Assembly (NCBI GenBank): GCA_016781115.1
Contig: JADDQX010000001.1
Coordinates: 1 to 42,036 of the forward strand
DNA length: 42,036 nucleotides
Source of the DNA: Actinomycetota bacterium
Lineage (GTDB): Bacteria > Actinomycetota > CADDZG01 > WHSQ01
Reading direction: 5' to 3'
Shown here: positions 1 through 42,036 of the stretch, one piece after another
Layout of the letters: the number at the start of each line of letters is the position of its first letter
Numbering within the stretch: position 1 is the stretch's first letter
Translations under genes and position numbers: made by a program
The notes under the pieces: generated by a model
Databases searched by the model: none
The model's input: the letters and a program-made list of their open reading frames with translations, nothing else
Told to the model about the DNA's origin: nothing

Positions 1-36
1 CTACGTTGGGACGTAGGCCAGTAAGCAGAGAACGGG

Positions 37-111
37 CGCCCCAGACCGGACTTGAACCGGCGACCTTCTCCTTGACAGGGAGATGAGCACTCCAGACTGC
101 TCCACTGGGGC
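37..111 (-). tRNA. tRNA-Asp (anticodon GTC)
   Basis: The reverse complement folds as a 75-nt cloverleaf. Acceptor is GCCCCAG/CTGGGGC, D stem GAGC/GCTC, anticodon stem TCTCC/GGAGA with loop CTGTCAA (GTC), T stem GCCGG/CCGGT with loop TTCAAGT, and discriminator G. CCA is not encoded. Confidence 0.9.
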
Positions 112-165
112 GAGAGACGTGAGGCTAACAGACGTACTACGACAGATTGCTATCCTGCGCCCCCG

Positions 166-238
166 GGCGAGGTAGCTCAGTTGGCAGAGCACGCGACTGA
201 AAATCGCGGTGTCGACAGTTCGATTCTGTCCCTCGCCA
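166..238 (+). tRNA. tRNA-Phe (anticodon GAA)
   Basis: Cloverleaf of 73 nt. Acceptor is GGCGAGG/CCTCGCC, D stem GCTC/GAGC, anticodon stem CGCGA/TCGCG with loop CTGAAAA (GAA), T stem GACAG/CTGTC with loop TTCGATT, and discriminator A. Confidence 0.92.
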
Positions 239-256
239 CGTCCATCCTCGGACGCG

Positions 257-287
257 AAAACGGACGCCCGAGGGCGCCCGTGTCCGT
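257..287 (-). terminator. GC-rich hairpin followed by a T-run on the minus strand, a candidate intrinsic terminator of bldC (also lies downstream of tRNA-Phe)
   Basis: Outer stem is ACGGAC(260-265)/GTCCGT(282-287) around a GC-rich inner helix CGCC-CGAG-GGCG. On the minus strand the hairpin is followed by TTTT (complement of 257-260). It sits 15 nt after the bldC stop. Confidence 0.5.
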
Positions 288-301
288 TGAAGTTGAGAGC
301 T

Positions 302-496
302 TCAGTCCTGAAGCTGCTTGGCTCCCTCTAGGAACCTGCGCACCTCGTCGGCCCGGTAGCGACGGTGTCCCCCGAGAGTCCTGATCGAGGAAAGCTTGCC
401 CGCCTTAGCCCAGCGAGTGACGGTCTTCGGGTCCACCCTGAAGAGCGCTGCGACCTCGGCCGGCGTCAAAAGGGTGTCGTCCTTCTGAGCCATCAT
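302..496 (-). CDS. bldC: BldC-type small MerR/excisionase-family DNA-binding protein
   Basis: The C-terminal 64 aa of ORF 302..580 read MMAQKDDTLLTPAEVAALFRVDPKTVTRWAKAGKLSSIRTLGGHRRYRADEVRRFLEG, near-identical in pattern to Streptomyces BldC. GGAGG lies 5 nt upstream of the ATGATG at 496/493. The upstream part of the ORF (497-580) is treated as non-coding. Confidence 0.88.
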   Translation of the reverse strand: MMAQKDDTLLTPAEVAALFRVDPKTVTRWAKAGKLSSIRTLGGHRRYRADEVRRFLEGAKQLQD

Positions 497-713
497 TGGC
501 CTCCAATTCCCACGTCGGATCGGCGGTTCCGATCCACCTTCGCCACAGATGCCCGAAATGCTCTGTCGCAGGGAAATCATCGGCTTAGACGCGGCGATCT
601 GTAATGGCTATTTAGGGCCATTTTGGGGCTTTCGCAGCTATGGCCGACATAGCTCCAGCGAACTAGTCAGAAAGGGGCAAATCGCCCGCTCCCCTAGGTC
701 CCCGCCTCCGCTC

Positions 714-1520
714 TTAGTTGACGACCTCTTTCGCTCGCACCTCGGTCCAGCGTTCCGTCAGCGCGCTGAAGAGGCGGCCTGCACGGATGAGGTCTCCCCC
801 CTCCAACGCATCGAGACAGGCGGCCACTTCGGCGGCCGACTGGTCCTCGAGTAGATCTTCGTGGGAGAACATCGTCGCCACCGAGCCGTAGTCGAGCTCC
901 ATCAGCCCGTCGCTGGTGAACCCGTCCAGCCACTCGACCAGCTCGCGCACTGCAGCGGTGACACCGTCGTCGATCCAGGTCTCTTCCAGCACCGCTAGGC
1001 AGCGGACCAGTCGCGCCTTCGCGGTAGACAGCTGCGTCTCGTAGCGGATCCGGAGCCCGTTCTTGTCTTCGGTGAGGATCCTCTCGGAGCCGTCGAAGGC
1101 GCCGAACCACCTGAGCGGCACGTGCCAGTTCGCGTGCAGGATGTGCGACCGCACCTCCGGCCGCTCGTCCCCCAACACCGCGAGCTCGTGCGCTGCTCGC
1201 CGCGCCTCGGCTTCGGGCACGAACGCCTCCGCTACTTCTTCGGGAACGCTGTTGCGGAACGCGAGCAGTGCCGCCAACATCCGCAGCCTCGTGCGCCAGG
1301 GACAGATCAACAGCTGACCGTCCAGCTCCCGGACGAACGCTCCTTCGGTTGGAGTGGCGAGGTTCTGATCTGCAGGAAGCGCAGTGGCGATCAGCCAGCG
1401 ACGAGCTTCTTTGGGCTCGGAGCTTTCATCGTCGCGGCAGTTCTCCACCCACTGTTCCTGTTCCTCCGCAGGGAACGAAGACAGAGGCTGATAGATGCGC
1501 AGGTACGCCGTGTTGATCAT
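714..1520 (-). CDS. Conserved hypothetical protein (acidic, soluble)
   Basis: A 268-aa ORF with genome-typical GC3-rich codons. It lies between bldC and vdh. I recognised no family motif. Confidence 0.75.
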   Translation of the reverse strand: MINTAYLRIYQPLSSFPAEEQEQWVENCRDDESSEPKEARRWLIATALPADQNLATPTEGAFVRELDGQLLICPWRTRLRMLAALLAFRNSVPEEVAEAFVPEAEARRAAHELAVLGDERPEVRSHILHANWHVPLRWFGAFDGSERILTEDKNGLRIRYETQLSTAKARLVRCLAVLEETWIDDGVTAAVRELVEWLDGFTSDGLMELDYGSVATMFSHEDLLEDQSAAEVAACLDALEGGDLIRAGRLFSALTERWTEVRAKEVVN

Positions 1521-1637
1521 CTGATCGCGATGCTACCCAGTGCCTGTGACAAGAGAGCGGCAATCGTCCAGGCGGTAGCATGGCCGGCGAAGCTGAGACG
1601 ACGGCGTTTCGGCGGAGACCACAGGAGTCCCCCTTCC

Positions 1638-2729
1638 ATGAGCGTGTTCGAGCACATCAACGGCGATGGCTACGAGCAGATCGTCTTCTGCTCAGACGAC
1701 CAGTCGGGCCTGCGGGCGATCATCGCGATCCATTCGACGGCTCTGGGGCCTGCCCTCGGGGGGACCCGGTTCTACCCCTATGACAGAGAGGAAGACGCGC
1801 TGGTCGACGTCTTGCGGCTCGCGAAGGGCATGACCTACAAGGCCGCGGCAGCGGGCCTCGACCTCGGCGGCGGCAAGGCTGTGATCATCGGCGATCCTCG
1901 GCGCATCAAGACCGAGGAGCTGTTGCGGGCTTACGGGCGTTTCGTCGAGACACTGGGCGGGCGCTACATCACCGCGGAGGATGTCGGCACCGCTCTGGAA
2001 GATATGGACATCGTTCGTCGAGAGTCGCGCTGGGTCACCGGCTGCTCGCACACGTATGGCGGATCGGGAGATCCGTCCCCCGTCACCGCGCACGGCGTGC
2101 TGAACGGGATCAAAGCGTGCCTGTTGGAGGTCTTCGGCTCGCCGGAACTCGCCGGCCGTACGGTCGCGCTGCAGGGGGTCGGAAAGGTCGGCTACGCGCT
2201 GTGTGGCTACCTCGTCAACGAGGGAGCCACCGTCACGATCGGCGACATCGATGTCGACAACATGGCGCGCGCGGTGAAGGACCATGGAGTCGAGACCGTC
2301 CCGCTCGAGGACATCCACAAGGTCGAATGCGACGTATTCGCGCCGTGTGCGTTGGGTGGCGGGATCAACGACGACACGATCTCGGAGTTCAACTGCAAGA
2401 TCATCGCGGGGGCCGCGAACAACCAGCTGGCGCGCGAGGAGCACGGAGAGAAGTTGCGCGATCTCGGCATCCTGTACGCGCCAGACTTCGTCATCAACGC
2501 GGGCGGCCTAATCAACGTCGAAGACGAGCTCCGCGGCTATGACCGAGACAGAGCGATGGCTCGGGTCGAGGGCATCTACAAGCAGATGCAACACATCTTC
2601 ACCCTCGCGAAGGAGACCGGGCTGTCCACGGCCAAGGCTGCCGAGCTCCACGCGCAGGAGCGCATCCGAAAGATCAGTCGCATCAGGTTGGTCCGAACCG
2701 CGGAGTTCGGCCCGAGCGCGACCAACTAG
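1638..2729 (+). CDS. vdh: Valine/leucine dehydrogenase (Glu/Leu/Phe/Val dehydrogenase family)
   Basis: In-frame ATG at 1638 (MSVFEH...) preceded by AGGAG. Motifs seen are GGTRFYPY, KGMTYKAAAAGLDLGGGKAVI (catalytic Lys region) and the GVGKVG Rossmann motif. The first 172 codons of ORF 1122..2729 overlap the divergent gene and are not coding. Confidence 0.9.
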   Translation: MSVFEHINGDGYEQIVFCSDDQSGLRAIIAIHSTALGPALGGTRFYPYDREEDALVDVLRLAKGMTYKAAAAGLDLGGGKAVIIGDPRRIKTEELLRAYGRFVETLGGRYITAEDVGTALEDMDIVRRESRWVTGCSHTYGGSGDPSPVTAHGVLNGIKACLLEVFGSPELAGRTVALQGVGKVGYALCGYLVNEGATVTIGDIDVDNMARAVKDHGVETVPLEDIHKVECDVFAPCALGGGINDDTISEFNCKIIAGAANNQLAREEHGEKLRDLGILYAPDFVINAGGLINVEDELRGYDRDRAMARVEGIYKQMQHIFTLAKETGLSTAKAAELHAQERIRKISRIRLVRTAEFGPSATN

Positions 2730-2740
2730 ACCCCAGCGCG

Positions 2741-3862
2741 ATGAGTGAGATCGTTCGCGTCATCGGTAACGGCGCCGACCTCGCGGACGGCGAGGTCCCG
2801 AACGAGCTCGCGGAGAAGGATCTGATCGAGCTGTTCCGGTGGCTCGTGTTGCTGCGGACGTTCGACGAACGAGCCGTCGCACTCCAGAGACAGGGACGGA
2901 TCGGTACCTACGCTCTCTACTGGGGCGAGGAGGCGACGCAGGCGGGCGCCCTCTATGCATGTGAGGACGCCGACTGGGTGTTCCCGTCCTACAGACAGAA
3001 CGCGATCGGCATCCTTCGCGGGGTCCCCGCGTCGACCGTGCTCGCGTGGTGGCGTGGTTACGGCGGGACCCACGGGTTCTGGAACCCACGCGACCACCGG
3101 GTGGGGCCGATCACGGTGCCCATCGCGACGCACCTCCCGCATGCGGTCGGCGTCGCCTGGGCGGCGAAGATCCGTAAGGACCGTGCCTCTTCGCTCGCGT
3201 GGTTCGGCGACGGGGCGACATCCGAAGGTGATTTCCACGAGGCCATGAATTTCGCATCCGTCCTCAAGACCTCGACGGTCTTCTTCTGCGTGAACAACCA
3301 GTGGGCGATCTCCACACCGATCTCGAAGCAGATGGCGAGCGAGACGATCGCGCAGAAGGCGGTCGCATACGGGATGCCGGGCGTGCGGGTGGACGGCTTC
3401 GACCCCATCGCATGCTGGAAGGTGACGAGGGACGCGCTCGAGCGAGGGCGGCAGGGCGGGGGCCCGACGCTGATCGAGGCGTACTGCTACCGGATCATGC
3501 CCCACGGGACCGCCGACGATCCTCGGTTGTATCGCGACGAAGCGGAGAGCGAGCACTGGCGAGCACTGGAGCCGGTGGGACGGATGGCGGAATTCCTCCG
3601 GCGTCGATCGATCCTGGACGACGCGCAGGAGGAACAGATCAGAGCCGAGGCCAAGCAGCTGGTGGCACAAGCGGTCACAGATATGGAAGCCATCGCGCAT
3701 CCCGGCCAAGAGATCCTGTTCGACCACGTCTACGCATCGGGCCGCCCTTGGAACTTCGACGAGGCGCTCGATGAGCTGCACCAGGTGGAGCGACCCGCGG
3801 AGGTGAAGCCACTCGGCCCCCCCACCACCCCCGGCGCGGGCGAGGAGGGCAAGACCATATGA
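2741..3862 (+). CDS. bkdA: Branched-chain 2-oxoacid dehydrogenase E1 alpha subunit (TPP-dependent)
   Basis: A 373-aa ORF with the TPP-binding region FGDGATSEGDFHEAMNFA...NNQWAIS. Its stop overlaps the next start (ATGA at 3859-3862). Confidence 0.9.
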   Translation: MSEIVRVIGNGADLADGEVPNELAEKDLIELFRWLVLLRTFDERAVALQRQGRIGTYALYWGEEATQAGALYACEDADWVFPSYRQNAIGILRGVPASTVLAWWRGYGGTHGFWNPRDHRVGPITVPIATHLPHAVGVAWAAKIRKDRASSLAWFGDGATSEGDFHEAMNFASVLKTSTVFFCVNNQWAISTPISKQMASETIAQKAVAYGMPGVRVDGFDPIACWKVTRDALERGRQGGGPTLIEAYCYRIMPHGTADDPRLYRDEAESEHWRALEPVGRMAEFLRRRSILDDAQEEQIRAEAKQLVAQAVTDMEAIAHPGQEILFDHVYASGRPWNFDEALDELHQVERPAEVKPLGPPTTPGAGEEGKTI

Positions 3863-4875
3863 CCGCAGTCAACATGGTTGAGGCTCTGAACAAGGGTCTT
3901 CACGAAGCCATGACGGCGGACGACAGAGTCGTCGTGTTGGGCGAAGACGTCGCGAAGACCGGCGGCGTCTTCCGCGTGACCGCGGGCCTACTCGACCGTT
4001 TCGGCGACGACAGGGTCGTGGACACTCCGCTGGCGGAAGCGGGCATCGTAGGTTCCGCGATCGGCATGGCCGTCTACGGCCTGCTGCCGGTGGCCGAGAT
4101 CCAGTTCGACTCCTTCGTCTACCCGGGGTTCGAGCAGATCGTCGTGCACGCGGCCCGCTATGCGTGGCGGACCAAGGGCGAGGTGCCGGCATCGATCGTG
4201 ATCCGCATCCCTTACGGCGGCGGCGTCCGGATGCCGGAGCTCCACTCCGACTCGCCGGAGTCACTATTCGTTCACACGCCGGGGCTCAAGGTGGTCTGCC
4301 CCTCGACGCCTGCGGACGCGCGCAACATGATCCTCGCCGCGATCGAAGATCCCGATCCGGTCATCTTCATGGAGCCGAAGCGCATCTACCGGGCGGGACG
4401 GCAGGAGATCCCGGACGAGCCGCCGTTCACGGTTGGCAACGGAAGCCCTAACGGCGCACTCAACGAGTACCTCTCCAAGGCCCGCGTGGCGCGCGAGGGA
4501 GACGACCTCGCCATCTTCACGTACGGCGCAACGGTCCCGCTAACGATCGATGCCGCGGAGAAGCTCGCTCGGGAGGAGCGGGTCGAAGCGCGTGTCGTAG
4601 ATCTTCGGTCGCTGTACCCACTCGACGTCCACGCGATCGAGAAGGCGGCCTCGGAATGTCGCCGCGCCTTGGTGGTGCATGAGGCTCCACGGACCGCCGG
4701 AGTGGGCGCCGAGGTGTCGAGCCTGATCCACGAGCGCGTGATGCTGGATCTCGAAGCGCCGGTCGGCCGCGTCACCGGCTACGACGCGCCGTTCCCGCAG
4801 TTCGCCAACGAAGACGATTACCTGCCATCCGTCGACCGCATCTTCGCGGGAGCGAAGAAGGTTCTCGAGTTCTGA
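3859..4875 (+). CDS. bkdB: Branched-chain 2-oxoacid dehydrogenase E1 beta subunit
   Basis: A 338-aa ORF with the transketolase-like pyrimidine-binding pattern (VVLGEDV...GGVFRVT...DTPLAE.GIVG.AIGMA). It is translationally coupled to both neighbouring genes. Confidence 0.9.
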   Translation: MTAVNMVEALNKGLHEAMTADDRVVVLGEDVAKTGGVFRVTAGLLDRFGDDRVVDTPLAEAGIVGSAIGMAVYGLLPVAEIQFDSFVYPGFEQIVVHAARYAWRTKGEVPASIVIRIPYGGGVRMPELHSDSPESLFVHTPGLKVVCPSTPADARNMILAAIEDPDPVIFMEPKRIYRAGRQEIPDEPPFTVGNGSPNGALNEYLSKARVAREGDDLAIFTYGATVPLTIDAAEKLAREERVEARVVDLRSLYPLDVHAIEKAASECRRALVVHEAPRTAGVGAEVSSLIHERVMLDLEAPVGRVTGYDAPFPQFANEDDYLPSVDRIFAGAKKVLEF

Positions 4876-6128
4876 TGCCGGACTTCTTGCTGCCCGACCT
4901 CGGCGAGGGCCTCACCGAGGGTGAGATCGACCGCTGGCTCGTCAAAGAGGGCGACACGGTCGCCGAAGACGACCCGCTCGTCGAGGTCATCACCGACAAG
5001 GCGACGGCCGAGATCCCGTCGCCCTTCGCCGGCGTCGTGACCAAGATCCACGTTCCCGCCGGCGCCGTCGTTGCGGTCGGCACCGCTCTTGTCACCATCG
5101 GCGAAAGTGTTCCGGGGGAGTCGGTTGCGTTGGGGGGTGGGGGCCGCGCACCGTCACCTGCGGGACCAGACGCCTCCGCCTTCGGCTCCGGGGTCGATGG
5201 TCCCCACGGCAACGGCGACGCACCCCCACTCCCACCTCGACCCGTCGAAACACGTACGAACCCCATCGGCGTCAAGGCGATGCCTCCTGTTCGGAAATTG
5301 GCTCGCGAACTCGGCATCGATCTTGCTGCCATCAGGGGGAGCGGGCCGGGCGGACGCGTCCTTCGGGCCGATGTTGAGGCTGCGGCCAATGGTCATGCTC
5401 CCGGTCTCGAGACGGGTCGGATCGAAGGCGGGGGCGAACGGCGCGAGCCCCTGCGGGGCGTGCGACGGGTGATCGCTCAGAGGATGGCGGACGCCCATCG
5501 GATCGTTCCGCCGGTTACTCATGTTGAGGAGTGCGACGTGACCGAGCTCGATGCGACGCGGAAGCTCGCGAACGAGCGGTCACCTGACGAGCTTCGGCTC
5601 ACTTACATACCGTTCATCGTCAAAGCCGTAGTGACCGCTCTCCGCGATTACCCGGCATTGAATGCCTCGCTTGATGAGGAGGCTGGCGAGATCGTCTTCC
5701 ACGATCGTTTCGACATCGGCATCGCGGTGGATACTCCGGCCGGGCTTACGGTCCCGGTCGTTCGCGGCGCGGACAAGAAGCGCCTGCGCGAGGTGGCGGT
5801 TGACGTGGACCGTTTGGCTTCCGCCGCGCGCGCGGGGAGGTCCAAGAGCGAAGATCTACGGGACGCGACGTTCACGATCTCGAGCCCCGGCCCCTTCGGA
5901 GGACTCATGGCAACGCCGATCGTCTTCCATCCGCAGTCGGCGATCCTGGGCGTACACCGGGCCACGGACCGGCCGGTCGTCCGGGACGGACAGATCGTCA
6001 TCCGGAAGATGATGAACCTCTCGATCACCTTCGACCACCGCATCCTCGACGGGATGACGGCCGCGAGGTTCATCTTGGACGTGGTTCGCCTGCTGGAGCA
6101 CCCCGCCGTCCTCGCGTTGGAGGCCTGA
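4875..6128 (+). CDS. bkdC: Dihydrolipoamide acyltransferase E2 (lipoyl domain, Ala/Pro linker, PSBD, catalytic domain)
   Basis: Lipoyl-Lys motif EVITDKATAEIPSP, a subunit-binding domain (PPVRKLARELGIDL), and the catalytic motif DHRILDG near the C-terminus. Confidence 0.9.
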   Translation: MPDFLLPDLGEGLTEGEIDRWLVKEGDTVAEDDPLVEVITDKATAEIPSPFAGVVTKIHVPAGAVVAVGTALVTIGESVPGESVALGGGGRAPSPAGPDASAFGSGVDGPHGNGDAPPLPPRPVETRTNPIGVKAMPPVRKLARELGIDLAAIRGSGPGGRVLRADVEAAANGHAPGLETGRIEGGGERREPLRGVRRVIAQRMADAHRIVPPVTHVEECDVTELDATRKLANERSPDELRLTYIPFIVKAVVTALRDYPALNASLDEEAGEIVFHDRFDIGIAVDTPAGLTVPVVRGADKKRLREVAVDVDRLASAARAGRSKSEDLRDATFTISSPGPFGGLMATPIVFHPQSAILGVHRATDRPVVRDGQIVIRKMMNLSITFDHRILDGMTAARFILDVVRLLEHPAVLALEA

Positions 6129-6250
6129 GCGAGCTTTTATCCCTCTCATCCCGAAGTGGCGGCGTGGCGGGTCCGCCGGGAGTGTAGTTGTAGGTCATCG
6201 CGAAGTGCTCGGTTCCGGTACCTCTGCTCCGACTCGGCAGCACCCGCGAG

Positions 6251-7201
6251 CTACGCCGGTCGCGCGCCGATCGTGTTGCGCAGGATCCCGATGTGTTCGA
6301 TCTCCAGCTCCACGACGTCTCCGGGGGTGAGCTGACGCCCGAGATCCAGACCACAACAACCGCCGGGGGTCCCCGACCCGTAGACGTCGCCCGGAAAGAC
6401 ATCTTCAGCTTGTGAGACGTGTGCCAGCATCTGGCTCCAGCTCCAGTGGGCTGCCGATGAACGTGCTCGTCCCCATTCCTCGCCGTTGACCCGACAGATC
6501 ATGGCGAGATCCGGTTCCGGCCCCACCTCATCCGCGGTCACGATGCACGGCCCCAGCGCGTTGGCGAAGTCCTTGCCCTTCGCTGGGCCGAGCCAGGCAG
6601 ACATCTCGCTCGACTGGACGTCGCGCGCGGAGAAGTCGTTGAAGATCGTGAATCCGAAGATGTGCTTGCCGGCTTCGTCGGCTCGGATGTCTCTGCCGCG
6701 CTTGCCGACGATCATGGCGAGCTCGAGCTCGAAGTCGAGGCGGTCCGTGTACGCGGGCCACCTGCACTCGGCGTTAGGCCCGATGATGGTCCGGTGGTTC
6801 CCCTTGTAGTACACCGGCGCCTCGTACCAGTACTCCGGCACCGCGACCTGGCGGCGTTCGGCTCCGCGACGCACGTGATCTTCGAACGCGAGGAAGTCAC
6901 GCAGAGACTGGACCCGATCCAAAGGGCATAGCAACCGGGTATCTCCATCGTCGGGCGACAGCATGAAGTCGGGGATGGTCGATGCCGCGCGGACCACGTC
7001 GCGGACCTCACTCCAAACCTCGGGACCCTGCTGGATCAAGGCATCCGTCGAGACGAGGAAGGAAGCGGTCTCGGGACTGAGACGCGTGCCGGTCACCTCG
7101 TTCCACGCGTCCAGCAGGTCGACGGGTGCCGACGAGCCCACCGCCACGGCTACCCGCGGCTGATAACCCCCGCGGTCGGATACGAAACGGTACAGCCGCA
7201 A
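6251..7201 (-). CDS. Fumarylacetoacetate hydrolase (FAH) family protein
   Basis: A 316-aa ORF with the FAH-fold pattern (FELELAMIVGKRGRD..., FGFTIFNDFSARD, GTPGG). It lies immediately downstream of hmgA. Confidence 0.8.
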   Translation of the reverse strand: MRLYRFVSDRGGYQPRVAVAVGSSAPVDLLDAWNEVTGTRLSPETASFLVSTDALIQQGPEVWSEVRDVVRAASTIPDFMLSPDDGDTRLLCPLDRVQSLRDFLAFEDHVRRGAERRQVAVPEYWYEAPVYYKGNHRTIIGPNAECRWPAYTDRLDFELELAMIVGKRGRDIRADEAGKHIFGFTIFNDFSARDVQSSEMSAWLGPAKGKDFANALGPCIVTADEVGPEPDLAMICRVNGEEWGRARSSAAHWSWSQMLAHVSQAEDVFPGDVYGSGTPGGCCGLDLGRQLTPGDVVELEIEHIGILRNTIGARPA

Positions 7202-7215
7202 CCTAGAAGATCCGC

Positions 7216-8337
7216 CTATCGATCCCCGAGGAGACCCATGCCGGCGGCCCAGGACGTCTCGTACTCGGTGGCGACCACCGCGTCGGCTTCGGGTGACACG
7301 ATCAATGGTTGATGCGTCTCGACCATCACAGCGACCTCGTCGGTCCGTTCCTTGGTCTTCGACGCCTCGATAGCCGCCGGTTGTGGCCCGTGGTGGATCC
7401 CTTGTGGGTGCAACGTGATGTAACCGACGTCGATCCCCGCGCGGCTGAAGAAATTCCCTTCGTGATAGAAGAGCACCTCATCCGCGTCGATGTTCGCGTG
7501 ATAGAAGGGCACCTTCAGAACCTGCGGATCCTCTTCGAGCGGTCGCGGAACGAACGAGCAGATCACGAAACCGTCGTTCTCCCACGTGCAATGGGCCGAC
7601 GGCGGCATGTGATAGCTCGGTGAGTAGACCGGGCGATGGTCGAGGATGTTCAGCTTCACGGGGGATACGTCACCCTGCCAGCCCACCACGTCGAGCGGGT
7701 GCCACGCGAAGAACAGCGACGTGAACTCGCCATCGCGCTTCACGCGGACCTCGAACTCTCCGGCCTCGTCATGAGGGTCTGGCTCCGGAACCTGCATCAC
7801 ACCAGGGTCGAAGTGTGCGTGCTTACCCATCAACCCGCGATCGGGGAGGCGGTACTCGCCCGTCCCTTCGATGACGAAGAAGAAGTTGTCGTCGCCCGTC
7901 GGAACAACGCGATGCGTCGTCCCCTTCGGGATGATCACGTAGTCGCCGGGCGCGAAATCGAGCGGCCCGTAGTCCGACTCGATCGTTCCGCTGCCGCGGT
8001 GGACGAAGTAACAAACGTCTCCATCAGCGTCGCGCAGGAAGTACGGCATCGGCTGGGTCCTGCGCGAGACGTACAACCGGACGTCCGCGTTGCCGGCGAT
8101 CAGCTGCCAGAACCCGTCCTCGTCCGTCCGATCATCGGGCTTCATCTCGTTGACGTTGATGGCGCGCGGCCGAAGCTTCCCTTCGATGCGGGTCCACGCC
8201 GTCGGGGGGTGGCTGCGATAGAGGTGCGAGGCGCGACCGAAGAAGGTCTCTCGCCCATGCTCCTCTTCGTACGTGCCTGGAGGAACGGCTACGTGGGCTT
8301 GCTTGGCAACGGTTCCCTTCGAATGAACGACATCCAT
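7216..8337 (-). CDS. hmgA: Homogentisate 1,2-dioxygenase (short cupin type)
   Basis: A 373-aa ORF with a cupin core. It sits between hppD and the FAH-family gene, and its N-terminal FFGRASHLY pattern is typical of short bacterial HGDs. Confidence 0.75.
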   Translation of the reverse strand: MDVVHSKGTVAKQAHVAVPPGTYEEEHGRETFFGRASHLYRSHPPTAWTRIEGKLRPRAINVNEMKPDDRTDEDGFWQLIAGNADVRLYVSRRTQPMPYFLRDADGDVCYFVHRGSGTIESDYGPLDFAPGDYVIIPKGTTHRVVPTGDDNFFFVIEGTGEYRLPDRGLMGKHAHFDPGVMQVPEPDPHDEAGEFEVRVKRDGEFTSLFFAWHPLDVVGWQGDVSPVKLNILDHRPVYSPSYHMPPSAHCTWENDGFVICSFVPRPLEEDPQVLKVPFYHANIDADEVLFYHEGNFFSRAGIDVGYITLHPQGIHHGPQPAAIEASKTKERTDEVAVMVETHQPLIVSPEADAVVATEYETSWAAGMGLLGDR

Positions 8338-8352
8338 CGCAGGCTCCTCGCT

Positions 8353-9456
8353 CTACAGATTGCCGCGAGCGGCCTGCTCGCGTTCGATGGACTCGAACAG
8401 CGCCTTGAAGTTGCCGGCTCCGAACCCCTTGGCTCCGTGACGCTCGATGACCTCGAAGAAACACGTAGGGCGATCCTGCACGGGCTTCGTGAAGATCTGC
8501 AGCAGGTATCCGTCCTCGTCTTTATCGGCGAGGATCCCGTTCCGTTGCAGTGCATCGATCTTGTCGGTGATCTGCGGGACCCGCTGCTTGACGTCTTCGT
8601 AGTAGGTGCCCGGAACGCGCAGGAACTCGATCCCCGCCGTCCTCATCGCCTCCACTGTTCCTACGATGTCTTCCGTCGCCATGGCGATGTGCTGCACGCC
8701 CGGGGATCTGTAGTACTCGAGGTATTCCTCGATCTGAGACTTGCGCTTCCCCTCGGCAGGCTCGTTGATCGGCAACTTGATCTTCCCGTTCCCGTCCCAC
8801 ACGACCTTCGACATCAGAGCCGAGTACTCCGTGGAGATCTCCTCGTCCGAGAAATGGCGCAGCTCGGTGAATCCCATGATCCGTTCGTAGAAGCTCACCC
8901 ACTCATTCATCTTCCCGAGCTCGACGTTGCCCACGACGTGGTCGATGTGCTGGATCCCGAACCCGTCGCTGCCCTGGTCATCCAGCGGCTGGAACCCCGG
9001 GAAGAAAACACCGGAGTAATCCTGGCGGCTCACCAGCGAGTGGATCGTCTCTCCATAGGTGGCGATCGCAGCCTTCACCAGCTTCCCGTGTTCGTCCTCG
9101 AACACCTGAGGCTCGTGCACGCTGGTGGCGCCGCGCGAGAGCGCAACCCGATAAGCCTCTTCGGCGTCCGGTACGCGCAACGCCACGTCATGAACGCCGT
9201 CGCCATGCTCTTTGACGTGCTCGGCGATCGGGCTGTCGGGGCTGAGTGCGCCGGTGAAGACGAAGCGGACCTCGCCCTGCTGGACGAGCCAGGACACGCG
9301 ATCGCGCGTCCCCGTCTCGAGTCCCATGAAAGCGACGGGCGCGAAACCGAGCGCCTTGTAGTAGTGCGCGGCTTGCTTCGCGTTGCCTACGTAGAACTGC
9401 AGGTAGTCGATGCCGAGGATCGGGAAGGAGTCTTCGTTGTTGTTGAGCACGTCCAC
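8353..9456 (-). CDS. hppD: 4-hydroxyphenylpyruvate dioxygenase
   Basis: A 367-aa ORF with two VOC modules. The C-terminal signature is FFEVIERHGAKGFGAGNFKALFESIEREQAARGNL. Confidence 0.92.
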   Translation of the reverse strand: MDVLNNNEDSFPILGIDYLQFYVGNAKQAAHYYKALGFAPVAFMGLETGTRDRVSWLVQQGEVRFVFTGALSPDSPIAEHVKEHGDGVHDVALRVPDAEEAYRVALSRGATSVHEPQVFEDEHGKLVKAAIATYGETIHSLVSRQDYSGVFFPGFQPLDDQGSDGFGIQHIDHVVGNVELGKMNEWVSFYERIMGFTELRHFSDEEISTEYSALMSKVVWDGNGKIKLPINEPAEGKRKSQIEEYLEYYRSPGVQHIAMATEDIVGTVEAMRTAGIEFLRVPGTYYEDVKQRVPQITDKIDALQRNGILADKDEDGYLLQIFTKPVQDRPTCFFEVIERHGAKGFGAGNFKALFESIEREQAARGNL

Positions 9457-9476
9457 CTCCTTGTGGTCCTCGCAGC

Positions 9477-10262
9477 CTAACGGCCGCGAAACTCCGGCGA
9501 CCTCTTCCCGAAGAAAGCGCGGACTCCCTCCAGATGGTCCTCGGTGCGTCCAGCGGCGCTCTGCGCCTCGACCTCGGCCTCGAGCTGCTCATCGAGCGAT
9601 CGCGTCGGAGCCTCATTCGCCAGCCGCTTCGTGAGGGCGAACGCGGCGGTGGCCATCGTCGCGAGACGGGCCGCGAAAGACCGCCAGTGAGAGTCGAACT
9701 CCCCTGCGGGGACCACCTGCGAGAACAACCCCAGCTCCAATCCTCGCTGCGCGTCCACCGGGTGCCCGCTAGCGCCCAGCTCGAGGGCTCGGGCGGTGCC
9801 AACCATCTTCGTCAGGAACCAAAGAGCGCCGGAGTCCGGCACGAGACCCACCCGGATGAAAGCAAGGACCAACTTGGCGTGTTCAGACGCGATCCGGAAG
9901 TCACAGGCGAGAGCGAGGCTCGCGCCGGCGCCCGCTGCGACGCCATTGACCGCCGCGATGACGGGCTTCGGGGCAGACCGGATGGCGCGGATCAGTGGGT
10001 TGTACCGGTTCACCAGGGTGTCACCGAGGTTCGGCACCTCGCCGCGTTCGTACTGTTCGGACAGCGCTCCCAGATCCTCTCCCGATGAGAAGGCGCGACC
10101 GGCGCCCGTGATGACGATGCAGCGGATCTCGTCATCCGCCGCGGCCGCCTCGACCGCCGTCAGCAATGCCAGGCCCAGCTCGTCGTTGAACGCGTTCAGC
10201 ACTTCGGGGCGGTCGAGGGTGAGTATCGCAACGCCGCCCTCTGTTGATCTCATCAGCGTCAT
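9477..10262 (-). CDS. Enoyl-CoA hydratase/isomerase (crotonase) family protein
   Basis: A 261-aa ORF with LDRPEVLNAF, ITGAGRAFSSGEDL and the AAVNGVAAGAGASLALACD oxyanion-hole motifs. Confidence 0.88.
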   Translation of the reverse strand: MTLMRSTEGGVAILTLDRPEVLNAFNDELGLALLTAVEAAAADDEIRCIVITGAGRAFSSGEDLGALSEQYERGEVPNLGDTLVNRYNPLIRAIRSAPKPVIAAVNGVAAGAGASLALACDFRIASEHAKLVLAFIRVGLVPDSGALWFLTKMVGTARALELGASGHPVDAQRGLELGLFSQVVPAGEFDSHWRSFAARLATMATAAFALTKRLANEAPTRSLDEQLEAEVEAQSAAGRTEDHLEGVRAFFGKRSPEFRGR

Positions 10263-10292
10263 GCGGTGGAGGGTAGCGCGAACTTCGGCCGA

Positions 10293-11930
10293 CTAGCCCG
10301 CCGGTGGGGGAGACGCCGGCGCGTGCGACGACGGTGCGAGCAGTGGCTCTTCCTGATCGCGCGTTCTCTTCGGAAGGTGCACCGTGAACGTCGTTCCCGC
10401 CCCCTCCCCGCTATCCACCTCGATCTCGCCATTGTGCGCCTCAACGAGGCTTTTCACGATGTAAAGGCCGAGCCCGAAACCACCCTTGCCTCTGGTGTTC
10501 GATTGATCCACCTGGCGGAAGCGGTCGAAGATGCTGTTCAACTGCTCGCGGGTGATCCCCCGTCCCTGATCTCGCACCGCGATCAACGTCTCGGTCTGCG
10601 TCTCGTGCAGGAAGACCTCGATCGTCCCTTCGTCGGAGTACTTCAGCGCGTTCTCGATGAGGTTGGAGAGGATCTGTTGGAGCGCGCCGAGGTCGCCCCA
10701 CACCCGCGGGACGGGCGGGTCGGTCGTGAGGGTCACCTCTCTCGCGGGATGGCTATGGCTGAGGTCGTTGATGATGACCTCGGCGGCTGAACGAAGGTCC
10801 ACGAGCTCCCGGCGCAGCTTCGGCATGCCCGACTCGATGTGGGCAGTGGTCAGGATGTCCTCAACGAGCCGTAGCAAGCGTTGACCCTGCCGCTCGATCA
10901 TGTCGATGAAGGTTGCCTGCTGTTCGGGCGACATCCTGCTGGCGCGTTTCGACAACGTCGTGGCAGAGCCGATGATCGCCGTCAGCGGTGTCTTCAGCTC
11001 GTGCGACACCGTCGCTACGAAGTCGCTCTTCAGACGGTCCAGTTCCTCAAGCCTCTGGATCGTCTCTCGTTCCTGCTCGAGCAGACTGGCATTGGCGACA
11101 GCGATGGCGGCATGCTCGGCGAACGATCCGAGCGCCTCCAGATCATGCTGCGTGAACTCGCGCTTCCCCTCGGTTTCGTTGAGGTTCAAGATCCCCAGAA
11201 GCTCGTCACGGCGCATCAGGGGGACACACACCGATGAGCGGATGCCTCGGTCGGGGTGCGCTTTGTCCGCGAGCCCAGGTTCTACCTCATCCCCCCTGAT
11301 CAACATCGGCCGACGCCGGGCCGCGACGGTTCCGGCGATGCCTTCTCCGATCCGCGTCGTGCCTCCACGAACAGGCTCCGCACCCGGGCCGCTATAGCTC
11401 ACCACCTTCAGGTGCCTGCCGCCCTCTTCCACCAGCATGAGCGATCCCTCTGTACCTCCCAGCAGCTCGAGGGCGGAGGAGAGGATCATGTCGAGGACGT
11501 CTTCGAGGCAAAGGGCCTCGTTCACGGCCTTGCCCGCCTCCGACAGCCTCGAGATCTCCGCCAGCCGGTTCGATAAAGCCGCCGACAGAACCCGCTCCTC
11601 GAACAACAGCTTCGTCAGCGCCCGCAGACTCCTCTCCTTCTCGACGACGTAGACGAGGAAAGCCAAAGCAAGGCCGCCGAAGAGCACAGCGGTGATCCAT
11701 GAGGTGAGGTCGTCGAACACGCGGAGCTGGTCCGGGATGAGGTCGTCGCCCAGGTATAGCAACGCGATCGCGGCCGTGACGGCCACAACGAGGAACAGAG
11801 AAGTCGACCACAGCTGGGTTCGCCTCTTGTCGACATCCGACAGCGTGAGCGGCTGTCTCTTCACGCGGGCCGCCGCGGTGGACGCGGCATGGATCTGCGC
11901 GGTGGGCGTTAGCTCCTGTTGGTCGGCCAT
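10293..11930 (-). CDS. Sensor histidine kinase with two TM helices, a GAF domain, HisKA and HATPase_c (no cognate response regulator in the window)
   Basis: ATG at 11930 (MADQQELTP...). The upstream part of ORF 10293..12188 lies inside purF. H-box is DFVATVSHELKTPLT, N-box NLIENALKY, G-boxes DQGRGI and GGFGLGL. TM segments are LWSTSLFLVVAVTAAIALLYL and ITAVLFGGLALAFLVYVV. Confidence 0.85.
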   Translation of the reverse strand: MADQQELTPTAQIHAASTAAARVKRQPLTLSDVDKRRTQLWSTSLFLVVAVTAAIALLYLGDDLIPDQLRVFDDLTSWITAVLFGGLALAFLVYVVEKERSLRALTKLLFEERVLSAALSNRLAEISRLSEAGKAVNEALCLEDVLDMILSSALELLGGTEGSLMLVEEGGRHLKVVSYSGPGAEPVRGGTTRIGEGIAGTVAARRRPMLIRGDEVEPGLADKAHPDRGIRSSVCVPLMRRDELLGILNLNETEGKREFTQHDLEALGSFAEHAAIAVANASLLEQERETIQRLEELDRLKSDFVATVSHELKTPLTAIIGSATTLSKRASRMSPEQQATFIDMIERQGQRLLRLVEDILTTAHIESGMPKLRRELVDLRSAAEVIINDLSHSHPAREVTLTTDPPVPRVWGDLGALQQILSNLIENALKYSDEGTIEVFLHETQTETLIAVRDQGRGITREQLNSIFDRFRQVDQSNTRGKGGFGLGLYIVKSLVEAHNGEIEVDSGEGAGTTFTVHLPKRTRDQEEPLLAPSSHAPASPPPAG

Positions 11931-13369
11931 GCCTGAGCCTGATGCTCGGGGCTCTCCAGAACGTGCTTGTCCCGAAGGTCGTGCTCCGGGATCGGGATCG
12001 GGTATCGCGACGAGAAGCAGGCGGTGCAGAAGTCTTCCTTGGGAACCTGCGTTGCCTCCAGCATCCCTTCCGTAGACAGGTACGCGAGCGAGTCCGCTCC
12101 GATGTGCGCGCAGATCTCTTCGATCTCCATGCGCGATCCGATCAACTCGTCCTGGTCCGGCATGTCGATGCCATAGAAGCAAGGCCATTTGATAGGCGGC
12201 GACGAGATCCGCATGTGGACCTCTCTGGCGCCCGCATCCCTCAACATCGCCACGATCTGCCGGGTCGTGTTCCCGCGCACGATCGAATCATCGATGACGA
12301 CGACGCGCCGGCCTTCGATGACCTCCCTAACAGGGTTCAGCTTCATGCGGATCCCCTGTTCGCGCATCGACTGGGTCGGCTGGATGAAGGTGCGGCCGAC
12401 ATAGCGGTTCTTCACGAAGCCGTCGCCATACGGGATCGTGGATCCTTGGGCGAAACCTTGAGCCGCCGGGACGCCGCTGTCCGGCACCGGCATCACCAGC
12501 TCCGCTACGACCGGCGCCTCGCGCGCCAAGCGTTGACCCATCCGGTAGCGGGTCGCGTAGACGTTGTGACCCATCAGGGTCGAGTCGGGACGAGCGAAGT
12601 AAACGTGCTCGAAGACGCACGCCGCCGGCCTCGGCCGCGCCAAGCTCTCGCTGGTGAGGCCGTTCGCATCGATCGTCACCATCTCGCCGGGCTCCACGTC
12701 GCGGATGAAGCGGGCGCCCAGCAGATCCAGGGCACAGGTCTCGGACGCGAGGACCCACCCGCCACCGGGCAGGCGTCCGATGCTCAGCGGCCTGAACCCA
12801 TGCGGATCACGCGCGCCGAACAGCCGCTCCTCGTTCATCATCGTGAACGAATAGGCACCGGACAGCTTCGGCAACACCTTGAGGATCGCCTCGCGCATGT
12901 CACCTTCGTTAGCTCGGGCGATGTGGGCCGCCACCAGGTCGGTATCAGAGCTCGAGTTCAACCGGGCTCCCGCGGGCGTCGGGTCCCCTCCTGCTGCGGC
13001 GAGCGTCCCCGCGAGCTGAACGGAGTTCACGAGGTTCCCGTTGTGGGCGACTGCGATCTGCCCGGCGGGAGAGGTCTTGAAGGTGGGCTGCGCGTTGTCC
13101 CACGACGACGACCCGGTCGTCGAATAGCGGGTGTGGCCGATCGACACGAACCCTCGCAGGCTCTGCAGCACCGTCTCGTCGAAGGCCTGCGCGACCAGAC
13201 CGAGTTCCTTGTAGACCAGGATCGTCTGGCCGTCGGATATGGCGATACCCGCAGATTCCTGTCCGCGGTGCTGGAGCGCGTAGAGCCCGTAGTAGGTCAG
13301 CCTGGCGACGTCCTCACCGGGCGCGTAGATGCCGACGACGCCACAGGCGTCTCTCGCCTCTCCTGCCAT
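11909..13369 (-). CDS. purF: Amidophosphoribosyltransferase
   Basis: A 486-aa ORF with the N-terminal propeptide plus CGVVGIY nucleophile, the PRPP loop VVVIDDSIVRGNT, and C-terminal Fe-S cysteines. Its start overlaps the purL stop (ATGA at 13369). Confidence 0.93.
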   Translation of the reverse strand: MAGEARDACGVVGIYAPGEDVARLTYYGLYALQHRGQESAGIAISDGQTILVYKELGLVAQAFDETVLQSLRGFVSIGHTRYSTTGSSSWDNAQPTFKTSPAGQIAVAHNGNLVNSVQLAGTLAAAGGDPTPAGARLNSSSDTDLVAAHIARANEGDMREAILKVLPKLSGAYSFTMMNEERLFGARDPHGFRPLSIGRLPGGGWVLASETCALDLLGARFIRDVEPGEMVTIDANGLTSESLARPRPAACVFEHVYFARPDSTLMGHNVYATRYRMGQRLAREAPVVAELVMPVPDSGVPAAQGFAQGSTIPYGDGFVKNRYVGRTFIQPTQSMREQGIRMKLNPVREVIEGRRVVVIDDSIVRGNTTRQIVAMLRDAGAREVHMRISSPPIKWPCFYGIDMPDQDELIGSRMEIEEICAHIGADSLAYLSTEGMLEATQVPKEDFCTACFSSRYPIPIPEHDLRDKHVLESPEHQAQAWPTNRS

Positions 13370-15567
13370 CAGCTCATGCTAGCGGCTAACGCCCGCCGGA
13401 ACGCTCCTTCGAACACATCTTGCGCAACGTCGAACCCCACCCCGAATGTTCCGAAGTCCAGCCGATCCGGTGCAACCGATCCCGCGATCTCAAGAGGCAC
13501 CCCATAGTCATCGGCAAGTTTGCGCACGGCCTCGACCCCCTGGGCGGGGAAGGAAACGATCGCTCGAGAAGGAGACTCCGAGAACAAGAAGCGATGCCGC
13601 TCGTCTTGCTCGAAAGCGACCTGAAACCCCAGACCGCCGGCGAGCGCCGACTCCGCCAGTCCGATGGCGATCCCGCCCCCAGCGCAGTCATGGGCAGATG
13701 AGAACGAGGTTCGGGCGGCCCCCTCGATCAAGAACCGATGCAGCGCTGATTCGGCGGAGAGGTCCAGACGCGGCGGCCGTCCCGCGACGACGCCGTTGAC
13801 CGTCTTCGCGTACTCACTGCCGCCGAAGTCGGCGGGATCCGTATCTCCCACGATCGCTATGACGTCTCCGGGGGAACGGAACGCCAGCCCGACCGAGCGA
13901 CGAGCGTCCGGTAGCGAACCCAGCATCCCGATCACCGGCGTGGGATAGATCGCGCGGCCGTTCGTCTCGTTGTAGAACGAGACGTTCCCACCCGTCACCG
14001 GGGTGCCGAGCGCGCGGCACGCATCTCCGATCCCGCGGACCACCTCTGCGAACTGCCACATCACATCGGGCTTCTCCGGGTTGCCGAAGTTCAGGCAGTT
14101 GGTTATAGCCAGTGGGCGCCCGCCGGCGGCTGCAACGTTGCGCGCCGCCTCGGCTACCGCCAGCCGCGCGCCTTCGTAGGGATCGAGGTAGCAGTAACGG
14201 CCGGGACCATCCACCGAGATCACCGCGGCGGTGTCTTGCCCCGGGAGCCGGATCACCGCAGCGTCCCCGCCCGGTCCCTGCACCGTCCCCAGGAAGATCA
14301 TGTGGTCGTACTGCTCCCACACCCATCTCTTCGACCCGATCGCCGGTGAGCCCAGGAGCTGCAAGAACGCGGCCTCGAGATCGCTGGGCGGTTCGGCGCC
14401 CATAGGAGCGCCCTGCAGCTCGTCCAGCCACGCCGGTCGCTCGAGACCGCGGTTGTAGACAGGGCCCTCCTCCGCCAACGCGTCGGCGGGAACGTCCGCG
14501 AGCACCCCGTTCTCGTGGATCACCTCTACGCGTCCGGTCTTGGTGACCTCGCCCACCACGTTCGCCTGCAGCTCCCACTTGCGGCAGATGGCGAGGACCG
14601 CCTCCACATTCGCCGGATCGACGACCGCCAGCATCCGTTCCTGCGACTCCGAGATCATGATCTCGAACGGCTCCATGTCCGCCTCGCGCAAGTGAACCTT
14701 CGAGATGTCGAGCTGCATCCCGGTCCCGGCCTTCGCGGCCATCTCCGAGGTGGGGCAAGAGATGCCTCCGGCGCCGAGGTCCTGGAACCCGACCAGTAGC
14801 CCGGAACGAGCGAGCTCGAGACATGCCTCGATCAACAACCTCTCGGTGAATGGGTCTCCGACCTGAACCGAGGGTCGCTTCTCGCTCGAGGCATCGTCGA
14901 ACTCAGCCGAAGCGAGCACGCTGGCACCGCCGATCCCGTCGCGCCCCGTGGAAGAACCGATGAGGATGACCGCGTTGCCCTCGCCCTCGGCCCGCCCATG
15001 CATCAGGCGGTTCTCGACCAGGCCGAGGCACGCGACGTTCACGAGCGGGTTCTCCGCGTAGCAGTCCTCGAACACGACCTCGCCTCCCACCGTTGGGACG
15101 CCGATCGAGTTGCCGTAGTTGGAGATCCCGTGCACCACGCCCTCGACGAGATAGGCGGTGCGGGGGTCGTCGAGGGGGCCGAACCGAAGCGGATCCATCA
15201 GCGCTATAGGACGAGCGCCCATCGAGAGGATGTCGCGGACGATACCGCCGACACCGGTCGCAGCACCGTTGAAGGGCTCGACGAACGAGGGGTGGTTGTG
15301 AGACTCGATCTTCCAGGCCACCGACACACCCGGCGCGAGCTCGACGATCCCCGCGCCCTCGCCGGGTCCCACCAGGATGTAAGGCGCTTCTGACGGCAGG
15401 CCCCGGAGGTGGATCCGGCTGGACTTGTAGGAGCAGTGCTCGCTCCACATGACCGAGAACATCGCAAGCTCGGTGTACGAAGGATCGCGACCCAGACGTG
15501 TCTTGATCGCATCTAGCTCGTCGTCGGTGAGACCGAGATCCCGGTGAAGGGTCGCGGGAGAGATCAA
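13369..15567 (-). CDS. purL: Phosphoribosylformylglycinamidine synthase subunit PurL (FGAM synthase II)
   Basis: TTG start at 15567 overlaps the purQ TGA (GTTGA). The protein begins [22 protein letters not shown]...[11 protein letters not shown]. The further 135 codons of ORF 13369..15972 lie inside purQ and are not coding. Confidence 0.9.
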
Positions 15568-16250
15568 CCGGCGACCCCGGCGCGATCGGTGACGTGGTCT
15601 AACAACGACCCCAGCAGCACGATCCCGTCGTCGGACCCCAGGAGCTGCTCGCAAGCCCGCTCTGGGTGCGGCATCAGACCGAAGACGTTCCGGCTCTCGT
15701 TGCAGATCCCTGCTACGTCGTCGACAGATCCGTTCGGGTTGTCGACGTAGCGGAGAACGATCTGGTTGTTCTCGCGCAGGCGGTCGACGACCGCGGGTTC
15801 GGCGTACCAGTTCCCCTCGAAGTGGTTGATCGGGATCCGAAGCACCTGCCCCTGTTCGGCGCGCGACGTAAACGCGGTGTCGTTGTTGTCTACTCGTAGG
15901 TCCACCCAGCGGCACAGGAACTTCAGCCCGTTGTTCTTCCGCAGAGCGCCGGGAAGCATCCCGGCCTCGCACAGGATCTGGAACCCGTTGCAGATCCCCA
16001 AGACGAGGCCGCCCCGCAGCGCGTGGTCGCGGACACGGTCCATCACCGGCGAGAAGCGAGCAAGTGCGCCGGTGCGCAGATAGTCACCGTGGGCGAAGCC
16101 GCCGGGGAGCACCACCAGGTCGACCTCCGGCAACGACGTCCCCGCGTGCCAGATCATCTCCACCTCGGCGCCCAGCGCGGAGAATGCAACCCGCGCGTCC
16201 AGCTCGCAGTTCGACCCTGGAAACACGATGACGCCGACGCGGGCCGTCAT
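15564..16250 (-). CDS. purQ: Phosphoribosylformylglycinamidine synthase glutaminase subunit PurQ
   Basis: A 228-aa ORF with a class I glutamine amidotransferase pattern ([25 protein letters not shown]). Confidence 0.92.
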
Positions 16251-16492
16251 CCGATGCTCACCTCGTATGACTCGATCACCGGGTTCGCGAGGAGCCGCTC
16301 ACACATCTCCTCGACCTTCGTACGCGCATCGTCCACGCTGTCCGCGTCCACCTGAAGCTGGATCCTCTTGCCCACCCGGACCTCGCGCACACCCGGATAA
16401 CCGAGCACGGGGAGAGCGCGTTCGATCGTTTGTCCTTGAGGATCGGAGATCCCCGGCTTCAACATCACGTCGACCTGAGCTAGGTAGGACAT
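16247..16492 (-). CDS. purS: Phosphoribosylformylglycinamidine synthase subunit PurS
   Basis: The last 81 codons of ORF 16247..17002 read MSYLAQVDVMLKPGISDPQGQTIERAL..., the PurS pattern. There is an ATGA overlap with the purQ start. Confidence 0.88.
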   Translation of the reverse strand: MSYLAQVDVMLKPGISDPQGQTIERALPVLGYPGVREVRVGKRIQLQVDADSVDDARTKVEEMCERLLANPVIESYEVSIG

Positions 16493-17253
16493 CCGGCCCC
16501 CTGCGCCAGTAGAAGGGTGGCAGCTGCCGGCAGGCCAACAACCAGACCTAGAGAGAGAACGGCGGTTGCCGCTCCGGCGACGGCGCGGATGCCGGTGAGG
16601 CCGGAAGAGGACTCGACGCCGCGGACCAACAGGAACAACGACCACACCAGCGCGCTGACGCCGAGGGCGATGGAAAAGGCAGCCCACGCTGTGGAGACGG
16701 GGTCGACCAGCTCCGCGGTCGTGAAGGTGTCCTGACCGACGATCAAGAGGTCCAGGGGGAGCAGCAAGAACAGAGCGAAGACCTGTGGGAAAGCCGCGGC
16801 TCCCCACACCAAACGCAGTTCGTGCGGGTCGGGTGCCTCGCCTCGCAAGGACGAGACGAAGCGAGGGCCGATCCGCCCCCACACCGACTGTCCGGCAAGG
16901 CCGAACAAGGCTCCGAGTACTCCCGCAGTGATGACGTACCCGGTGAGGTATTCGACGTTGCAGACCTCGCGCGCTCCGATCAAGGCGCCGACCTTCAACC
17001 ACAGCAATGCCATCGCGGTTCCGCCGAGCGCCGCCAACACCAGCGGCGCCGCGCCTTCCGTCGGACGCAGCCCGACCCGCTGTCTTCGTTCCGCGTTCGC
17101 GAGGGCCGCGCGGAAACCATCGCGCGGGGCGAGCAGTACCGACCGGAGCGTGAGGCCGAGCCGAGCCGACGCGTTGGATCTGGAGCGCGACGTCTCCGCC
17201 CCGCGTCGGGCAGGCGCGTCCGTTCGACTCAGCGCGATACCTCCGCCAACCAC
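16480..17253 (-). CDS. Polytopic integral membrane protein (Yip1-like by topology), inserted between purC and purS
   Basis: A 257-aa ORF with about 5 hydrophobic helices after a basic N-terminus. The GTG start at 17253 overlaps the purC 3' end by 25 nt and the stop overlaps the purS start by 13 nt. The exact start is uncertain. Confidence 0.6.
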   Translation of the reverse strand: MVGGGIALSRTDAPARRGAETSRSRSNASARLGLTLRSVLLAPRDGFRAALANAERRQRVGLRPTEGAAPLVLAALGGTAMALLWLKVGALIGAREVCNVEYLTGYVITAGVLGALFGLAGQSVWGRIGPRFVSSLRGEAPDPHELRLVWGAAAFPQVFALFLLLPLDLLIVGQDTFTTAELVDPVSTAWAAFSIALGVSALVWSLFLLVRGVESSSGLTGIRAVAGAATAVLSLGLVVGLPAAATLLLAQGAGCPT

Positions 17254-18110
17254 TCGTCGAACGAGCGTCCCGTCACCTTCTCGTATGCCTCTACGTAGCG
17301 AGATCTCGTCGCCTGTACGACGTCGTCAGGCAGGTCGGGCGGTGGCGGGGTCCGGTCCCACCCACTCACGTTCAGCCAGTCCCTCACGTACTGCTTGTCA
17401 AAGGAAGGTTGCGAGCGTCCCGGCTCGTAGAGGTCCTCCGGCCAGAAGCGGCTGGAGTCGGGAGTAAGTACCTCGTCGATCAGGATGACCTCGCCATCTA
17501 CGAGGCCGAACTCGAACTTGGTGTCCGCGATGATCACGCCGCGCTCGCGTGCAAGAGCCGAGCCTTGCTCGTATAGAGCCAGCGCGTAGCCCTTGGCGGT
17601 CTCGTAGACGTCCCGACCGGCGATCTCGGCGGCGCGCTCTTCGTCGATGTTCTCGTCGTGCCCCGTCACCGCCTTCGTCGCCGGCGTCAGGATCGGCTCG
17701 GGCAGGCGATCGGATTCCCGCAGTCCCTGCGATAGACGGTGCCCGCAGACCTCGCCCGTCTTGCTGTAGTCACTCCAGCCGGAGCCGGAGAGATAGCCGC
17801 GGACCACGAACTCGATCGACAGCGGCTCCGCCCGCCGGCACAGCGTTGCTCGGCCGGCGAGATCGTCTATGCCTACGTCGGGCAGATCCCGCTCCCGTAC
17901 GGAGATCAGGTGGTTCGGGCAGACGGACCTCAGCACCTGGAACCAGTGATGAGAGAGCCCGGTGAGTACCTTTCCCTTGTCGGGCACGTCTTGAGGCAAT
18001 ACGACGTCGTACGCGCTGATGCGGTCCGACGCCACCAGAAGCAGTAGGTCGTCGCCGACCTCGAACAGCTCGCGGACCTTCCCCGAGCCAACATGGCGAG
18101 TGGTCGTCAT
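17229..18110 (-). CDS. purC: Phosphoribosylaminoimidazole-succinocarboxamide (SAICAR) synthase
   Basis: A 293-aa ORF with GKVRELF, SDRISAYD and ADTKFEFG motifs. Confidence 0.92.
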   Translation of the reverse strand: MTTTRHVGSGKVRELFEVGDDLLLLVASDRISAYDVVLPQDVPDKGKVLTGLSHHWFQVLRSVCPNHLISVRERDLPDVGIDDLAGRATLCRRAEPLSIEFVVRGYLSGSGWSDYSKTGEVCGHRLSQGLRESDRLPEPILTPATKAVTGHDENIDEERAAEIAGRDVYETAKGYALALYEQGSALARERGVIIADTKFEFGLVDGEVILIDEVLTPDSSRFWPEDLYEPGRSQPSFDKQYVRDWLNVSGWDRTPPPPDLPDDVVQATRSRYVEAYEKVTGRSFDEWLAEVSR

Positions 18111-19409
18111 CTAGAGAGCCTCCATCCTGTCGAAGATCGTCTGGGCATTACGTACGTAGCGTTCCTCGTCGAAGCACTGCTCGATCTCGTCCGGATCGAG
18201 ATGTTGGGTGACATCGGGGTCGGACTTCAGAAGCTCCTTCAGTGGCCGAGCCTCGTCCCACGCCGTCATCGCGTTGCGCTGAACCAACGCATATGCGTCC
18301 TCCCGCTGCAGCGTCCCCTTCGCGAGCAACATCGTGAGGACGCTCTGCGAGTGCACCAACCCCCATGACGCGTTGAGGTTGTCCAGCATCCGGTCCGGAT
18401 AGACGACGAGCCCGTCGATGACCCAGCGCATCTTCTCCAGCATGTAGTCGAGCAACAGGCAGGCATCCGCGAAGGTCACGCGCTCGACCGAAGAGTGCGA
18501 GATGTCCCGCTCGTGCCACAGCGCGACGTTCTCGAAACCCGTCTGCGCGTACGAACGCAGCAACCGGGCTAGCCCGCTGATGCGCTCGCTCACGATCGGG
18601 TTCCGCTTGTGTGGCATGGCCGACGAGCCCTTCTGCCCTTGCGCGAACGGCTCTTCCACCTCTCTCACCTCCGTGCGCTGGAGGTGGCGGATCTCCTGAG
18701 CGAAACGTTCCAGAGAGGCTCCCGTGACCGCGATCGCCGCGAGGAACTGAGCGTGGCGGTCGCGGGCCACTACCTGCGTAGCGGCCTCCTCTATCCCCAA
18801 CCCGAGGCGGTCGCAGATGTAGGCCTCGACCTCGGGGGACAGTTGCGAGTAGGTCCCAACCGCACCTGAGATCTTGCCCACCGCGATCTCGTCTCGGGCG
18901 CGACGCAACCGTTCCCGGTCGCGGGCGAGCTCGAAGACCCACCCGGCTAACTTCGCGCCGAAGGTGGTGGGCTCGGCGTGAACACCATGAGTACGGCCCG
19001 CCATCAACGTGCCCTTGTGCTCCACTGCCTTCCGCCGGACCGCCTCGGTCAGCCGCCCGATGCCCTCCAGGAGCAGGTCTCCTGCATCGCGAAGAGCGAC
19101 CGCCGTCGCCGTATCGAGCACGTCCGACGACGTCATGCCGTAGTGGATGTGGCGTCCTGCCTCGCCGACGTTCTCCCTGACGTTCTCGACGAACGCGACT
19201 ACGTCATGATGACGCGTCGCCTCGATCTCCTCGATCCGGGCGACGTCGAAGGCCGCCTTCTGCTTTATCTCGGTCAGGTCCTCGACCTCGACCTGTCCCA
19301 GGCGAACCCGGGCCTCTACGGCGAGGATCTCGATCTCGAGCCAGCGGGAGAACTTCGCCCGTTCCGAGAAGATCTGAGACATCTCCTCGCGGCTGTAACG
19401 GGGGATCAC
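18111..19409 (-). CDS. purB: Adenylosuccinate lyase
   Basis: A 432-aa ORF with a GTG start. It carries the fumarate-lyase signature GSSAMPHKRNP and directly abuts the purC start. Confidence 0.93.
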   Translation of the reverse strand: MIPRYSREEMSQIFSERAKFSRWLEIEILAVEARVRLGQVEVEDLTEIKQKAAFDVARIEEIEATRHHDVVAFVENVRENVGEAGRHIHYGMTSSDVLDTATAVALRDAGDLLLEGIGRLTEAVRRKAVEHKGTLMAGRTHGVHAEPTTFGAKLAGWVFELARDRERLRRARDEIAVGKISGAVGTYSQLSPEVEAYICDRLGLGIEEAATQVVARDRHAQFLAAIAVTGASLERFAQEIRHLQRTEVREVEEPFAQGQKGSSAMPHKRNPIVSERISGLARLLRSYAQTGFENVALWHERDISHSSVERVTFADACLLLDYMLEKMRWVIDGLVVYPDRMLDNLNASWGLVHSQSVLTMLLAKGTLQREDAYALVQRNAMTAWDEARPLKELLKSDPDVTQHLDPDEIEQCFDEERYVRNAQTIFDRMEAL

Positions 19410-20008
19410 GAGGCCATCCTAGTAACCGGTTCCGTAGGAGCGAGCAGGGTCTGGACCGTCTCTTCGACCAGACCCTGGATCTCGTGATCCAGCGCAGAAC
19501 CCGAGATCAGCGAGCGACGGATCGCCGCCTGCGGCACGTCCAACAATGCGAAGCGAGCTAGAGCGAGCGATATCCCCGGGACGCGGGCGGCGAAGGTTCT
19601 CAGGCCGTCGGTGATGTCGTTCGCCAGCCGGACGGCACGCCGGCTGAGGACCGGCGGCCACTCGGTTGTGGTGAACCCGCCGCGGGGATACAGGAGGAAG
19701 AACGCGGCCTCGCCGGGGCGTCGCCGCGCCCAATCGAGCATCAGATCTACGGCCGCCAGCGCGCCGCCAGCCGGATCGGTGGCGGCCAGGGCGTCGCGCA
19801 GCTGCGCCTGGAAGCGCTCCCCCGTCCGCAGCCAGGCCGACGCCATCAACGCGTCTCGGGATGGGAAGCGGTGATAGATCGAGCCGCTGGGCGCCCCCAG
19901 CACGTCCGCGACCATGGCTATGGTGACCTCGGCGGGGCCGCGGCGCCGCAGCACTTCGATCACGGCGTCGAGGATCTGCTCGCTCGAGTACTTCGGGGGC
20001 CGCGCCAC
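19406..20008 (-). CDS. TetR/AcrR family transcriptional regulator
   Basis: A 200-aa ORF with the N-terminal HTH pattern ILDAVIEVLRRRGPAEVTIAMVADVLGAPSGSIYHRFPSRDAL. It has a GTG start, and its stop overlaps the purB start by 4 nt. Confidence 0.88.
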   Translation of the reverse strand: MARPPKYSSEQILDAVIEVLRRRGPAEVTIAMVADVLGAPSGSIYHRFPSRDALMASAWLRTGERFQAQLRDALAATDPAGGALAAVDLMLDWARRRPGEAAFFLLYPRGGFTTTEWPPVLSRRAVRLANDITDGLRTFAARVPGISLALARFALLDVPQAAIRRSLISGSALDHEIQGLVEETVQTLLAPTEPVTRMAS

Positions 20009-20013
20009 AATAT

Positions 20014-20045
20014 GAGGCTAGCCTCCTAAACCGTTCTAGAGACGG
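20014..20045. promoter_or_regulatory. Candidate operator region upstream of tetR: perfect 12-bp palindrome GAGGCTAGCCTC plus imperfect palindrome CCGTTCTAGAGACGG
   Basis: GAGGCTAGCCTC (20014-20025) is its own reverse complement and starts 6 nt upstream of the tetR GTG (20008). CCGT-TCTAGA-G-ACGG (20031-20045) is a near-palindrome. Confidence 0.35.
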
Positions 20046-20084
20046 ATTTCGCTTTCGAGTCCTTGGTCGAAGTTCCGCAACGCC

Positions 20085-20456
20085 TTACAGCGAGCGACCC
20101 AGGCTCTGTCCCAGCCACACCGCGGCCAGTCCCGCGACCACCGACGCCAGGACGTTCATGATCGCAAGCCCGAACGACCCGACGCCACCCAGGTCGATCG
20201 TCTCCAATGCGAAGGTCGAAAACGTCGTATAGGCGCCGATGAACCCGACCGTGATCCCCACACGGAGGTCGGGGTGGAGGGGCGGCGAGTGGGCGAAGAA
20301 GCCGACCAGCAACCCCAGCAGGAAAGACCCCGTGATGTTGACGACGAACGTCCCCCACGGGAATGCCTCGTCGGGGTAGCTGATAAGTCCCGCGACGAGG
20401 TAGCGGGCGATCGCGCCCAGGAAGCCGCCGACACCGACCCAGAGTGCGGTGCGCAC
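20085..20456 (-). CDS. crcB: Fluoride ion channel CrcB/FluC
   Basis: A 123-aa ORF with 4 TM segments. Signature residues are [25 protein letters not shown] and TTFSTFALE. Confidence 0.9.
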
Positions 20457-20459
20457 GCG

Positions 20460-20924
20460 CTAGAGCTTGAGGCCTTGGGAGAGCTCGATCTTGTAGTCGC
20501 GAAGTCTTGCGCGCAGCTCTTCGTCGCCCGTGGCCAGGATCTGGGCGGCCAGGACCGCGGCGTTCTTGGAGCCGCCGATGGCGACCGTCGCCACCGGCAC
20601 GCCCGGCGGCATCTGCACGCAGGAGTAGAGCGCGTCGGCGCCCCCTAGTGCCTCCTGATAGAGCGGCACGCCGATGACGGGCAAGGTCGTATGCGCGGCC
20701 ACCACCCCTGGGAGGTGGGCGGCAAGGCCGGCTCCCGCGATCAGGACACGCAACCCGCGCTCCTCGGCGCCGCTTGCGTACTCGCTTACGCGTCCCGGCT
20801 TCCGGTGAGCAGACATGACCTCGCTCTCGAACCGGATGCCGAAACGCTCGAGCACCGCGTGCGCCTTGTCCATCACCGGACGGTCCGAATCGCTTCCCAT
20901 GAGTATGCCGACGAGCGGATCCAA
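20460..20924 (-). CDS. purE: 5-(carboxyamino)imidazole ribonucleotide mutase (PurE)
   Basis: A 154-aa ORF with GSDSD, SAHRKP and [23 protein letters not shown] motifs. Confidence 0.92.
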
Positions 20925-20925
20925 A

Positions 20926-22212
20926 TCAGAGACTCCCTTCGTTTTGCTCGGCCCTGCGGGCGATATCGCCGCGCAGGTGCTTACCTTCGAACTCGATCAT
21001 CCCCGCCGCTCGATAGGCGCGGGCGCGGGCTGCCGCGAACGAATCTCCCATCGCAGAGACCGCCAGCACCCGTCCTCCGCTCGTCACGACGCGGTCGCCC
21101 TCCCTCCTGGTGCCCGAGTGGAAAACGACGACCTTCTCCAGAACGCTAGCGGCGTTCAGCCCGCTGATCTCATGACCGGTCTGGTGGGGTCCGGGATATC
21201 CACCGGAGGCGAGGACGACGGTGACGCACGGATCCGGCGACCATTCCAGCTTCGTGTCGGGTCCGAAGGAGCCGGTCGCGGCCGCCAGTGCCACCTCGCC
21301 CAGGTCGGAGCGCAGACGGGGCAGTAACGCCTGAGTCTCGGGGTCTCCGAAGCGGGCGTTGAACTCGATCACCTTCGGCCCCTTGCTCGTCAGCGCCAAC
21401 CCGGCGTAGAGCGCGCCGACGAAGGGAGCGTCCTCCGCGGCCGTCTGGCGCACCAGCGGCTCGATCACCTCGCGCACTATCTGCTCGACGAGCGCCGGCG
21501 GGCATGCCGGGACCGGGCTGTACGACCCCATCCCGCCGGTATTCGGCCCGGCGTCGCCGTCCAGCGCCCGCTTGTAATCCTGAGCGGGCTCGCACGCGAC
21601 GACGTGGCTGCCGTCGCTGAAGGCGATCAGGGACGCCTCCTCCCCGTCGAGGAACTCCTCGATGACGATGCTGGCTCCGGCCGCCCCGAAGCGATGCTCC
21701 ACGAGGCGCTCCTTGACGGCTCGAACGGCCTCATCGCGCTCAGCGGTCACGACCACGCCCTTACCGGCAGCCAACCCGTCCGCCTTGATGACGTATGGCG
21801 GCCCGATCTCGTCGAGGTAGGCGGTCGCTTCATCGGGATCGGCAAAGGTTCGCCACGCGGCGGTCGGTATCTGGGCTCGCTCCATCAGGGCCTTCGCGTA
21901 GGACTTGGAGCCCTCGATACGTGCGGCCGCGCGGGAAGGGCCGAATACCGGCACGCCGGCATCCCTCACCGCGTCGGCTACGCCTGCTACGAGCGGCGCC
22001 TCGGGACCTACGACGACGAGGTCGAAACGAGCACGTCGAACGAGCCCGGCGACCCCGGTCGGATCTTCGATATCGCATGCCACGATCTCCGCGAGCTCGG
22101 CTATCCCCGGGTTCCCCGGCGCCGCTACCAGTTCATCGATGCAGGCCGAGCGCGACAACGACCACGCAAGAGCGTTCTCGCGGCCGCCGGACCCGAGCAG
22201 CAAAACCCTCAA
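20926..22212 (-). CDS. purD: Phosphoribosylamine--glycine ligase
   Basis: A 428-aa ORF with an ATP-grasp pattern (VLLLGSGGRENALAWSL, VIKADGLAAGKGV, EFNARFGDPE). Confidence 0.93.
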   Translation of the reverse strand: MRVLLLGSGGRENALAWSLSRSACIDELVAAPGNPGIAELAEIVACDIEDPTGVAGLVRRARFDLVVVGPEAPLVAGVADAVRDAGVPVFGPSRAAARIEGSKSYAKALMERAQIPTAAWRTFADPDEATAYLDEIGPPYVIKADGLAAGKGVVVTAERDEAVRAVKERLVEHRFGAAGASIVIEEFLDGEEASLIAFSDGSHVVACEPAQDYKRALDGDAGPNTGGMGSYSPVPACPPALVEQIVREVIEPLVRQTAAEDAPFVGALYAGLALTSKGPKVIEFNARFGDPETQALLPRLRSDLGEVALAAATGSFGPDTKLEWSPDPCVTVVLASGGYPGPHQTGHEISGLNAASVLEKVVVFHSGTRREGDRVVTSGGRVLAVSAMGDSFAAARARAYRAAGMIEFEGKHLRGDIARRAEQNEGSL

Positions 22213-22222
22213 CGCGGCGTCG

Positions 22223-23726
<1,504 letters not shown>

Positions 23727-23941
23727 GAGCAGCCCTCCTTGAGCTTCCGGACCCGGGACCGGATCCCGCGGCGCGGCGATTGTACTTAGCAGCCGGGGCC
23801 GGAACGCGGCTCCACGGCGACAGAGAACCGCAACTAGAGGCTAAACAAGGGCGAAGGAGGCGCCGATATACGCTGTCCGCGGAAGTTGCGTGGAAGATGT
23901 ATCGCGTTGTTGCTGTGGGCACCCACCTGAGGGGACAGACG

Positions 23942-24745
23942 ATGGACCTCTTCCAGACCGCACTGCTGGGCCTCTTGGCCCTCGGCGTCATCGTGCTCGG
24001 GGCGCTGCTGGCGACTCTCGTCGGTATCAGGCGGGCCGTCGAGGAGAGCGCCAACTCGGCTCAGCTCGGTAGCCTTCCGGCGCTGGGTGGCGAACCCGGC
24101 TCCGCCACAACGGCACCCGCTACCGGAACGGAAGCGGAGACCGCCGGCAGCGGAGCACCCGCCTCCACGGAACCCTCCACCGAGCAGGGGGCCCGCGGAT
24201 ACGGCGCGGTGGAGGTGGAGCCCGTGCAGACAGCCACCCCTGCTGTATCCGCGGCCTCCGCTCCGCCGGGGAGCGCAGAACCAGCGGCCTCCACCAGCGG
24301 AACCGGTCATGCGGCCACGATCCGCTCGGTGCTAGAGCAACACGGCCTCGGCGAGACCGGGTCCTCCGGCGCCATTCATCAGGAGCCTCAGGCTCAGCCC
24401 GCGGTCGAGGAGCCGGTCGTGGAGAGCGTTTTCGCGGCGCATGCCGACGATCCCCAAGAGGAGCCGTTCCAGCGGGAGGGACGCTGGTGGTTCCGCCGTG
24501 GCGACGAGCTCCTGCTCTACGACGAGGCGACGGGGCAATGGCAGCCGGCGCCGGAAGTCGCGCTGCCCGGACAGCCGGCCAGCATGCCGGCCGCGCAACA
24601 AGCCACCCAGCAGGCAGCGACCGCGACGGCGCCTATGTCGACCGTCGCCGATCAAGCCGCGAGCTTCTGGAAGTGCGCCACCTGCGGAGCGGTGAACGGC
24701 TCCACAGCGGCAACGTGCCGGATGTGCTTCGCGGCGCGTCCCTAA
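23942..24745 (+). CDS. Single-pass membrane protein with a long Ala/Pro/Thr/Gln-rich linker, a Trp-rich motif and a C-terminal CxxC...CxxC zinc ribbon (RanBP2-like)
   Basis: ATG at 23942 (MDLFQTALLGLLALGVIVLGALLATLVGI) is preceded by GAGGGG at a 7-nt spacing. The C-terminus reads WKCATCGAVNGSTAATCRMCFAARP. The upstream 54 codons of ORF 23780..24745 lack coding character. Confidence 0.7.
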   Translation: MDLFQTALLGLLALGVIVLGALLATLVGIRRAVEESANSAQLGSLPALGGEPGSATTAPATGTEAETAGSGAPASTEPSTEQGARGYGAVEVEPVQTATPAVSAASAPPGSAEPAASTSGTGHAATIRSVLEQHGLGETGSSGAIHQEPQAQPAVEEPVVESVFAAHADDPQEEPFQREGRWWFRRGDELLLYDEATGQWQPAPEVALPGQPASMPAAQQATQQAATATAPMSTVADQAASFWKCATCGAVNGSTAATCRMCFAARP

Positions 24746-25047
24746 GGGACGTCTCGTCGCGGGTCCTGCTCCGAGATCCGCTCTAGGTACGGGCTCACCC
24801 CCGGCAGCCTCAGGTCGCGTCCGGATGCGGCAAGCCCGATCGCCAAGACCCACACCACTGCGCCGGCCGCGAACACCACCCGGGTGAACGAGGCAGAGAT
24901 GATCGATGCGCCATAGAGAGCAATCGGCCAGATCAGCCCGATCAAGATGGCCTGGACGCCATGGAAGCGCGTTCTGGCATCCGGACCGAACAGGAAAGCG
25001 GCGAGGCCCGTCACCGGGAGCAACAGGTACGCCAACGCCGCCATCAT
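24742..25047 (-). CDS. Small integral membrane protein (about 3 TM)
   Basis: The ATGATG at 25047/25044 gives MMAALAYLLLPVTGLAAFLFGPDARTRFHGVQAILIGLIWPIALYG.... The rest of ORF 24742..25389 overlaps the divergent Trx-domain gene. Confidence 0.6.
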   Translation of the reverse strand: MMAALAYLLLPVTGLAAFLFGPDARTRFHGVQAILIGLIWPIALYGASIISASFTRVVFAAGAVVWVLAIGLAASGRDLRLPGVSPYLERISEQDPRRDVP

Positions 25048-25120
25048 TGCATCGTAAGGAGTAGGCGCGCTCGAGCTGCCGGCGGGGGTTCCTTCCCGCG
25101 GGAGCGGGGATGATGAGGCG

Positions 25121-27112
25121 ATGACGAATCGCCTGGCGCAAGAGACGAGCCCGTACCTGCTCCAACACCAACACAACCCCGTCGACTGGTACCCGTGGGG
25201 AGAAGAGGCGCTCGAGCGAGCCAAGCGCGAGGACAAGCCCATCCTCCTGTCCGTTGGGTACGCGGCCTGCCACTGGTGCCACGTGATGGAGAGAGAGTCG
25301 TTCGAAGACGAGGCCACCGCGGCGGTGATGAACGAACACTTCGTGTGCGTGAAGGTCGATCGCGAGGAGCGCCCCGACATCGATGCCATCTATATGGATG
25401 CCGTGCAGGCCATGACCGGGCAGGGCGGGTGGCCGATGACGGTGTTTCTCACCCCGGACGGGAAGCCCTTCTATGGTGGCACTTACTTCCCGCCCCAGGA
25501 CCGCCATGGGCTGCCTTCCTTCACGCGGCTGCTGGAAGCCGTCGCCGAGGCGTGGCGGGACCGACGCCACGACGTCGAGCTGCAGGGCAAGCAGCTGGTC
25601 GAACAGATGGATCCTCTAGCTCGGCTGCGACCGAGCAACGAGCTCGTCACGAGCCAGATCCTGGACCAAGCCTTCGCCGGCCTCCGCTCCTCTTTCGACG
25701 CTGAATGGGGAGGCTTCGGGCGAGCCCCGAAGTTCCCTCAGCCGATGACGCTCGACCTGGCGATGCGGCTGGACAGGCGAGGGCGCGGCGACGCCCGTCA
25801 GATGGTGCGGCGGACGCTCGATGCGATGGCTGCCGGCGGCATGTTCGATCAACTGGCCGGAGGCTTCGCGCGCTACTCCGTGGACCGCTACTGGTTAGTT
25901 CCGCACTTCGAGAAGATGCTCTACGACAACGCCCAGCTGCTGCGGATGTATGCACGGTCGTGGCAGGTCTCGGCGAACGACCGGGATGCCGAGGTAGCGC
26001 GCGCTACCGCCGGGTGGATGTTGACCGAGATGAGCGATCCCGCGGGCGGGTTTTGGTCCTCGCTCGACGCAGACTCTGAAGGCGAAGAGGGGAAGTTCTA
26101 CGTATGGTCTCTCGACGAGGTGCGAGAGGTAGCAGGCGCCGATCTCGCCGCCGCCGTTGCTCACTGGGGCTTCACGGAACAAGGCAACTTCGAGGGCAAG
26201 AACATCCCGGTCTACGCAGGCGATCCGCCGGATCCGGCCGCGATCGCGCGCGCTCGTGCCGCGCTGCTGGAACGGCGGTCACAACGGGTTCGCCCGGGCA
26301 CCGACGACAAAGTGCTCACCGCGTGGAACGCTCTGGCCGCCTCGGCTCTCGCAGAAGCGGGAACGATCCTGCAAGAGAAGGAGTGGGTGGACGTGGCCGC
26401 GCGCGCGTTGACGTTCATCTTCGACACCCTCCTCGTCGACGGACGGCTGATGCGGGCTTACCGGCACGGGACGATCAACCACCTCGGGTTCTCGGAGGAT
26501 TACGCGTTCGTACTGGAGGCGTGCCTGTCGCTTTACGAGGCGACGTTGGACGAGATCTGGCTCGAGCGCGGAAGGTGGATCGCAGACGAAGCGGTCCGGC
26601 TCTTCCACGACCCCGTCGCCGGAGGTTTCTTCACCACGGGCTCGGACGCGGAGCAGCTTGTGACGCGGGCGAAAGATCTCGTAGACAACGCGATCCCTGC
26701 GGCCAACTCGGTGTTTGCCCTCGAACTGCAACGGCTCGCTTTGTTCACGGGGGAGGCGTCGTACGAAGAGAAGGGTGTGCAGGTGATCAGGTTGCTGCAC
26801 CAGGCGATGACGCGGTCGCCGCTGGGGTTCGCTCATCTGCTGTGCGCCGTCGACTTCTACACGGGAGATCCGACCGAGATCGTAGTGATCGGGGAGCAGG
26901 GGACGCACGACACCGAGGCTCTGCTGCACGTCGTTCGCGCGACCTACGTGCCGAACAGCATCTTGCTGCTGGCGGAGCAGGGGCGAGAGGAACCGCCGCT
27001 CCTTCGCGGCAAGGTGAAGATCGAGGGCCGCGCGACCGTCTATGTCTGCCATCGCGGCGCCTGCAGGGCGCCGGTTACGGACCCGCAAGAGCTTCCCGCG
27101 CAACTCGTGTGA
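25121..27112 (+). CDS. Thioredoxin-domain protein of the YyaL/DUF255 type with a C-terminal alpha/alpha-toroid (N-acylglucosamine-epimerase-like) domain
   Basis: A 663-aa ORF. The N-terminus [48 protein letters not shown] is the characteristic DUF255 signature. Confidence 0.88.
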
Positions 27113-27113
27113 C

Positions 27114-27542
27114 ATGAGTGGGATCAAGATCAACCGCTCGCTGACGGTGCCCGACCAGGAGATCGAGTTCCGCTTCACCACCTCCGGGGGTCCCGGTGGG
27201 CAACACGCGAACAAGGCTTCGACGCGCGTGGAGTTGATCTGGAACGTCGACAACTCTGCCGTGCTGGGGCCGCGCCAACGCAGGCGTCTGCATGAATCTC
27301 TCCGCCACCGGATCGACTCGGCGGGAAACCTGCGACTGGCGAGCGACCGCAACCGGTCACAGCTGCAGAACCGCAACGACGTCATCCAGCGCTTCCGAAC
27401 GCTCGTTAGCCACGCCCTCGTTCCTCCGAAGAAGCGTGTGGAGACGAAGCCCAGCAGAGCTGCCAAGGAGAAGCGGCTGAGTCAGAAGAAACAACGTAGC
27501 GACGTGAAGCAGCTGCGTAAGGTGCGTCTAGACGAGCTCTAG
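27114..27542 (+). CDS. arfB: Alternative ribosome-rescue factor ArfB (peptidyl-tRNA hydrolase, GGQ domain plus basic C-tail)
   Basis: The ATG at 27114 is 1 nt after the preceding stop. The protein has the GGQ motif SGGPGGQHANKASTRVEL and a Lys/Arg-rich C-terminal tail. Confidence 0.88.
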   Translation: MSGIKINRSLTVPDQEIEFRFTTSGGPGGQHANKASTRVELIWNVDNSAVLGPRQRRRLHESLRHRIDSAGNLRLASDRNRSQLQNRNDVIQRFRTLVSHALVPPKKRVETKPSRAAKEKRLSQKKQRSDVKQLRKVRLDEL

Positions 27543-28903
27543 CCGGCGGTGGCGAGCTCGAGCAGCGAATCGGCGACATGGTCCCACGACCAGCGCTCGT
27601 GTGCGAGGCGGACCGCCACCTGTTCGAGACCCACGCGCTGTTCCAGCGGTATCTCCAGCACCCGGTCGATAGCGGCCGCCAGCGCCGGTATCGGATCCGC
27701 CGGATCGAACGTGAGCAAGCCAGGACGGCCTATCGCCTGCTCGATCGCGGCCCCCGCCTCGCCTATCCCGGAATGAGCTGGAACGATCGGGAGGACCCCC
27801 GCCGCAGCCGCTTCCGCCGCGACCATCCCGAACGCCTCCGACACCACAGATGGCACCGCGAGCGTGTCGAACGTCGGCAGCGCCCTCGATAGCTCGTGGT
27901 GGTCGAGCCGCCCGGTGAACTCGATCTGGGTGGACCGCGCGGCGGCCACGTAATCTGCCGGAGCGGTCTCGAGGAACCGGACGAGATCCACCAGCGGGTG
28001 GGTTTCCCCGCCGCGGGCTACCGCAAGCATCTGCGGGATGTCACCACTGCCCACGGCTTGCGCGAGACAACGCAGGCCATCTTCGAACCCGCCATAGCCG
28101 ACGATCACCGCCCGCCGAACGCGCTCGCAGAGCGGGAGGGCCGCGATCAGGTGGTGAGCTCCCTTGGACGCGATCAGCTTCCCTACGAAACCGACCGTCC
28201 CGGTGTTGCTCGAGCGCGGTCGCGGCTGGAACACCTCGACGTCACAGCCGGGGTTGACCACGGCCGCTCGCTGCGCCCAGCCGGGAACGTGAGCCGCCGC
28301 CTCTTCCACCATGTAGCGGCTCCCACCAACGACCCCGGCGGCGGCGCCCAGCCCCGTCGCCGCGTATCGCGCGTAGCGAGCTTGCTTCTTCACCGCGTAC
28401 TCCAGCGCGCTCCCGTGAAGCTTCGCGATATAGGACCGTTCGCTCATCTCACAGGCGCGTCGCGCGATCTCAGGTCCCATGATCTCGTGGCCGGTGATGA
28501 TCGCGTCCGGCTCGAACGCGTTGATCGCGGTGACCATCGCTCGGACGTTGCGATCGGTGTAGTCCGCTAGCTCCTCATCAGACAGGTCGACGAATAGCTT
28601 CACGGTGAATCCGTCGTAGCGGTCGTAGACGTAGACCGGCAACAACGACCCGATATCTGGACGCGCCAGGCGGCAGCGTCCCGATGCCGCGATCGCGCCT
28701 GGTGAAGGGTCGAGCCGGAACGCTGTGTTGCCGGCGATGAAGTCTCCGGCCTCGTCGACGAACCCCACGCTTTGAGGTGCCCGTTCCTGGCACATCAGCA
28801 AGACGTCGTGGCCCTTGCGCCTCCAGCTGCGCGCCAGGTTGGAGGTGAACACGTTGGATCCAGAACCCGTGAGCAGGTAGCCGTGCCACAGCAGGATCTT
28901 CAT
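27539..28903 (-). CDS. Glycosyltransferase family 4 (GT-B fold)
   Basis: A 454-aa ORF with the N-terminal pattern GSGSNVFTSNLARSW and the C-terminal EAFGMVAAEAAAAGVLPIV (E-x7-E) motif. Confidence 0.85.
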   Translation of the reverse strand: MKILLWHGYLLTGSGSNVFTSNLARSWRRKGHDVLLMCQERAPQSVGFVDEAGDFIAGNTAFRLDPSPGAIAASGRCRLARPDIGSLLPVYVYDRYDGFTVKLFVDLSDEELADYTDRNVRAMVTAINAFEPDAIITGHEIMGPEIARRACEMSERSYIAKLHGSALEYAVKKQARYARYAATGLGAAAGVVGGSRYMVEEAAAHVPGWAQRAAVVNPGCDVEVFQPRPRSSNTGTVGFVGKLIASKGAHHLIAALPLCERVRRAVIVGYGGFEDGLRCLAQAVGSGDIPQMLAVARGGETHPLVDLVRFLETAPADYVAAARSTQIEFTGRLDHHELSRALPTFDTLAVPSVVSEAFGMVAAEAAAAGVLPIVPAHSGIGEAGAAIEQAIGRPGLLTFDPADPIPALAAAIDRVLEIPLEQRVGLEQVAVRLAHERWSWDHVADSLLELATAG

Positions 28904-28910
28904 CGCCCAG

Positions 28911-28920
28911 AACCTAAACT
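28911..28920. promoter_or_regulatory. Back-to-back overlapping -10-like hexamers (TAAACT on plus, TAGGTT on minus) in a 23-bp divergent spacer
   Basis: TAAACT (28915-28920) ends 6 nt before the ATG at 28927. TAGGTT (complement of 28911-28916) ends 7 nt before the ATG at 28903. Both fit TAnnnT. Confidence 0.4.
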
Positions 28921-28926
28921 CGCCCG

Positions 28927-29532
28927 ATGTTGCTGGACCGTTCTCTGCGCGCGACGATCCGCAACTTCTCGACGCTTTTCTTGGTCGTCTTCATGCTGCT
29001 GGGGCCGCTTCACCTCCTCTACGGCATCGTCTTCCACGACGTCCTCGAGTTGCGGGAGCTTCATCCCGCCATAGAGGGGTTCCCACCGAACCGGTTGGTC
29101 CGAGGGGTTGGTCAAGCTGCTGTTTCCCAAGCTCGGATCTGGTTCTGGGCGCTCGTTGTGGTCGAGGTCGTTGCACTTCCCGTGCTCCTGCGGGCCTGCC
29201 AACGCGTCCTGGCGGCAGACGCCGCGGGCGATGTGCCAACGGCGATCGGCGCGTGGCGATCGCTCCGTACAGAGACGGCGATGACGACGCAAAGCGGCAA
29301 CAAGCTGGGAACGGTTGCGGCTGCGTTGTTGATCGCGGTTGCAAGCGGGACGTTCCTCGAGCTGATCGGGATGTCGCTCGTGAACCTGCTCCCCGACAGC
29401 GTCGCGTTCGCCGCCATCGCGCTGACGCAAGCAACCGCCCGATCCACCCGAGTTGTGTTCTTCCTAGTGCCGCTCGCGCACGTCCTAGCGGCTCGACCGG
29501 GACGCACCCAGCAGGTGCCGGACCTCTTCTAG
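28927..29532 (+). CDS. Hypothetical integral membrane protein
   Basis: A 201-aa ORF with about 4 hydrophobic helices. I recognised no family motif. Confidence 0.65.
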   Translation: MLLDRSLRATIRNFSTLFLVVFMLLGPLHLLYGIVFHDVLELRELHPAIEGFPPNRLVRGVGQAAVSQARIWFWALVVVEVVALPVLLRACQRVLAADAAGDVPTAIGAWRSLRTETAMTTQSGNKLGTVAAALLIAVASGTFLELIGMSLVNLLPDSVAFAAIALTQATARSTRVVFFLVPLAHVLAARPGRTQQVPDLF

Positions 29533-30389
29533 AGCCCCTGGAAGAGATCGTCTTCCGGAAGGTCCTTCTCCACGTGGGTCGCGACCAGCGTGTAGTCCTC
29601 CCACGGGTAGACCTTCCGATGGATCTCGTCGGGGATCGCGAACCAGAAACTGTCGGGATCGATCTGCGTGGCATGGGCCAGCAACGCCTTGGACCGTAGT
29701 TCGATGTAATCGCCCACGTCGATCTGCGTCGTGATCTCGGGATCCTCGAACCCGATTTCGTCCCACTTCTCGAGCCAGCCGATGTACGGGCTTTCGATCC
29801 CCTCGGTGACCGCTGCGTCCGACAGTATCTGCATCCGCTGCTTGCTGAACGTGGCGAAGAAGTACAGCTTCGAAGCTGCCCACGCGGGTCCCGCGTCGGG
29901 GAAGCGATCGGGGTCTGCCGCCGCGACGAAGGCCTCCTTCCCCCACTCGTGGACCTTCACGTGGTCCGGATGCTCGTAACCCCGTGACTCGTCGTACGAC
30001 AACACGACCTCTGGCTTCTCCGCCCGGATGATCTGAACCAGCTTTCCCACGGCTTCGTCGGGATCGGCGTTGCAGAAAGCCGCAGGATGATCGTTCGCGG
30101 GTGATCCGGGCATCCCGGAGTCGCGATAGCCGAGCTGGTAGATCTTCTTCACTCCGAGCAGATCGCACGCGGTTTCAAGTTCGGCTTCGCGCAGTTCCGG
30201 CATCCGCTCCTTGATCCCGGGCTTGTCCATCCGAGGATTGAGGATGTCTCCCTCTTCACCCCTCGTAGCGCAGGCGAGAACGACGCGGACTCCTTCGTCG
30301 GCATAACGAGCCATCGTGGCCGAACCCTTCGATGATTCGTCGTCCGGGTGGGCGTGGATCGCCAACAGGCATCTTTGTTTCTCAGACAC
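29529..30389 (-). CDS. mca: LmbE/PIG-L family metallo-amidase, Mca-like (mycothiol S-conjugate amidase)
   Basis: A 286-aa ORF with the zinc motif AIHAHPDDES, the pattern HPDH, AHATQIDP, and the C-terminal LPEDDLFQG typical of Mca rather than MshB. It has a GTG start. Confidence 0.8.
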   Translation of the reverse strand: MSEKQRCLLAIHAHPDDESSKGSATMARYADEGVRVVLACATRGEEGDILNPRMDKPGIKERMPELREAELETACDLLGVKKIYQLGYRDSGMPGSPANDHPAAFCNADPDEAVGKLVQIIRAEKPEVVLSYDESRGYEHPDHVKVHEWGKEAFVAAADPDRFPDAGPAWAASKLYFFATFSKQRMQILSDAAVTEGIESPYIGWLEKWDEIGFEDPEITTQIDVGDYIELRSKALLAHATQIDPDSFWFAIPDEIHRKVYPWEDYTLVATHVEKDLPEDDLFQGL

Positions 30390-30394
30390 GCTTG

Positions 30395-30401
30395 TAGGCT
30401 A
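30395..30401. promoter_or_regulatory. Overlapping -10-like boxes TAGGCT (plus) and TAGCCT (minus) in a 20-bp divergent spacer
   Basis: TAGCCT (complement of 30396-30401) ends 6 nt before the mca GTG, so position +7 falls on the G at 30389. TAGGCT (30395-30400) ends 9 nt before the ATG at 30410. Confidence 0.4.
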
Positions 30402-30409
30402 CCTGCCGC

Positions 30410-30907
30410 ATGTCTACGCCTCCCACCGGTGATTTCTTCGAGAAGGCGCGCGCCGTCGCAGCGTCCATCCTCTTCGCCTGCGGCGCGGCGGCAGTCGTCG
30501 GCTCGCTCCTCGATTGGGTGACGGTGCGAGCGCAGCCTCCAGACGTTCCGGACGACCAGCTACACCGTCTTCCTCCGTTCAGCGGAATCGAGATCGGCGA
30601 CGGCTGGTACGTGATCGCTGCCGCGGTCGTGGTTCTGGTGTGTGCTTTCTTCATCGTCATCAGAGGTAGATCCCGCTACGCGTGGCTGGCGTTCCTGGGC
30701 TGCATCGTCATAGGGGGAATCTCGATCTCCGACTACCGCGGGATTGAGGAGTTGCATCTCTCTCTAGAGGCGATCGGACGCGACCCGCGTCCCGGACTCG
30801 GACTCACCTTGGTGGCAGCAGCCGGGCTGATCGGGCTCGCCGCGTCCGTCGCGGCGGTCGCCGCATCGCCGTCACAGCCGAACGATCAGAGGCGTTCGAC
30901 GGGATAG
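30410..30907 (+). CDS. Hypothetical integral membrane protein
   Basis: A 165-aa ORF with 4 hydrophobic helices. It is divergent from mca, and its 3' end overlaps the ilvA 3' end by 22 nt. Confidence 0.65.
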   Translation: MSTPPTGDFFEKARAVAASILFACGAAAVVGSLLDWVTVRAQPPDVPDDQLHRLPPFSGIEIGDGWYVIAAAVVVLVCAFFIVIRGRSRYAWLAFLGCIVIGGISISDYRGIEELHLSLEAIGRDPRPGLGLTLVAAAGLIGLAASVAAVAASPSQPNDQRRSTG

Positions 30908-32106
30908 CCGTTGCTCTGGAGCGCGCCGATGAGCTCATCGATATGAGGCGTCCCCTTCGTCTCCAACTGCAGAGCGACCGAGACCTCTCCCACGTGCATC
31001 GCAAGGCCCTCCCGATGGTGCTCGACGCCAACAACGTTGCCGCCAAGCTCCGCCACCAACGCCAGTAGACGAGCCAGCTCCCCCGGGTTGTCGGCGATCC
31101 TCGTCTGGAACGCGAGATAACGCCCTGCCGCGCTCATTCCGAACCGGATCACGCTCAGGAGAAGAAGCGGGTCGATGTTGCCTCCCGACAGGACGACGGC
31201 TACCGGGGGTTTGAGGTCGGCGGCGTTCTGAAGCACCGCGGCGACCCCGGCAGCGCCGGCGGGCTCGAGGACCAGCTTCATCCGCTCGACCGTGAACACC
31301 AACGCCTCGGCGATCGCCTCGTCGGTCACCGTCACGACCTCGTCCACCTGCCGCGCTATATGCGCGAGCGTGAGGTCCCCCGGACGGTTCGCCGCGATCC
31401 CATCCGCGATCGTGGACATCGACTCGAGCGGCACCGGCTCGCCCTTCTCCAACGAAGCGGGGAACGCCGCGGCGCCCGCGGCTTGGACACCGATCATCCG
31501 GATCGACGGCCTGAGCGTTGTGAGGGCGGCGGCCGCTCCGGCCATGAGACCGCCCCCGCCGATCGGAACCACCACTGTCGAAACGTCCGGTAACTGCTCC
31601 GCGATCTCGCAGCCGATCGTGCCCTGCCCTGCGATCACGTGGGGATGGTCGAATGGGTGAACGAAGACGGCTCCGGTCTCTGCAGAGTGCGTTTCCGCCG
31701 CTGCGAACGCGGCCCCGAAGTCCTTGCCGGTCAGCACCACCTTCGCGCCGTAGCGCTTCGTAGCCTCCACCTTCGGAAGGGAAGCGGCGGCGGGCATGAA
31801 GACCGTGGCTGGGAGGCCCGAGAGAGACGCCGCCAGCGCCACTCCCTGCGCGTGGTTGCCGGCGGATGCGGCGACGACCCCGGCGGCGCGCCCGTGATCG
31901 GCGAGCCTGCTGATCCGGTTATAGGCGCCGCGGATCTTGAACGACCCGGTGCGCTGCAGGTTCTCGCACTTGATGAAGACGGGCCCGCCCACGTGGCCGG
32001 ACAATGCGCGGGACCGGTCGAGAGGCGTCTGGACCGCCACTCCCTGAAGGCGCTCGCGGGCGTCGGTGATGTCTGCAAGCTCCACCAGGACCTGAGACGT
32101 TCTCAC
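30886..32106 (-). CDS. ilvA: Threonine ammonia-lyase (PLP-dependent, single C-terminal ACT-like domain)
   Basis: The GTG at 32106 gives VRTSQVLVELADITDARERLQG... The PLP-Lys motif is SFKIRGA and the glycine loop is GGGGL. The upstream 51 codons of ORF 30886..32259 overlap the divergent gene. Confidence 0.88.
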   Translation of the reverse strand: MRTSQVLVELADITDARERLQGVAVQTPLDRSRALSGHVGGPVFIKCENLQRTGSFKIRGAYNRISRLADHGRAAGVVAASAGNHAQGVALAASLSGLPATVFMPAAASLPKVEATKRYGAKVVLTGKDFGAAFAAAETHSAETGAVFVHPFDHPHVIAGQGTIGCEIAEQLPDVSTVVVPIGGGGLMAGAAAALTTLRPSIRMIGVQAAGAAAFPASLEKGEPVPLESMSTIADGIAANRPGDLTLAHIARQVDEVVTVTDEAIAEALVFTVERMKLVLEPAGAAGVAAVLQNAADLKPPVAVVLSGGNIDPLLLLSVIRFGMSAAGRYLAFQTRIADNPGELARLLALVAELGGNVVGVEHHREGLAMHVGEVSVALQLETKGTPHIDELIGALQSNGYPVERL

Positions 32107-32132
32107 AGCCGTATCGTCGCACGTACGCGACG

Positions 32133-33485
32133 ATGGGAGACATGACGAGCACCTGGTCGCCCGGCTCCTGGCGTGATGTGGAGACGGCGCAGCAGCCCGA
32201 ATGGCCCGACGATGCGCATCTTGGATCGACGCTGGAAACGCTGCGCGCCCTCCCCCCACTCGTGTTCGCGGGCGAAGCGAGGAGATTGAAAGAGGCGATG
32301 ACGAAGGTGTCGCGGGGAGAAGCCTTCGTGCTGCAAGCCGGAGATTGTGCCGAATCGTTCGGCGACTTCTCCGCGGATGGGATCAGGGACAAGCTCAAGA
32401 TCATCTTGCAGATGGCGGTCGTCCTCACCTACGCATCGGGCTTACCTGTTGTGAAGATCGGTCGCATCGCAGGGCAGTTCGCGAAGCCGCGAAGCTCCGC
32501 AAGCGAAACGCTCGACGACAAGGTCCTTCCTTCGTTCCGAGGCCACGCGGTGAACGACGCTGCATTCGACGAGGCGTCGCGGCGTGCCGATCCCGACCGC
32601 CTGGTGCGCGCGTATCAACAGTCCGCCTCTACCTTGAACCTGATCCGAGCCTTCACGAAGGGAGGGTTCGCGGATCTCAACCAGGTTCACATGTGGAACC
32701 AGGAGTTCGTAGCCGAGAGCCGGCAGGGCCGGCGATACGAAGCGATGGCTCGCGAGATCGACCGCGCGCTGCGATTCATGGGCGCGTGCGGCGTGGATCT
32801 ATCGGCGGACTCTAGCTTGCACGAGGTCGACCTCTACACCTCGCACGAGGCACTGATCCTGGGTTACGAAGAGGCGCTCACGCGCCAAGACAGTCTCACG
32901 GGAGACTGGTACGACTGCTCCGCTCACATGCTGTGGATCGGCGACCGAACGCGTCAGCTCCAGGGCGGTCACGTGGAGTTCCTATCCGGAGTGGAGAACC
33001 CGATCGCATGCAAGATAGGACCCTCCGCGACGACTGCCGACTTGCTCGCGTTGTGCGAACGTCTCAATCCGCGCAACGAGCCCGGGAGACTCGCCTTCAT
33101 CACGCGCATGGGAAGTGGCTCGATAGAAGAGGCACTCCCTCCGCTGGTGCGGGCGGTGCGCGATTCGGAGATCGAAGTGACCTGGATCTGTGACCCGATG
33201 CACGGCAACACCTTCTCGAGCTCGGGCGGTTACAAGACCCGGCGCTTCGACGACATCCTCGGTGAGATCAAGGGCTTCTTCGCGGTGCACCAGCGAGAGG
33301 GAACCGTCCCTGGAGGGGTTCATCTGGAGCTGACACACCACGCCGTCACCGAATGCCTCGGAGGCTCCGAGGAGATCTTGGACACGCACCTGTCGGAGCG
33401 GTATCAGGCTCTGTGTGACCCTCGCCTCAACGCTCGACAGTCCGTCGATCTCGCGTTCCAGGTCGGCGAGATGCTGCAGGGCTAG
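32133..33485 (+). CDS. aroG: Class II (plant/Mycobacterium-type) 3-deoxy-7-phosphoheptulonate (DAHP) synthase
   Basis: A 450-aa ORF with WSPGSWR...QQPEWPD, LPPLVFAGEAR and AFVLQAGDCAESF signatures. An alternative ATG lies at 32142. Confidence 0.9.
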   Translation: MGDMTSTWSPGSWRDVETAQQPEWPDDAHLGSTLETLRALPPLVFAGEARRLKEAMTKVSRGEAFVLQAGDCAESFGDFSADGIRDKLKIILQMAVVLTYASGLPVVKIGRIAGQFAKPRSSASETLDDKVLPSFRGHAVNDAAFDEASRRADPDRLVRAYQQSASTLNLIRAFTKGGFADLNQVHMWNQEFVAESRQGRRYEAMAREIDRALRFMGACGVDLSADSSLHEVDLYTSHEALILGYEEALTRQDSLTGDWYDCSAHMLWIGDRTRQLQGGHVEFLSGVENPIACKIGPSATTADLLALCERLNPRNEPGRLAFITRMGSGSIEEALPPLVRAVRDSEIEVTWICDPMHGNTFSSSGGYKTRRFDDILGEIKGFFAVHQREGTVPGGVHLELTHHAVTECLGGSEEILDTHLSERYQALCDPRLNARQSVDLAFQVGEMLQG

Positions 33486-33718
33486 GAGCGGAGCTCCCGC
33501 ACCGACCTCAGCACGTCTTCATACTCCGCGTGACGCCCTGTTGTCCTCTTCGAGTGGATCAGGTGACCGTCGACCTCGACCTCGAAGACACCGCCGCGCG
33601 AGGGCACGATCACCAGATCGCTGATGTCTTGCTCGAACTCTTCTAGAAGACGTTCCGTCAGACCGACGGCTTTAGGCGCGTAGCCTCATTGGGCGCAGTA
33701 CTCGATGGAGATCCTCAT
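33482..33718 (-). CDS. SelW/Rdx-family small redox protein with an in-frame TGA at the CxxU position (candidate selenoprotein), absent from the six-frame ORF track
   Basis: I translated it by hand codon by codon: ATG(33718) MRISIEYCAQ-TGA(33688-33686)-GYAPKAVGLTERLLEEFEQDISDLVIVPSRGGVFEVEVDGHLIHSKRTTGRHAEYEDVLRSVRELRS-TAG(33484-33482). That is 79 codons with GC3-rich codon usage on both sides of the TGA. The IEYCxx[C/U] and GG.FEV..DG.L..SK patterns are typical of the Rdx fold. Confidence 0.75.
33643..33675 (-). promoter_or_regulatory. Candidate bacterial SECIS hairpin downstream of the in-frame UGA
   Basis: The RNA is CUAAAG-CCGUC-GGUCU-GACGG-AACGU-CUUCUAG. The upper stem CCGUC/GACGG is capped by GGUCU, and the lower stem is CUAAAG/CUU(C)UAG. 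The loop starts 25 nt from the U of UGA. It shares the GGUC apical loop with the E. coli fdhF SECIS. Confidence 0.55.
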
Positions 33719-33764
33719 AGCCGCAGCTTAGTGGCGCGCAACGCGGTCGCAGGAACCTCACCCC

Positions 33765-34424
33765 TTAGAGCGTGGCTATCCAGGCGGCGACTGCCTCGAT
33801 CGCCTCCTGCAACGCGTCTGCGCTGGTCCTTCCGGAGGATCTGCGCACCGCGAACGAATGATCCCCGTCGTCGATGATGGCAAGCGTCGTGGAGCCGGGG
33901 ATCCCGGCGCGCACGCGTTCTAGCGTCTCCAGCGGGCAGAAGGGGTCCCTCGTTCCCTCCACGAACAACATCGGGACGCGGACCTCGTGGAGATGCGCGT
34001 CCCGGACGCGGTCGGGTCGTCCGGGCGGATGCAGCGGGTAGCCCAGGAAGACGAGCCCGTCGCATGCCGTGCCACCCCGCGGGAGATGCGAGGCGATCCG
34101 GCCCCCCATCGATTTCCCTCCCAGGAAGAGCCGCGTCGGGCTCAGTCGCGAACGCACGTGCTCCACCACGGCGTCGTACGTCTGCTCGAGGATCGGTTGC
34201 CGATCCGGAGCCTTCCGTCCCAGCTCCGCGTAGCGGAAGTTGAAGCGGATCGTCGCGATACCCGAGCGCGCACAACCCTCTGCGAACCTCTTCATGAACG
34301 GGTGGTGCATCCCGGCTCCGGCACCGTGCGCCAGGATCAGAAGATCCGCCGTGGGACTCCCGTCTAGCGCCAGGGAGACGTCGCCTGCAGGAGTCGCGAC
34401 CAGCTCTTCCAGGCCCGAGATCAC
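33765..34424 (-). CDS. Alpha/beta hydrolase (dienelactone-hydrolase/KANL3-like)
   Basis: A 219-aa ORF with the nucleophile elbow GGKSMGG, a later DGDH, and a GTG start. Confidence 0.8.
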   Translation of the reverse strand: MISGLEELVATPAGDVSLALDGSPTADLLILAHGAGAGMHHPFMKRFAEGCARSGIATIRFNFRYAELGRKAPDRQPILEQTYDAVVEHVRSRLSPTRLFLGGKSMGGRIASHLPRGGTACDGLVFLGYPLHPPGRPDRVRDAHLHEVRVPMLFVEGTRDPFCPLETLERVRAGIPGSTTLAIIDDGDHSFAVRRSSGRTSADALQEAIEAVAAWIATL

Positions 34425-34498
34425 GACCTCAACGACCTATACTCCGCGTCGTTTCTGGACCTCATGGACAAGTGCCGACGCTCGAAGGAGGGCACAAG

Positions 34499-36673
34499 GT
34501 GCTCGAGAAGATCCTCATGACGCTCCTCATCCTCGCAACGCTGGGAGCGTTCGCGTCGCGCTCGCGAGACCTGGTGGGGTATCTCCAGCTCGGCAGGGAC
34601 GAGGACAGGAAGCCGAAGGACTCGGGACGCAAGCTCAGGGAGCAGATCGTCGTGGTCTTCGGCCAACGCAAGCTGCTGCAGTGGTCGATCCCCGGGATCA
34701 TGCACTTCTTCATCTTCTGGGGCTTCGTGATCCTCTTCACGACCATCATCGAGGCGTTCGGAGCGGTCTACCAGGAAGGCTTCCACATCCCTTTGATCGG
34801 ACGCTGGGGTCCACTGGGAGCGCTGCAGGATTTCTTCGTCGTCGCCGTCTTGGCGAGCATCGCGGTCGCGTTCATCATCCGGAAGATCCAGCGTCCGGGC
34901 CGTTTCGGGGGGTCGCACCTCAAGGAGGCCGACTACATCCTGGTGGCGATCACCGGCATCATGCTGACGATCCTGCTCGTTCGTGGAGCGGAGATATCCC
35001 TCGGCCACTTCCCCTACGACACGCGCTGGACGCCCGCATCGAACGCCACCGCACAATTGTTCGAGGGTTTCTCGGTCGCCACGCGCGAGGCCCTGGACAC
35101 CGTCTTCCTGTGGTGGCACTCGCTCATCATCCTGGGCTTCCTCGTCTACATCACCTACTCCAAGCACCTCCACATCATCACGGCGGGCTTCAACGTGCTC
35201 TTCACGTCGGAGCGCCCGAAGGGTGCGCTCAAGCCGATGTACATCGACATCGAACAGATGTCCGAAGACGATCAGTTCGGCGCCGGCAAGATCACCGACC
35301 TCACCTGGAAGCAGATCCTCGACGGGATGACGTGCACCGAGTGCGGCCGGTGTCAGTCGCAGTGCCCGGCGTGGAACACCGGCAAGCCGCTGTCTCCCAA
35401 GTTGCTGATCATGGACGAGCGCGACGCGCTGTTCGAGAACGGCCCTGCGCTGCTGAAGGCGAAGCGAACAAGCGAGGAGACCTTCCAGCAGCTGGTCGTG
35501 CAACTCGAGCCGTTGAACCCGACGGTGGTCGAGGACGAGGTGATCTGGGATTGCACCACCTGTGGCGCCTGCGTCCAGGCCTGTCCCGTGAACATCGAGC
35601 ACATCGACCACATCATGGACATGCGGCGCAACCTCGTCATGGGTGAGTCCCGTTTCCCGAAAGAGATGCAGCCCGCGCTGCAGAACCTCGAGAACACCGG
35701 CAACCCGTGGGGTCAGCCACCTCAGGCGCGTCTGGACTGGATGAAGGGGACATCCAAGCAGGAAGAGCTGAAGATCCCTCACATCTCTGAGGCTCCGGAC
35801 GCGGACATCTTGTTCTGGGTTGGTTGCGCCGGTGCCTTCGACGACCGCAACAAGAAGGTCGTCTATGACTTCGCGAAGCTGATGCAGCTCGCGGGGGTGT
35901 CGTTCGCCATCCTCGGCGCGGACGAGGCATGCAACGGTGATCCGGCTCGCCGTATGGGGGCCGAGTACGTGTACCAGATGCTCGCCGAGCAGAACATCGA
36001 GTTGCTCAAGGAGCACAAGGTCAAGAAGATCGTGACGACCTGTCCTCACTGCTTCAACACGCTCTTCAACGAGTATCCCCAGTTCGGCGGCACGTTCGAG
36101 GTCGTGCACCACACGGAGTATCTCGCCGAGCTGGTGGACAAGGGTCGGCTGCGGCCGAAGGGCGAGATCCAGAAGAAGGTCACGTACCACGACCCCTGCT
36201 ACAACGCGCGTCACAACGATGTGTGGAAGGGAGCTCGAGAGGTCATCGAAGCCATCCCCGGCACGGAGTACGGCGAGCTGCACCGGCATGGCCATACGAC
36301 CTTCTGTTGCGGCGCCGGGGGTGGGCGGATGTGGATGGAAGAGCGGATGGGCAAGAAGATGAACATGGAGCGCACCGACGAGGCGCTGGCATCCGCGTCG
36401 GACACGCTGGCAGTGGGGTGCCCATTCTGCAACATCATGCTTGCCGACGGCGTGACGGAGCGCCACTCGGATTCGCAGATGCAGGTGCGCGACGTCGCGC
36501 AGCTGCTGCTGCAATCGATCGAGTTCCATCCGGAGTCGAGCGCGGGCCGCAACGGCGCTGGGAACGGTCACGGGGACGGGCACGGCTACAGCAGCGAAGA
36601 CTTCCCCGCAACCGCGGAACCAGACGAGGTCTCGGGGCAACCGGTGGGTCCGGGGGACCCGCAGACGACCTAA
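34499..36673 (+). CDS. Membrane-anchored Fe-S oxidoreductase: N-terminal polytopic domain, 2x[4Fe-4S] ferredoxin motifs and two CCG (HdrD/GlpC-like) domains
   Basis: The GTG at 34499 (VLEKILMTLL...) lies 7 nt after GGAGG, and the ORF track start at 34472 is also possible. Motifs are CTECGRCQSQCP, CTTCGACVQACP, VGCAGAFD, TCPHCFNT, YHDPCYNARH and FCCGAGGG. Confidence 0.88.
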   Translation: MLEKILMTLLILATLGAFASRSRDLVGYLQLGRDEDRKPKDSGRKLREQIVVVFGQRKLLQWSIPGIMHFFIFWGFVILFTTIIEAFGAVYQEGFHIPLIGRWGPLGALQDFFVVAVLASIAVAFIIRKIQRPGRFGGSHLKEADYILVAITGIMLTILLVRGAEISLGHFPYDTRWTPASNATAQLFEGFSVATREALDTVFLWWHSLIILGFLVYITYSKHLHIITAGFNVLFTSERPKGALKPMYIDIEQMSEDDQFGAGKITDLTWKQILDGMTCTECGRCQSQCPAWNTGKPLSPKLLIMDERDALFENGPALLKAKRTSEETFQQLVVQLEPLNPTVVEDEVIWDCTTCGACVQACPVNIEHIDHIMDMRRNLVMGESRFPKEMQPALQNLENTGNPWGQPPQARLDWMKGTSKQEELKIPHISEAPDADILFWVGCAGAFDDRNKKVVYDFAKLMQLAGVSFAILGADEACNGDPARRMGAEYVYQMLAEQNIELLKEHKVKKIVTTCPHCFNTLFNEYPQFGGTFEVVHHTEYLAELVDKGRLRPKGEIQKKVTYHDPCYNARHNDVWKGAREVIEAIPGTEYGELHRHGHTTFCCGAGGGRMWMEERMGKKMNMERTDEALASASDTLAVGCPFCNIMLADGVTERHSDSQMQVRDVAQLLLQSIEFHPESSAGRNGAGNGHGDGHGYSSEDFPATAEPDEVSGQPVGPGDPQTT

Positions 36674-36676
36674 CCG

Positions 36677-37240
36677 CTACTTGAAGTTCTCGAAGAACCG
36701 GGACGGCGTTGGCCCCCTCTGGCCCTGGTACTTCGAACCGACCTTGCTCGACCCGTAAGGGTTCTCCGCCTCCGACGTCAGTTGGAAGAAGCTGATCTGG
36801 CCGATCTTCATGTCGGGATAGATCGTGATCGGGAGATTGGCGACGTTCGAGAGCTCGAGCGTGAGGTGGCCCTCGAAACCCGGGTCCACGTATCCAGCGG
36901 TCGAGTGGATCAGCAGACCCAGCCGTCCCAACGAGCTCTTTCCCTCGAGGCGTGCTACCAGGTCGTTCGGGAGCTTCACGTACTCCGCGGTCGAGCCCAA
37001 GACGAACTCGCCCGGATGCAGGATGAATGCTTCGTTCGGATCTACCTCGACGATCTCGGTCAGGTCCTCCATCGGCTTCTTCACGTCGATGTAGGGATGC
37101 CTCGCGTTGTGGAAGGTTCGGAAGTAACGATCGACGTGGAGGTCGACGCTCGAAGGCTGCACGTCATCCTCGTCGAAGGGGTCGATGCCGATGCGACCGT
37201 TCGCTATCGCTTTGCGGATGTCGCCGTCGGACAGGATCAC
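36677..37240 (-). CDS. dcd: dCTP deaminase (dUTPase superfamily)
   Basis: The ORF track starts at the GTG at 37243. The next GTG at 37240 gives [12 protein letters not shown], matching the usual Dcd N-terminus, with better GGAGG spacing (6 nt). The protein also has the [10 protein letters not shown] motif. Confidence 0.9.
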
Positions 37241-37320
37241 CACGAACCTCCAAGACGCTGGGCAGATGAGGAGTCTAAGACGGCGGCCGAGCGCTGCTCG
37301 GGTTTGGGTACCCTCTGCGC

Positions 37321-37764
37321 GTGAACGCCGAGAGATCGATCCAAGAGACGTACTGGCCGGACGGCATCTGCTTCGGGTGCGGCCCTTCGAACGACAACGG
37401 CTTGCATATCCGCAGCTTCGTCGAGGGAGACAGTGTGGTCGCGCAATGGACGCCTCAACCGCACCACCAGGCGTTCCCGGGGGTTCTGAACGGCGGCATC
37501 ATCGGCGTCCTGCTCGACTGTCATTCGAACGCCGCCGCCTGGTGGGCACTGAGCGACGGCGGCCGCCAGCTGGGTCCGACGGTGACCGCGGAGTACGGGA
37601 TCAAGCTCCTGCGCCCCACGCCCGTCGACAGGCCACTGAAGCTGATATCGCGCGCTGTGGAGGTGACCGGAAGGCGAGCGCTGGTGGAGGCTCGCATCGA
37701 GGCAGACGGGGCGGTCACCGCCACCTGCGCCGGGACCTTCGTCCGGCCGAAGCAGCAGTTTTGA
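37321..37764 (+). CDS. PaaI/hotdog-fold acyl-CoA thioesterase
   Basis: A 147-aa ORF with a GTG start, a CFGCGP zinc-ribbon-like N-terminus, and the hotdog core [13 protein letters not shown]. Confidence 0.8.
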
Positions 37765-37806
37765 GCCACCTATAATCGCTGCCCGGACGGCCGCAGGGGC
37801 GTCGTC

Positions 37807-37877
37807 GCGGGTGTAGCTCAATGGTAGAGCTCTAGCTTCCCAAGCTAGTGACGAGGGTTCGATTCCCTTCACCCGCT
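37807..37877 (+). tRNA. tRNA-Gly (anticodon CCC)
   Basis: A 71-nt cloverleaf. Acceptor is GCGGGTG/CACCCGC, D stem GCTC/GAGC, anticodon stem CTAGC/GCTAG with loop TTCCCAA (CCC), T stem GAGGG/CCCTT with loop TTCGATT, and discriminator T. Confidence 0.92.
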
Positions 37878-37899
37878 CTAGGGGAGCGGGGCGCGTGCG
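37858..37899 (+). repeat. Direct repeat copy 1 (last 20 nt of tRNA-Gly plus about 22 nt of 3' flank)
   Basis: The sequence TTCGATTCCCTTCACCCGCTCTAGGGGAGCGG (32/32 identical to copy 2) is followed by GGCGCGTGCG. Confidence 0.9.
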
Positions 37900-37936
37900 A
37901 AGCACGCGAAGGGAAGAGAAGTGAAGTCGTGTTTGC

Positions 37937-37977
37937 TTCGATTCCCTTCACCCGCTCTAGGGGAGCGGCGCGTGCGC
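37937..37977 (+). repeat. Direct repeat copy 2 (orphan tRNA-Gly 3' end plus flank)
   Basis: An identical 32-mer is followed by CGCGTGCG, a 1-2 nt indel relative to copy 1. It is offset 79 bp from copy 1, and no tRNA 5' half precedes it. Confidence 0.9.
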
Positions 37978-38026
37978 GGCTCGCGACGGGCACGTCTTAA
38001 GGGCCCGGCCAAAGGGGGCGAACTGC

Positions 38027-38935
38027 GTGGCCGTCGATGTGGCAGAGCGGCGATTGCTCGACCGGTTCGGTGAGATCGTAGAGGCGTGGCCGGCGATGAC
38101 GGCGCGACTCGCCGCGCTGCTATCGATCCCCCTGCTCGGACTCGTCGACTATCTATCGGGACCGGAGGTCGCGTTCTCCGTGTTCTACCTGTTGCCGCTT
38201 TCGATCCTGGCGTGGGCGGGGGATCGGGACCGCGTCCTGATCTGGGTGGGCTCTGTGTTGTCGGCAACGACTTGGCTCGTCGCGGACGTCGCCTCGGGCG
38301 CCGAATACACACACGCATGGATCCCGATATGGAACACAGCAACACGACTGACCATTTTTCTCATCGTCGCCACCTTGCTGACGAACCTCCGAGATTCGGT
38401 CGCTCACGAGCGCGGATTGGCGCGGATCGATCCGCTCACCGGCGTCGGCAACAGCCGCTCCTTTATCGAAGCTGTGAACACCGAGATCATCAGGACTCGC
38501 AGACAAGGGCATCCGATCACGCTTGCCTATGTCGACATCGATGACTTCAAGAGCATCAACGACCGGATCGGACACAGTGGGGGTGACGAGGTTCTCCGCC
38601 GCGTAGCCACCGCCTTAGATGGGCACACCCGCGAAACGGACATGGTGGGCCGGATGGGAGGTGATGAGTTCGCGATCCTGCTGCCTGAGACCGATGCCTC
38701 CGCAGCCAACGCCGTGATCGGTGATCTCTGGAACCGGATGGCGGAGTCGCTAACCGACGTCGGATTCCGCGTCACCTTCAGCCTCGGCTCCGTTACCTTC
38801 GTGGAACCTCCGGCCGATGTAGACCAGATGATCAACGCCGCGGACGAGCTCATGTACCAAGCCAAGCAGGGCGGAAAGAACGCCGTGAATCAGAAGGTCT
38901 ATGGAGGAGCGTCGAGCTCAGCAGGAATGATCTGA
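38027..38935 (+). CDS. Diguanylate cyclase (N-terminal 4-TM sensor-like domain plus GGDEF domain)
   Basis: A 302-aa ORF with a GTG start after a GGGGG motif. It has an intact GGDEF active-site motif (RMGGDEFAIL), with DPLTGVGNSRSF upstream. Confidence 0.88.
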   Translation: MAVDVAERRLLDRFGEIVEAWPAMTARLAALLSIPLLGLVDYLSGPEVAFSVFYLLPLSILAWAGDRDRVLIWVGSVLSATTWLVADVASGAEYTHAWIPIWNTATRLTIFLIVATLLTNLRDSVAHERGLARIDPLTGVGNSRSFIEAVNTEIIRTRRQGHPITLAYVDIDDFKSINDRIGHSGGDEVLRRVATALDGHTRETDMVGRMGGDEFAILLPETDASAANAVIGDLWNRMAESLTDVGFRVTFSLGSVTFVEPPADVDQMINAADELMYQAKQGGKNAVNQKVYGGASSSAGMI

Positions 38936-39642
38936 TGTTCGAGAAGTCGGCCGCCTTCTACGACGCGCTTTATTCGTGGAAGGACTACGCCGGCGAGGCC
39001 GCGAAGATCTGCTCGGTCGTCCAGCAGCACTGCCCGGGAGCGAGGACGCTGCTCGACGTCGCCTGCGGGACCGGCAAACACCTCGAGCTGCTCCGCGAGC
39101 ACTACGAGGTCGAGGGTGTCGACCTAGATCCCGAGATGCTTCGGACGGCGGCGGAGCGCAACCCGGATGTCCCGCTGCACGAGGGCGACATGATCTCGCT
39201 CGACCTGGGCCGAACATTCGACGTGGTCACGTGCCTCTTCAGCAGCATCGCCTACGCCGAAACACCCGACCGCTTGCACCTGGCGACCCAACGGATGGCG
39301 ACGCAAGTCGCTGCGGGAGGAGTCCTGATAGTGGAGCCGTTCTTCGGGCCGAAGGAGTTTCGTCCCGGCCAACCATGGGCGTTGTTCGTCGACGAGCCAG
39401 ACCTCAAGATCGCGCGGATGGACGTCCCGGCCACCGAGGGTTGCGTCGGTGTCATCACGTTCCACTACCTGGTCGGGAGGGCAGAAGGGATCGAGCACTT
39501 CACCGAAAAGCACAGGCTGGGGTTGTTCACCGACCATCAGTACCGAGAGGCACTGACGACAGCCGGCCTGGAGCTGTTGCCGGAGGCAGACCTTATGGGG
39601 CGTGGCCTGTACATCGCGCGGAAGCCGGTTAGAGGCAGCTAG
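38935..39642 (+). CDS. Class I SAM-dependent methyltransferase (TylM1/DesVI-like architecture)
   Basis: A 235-aa ORF with SAM motif I LLDVACGTGKH and the post-I motif VEGVDLD. Its start overlaps the upstream stop (TGATG). Confidence 0.82.
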   Translation: MFEKSAAFYDALYSWKDYAGEAAKICSVVQQHCPGARTLLDVACGTGKHLELLREHYEVEGVDLDPEMLRTAAERNPDVPLHEGDMISLDLGRTFDVVTCLFSSIAYAETPDRLHLATQRMATQVAAGGVLIVEPFFGPKEFRPGQPWALFVDEPDLKIARMDVPATEGCVGVITFHYLVGRAEGIEHFTEKHRLGLFTDHQYREALTTAGLELLPEADLMGRGLYIARKPVRGS

Positions 39643-40217
39643 ATAGCCTCTCCCGCGGCCAGCAAGCGCGGCCCCGCCTCGCAGAGGTCGAACACGACGC
39701 ACTCGCTACAGCGCGGGATCTTCGGTTTGCACACGTTGCGCCCGTGGTTGATGAACGCCACGTGCAGGTCGTAGCGGATGTCTGCGGGAACCCGCGGCGC
39801 GAGCTCCGCGTGCGCCCGTTCCGCTGAGGCTCTTCCGTCGATCCAACCGAGGCGCCGCGCGATACGGTGGACGTGCGTGTCGATCGGGAACGCGGCGCGG
39901 CCCATCGAGAAGACGAGCACGCAAGCCGCGGTCTTCGGTCCCACCCCCGGCAGCTCGCACAGGTACTCCGCCACCTCCTGGTCGTTCAGCTCCTGCAGTC
40001 GATCCAGGCTGGGCTCGCCCTCCCGTCTTTCGATCTCCGCAAGGATGGACTTGATCCGACGCGCTTTCACCTCCGCGATCCCGCCGGGCCGGATCGCCTC
40101 CGCGACGTCATGGGTGGGGGCTGCGAGGACCTGTTTCCACGTCGGGAGCCTCTCCTTGAGCCGCGCGAAGGCCCTGTCCCGGTTGATGTCGGAGGTGTGT
40201 TGGGAGAGCACCGTCAA
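39639..40217 (-). CDS. nth: Endonuclease III family DNA glycosylase (HhH-GPD plus [4Fe-4S] cluster loop)
   Basis: HhH motif LCELPGVGPKTAACVL and cluster cysteines C-x6-C-x2-C-x5-C (CKPKIPRCSECVVFDLC). The track start is the TTG at 40217, but the in-frame upstream sequence up to 40328 encodes a homologous N-terminal segment (see findings). Confidence 0.85.
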   Translation of the reverse strand: MTVLSQHTSDINRDRAFARLKERLPTWKQVLAAPTHDVAEAIRPGGIAEVKARRIKSILAEIERREGEPSLDRLQELNDQEVAEYLCELPGVGPKTAACVLVFSMGRAAFPIDTHVHRIARRLGWIDGRASAERAHAELAPRVPADIRYDLHVAFINHGRNVCKPKIPRCSECVVFDLCEAGPRLLAAGEAI

Positions 40218-40324
40218 GATCAGCTCGTCGACGATCGGGAGCGCCGGCTTCGGCTCGAACGGCCCCTGGTCCTTGCGCAGCCGGCGCTGAACGGCGCGTA
40301 TGCGTCTGGTGGTGGGAGCCTCGG

Positions 40325-42036
40325 TCAGAGGCCGGGACCTTTCGCGATGGACGCGAACTTCGTGTACTGGTTCATGAACGCGAGTCTGACGGTTCCGGTG
40401 GGGCCGTTGCGATGCTTCGCAACGATGAGCTCGGCTTCACCCTTGTTCGGCGAGTCGGGGTTATAGACCTCGTCGCGATAGATGAACATCACCATGTCCG
40501 AGTCCTGTTCGATACTATTATGGGAAAATATTCCATTCGCCACGAAGTTGTGGTTTCCAGTGACCGTTGCGTCGTAGACCTCTTCCTCACCCAGATAATC
40601 CACGCCTACGACCGAATCCCAGAAAAGGTCCGACCCAGCTAGCGCTAGAAGTTCCGCATCGTTGTAGTACTCACCTAGTTTCTGAACGACGGTCCGGGTC
40701 GGTGCGGAATATCGATTGAAGCTAGGTTCGAAGCCAACGCCGACGGCTGCCGCAATCGATTTCAGAGACGCGGTCCCCGCGACCATGATGAATCTCTGCC
40801 ACACGTCTTCCGGAATGGTGTCGCGATTCGACCAGGTTCGGCGGGTGCTCATGTACTGAACGATCTCTGCCAACCCCGGCTTCTTAGGGCCGAAGGCCCC
40901 GATCTCATTCACGAACGATTCCATGGATGACCCCGACGTCACGAACGCCTGATGCATGTCCCGATACGAACCTTTGTGCGTGGTTCCCAGCCGCACCACG
41001 ATTCCGAAGCGCAACAGAAGATCGGCTACGTCTTCAACCAGTCTCCTGCTAGACGAGGCGTAGTAGATGGATGGCCCTCGCGACCCGCGGGCTGAAGGAC
41101 GGTGACCTATGAACCCATCCGTCGCCCAGAGGTGGCGCAGGAAGAGTGCGATCTGGCGCTTGGGCAGCCCGAAGACCTCTTTGGGGATGAACTTCTCGTG
41201 CGAGCGCTTGTCGTACAGGCCGAGCGAATCCATCCACGCGACGATCGGATTCCTGCGGCCGTGCGTGACCGGGTAAGGCGACGGCATGAACAGTTGGTAC
41301 GAGCGAGCCTGTGGCTCGAACTTGATCCGGACCGTCACTCCGAACGCCTTGGCCGCGTCTCCGACCGCCTGCAGGTTCTCCTGGCTCATCGACGCGTACC
41401 GGGTCGGCAGACGACGCAGGCAACTGCCGTCGCCGATCATGTGAGCGAGCAGGATCACATGCTCGTCCGGCCACTCCACCGTCTGTTCAGGTTCTGGAAG
41501 CATCCGAGGGATCGCCAGCCTCTCGCCGATCTCTAGCTCGTCCACCCGCTTCCAGCCATCGAAGGAGAGGAACGGATGATTCGCCGACGCCTTGATCTCG
41601 CGGCCCGAGCGGAGCTTGAGCTTGTAGATCTTCTTCACTCCGCTCGAGAAAACATGCGTCATGTTGCCGCGCTCGATCTTTAGGTCTTCGTTGACCGTCC
41701 AAACAGGAATGTCTCGCGCTCCGGAGCGGCAGAGATCACCCATCGTCACCCATTCACCCGTGTCGGCACGCGCAATGCGGGTGTCGGCGGTCAAGCATCC
41801 CGATTCACGGAGGTCACCTAGGAACGGGCGCTTGTCCGAGCGATATTCGACGCCTCGGTTGAGCTGCGACGCGCAGATCACGGGGATCGACAGTTCCTTC
41901 GCGAGGATCTTCAAGGACCGAGAGATCTCAGAGACCTCCTGCTGACGGTTCTCGGACTTCCGCGGCGACTGCATCAACTGCAGGTAGTCGATGATCACGA
42001 GGCCGAGCCCGTGCTTTGCCTTCAGGCGCCGGCACT
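40325..42036 (-). CDS. dnaB: Replicative DNA helicase DnaB, 5'-truncated by the window edge, interrupted by an intein
   Basis: The exteins read ...CRRLKAKHGLGLVIIDYLQLMQSPRKSENRQQEVSEISRSLKILAKELSIPVICASQLNRGVEYRSDKRPFLGDLRESG / SIEQDSDMVMFIYRDEVYNPDSPNKGEAELIVAKHRNGPTGTVRLAFMNQYTKF. The reading frame is open to position 42036. Confidence 0.93.
   Translation of the reverse strand, partial: CRRLKAKHGLGLVIIDYLQLMQSPRKSENRQQEVSEISRSLKILAKELSIPVICASQLNRGVEYRSDKRPFLGDLRESGCLTADTRIARADTGEWVTMGDLCRSGARDIPVWTVNEDLKIERGNMTHVFSSGVKKIYKLKLRSGREIKASANHPFLSFDGWKRVDELEIGERLAIPRMLPEPEQTVEWPDEHVILLAHMIGDGSCLRRLPTRYASMSQENLQAVGDAAKAFGVTVRIKFEPQARSYQLFMPSPYPVTHGRRNPIVAWMDSLGLYDKRSHEKFIPKEVFGLPKRQIALFLRHLWATDGFIGHRPSARGSRGPSIYYASSSRRLVEDVADLLLRFGIVVRLGTTHKGSYRDMHQAFVTSGSSMESFVNEIGAFGPKKPGLAEIVQYMSTRRTWSNRDTIPEDVWQRFIMVAGTASLKSIAAAVGVGFEPSFNRYSAPTRTVVQKLGEYYNDAELLALAGSDLFWDSVVGVDYLGEEEVYDATVTGNHNFVANGIFSHNSIEQDSDMVMFIYRDEVYNPDSPNKGEAELIVAKHRNGPTGTVRLAFMNQYTKFASIAKGPGL
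40517..41797 (-). mobile_element. DnaB intein (427 codons) with an embedded LAGLIDADG homing-endonuclease domain
   Basis: It begins CLTADTRI (Cys1) directly after RESG and ends FVANGIFSHN followed by Ser+1 (SIEQD). Block B is SANHPF. The LAGLIDADG-like motifs are LLAHMIGDGS and FLRHLWATDGF. The 3' part has markedly lower-GC codons than its surroundings. Confidence 0.9.

Follow-up and report, generated by a model that had tools for sequence, protein, structure and literature searches.

Results

The window, by which we mean the whole 42,036-nucleotide stretch that was analysed, carries on its minus strand an ATG-to-TAG frame (33718..33482) of 78 codons, counting the presumed selenocysteine (Sec) codon, plus TAG. 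This frame holds a single in-frame TGA and lies between a DAHP synthase gene and an alpha/beta hydrolase gene. An earlier interpretation made from the letters alone (the sequence-only reading) had described here a 78-residue readthrough protein, a SelW/Rdx-like selenoprotein, and we reproduced its sequence exactly. The reverse complement of 33482..33718 reads ATG AGG ATC TCC ATC GAG TAC TGC GCC CAA TGA GGC ... TCC TAG. As that reading also held, the TGA splits the frame so that nothing was reported between the flanking genes: the list of open reading frames contains at this locus only a 43-aa GTG fragment (33482..33613), which is why the gap between the DAHP synthase and the hydrolase looked empty. 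The features of the locus are as follows.

32133..33485, plus strand: DAHP synthase gene, convergent with selW
33482..33718, minus strand: predicted SelW-like (Rdx family) selenoprotein gene (selW), complete, from the frame, PF10262, TIGR02174 and PDB relatives
33716..33718, minus strand: ATG start codon, read in the sequence and conserved in actinobacterial orthologues
33695..33697, minus strand: TGC codon of Cys8, first residue of the CxxU redox motif, from the sequence and the alignment
33686..33688, minus strand: in-frame TGA, codon 11, very probably read as Sec; 21 other loci also have TGA in this column
33669..33655, minus strand: putative SECIS-type hairpin CCGUC-GGUCU-GACGG, from folding and covariation, within codons 17-22 (A-V-G-L-T-E)
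33482..33484, minus strand: TAG stop of selW, in a 4-nt overlap with the stop of the convergent DAHP synthase gene
33765..34424, minus strand: alpha/beta hydrolase gene (Abhydrolase_11), upstream of selW on the same strand and a possible operon partner

Reading frame and genetic code

The ATG and the MxISIEYC N-terminus that follows it are kept in the actinobacterial orthologues L001, L002, L050 and L051, and in L001 and L050 a stop is located a few codons 5' of the conserved ATG. No clear Shine-Dalgarno sequence was seen 5' of the window ATG. The position of Cys8 is a cysteine in all the homologue sequences printed from the alignment. Codons are GC3-rich on both sides of the TGA, as had been claimed from the sequence: GC3 is 0.90 in the ten codons before it and 0.75 after it, vs 0.65 and 0.40 when the locus is read in its other two frames. 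The TGA base is identical in the NCBI contig of the metagenome-assembled genome (MAG), JAGELE010000020.1 (GCA_017884165.1), as well as in a Logan assembly made independently from run SRR12717691. TGA ends 5 of the 19 called genes on the contig; therefore, the contig uses the standard genetic code, without TGA reassignment.

The product is a predicted member of the Rdx/SelW family

Profile searches were run with Cys substituted for the TGA. The assignment to the Rdx family made by the sequence-only reading was borne out from end to end: the product scored 76.5 bits against Pfam Rdx PF10262 (cutoff 22.6, E = 1.9e-21), covering profile positions 1-74 of 74, and 64.5 bits (cutoff 34.2) against NCBIfam TIGR02174 "CXXU_selWTH". 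With the equivalog model NF041051 SelTWH_Campy it reached 80.1 bits vs a cutoff of 88, so that it is related to the Campylobacter-type group without being a member. Among proteins of known structure, it matched by sequence 3dex (E = 2.5e-12), 2fa8 (E about 1e-12) and mouse SelW 2npb (E = 1.4e-6), whose CxxC or CxxU aligned with Cys8 to codon 11. The redox motif, Cys8-Ala-Gln-[TGA]11, directly follows the first beta-strand, as is characteristic of Rdx proteins. To judge from these alignments, the product is a full-length Rdx/SelW family member, and its full-length similarity to solved members of the family implies a thioredoxin-like alpha/beta fold. All the testable defining features of SelW-like selenoproteins were found.

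TGA and Cys codons alternate among homologues

A scan of GTDB species-representative genomes yielded 47 related loci. A stop occupies the CxxU column in 18 of them, and in 18 of 18 it is TGA; the other 29, from Tepidiformaceae and other Chloroflexota, have TGC. Three more actinobacterial loci (L050, L051 and L052), reached via truncated database proteins, all carry TGA. Thus, 21 TGA loci stand beside 29 TGC loci, and no frameshift or second stop was found in any homologous locus. The TGA loci come from about eight phyla: Actinomycetota, Verrucomicrobiota, Alicyclobacillaceae, Deltaproteobacteria, Gemmatimonadota/Longimicrobiales, Planctomycetota, Armatimonadota and Gammaproteobacteria. The cysteine of the homologues aligns with the window TGA, placing it exactly at the second redox residue; both this placement and the TGA/TGC alternation had been anticipated from the window sequence. 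The two forms also differ just after this residue: the peptide PKAVGLTE is common to all Sec-type genes, whereas Cys-type genes have LPRAQWMAGE instead.

Selection on both sides of the UGA

Compared with L001 and L002, pN was 0.04-0.08 and pS 0.58-0.75 over the ten codons that precede the UGA; over the codons that follow it, pN was 0.14-0.15 and pS 0.49-0.57. Within those first ten codons the ratio of synonymous to non-synonymous changes was 3:1 vs L001 and 2:0 vs L050. Against the closest syntenic relative, L050, pN/pS was 0.20, and that of the adjacent DAHP synthase gene was 0.13. Codons before and after the UGA alike are under purifying selection, in agreement with the earlier argument that the gene is not a decayed pseudogene.

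A conserved hairpin downstream of the UGA

A search for a SECIS element had been proposed for this locus, and one candidate was found. The stem CCGUC/GACGG begins 17 nt after the UGA, and its apical loop GGUCU (33664..33660) is placed 22-26 nt past it. The segment GCCGUCGGUCUGACGG (16 nt, encoding A-V-G-L-T-(E)) is identical across Actinomycetota, Verrucomicrobiota, Bacillota, Deltaproteobacteria and Armatimonadota, and GCCGTCGGTCTGACGG shows no difference, third codon positions included, among 15 of the 19 Sec-type sequences (counting the window) or in L050 and L051. Where the stem does vary, changes are compensatory: a C-G pair becomes U-A (L012), G-C (L041) or G-U (L045), and a U-A pair becomes C-G (L030) or U-G. 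In alignment A1, 87.8% of cells are paired vs 4-53% when the partners are slid by 1-3 columns, both-sided changes occur in 2 of 6 pairs, the covariation score was reached by 0 of 500 shuffles, and the second loop base, G, is invariant. In L052, an actinobacterial homologue with 58% identity, an unrelated stem (UCGUGCG-GUC-CGCAUGA, z = -2.4) occupies the same place; a Cys-form control gave no stable fold at the hairpin position. Synonymous change is also reduced here, with pS 0.14-0.27 over the hairpin codons vs 0.55-0.62 in the rest of the gene.

Taken singly, the 5-bp window hairpin is not thermodynamically exceptional vs shuffles (z = -0.74; in an 81-nt context, z = +0.51); the argument for it therefore depends on the comparative data. 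No Rfam SECIS match was obtained at the gathering threshold, nor on 33400..33800 at E <= 10, where only noise was returned. The bacterial SECIS described in PMC1088965 is a stem-loop whose small apical loop contains a G; the window hairpin has this form and lies shortly 3' of the UGA. We regard it as a putative bacterial SECIS-type element, supported by covariation.

Selenocysteine machinery near orthologous genes

In five Verrucomicrobiota loci (L003, L004, L006, L007 and L010), ARAGORN placed a tRNA-Sec about 40-120 nt downstream of the TGA orthologue. On the Methylacidiphilum contig L004 the order is selW-selC-selD-selA-selB, with NCBIfam scores, all above cutoffs, of 356.7 bits for selD, 500.6 for selA and 266.2 for selB. 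SelD signature motifs, together with those of SelA and SelB, were scanned over all fetched loci, and L004 was the only positive. The L004 SelD is likewise UGA-encoded (SCAG*AAK). No tRNA-Sec, selA, selB or selD was found within the 42-kb window by ARAGORN, Rfam, or Pfam and NCBIfam on about 30 ORFs, and the only tRNAs that ARAGORN reported there were tRNA-Asp, tRNA-Phe and tRNA-Gly. Nor were sel genes found in the flanks (+/-10 kb) of the actinobacterial relatives L001, L002, L050, L051 and L052. Two AIRS-domain proteins were considered as SelD and rejected: the one in the window is PurL, and the one at the edge of L052 is most likely PurM (C-terminal MFRAFNMGVG motif). We infer that the organism from which the window comes can decode UGA as Sec.

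Genomic neighbourhood

Synteny at the locus extends to L001 and L002 and is most marked with L050, where the genes for the hydrolase, SelW, DAHP synthase and threonine ammonia-lyase stand in this same order, with other shared genes beyond them. The gap between the hydrolase gene and the selW ATG is 46 nt, with neither a terminator-like nor a promoter-like site inside; in L050 the corresponding coordinates are 9898 for the end of the hydrolase gene and 9908 for the selW ATG, and in L051 the hydrolase is about 3 kb from selW. Because the short gap has no terminator-like site and the two genes adjoin in L050, selW is probably co-transcribed with the upstream hydrolase gene. The genes of the window are of the housekeeping type: a purine biosynthesis cluster, branched-chain 2-oxoacid dehydrogenase, tyrosine catabolism, threonine ammonia-lyase, DAHP synthase, dCTP deaminase and DnaB. 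The mycothiol conjugate amidase Mca is encoded about 3.4 kb from selW (290.9 bits, cutoff 277.15). Since the organism encodes Mca, mycothiol is a plausible, if speculative, reductant of the SelW-like protein.

The window was also scanned for further selenoprotein genes by looking for TGAs that stand in frame between stretches of high GC3, which gave 34 candidates. Of these, 33 coincide with a long ORF read in a different frame, for the most part on the other strand, where the called genes lie; the remaining one is a mere continuation of the threonine ammonia-lyase frame beyond its TGA stop. As none of the 34 has a CxxU or UxxC context, all were rejected.

The gene is missing or truncated in sequence records

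The expectation that gene callers would miss or truncate such a gene proved correct. In the NCBI record of the source MAG (JAGELE010000020.1) the gap is without any called gene, and in a sister MAG selW is annotated merely as a 47-aa stub. Exact-sequence look-ups of gene calls in the window's first half gave no match, probably owing to a different choice of start codons in the record. The database entries for nearly all close homologues are fragments of 42-62 aa, named 'Rdx family' or 'selenoprotein W-related'. Their starts vary, falling at assorted internal codons (ATG, GTG or none in common), and are not conserved. These stubs are the signature of gene callers halting at the UGA.

Discussion

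We consider it very probable that the locus is an intact gene for a 78-residue SelW-like (Rdx family) selenoprotein with Sec at the UGA. Under this interpretation, ribosomes would start at the ATG at 33718 and would not take the UGA at codon 11 as a stop. The mRNA hairpin past the UGA would act as a bacterial SECIS, recruiting SelB-GTP-Sec-tRNA(Sec) to the ribosome, and Sec would be inserted at position 11. The redox centre of the product, Cys8-x-x-Sec11, would then stand where helix 1 of a thioredoxin-like fold begins, and the product would most likely cycle between selenolate/thiol and selenenylsulfide forms as a small thiol-dependent oxidoreductase. Both Sec insertion in this organism and the redox chemistry of the product are what we infer for the window gene.

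Several other explanations have to be weighed, and the selection, homologue and assembly results speak against three of them: a pseudogene, a fragment initiated internally, and an error of sequencing. Had the lineage lost its Sec machinery, the gene could be recently dead, with translation ending at codon 11 and decay still to come. That no Sec machinery is visible in the window, nor in the flanks (+/-10 kb) of L001, L002, L050, L051 and L052, would fit such a history, but these genes normally lie elsewhere in the genome, so that their absence from 42 kb says little. Moreover, intact copies that keep this TGA and hairpin occur in at least five Actinomycetota MAGs related to the source, at a divergence of pS 0.3-0.75, and the pN/pS of 0.1-0.3 on both sides of the UGA is like that of the adjacent housekeeping gene; we therefore hold a dead gene to be very unlikely. 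A slightly smaller chance attaches to the UGA being a true stop, with an internally initiated C-terminal fragment of 43-67 aa as the functional product. The 42-62-aa entries for nearly all close homologues look at first sight like such proteins, but with start sites that differ from one entry to the next. A fragment of this kind would be without strand beta-1 and the entire redox motif, and would leave unaccounted for the strong purifying selection on the 10 codons upstream of the UGA and a Pfam match that spans the UGA from profile position 1.

Low-level UGA misreading occurs in bacteria, and decoding by a standard tRNA (a Trp or Cys near-cognate) would give a CxxW or CxxC protein. This we consider very unlikely, since a conserved, covarying hairpin at the SECIS position and the physical linkage of orthologues to selC-selD-selA-selB are both specific to the Sec pathway, and lineages that use Cys encode TGC and have lost the hairpin. 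Least probable of all is a TGC turned into TGA by a sequencing or assembly error. The source is a metagenome-assembled genome, in which such errors might be suspected, but the same base is present in two assemblies and TGA stands in 21 independent homologous loci. Sec insertion at codon 11 of an intact selW is thus the interpretation that we retain.

The main value of the finding lies in annotation, the gene being missing from the record of the source MAG and a stub in the sister MAG and in most metagenome entries. Because selW is either uncalled or called as a stub, surveys of selenoproteomes and of selenium use in uncultured Actinomycetota will undercount this SelW-like gene. Its presence also marks the lineage as a likely user of selenocysteine. 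On a broader scale, the SelW-type SECIS might be a family-specific, almost frozen dual-coding module; selW and its SECIS, sometimes with the Sec machinery, could then move horizontally as a cassette, or it could be the SelW-like protein, and not formate dehydrogenase, for whose sake aerobic lineages retain the Sec trait. We think this unlikely.

Comparison with known systems

Bacterial SelW-like selenoproteins were described by Zhang, Fomenko and Gladyshev in 2005 (PMC1088965) and by Zhang et al. in 2006 (PMC1794560). In the Sargasso Sea data set they are the most abundant selenoprotein family, with 48 genes, a CXXU motif and a bacterial SECIS; they also occur in cultured Deltaproteobacteria, Clostridia and others, and Actinobacteria are among the selenoprotein-rich phyla (PMC1088965, PMC1794560). 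As this family has been known since 2005, the finding is an annotation fix, which reveals neither a new mechanism nor a new family; the only novelty is that an uncultured Actinomycetota lineage has a selW copy and that annotation has missed it. The window gene shares with these proteins a length of about 75-100 aa, a beta-strand at the N-terminus with CxxU after it, a GGxFEV core, a UGA-encoded Sec and, behind the UGA, an in-frame hairpin whose small apical loop contains a G. As a further common trait, Cys homologues are rare in Sec-using organisms. Nothing qualitative sets it apart; it is a copy from uncultured Actinomycetota that is unannotated in its record.

The structural relatives 3dex (SAV_2001, Streptomyces avermitilis) and 2fa8 (Atu0228, Agrobacterium) align over residues 2-76, with CxxC on CxxU. 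They differ in having Cys for Sec, in being about 25 residues longer and in lacking the SECIS constraint, and they have an xPRAxW segment where the window gene has PKAVGLTE, the peptide that encodes the hairpin. With mammalian SelW (2npb) the window protein has in common the fold family and the position of the CxxU motif. Eukaryotic SelW, however, obtains its Sec via a 3'-UTR SECIS with SBP2/eEFSec, whereas the window element is inside the coding region directly after the UGA, a position that points to the bacterial SelB mechanism.

The reference bacterial SECIS is that of E. coli fdhF, a hairpin immediately 3' of the UGA within the ORF whose GGUC loop is recognised by SelB. The window hairpin is likewise an in-ORF hairpin 3' of the UGA, with a G-U in the apical loop (GGUCU vs GGUC). 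Its stem is shorter (5-7 bp) and without an obvious bulged U, and its loop, a candidate SelB site, lies about one codon further from the UGA than that of fdhF.

Divergent forms of selW and its hairpin

A more divergent actinobacterial SelW-like gene, at L052:9880-10174, has a GTG start and the codon pair CAA-TGA. Its SECIS-type hairpin lies at an unchanged distance from the UGA, with a stem of unrelated sequence and a 3-nt GUC loop. This hairpin shows that the 16-nt core found identical across phyla is not obligatory.

The sole full-length database homologue, protein P0001 (L053:672-908), comes from a 1-kb JGI contig. At the column where the other homologues have TGA, its gene carries AGA (Arg), a difference of one base, and its hairpin is weakened (GAA TGC GTC GGT CTG ACG). 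Either a substitution of Arg for Sec or a sequencing error could account for the AGA codon.

On a contig of the verrucomicrobium Methylacidiphilum, selW(TGA), tRNA-Sec, selD, selA and selB form a compact cluster (L004:137-4986). SelD is also UGA-encoded there (..LASCAG*AAKLG..), which is why the called selD ORF begins at profile position 34.

Genes surrounding selW

selW and the convergent DAHP synthase gene have 4 nt in common at their 3' ends, because their stop codons overlap on a palindrome:

33482-33485, CTAG: selW TAG (-) and DAHP synthase TAG (+)

The syntenic locus L050 likewise has an overlap of about 4 nt between the ends called for the two genes. Three further genes lie some 3-8.5 kb from selW, so that several thiol-redox genes are clustered closely:

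25121-27112 (+), DsbH-type thioredoxin-domain protein, 663 aa
27539-28903 (-), GT4 glycosyltransferase, matching MshA only weakly
29529-30314 (-), mycothiol conjugate amidase Mca, scoring above the NCBIfam cutoff

Adjoining the DsbH-like gene is a ribosome-rescue factor for which no connection to UGA recoding is evident. The helicase gene at the other end of the list below is incomplete, extending past the window end; the same arrangement with an intein is found in L050 (1603-4176).

27114-27542 (+), peptidyl-tRNA hydrolase ArfB (141.6 bits vs a cutoff of 100)
40325-41998 (-), replicative helicase DnaB, split by an intein that carries a LAGLIDADG homing-endonuclease domain

Two genes away from selW lies an Fe-S oxidoreductase gene without an in-frame TGA:

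34499-36673 (+), Fe-S oxidoreductase, 724 aa, with 4Fe-4S and CCG domains (GlpC/HdrD/TfrB-like)

This neighbour is kept in three actinobacterial loci (L002, L050 and L051). Among the known selenoprotein families of Deltaproteobacteria are the GlpC-like Fe-S oxidoreductases (PMC1794560).

What the first reader, a model, noticed from the sequence alone, without database searches (positions are those of the whole stretch)
33643..33675. SECIS-like hairpin with a GGUC(U) apical loop just downstream of the in-frame UGA
Counting from the U of UGA (33688), nucleotides +14 to +46 fold as a lower stem CUAAAG/CUU(C)UAG, an asymmetric internal loop (AACGU), an upper stem CCGUC/GACGG and an apical loop GGUCU. 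The E. coli fdhF SECIS presents G23/U24 in a GGUC apical loop to SelB. Here the same tetranucleotide sits at +25 to +28, within the spacing range usually allowed for bacterial SECIS elements. The structure lies inside coding sequence, where a hairpin this regular is not expected by chance alone.
Basis: partly seen in the sequence, partly recalled or inferred. Interest (0 to 1): 0.7.

Follow-up and report, generated by a model that had tools for sequence, protein, structure and literature searches.

The report
Selenocysteine-insertion hairpin in a SelW-like gene
The small RNA hairpin after the in-frame UGA is most likely a real but ordinary bacterial selenocysteine-insertion signal in a SelW-like redox protein gene, and only its upper stem and loop are supported.

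Summary
The hairpin exists as described. Its 5-bp upper stem, CCGUC/GACGG (33669-33665 / 33659-33655, minus strand), closes a GGUCU loop 21 nt after an in-frame UGA. That UGA is codon 11 of a 78-codon Rdx/SelW-like gene with a CxxU motif (33482-33718, minus).

On this sequence alone the hairpin is not beyond chance. Its folding z-score is -0.83. An equally good SECIS-like hairpin follows 7-16% of all TGA triplets in the window.

The comparative evidence settles it:
- In 73 orthologous loci from Actinomycetota, Acidimicrobiia and Chloroflexota MAGs, the UGA is kept and a hairpin with G-[G/U] in the loop sits at the same place.
- The upper stem is 99.6% paired, and three of its five pairs show compensatory double changes.
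- The loop glycine codon is GGU in 35 of 35 genes, against 10% in the rest of the same genes.
- A covariance model hits only this site.
- Three Cys-type lineages lack the hairpin, and a fourth keeps a remnant of it.
- One orthologue lies next to tRNA-Sec, a SelD-like gene and selA.

This is a new member of a known kind, a bacterial SECIS in a SelW-like selenoprotein gene, and it is of modest interest.

The parts
33482..33718 (-). SelW-like (Rdx family) selenoprotein gene of 78 codons: MRISIEYCAQ-U-GYAPKAVGLTERLL...
   Evidence: Translation is. With U replaced by C, it matches Pfam Rdx PF10262 at E=1.9e-21, covering profile positions 1-74 of 74. It matches NCBIfam TIGR02174 CXXU_selWTH at 64.5 bits against a cutoff of 34.2.
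33686..33688 (-). In-frame UGA at codon 11, the predicted selenocysteine codon of the CxxU motif (Cys codon at 33695-33697).
   Evidence: TGA is at the same codon in the window gene and in 73 parsed orthologous loci. Cys-type homologues L074 and L081-L085 have TGC or TGT there. TGA is an ordinary stop in 13 of 31 window genes.
33665..33669 (-). 5' arm of the SECIS upper stem, CCGUC (+20..+24).
   Evidence: It is part of the minimum-free-energy structure and has pair probability of at least 0.95. It is 99.6% paired in 46 distinct orthologues, and 3 of the 5 pairs show changes on both sides.
33660..33664 (-). Apical loop GGUCU (+25..+29). G26 (33663) and U27 (33662) are the likely SelB contact bases.
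   Evidence: G26 is invariant and U27 is at least 90% conserved in 50 class A sequences. The Gly codon at nt 25-27 is GGT in 35 of 35 genes, against a 10% background.
33655..33659 (-). 3' arm of the SECIS upper stem, GACGG (+30..+34).
   Evidence: Same evidence as for the 5' arm.
33670..33676 (-). 5' flank CCUAAAG (+13..+19). It is conserved at nucleotide level through rare codons. Its role is unknown.
   Evidence: Pro is CCT in 29 of 37 genes (background 0.08). The next codon is AGA in 19 genes (background 0.02) or AAA in 12. No conserved pairing partner explains this.
33643..33649 (-). Not supported as part of the element.
   Evidence: Adding it raises the energy by 1.8 kcal/mol, and its pair probability is 0.10 or less. 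It is 60.5% paired in orthologues and absent from the RNAalifold consensus.

Best explanation
The hairpin at 33655-33669 (minus strand) is the SECIS element of a SelW-like (Rdx-family) selenoprotein mRNA.

**Proposed mechanism (inferred from the E. coli and Moorella systems, not shown here)**
1. The ribosome reaches the UGA at codon 11.
2. The 5-bp stem with its GGUCU loop then lies just outside the mRNA entry channel.
3. The C-terminal winged-helix domains of SelB bind the loop, mainly G26 and U27.
4. This tethers SelB-GTP-Sec-tRNA(Sec) at the A site.
5. UGA is read as selenocysteine instead of stop, giving a CxxU redox centre.

**Shown here**
- The gene family and the conserved UGA.
- A conserved, covarying hairpin, with selection acting at the nucleotide level.

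**Inferred**
- SelB binding and Sec insertion.
- The presence of selA, selB, selC and selD elsewhere in this genome.

The RNA requirement also appears to dictate the local peptide motif A-V-G-L-T/A.
For: **The gene**
- It matches Rdx/SelW-like profiles over their full length, with a CxxU motif.
- SelW-like proteins are a known bacterial selenoprotein family with few Cys homologues (PMC1794560, PMC1088965).

**Orthologues**
- All 73 further loci parsed with the CxxU pattern carry TGA at that codon.
- Every one has a hairpin of at least 4 contiguous bp there, in one of two registers.

**Class A register (50 sequences, including the window)**
- The stem +20..24 / +30..34 is 99.6% paired.
- Double changes occur at 3 of its 5 pairs.
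- Some are coupled amino-acid changes: L038 reads CCACC/GGUGG (Val to Thr with Thr to Val), L077 reads CCAUC/GAUGG (Val to Ile with Thr to Met), and L055 reads CCGCC/GGCGG.
- Sliding the 3' partners by 1-3 columns drops pairing in the 7-pair test from 80% to 8-53%.

**Class B register (24 sequences, mostly Acidimicrobiia)**
- A different hairpin, shifted 4 nt upstream, is 92% paired.
- It has 17 cells with changes on both sides.

**Selection at synonymous sites**
- Gly is GGT in 35 of 35 genes, against a 0.10 background.
- GCC, GTC and ACG are likewise fixed.

**Specificity**
- Covariance model R1 gives one strong hit in the window, at 30.9 bits.
- In 553 kb of loci, all 59 hits with E of 0.05 or less lie at this position of the gene. 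They include loci not used to build the model: L013, L016, L022, L048, L073, L086 and L088.

**Cys-type homologues**
- L074, L081/L082 and L084/L085 lack both the hairpin and the AVGL motif.
- L083 keeps a degenerate remnant.

**Link to the Sec machinery**
- In L047 the orthologue is followed directly by tRNA-Sec, a SelD-like gene and selA.

**Fit to the published consensus**
- The loop, stem and spacing fit the bSECIS consensus (PMC13188914).
- The GGUCUG core matches verified E. coli fdhF.
Against: - No selA, selB, selC or selD, and no tRNA-Sec, lies in the 42-kb window. The Sec competence of this particular genome is therefore unproven.
- The hairpin is small. It scores -7.4 kcal/mol, just short of the -7.5 threshold of the bSECIS model, and -6.1 as an isolated 15-mer.
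- It is not thermodynamically exceptional.
- No Rfam family matches it.
- Much of the conservation is shared by descent, so the shuffle statistics overstate independence.
- In some orthologues (L009, L014) the hairpin is not the predicted equilibrium structure in the +1..+63 context.
- There is no experimental evidence.
Confidence: 0.9

Rival explanations
1. The hairpin is a by-product of a conserved peptide motif, A-V-G-L-T, encoded with ordinary codons. It has no RNA-level function.
For: - The stem and loop coincide exactly with the codons GCC GUC GGU CUG ACG.
- That peptide is conserved in many orthologues.
- 27.5% of synonymous resamplings still give some hairpin of at least 5 bp with GU in the loop.
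Against: - Synonymous sites are fixed far beyond background. GGT is used in 35 of 35 genes against 10%, and GCC, GTC and ACG are also fixed.
- Amino-acid replacements come in base-pair-preserving couples (V/T, I/M, A/A), and double changes are seen at 3 of 5 pairs.
- Class B lineages encode a different peptide (AVSM or AVRM) yet form a hairpin in a shifted register.
- Cys-type homologues drop both the motif and the hairpin.
Confidence: 0.04
2. The TGA is a true stop. Either the gene is a pseudogene, or the real gene is the 43-codon ORF that starts at GTG 33613. On this reading the hairpin is incidental or acts as a transcription or translation attenuator.
For: - Gene callers in public databases start nearly all homologues downstream of the TGA.
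- TGA is a normal stop in this window.
- No Sec machinery lies in the window.
Against: - The Rdx profile matches across the TGA over its whole length.
- The 10 codons upstream, including the Cys of the CxxU motif, are conserved in 73 loci across phyla.
- No U-run follows the hairpin.
- One orthologue lies next to tRNA-Sec and selA.
Confidence: 0.03
3. UGA is recoded here by a route that does not depend on SelB. Examples are near-cognate Trp or Cys read-through, or an alternative genetic code. On this reading the hairpin only slows the ribosome.
For: - Some database entries translate this codon as W, G or S.
- Structures downstream of a stop codon can promote read-through in other systems (general knowledge).
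Against: - Those translations are gene-caller artefacts, because the DNA has TGA.
- TGA ends 13 of 31 genes in the window.
- The position aligns with the redox Cys of Cys-type homologues.
- The loop keeps the G-[G/U] signature of SelB-binding SECIS elements in both registers.
Confidence: 0.03

Closest known systems
Bacterial SECIS elements as described by the bSECISearch consensus model (Zhang and Gladyshev 2005, summarised in PMC13188914)
   Same: - It lies in coding sequence directly after an in-frame UGA.
- It has a small apical loop of 5 nt.
- G occupies the first two loop positions and is followed by U.
- It has a 5-bp upper stem.
- 21 nt separate the UGA from the loop, within the allowed 16-37 nt.
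   Different: - Its stability is at or just below the model's cutoff of -7.5 kcal/mol.
- No conserved lower stem is present.
- A conserved single-stranded 5' flank, CCUARAG, is not part of the model.
E. coli fdhF SECIS (minimal 17-nt upper stem-loop, with G23/U24 in the loop and a bulged U17)
   Same: - It shares the GGUCUG core, read in the same frame as Gly-Leu. The fdhF sequence was verified.
- G and U are exposed in a small loop.
- It is presumed to work the same way, by tethering SelB.
   Different: - The loop lies one codon further from the UGA: G26/U27 against G23/U24.
- It is a pentaloop closed by C-G, not AGGUCU or an A-U-closed tetraloop.
- The 5' arm has no bulged U.
- The helix is shorter, and there is no lower helix.
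- The host protein is unrelated.
SelW-like (Rdx family, PF10262 / TIGR02174) bacterial selenoproteins, for example those from Sargasso Sea and GOS metagenomes and from Symbiobacterium, Desulfotomaculum and Campylobacter
   Same: - It has the CxxU motif near the N-terminus.
- It is about 75-80 aa long.
- The SECIS lies directly after the UGA.
- Cys homologues are rare (PMC1794560, PMC1088965).
   Different: - This copy comes from a lineage of uncultured, high-GC Actinomycetota.
- It scores below the cutoff of the Campylobacter equivalog NF041051 (80.1 against 88 bits).
- Its SECIS has not been described specifically.

Membership tests
Bacterial SECIS (bSECISearch consensus, PMC13188914 Fig. 2A) | An apical loop of 3-9 nt and an upper stem of 4-16 bp. 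| tested here: met
   The loop is the 5-nt GGUCU and the stem is the 5-bp CCGUC/GACGG.
Bacterial SECIS (bSECISearch consensus, PMC13188914 Fig. 2A) | At least one G in the first two loop positions, usually as G[G|U]. | tested here: met
   The loop starts GGU. G26 is invariant and U27 is at least 90% conserved in 50 orthologues. In class B, G22 is invariant and U23 is at least 90% conserved.
Bacterial SECIS (bSECISearch consensus, PMC13188914 Fig. 2A) | A spacing of 16-37 nt between the UGA and the apical loop. | tested here: met
   The spacing is 21 nt (+4..+24) in the window and in class A, and 17 nt in class B.
Bacterial SECIS (bSECISearch consensus, PMC13188914 Fig. 2A) | A minimum free energy of -7.5 kcal/mol or lower. 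| tested here: inconclusive
   The 33-nt segment gives -7.4 and the isolated 15-mer gives -6.1. The result depends on the segment and the energy parameters used by the original program.
Bacterial SECIS (functional definition) | It follows an in-frame UGA that aligns with Cys in homologues, inside a conserved ORF. | tested here: met
   The CxxU motif aligns with CxxC in L074 and L081-L085. The ORF is conserved on both sides of the UGA in 73 loci.
Bacterial SECIS (functional definition) | The structure is conserved, with compensatory substitutions, among orthologues that carry the TGA. | tested here: met
   Shown. The covariance model is specific to this site.
Bacterial SECIS (functional definition) | It binds SelB and directs Sec insertion. 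| not testable with these tools
   This needs a binding assay, a reporter assay, or 75Se labelling or mass spectrometry.
Bacterial SECIS (functional definition) | The genome encodes selA, selB, selC and selD. | tested here: inconclusive
   None lies in the 42-kb window, and the rest of the genome is not available. In orthologue L047, tRNA-Sec, a SelD-like gene and SelA are adjacent to the gene.
E. coli fdhF-type SECIS | A bulged U (U17) in the 5' arm, with G23/U24 in the loop 11 nt or more from the UGA. | tested here: not met
   The 5' arm CCGUC is fully paired, so there is no bulge. The G-U pair of loop bases sits at +26/+27 rather than +23/+24 (PMC8659212).
SelW-like / Rdx selenoprotein family | An Rdx-fold domain with a CxxU or CxxC motif near the N-terminus. 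| tested here: met
   It matches PF10262 at 76.5 bits over the full profile and TIGR02174 at 64.5 bits, above the 34.2 cutoff. The motif is C8-A-Q-U11.
Rfam SECIS families | A match to a curated covariance model. | tested here: not met
   No SECIS family matched at the gathering threshold or at E of 10 or less. These models are specific to particular lineages and genes, so this does not argue against function.

The most novel reading that the evidence does not exclude
The element may be more than the minimal hairpin.
- The 7-nt flank just 5' of the stem, CCUA(G/A)AG, is held by very rare codons from Actinomycetota to Chloroflexota and has no conserved pairing partner. It could be a second recognition or spacing determinant for SelB or for the ribosome entry site.
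- The family also shows the SECIS moving by 4 nt between lineages: the loop G-U sits at +26/+27 in one group and at +22/+23 in the other. The encoded peptide is rewritten in the process, from AVGL to AVSM or AVRM.
- This would be a natural example of how a coding-region RNA signal and a protein co-evolve.
Probability: 0.15. Interest if true: 0.45.

Novelty: new member of a known kind. Interest (0 to 1): 0.25.

Why it matters
**Annotation.** The practical value is for gene annotation. Of 38 database homologues of this protein, 37 are N-terminally truncated. The remaining one, P0001, is full length but has an AGA (Arg) codon in place of TGA. Among the relatives of the Cys-type homologue L074, several entries carry TGA translated as W, G or S. 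The redox-active CxxU centre is therefore missing from the public proteins of a whole group of uncultured soil Actinomycetota, Acidimicrobiia and Chloroflexota. Recognising the SECIS restores the full 78-residue selenoprotein. It also marks the source organism as a probable selenocysteine user.

**Biology.** The mechanism is textbook and the protein family is known. The finding confirms existing knowledge rather than extending it.

**Data set.** The 74-sequence alignment with two hairpin registers is a clean data set for studying how a SECIS constrains, and is constrained by, the peptide it encodes.

Tried and rejected
- **Rfam.** Scans at the gathering threshold and at E of 10 or less found no SECIS family.
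- **Single-sequence thermodynamics.** Dinucleotide shuffles and synonymous-codon shuffles show that the hairpin is not unusually stable. The native region is in fact less structured than 94% of synonymous variants.
It is rejected on energy, on covariation and by RNAalifold. The lower pairing CCU/AGG seen in L001-type relatives is not present in the window sequence and is not conserved.
- **Flank insulation.** I tested whether the rare AT-rich flank codons protect the hairpin from competing structure. For the window sequence this is suggestive: stem probability is 0.96 against a median of 0.06, and 3.9% of flank-synonymous shuffles reach the native value. L003 behaves similarly, but eight other orthologues do not, so the idea is left open.
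- **Other selenoprotein genes in the window.** A scan for in-frame TGA between coding-like segments found nothing credible.
- **Second covariance-model hit.** The hit at 19617-19639 (minus strand) lies inside an uninterrupted TetR ORF with no in-frame TGA, so it is treated as chance.
- **Sec machinery.** None was found in the window.
- **Literature.** A search for GGUCU-loop SECIS elements gave nothing useful. From memory, the Moorella thermoacetica fdhA SECIS used in SelB co-crystals also has a C-GGUCU-G loop. I could not verify this here and do not use it as evidence.

Full report
**What is there.**
On the minus strand, an ORF runs from ATG 33718 to TAG 33482. It reads MRISIEYCAQ-TGA-GYAPKAVGLTERLLEEFEQ.... 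With the TGA read as Cys, the 78-residue product matches:
- Pfam Rdx (PF10262) over the whole profile, at E=1.9e-21;
- NCBIfam TIGR02174, 'CXXU_selWTH', at 64.5 bits against a cutoff of 34.2.

The TGA (33688-33686) is therefore the U of a CxxU redox motif in a SelW-like protein. This is a known bacterial selenoprotein family with few Cys homologues (PMC1088965 and PMC1794560). TGA ends 13 of 31 ordinary genes in the window, so the codon is not generally reassigned.

**Checking the observation.**
Counting the U of UGA as +1:
- CCGUC (+20..24) pairs with GACGG (+30..34) around the loop GGUCU (+25..29).
- This is the minimum-free-energy structure of the 33-mer, at -7.4 kcal/mol.
- Its pair probability is at least 0.95, even within +1..+63.

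The proposed lower stem CUAAAG/CUU(C)UAG is not supported:
- Adding it raises the energy to -5.6 kcal/mol.
- Its pairs have probability 0.10 or less, and about 0 in context.

The hairpin alone is not beyond chance:
- The z-score is -0.83.
- 94% of synonymous recodings fold more stably.
- 16% of the 972 TGA triplets in the window are followed by an equally good SECIS-like hairpin, or 6.5% if G[G/U] is required in the loop.
- The one distinctive point is that it is the only one of the 91 GGTCT sites in the window closed by at least 5 bp.

**Comparative evidence.**
A protein search returned 38 homologues. Of these, 37 are N-terminally truncated, as expected if gene callers stop at a TGA. A scan of one genome per species returned 80 loci, mostly MAGs of Actinomycetota, Acidimicrobiia and Chloroflexota.

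- In 73 of these loci the CxxU pattern could be parsed, and the codon is TGA in all of them.
- L048 is cut by the contig end before the motif Cys but also shows the in-frame stop codon.
- L074 has TGC.

Every sequence has a hairpin at the same place, in one of two registers.

*Class A* (50 sequences, including the window):
- The stem is at +20..24 / +30..34.
- The loops are mostly GGUCU, and otherwise CGUGC, AGUUU or AGGAU.
- The five pairs are 99.6% paired.
- Changes on both sides occur at three of the five pairs.
- Some are coupled amino-acid replacements that preserve pairing: L038 reads CCACC/GGUGG (AVGLT becomes ATGLV), L077 reads CCAUC/GAUGG (AIGLM), and L055 reads CCGCC/GGCGG.
- Sliding the partner columns drops pairing in the 7-pair test from 80% to 8-53%.

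*Class B* (24 sequences, mainly Acidimicrobiia):
- The stem is at +13..20 / +26..33 around CGUGA-type loops.
- It is 92% paired, with 17 cells changed on both sides.

In both classes a G is invariant and the next base is U in at least 90% of sequences, at +26/27 in class A and +22/23 in class B. RNAalifold, given no structure, predicts only these upper stems.

**Selection at the RNA level, not only on the peptide.**
In 50 distinct class A genes, the glycine codon in the loop is GGT in 35 of 35. Its frequency in the rest of the same genes is 10%. GCC, GTC and ACG in the stem are similarly fixed.

A covariance model of +16..+38 (R1) gives:
- one strong hit in the window, at 30.9 bits and E about 2e-5;
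- 59 hits with E of 0.05 or less in 553 kb of fetched loci, all at this position of the gene, including seven loci not used for training.

**Cys control.**
Four Cys-type lineages were recovered:
- L074, L081/L082 and L084/L085 have lost both the AVGL peptide and the hairpin.
- L083 keeps AVGL and a strong hairpin, GGCUGUC-GGCUU-GACAGCC, whose loop has drifted. This resembles the 'remnant SECIS' reported after recent Sec-to-Cys conversion (PMC1794560).

The sample is small, but it points the expected way.

**Link to the Sec machinery.**
The window holds no tRNA-Sec, selA, selB or selD. Its genes are chromosomal housekeeping genes, covering purine synthesis, branched-chain keto-acid dehydrogenase and tyrosine catabolism.

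In the Verrucomicrobiales locus L047, the orthologue has a CCGUC-GGUCU-GGCGG hairpin. It is followed directly by tRNA-Sec, an AIR-synthase-family gene of SelD size, and selA.

**Comparison with known elements.**
The published bacterial SECIS consensus (PMC13188914) asks for four things:

| Constraint | Here | Result |
|---|---|---|
| Loop of 3-9 nt and stem of 4-16 bp | 5 nt and 5 bp | met |
| G in the first two loop positions, usually G[G/U] | GGU | met |
| 16-37 nt between UGA and loop | 21 nt | met |
| MFE of -7.5 kcal/mol or lower | -7.4 | borderline |

I verified the E. coli fdhF sequence by a 100% match in 5,419 genomes.
- GGUCUG lies at +22..27 in fdhF and at +25..30 here.
- Both are read as Gly-Leu in the same frame.
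- G23/U24 and the bulged U17 are the SelB determinants in fdhF (PMC8659212).

The present hairpin has no bulged U, sits one codon further from the UGA, and has no lower helix. It therefore works like fdhF's SECIS but is not of the fdhF subtype. A general statement that bacterial SECIS loops carry a conserved G about 20 nt after the UGA (PMC4605307) fits both registers.

**Mechanism.**
Shown here:
- the gene family;
- the conserved UGA;
- the conserved, covarying hairpin with a G-U loop;
- nucleotide-level selection;
- loss of the hairpin in Cys forms.

Inferred from the E. coli and Moorella systems:
- SelB's C-terminal winged-helix domains bind the loop while the UGA is in the A site.
- SelB then delivers Sec-tRNA(Sec).

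**Rivals.**
- A pure coding by-product is contradicted by the fixed synonymous sites, the coupled replacements, the shifted class B hairpin and the Cys forms.
- A true stop or pseudogene is contradicted by conservation across the UGA and the full-length domain match.
- SelB-independent read-through has no support.

**Loose ends.**
- The 5' flank CCUA(G/A)AG is kept by rare codons: CCT has a background of 0.08 and AGA of 0.02. No conserved partner explains this.
- In the window sequence, the AT-rich flank codons keep the hairpin free of competing structure. Only 3.9% of flank-synonymous variants do as well. This does not hold in most orthologues.

**Verdict.**
The finding is correct in its essentials: this is a SECIS with a GGUC-type loop. 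Its lower half is over-described. It is a new member of a known kind. Its main value is in correcting annotation and in flagging Sec use in this uncultured actinobacterial lineage.

Noticed in passing
window 33670-33676 (-); same columns (+13..+19) in L001-L021, L031, L056-L064: The 7 nt just 5' of the SECIS stem read CCUA(G/A)AG and are held by rare codons. CCT is used in 29 of 37 Pro codons (background 0.08), and AGA in 19 genes (background 0.02). This holds from Actinomycetota to Chloroflexota, and no conserved base-pairing partner was found. The stretch also contains an out-of-frame UAA or UAG.
   Followed up: partly
L023, L025, L027-L030, L033-L034, L036-L037, L039-L041, L044, L052, L072, L076, L078-L079 (nt +13..+33 after TGA): In Acidimicrobiia-type orthologues the SECIS hairpin sits 4 nt closer to the UGA, with loop CGUGA or GGUC(C) and G-U at +22/+23. 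It encodes AVSM or AVRM instead of AVGL. The signal has shifted register within one gene family.
   Followed up: yes
L083:301-594 (Cys form, TGC): This Cys-type homologue still carries a very stable SECIS-like hairpin, GGCUGUC-GGCUU-GACAGCC (-26.6 kcal/mol with its lower stem), and the AVGL peptide. It looks like a recent Sec-to-Cys conversion that has kept a fossil SECIS.
   Followed up: partly
L089:401-637 (protein P0001): This is the only full-length database homologue of the window protein. It has AGA (Arg) in place of TGA, and a new Cys six residues downstream (APECVGL). Most of the hairpin is kept. It comes from a single 1-kb metagenome contig, so it may be a sequencing error or a real loss of Sec.
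   Followed up: no
L047:3908-6731: In a Verrucomicrobiales MAG, the SelW-like gene is followed directly by tRNA-Sec (4168-4263), a SelD-like AIRS-family gene (4366-5394) and selA (5394-6731).
   Followed up: yes
proteins P0046-P0048, P0108, P0136, P0153, P0126: Public protein entries for this family show W, G or S at the Sec position. For P0046-P0048 the fetched DNA has TGA there and does not translate to the stored protein under the standard bacterial code. The rest were not checked at the DNA level. Most other entries are N-terminally truncated.
   Followed up: partly
window 33482-33485: The SelW-like gene (minus strand) and the class II DAHP synthase gene (plus strand, 32133-33485) converge. 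Their TAG stop codons overlap in a palindromic CTAG.
   Followed up: no
window 40325-41998 (-): A DnaB-type helicase C-terminal region is interrupted by an intein with a LAGLIDADG homing-endonuclease domain. The ORF runs towards the end of the window.
   Followed up: no
window 33765-34424 (-): An Abhydrolase_11 alpha/beta hydrolase gene ends 46 nt upstream of the SelW-like start codon on the same strand, so the two may be co-transcribed. Synteny in relatives was not examined.
   Followed up: no
window 19617-19639 (-): The second-best hit of the SECIS covariance model (22.3 bits) lies inside an uninterrupted TetR-family ORF with no in-frame TGA. It is treated as a chance match.
   Followed up: yes
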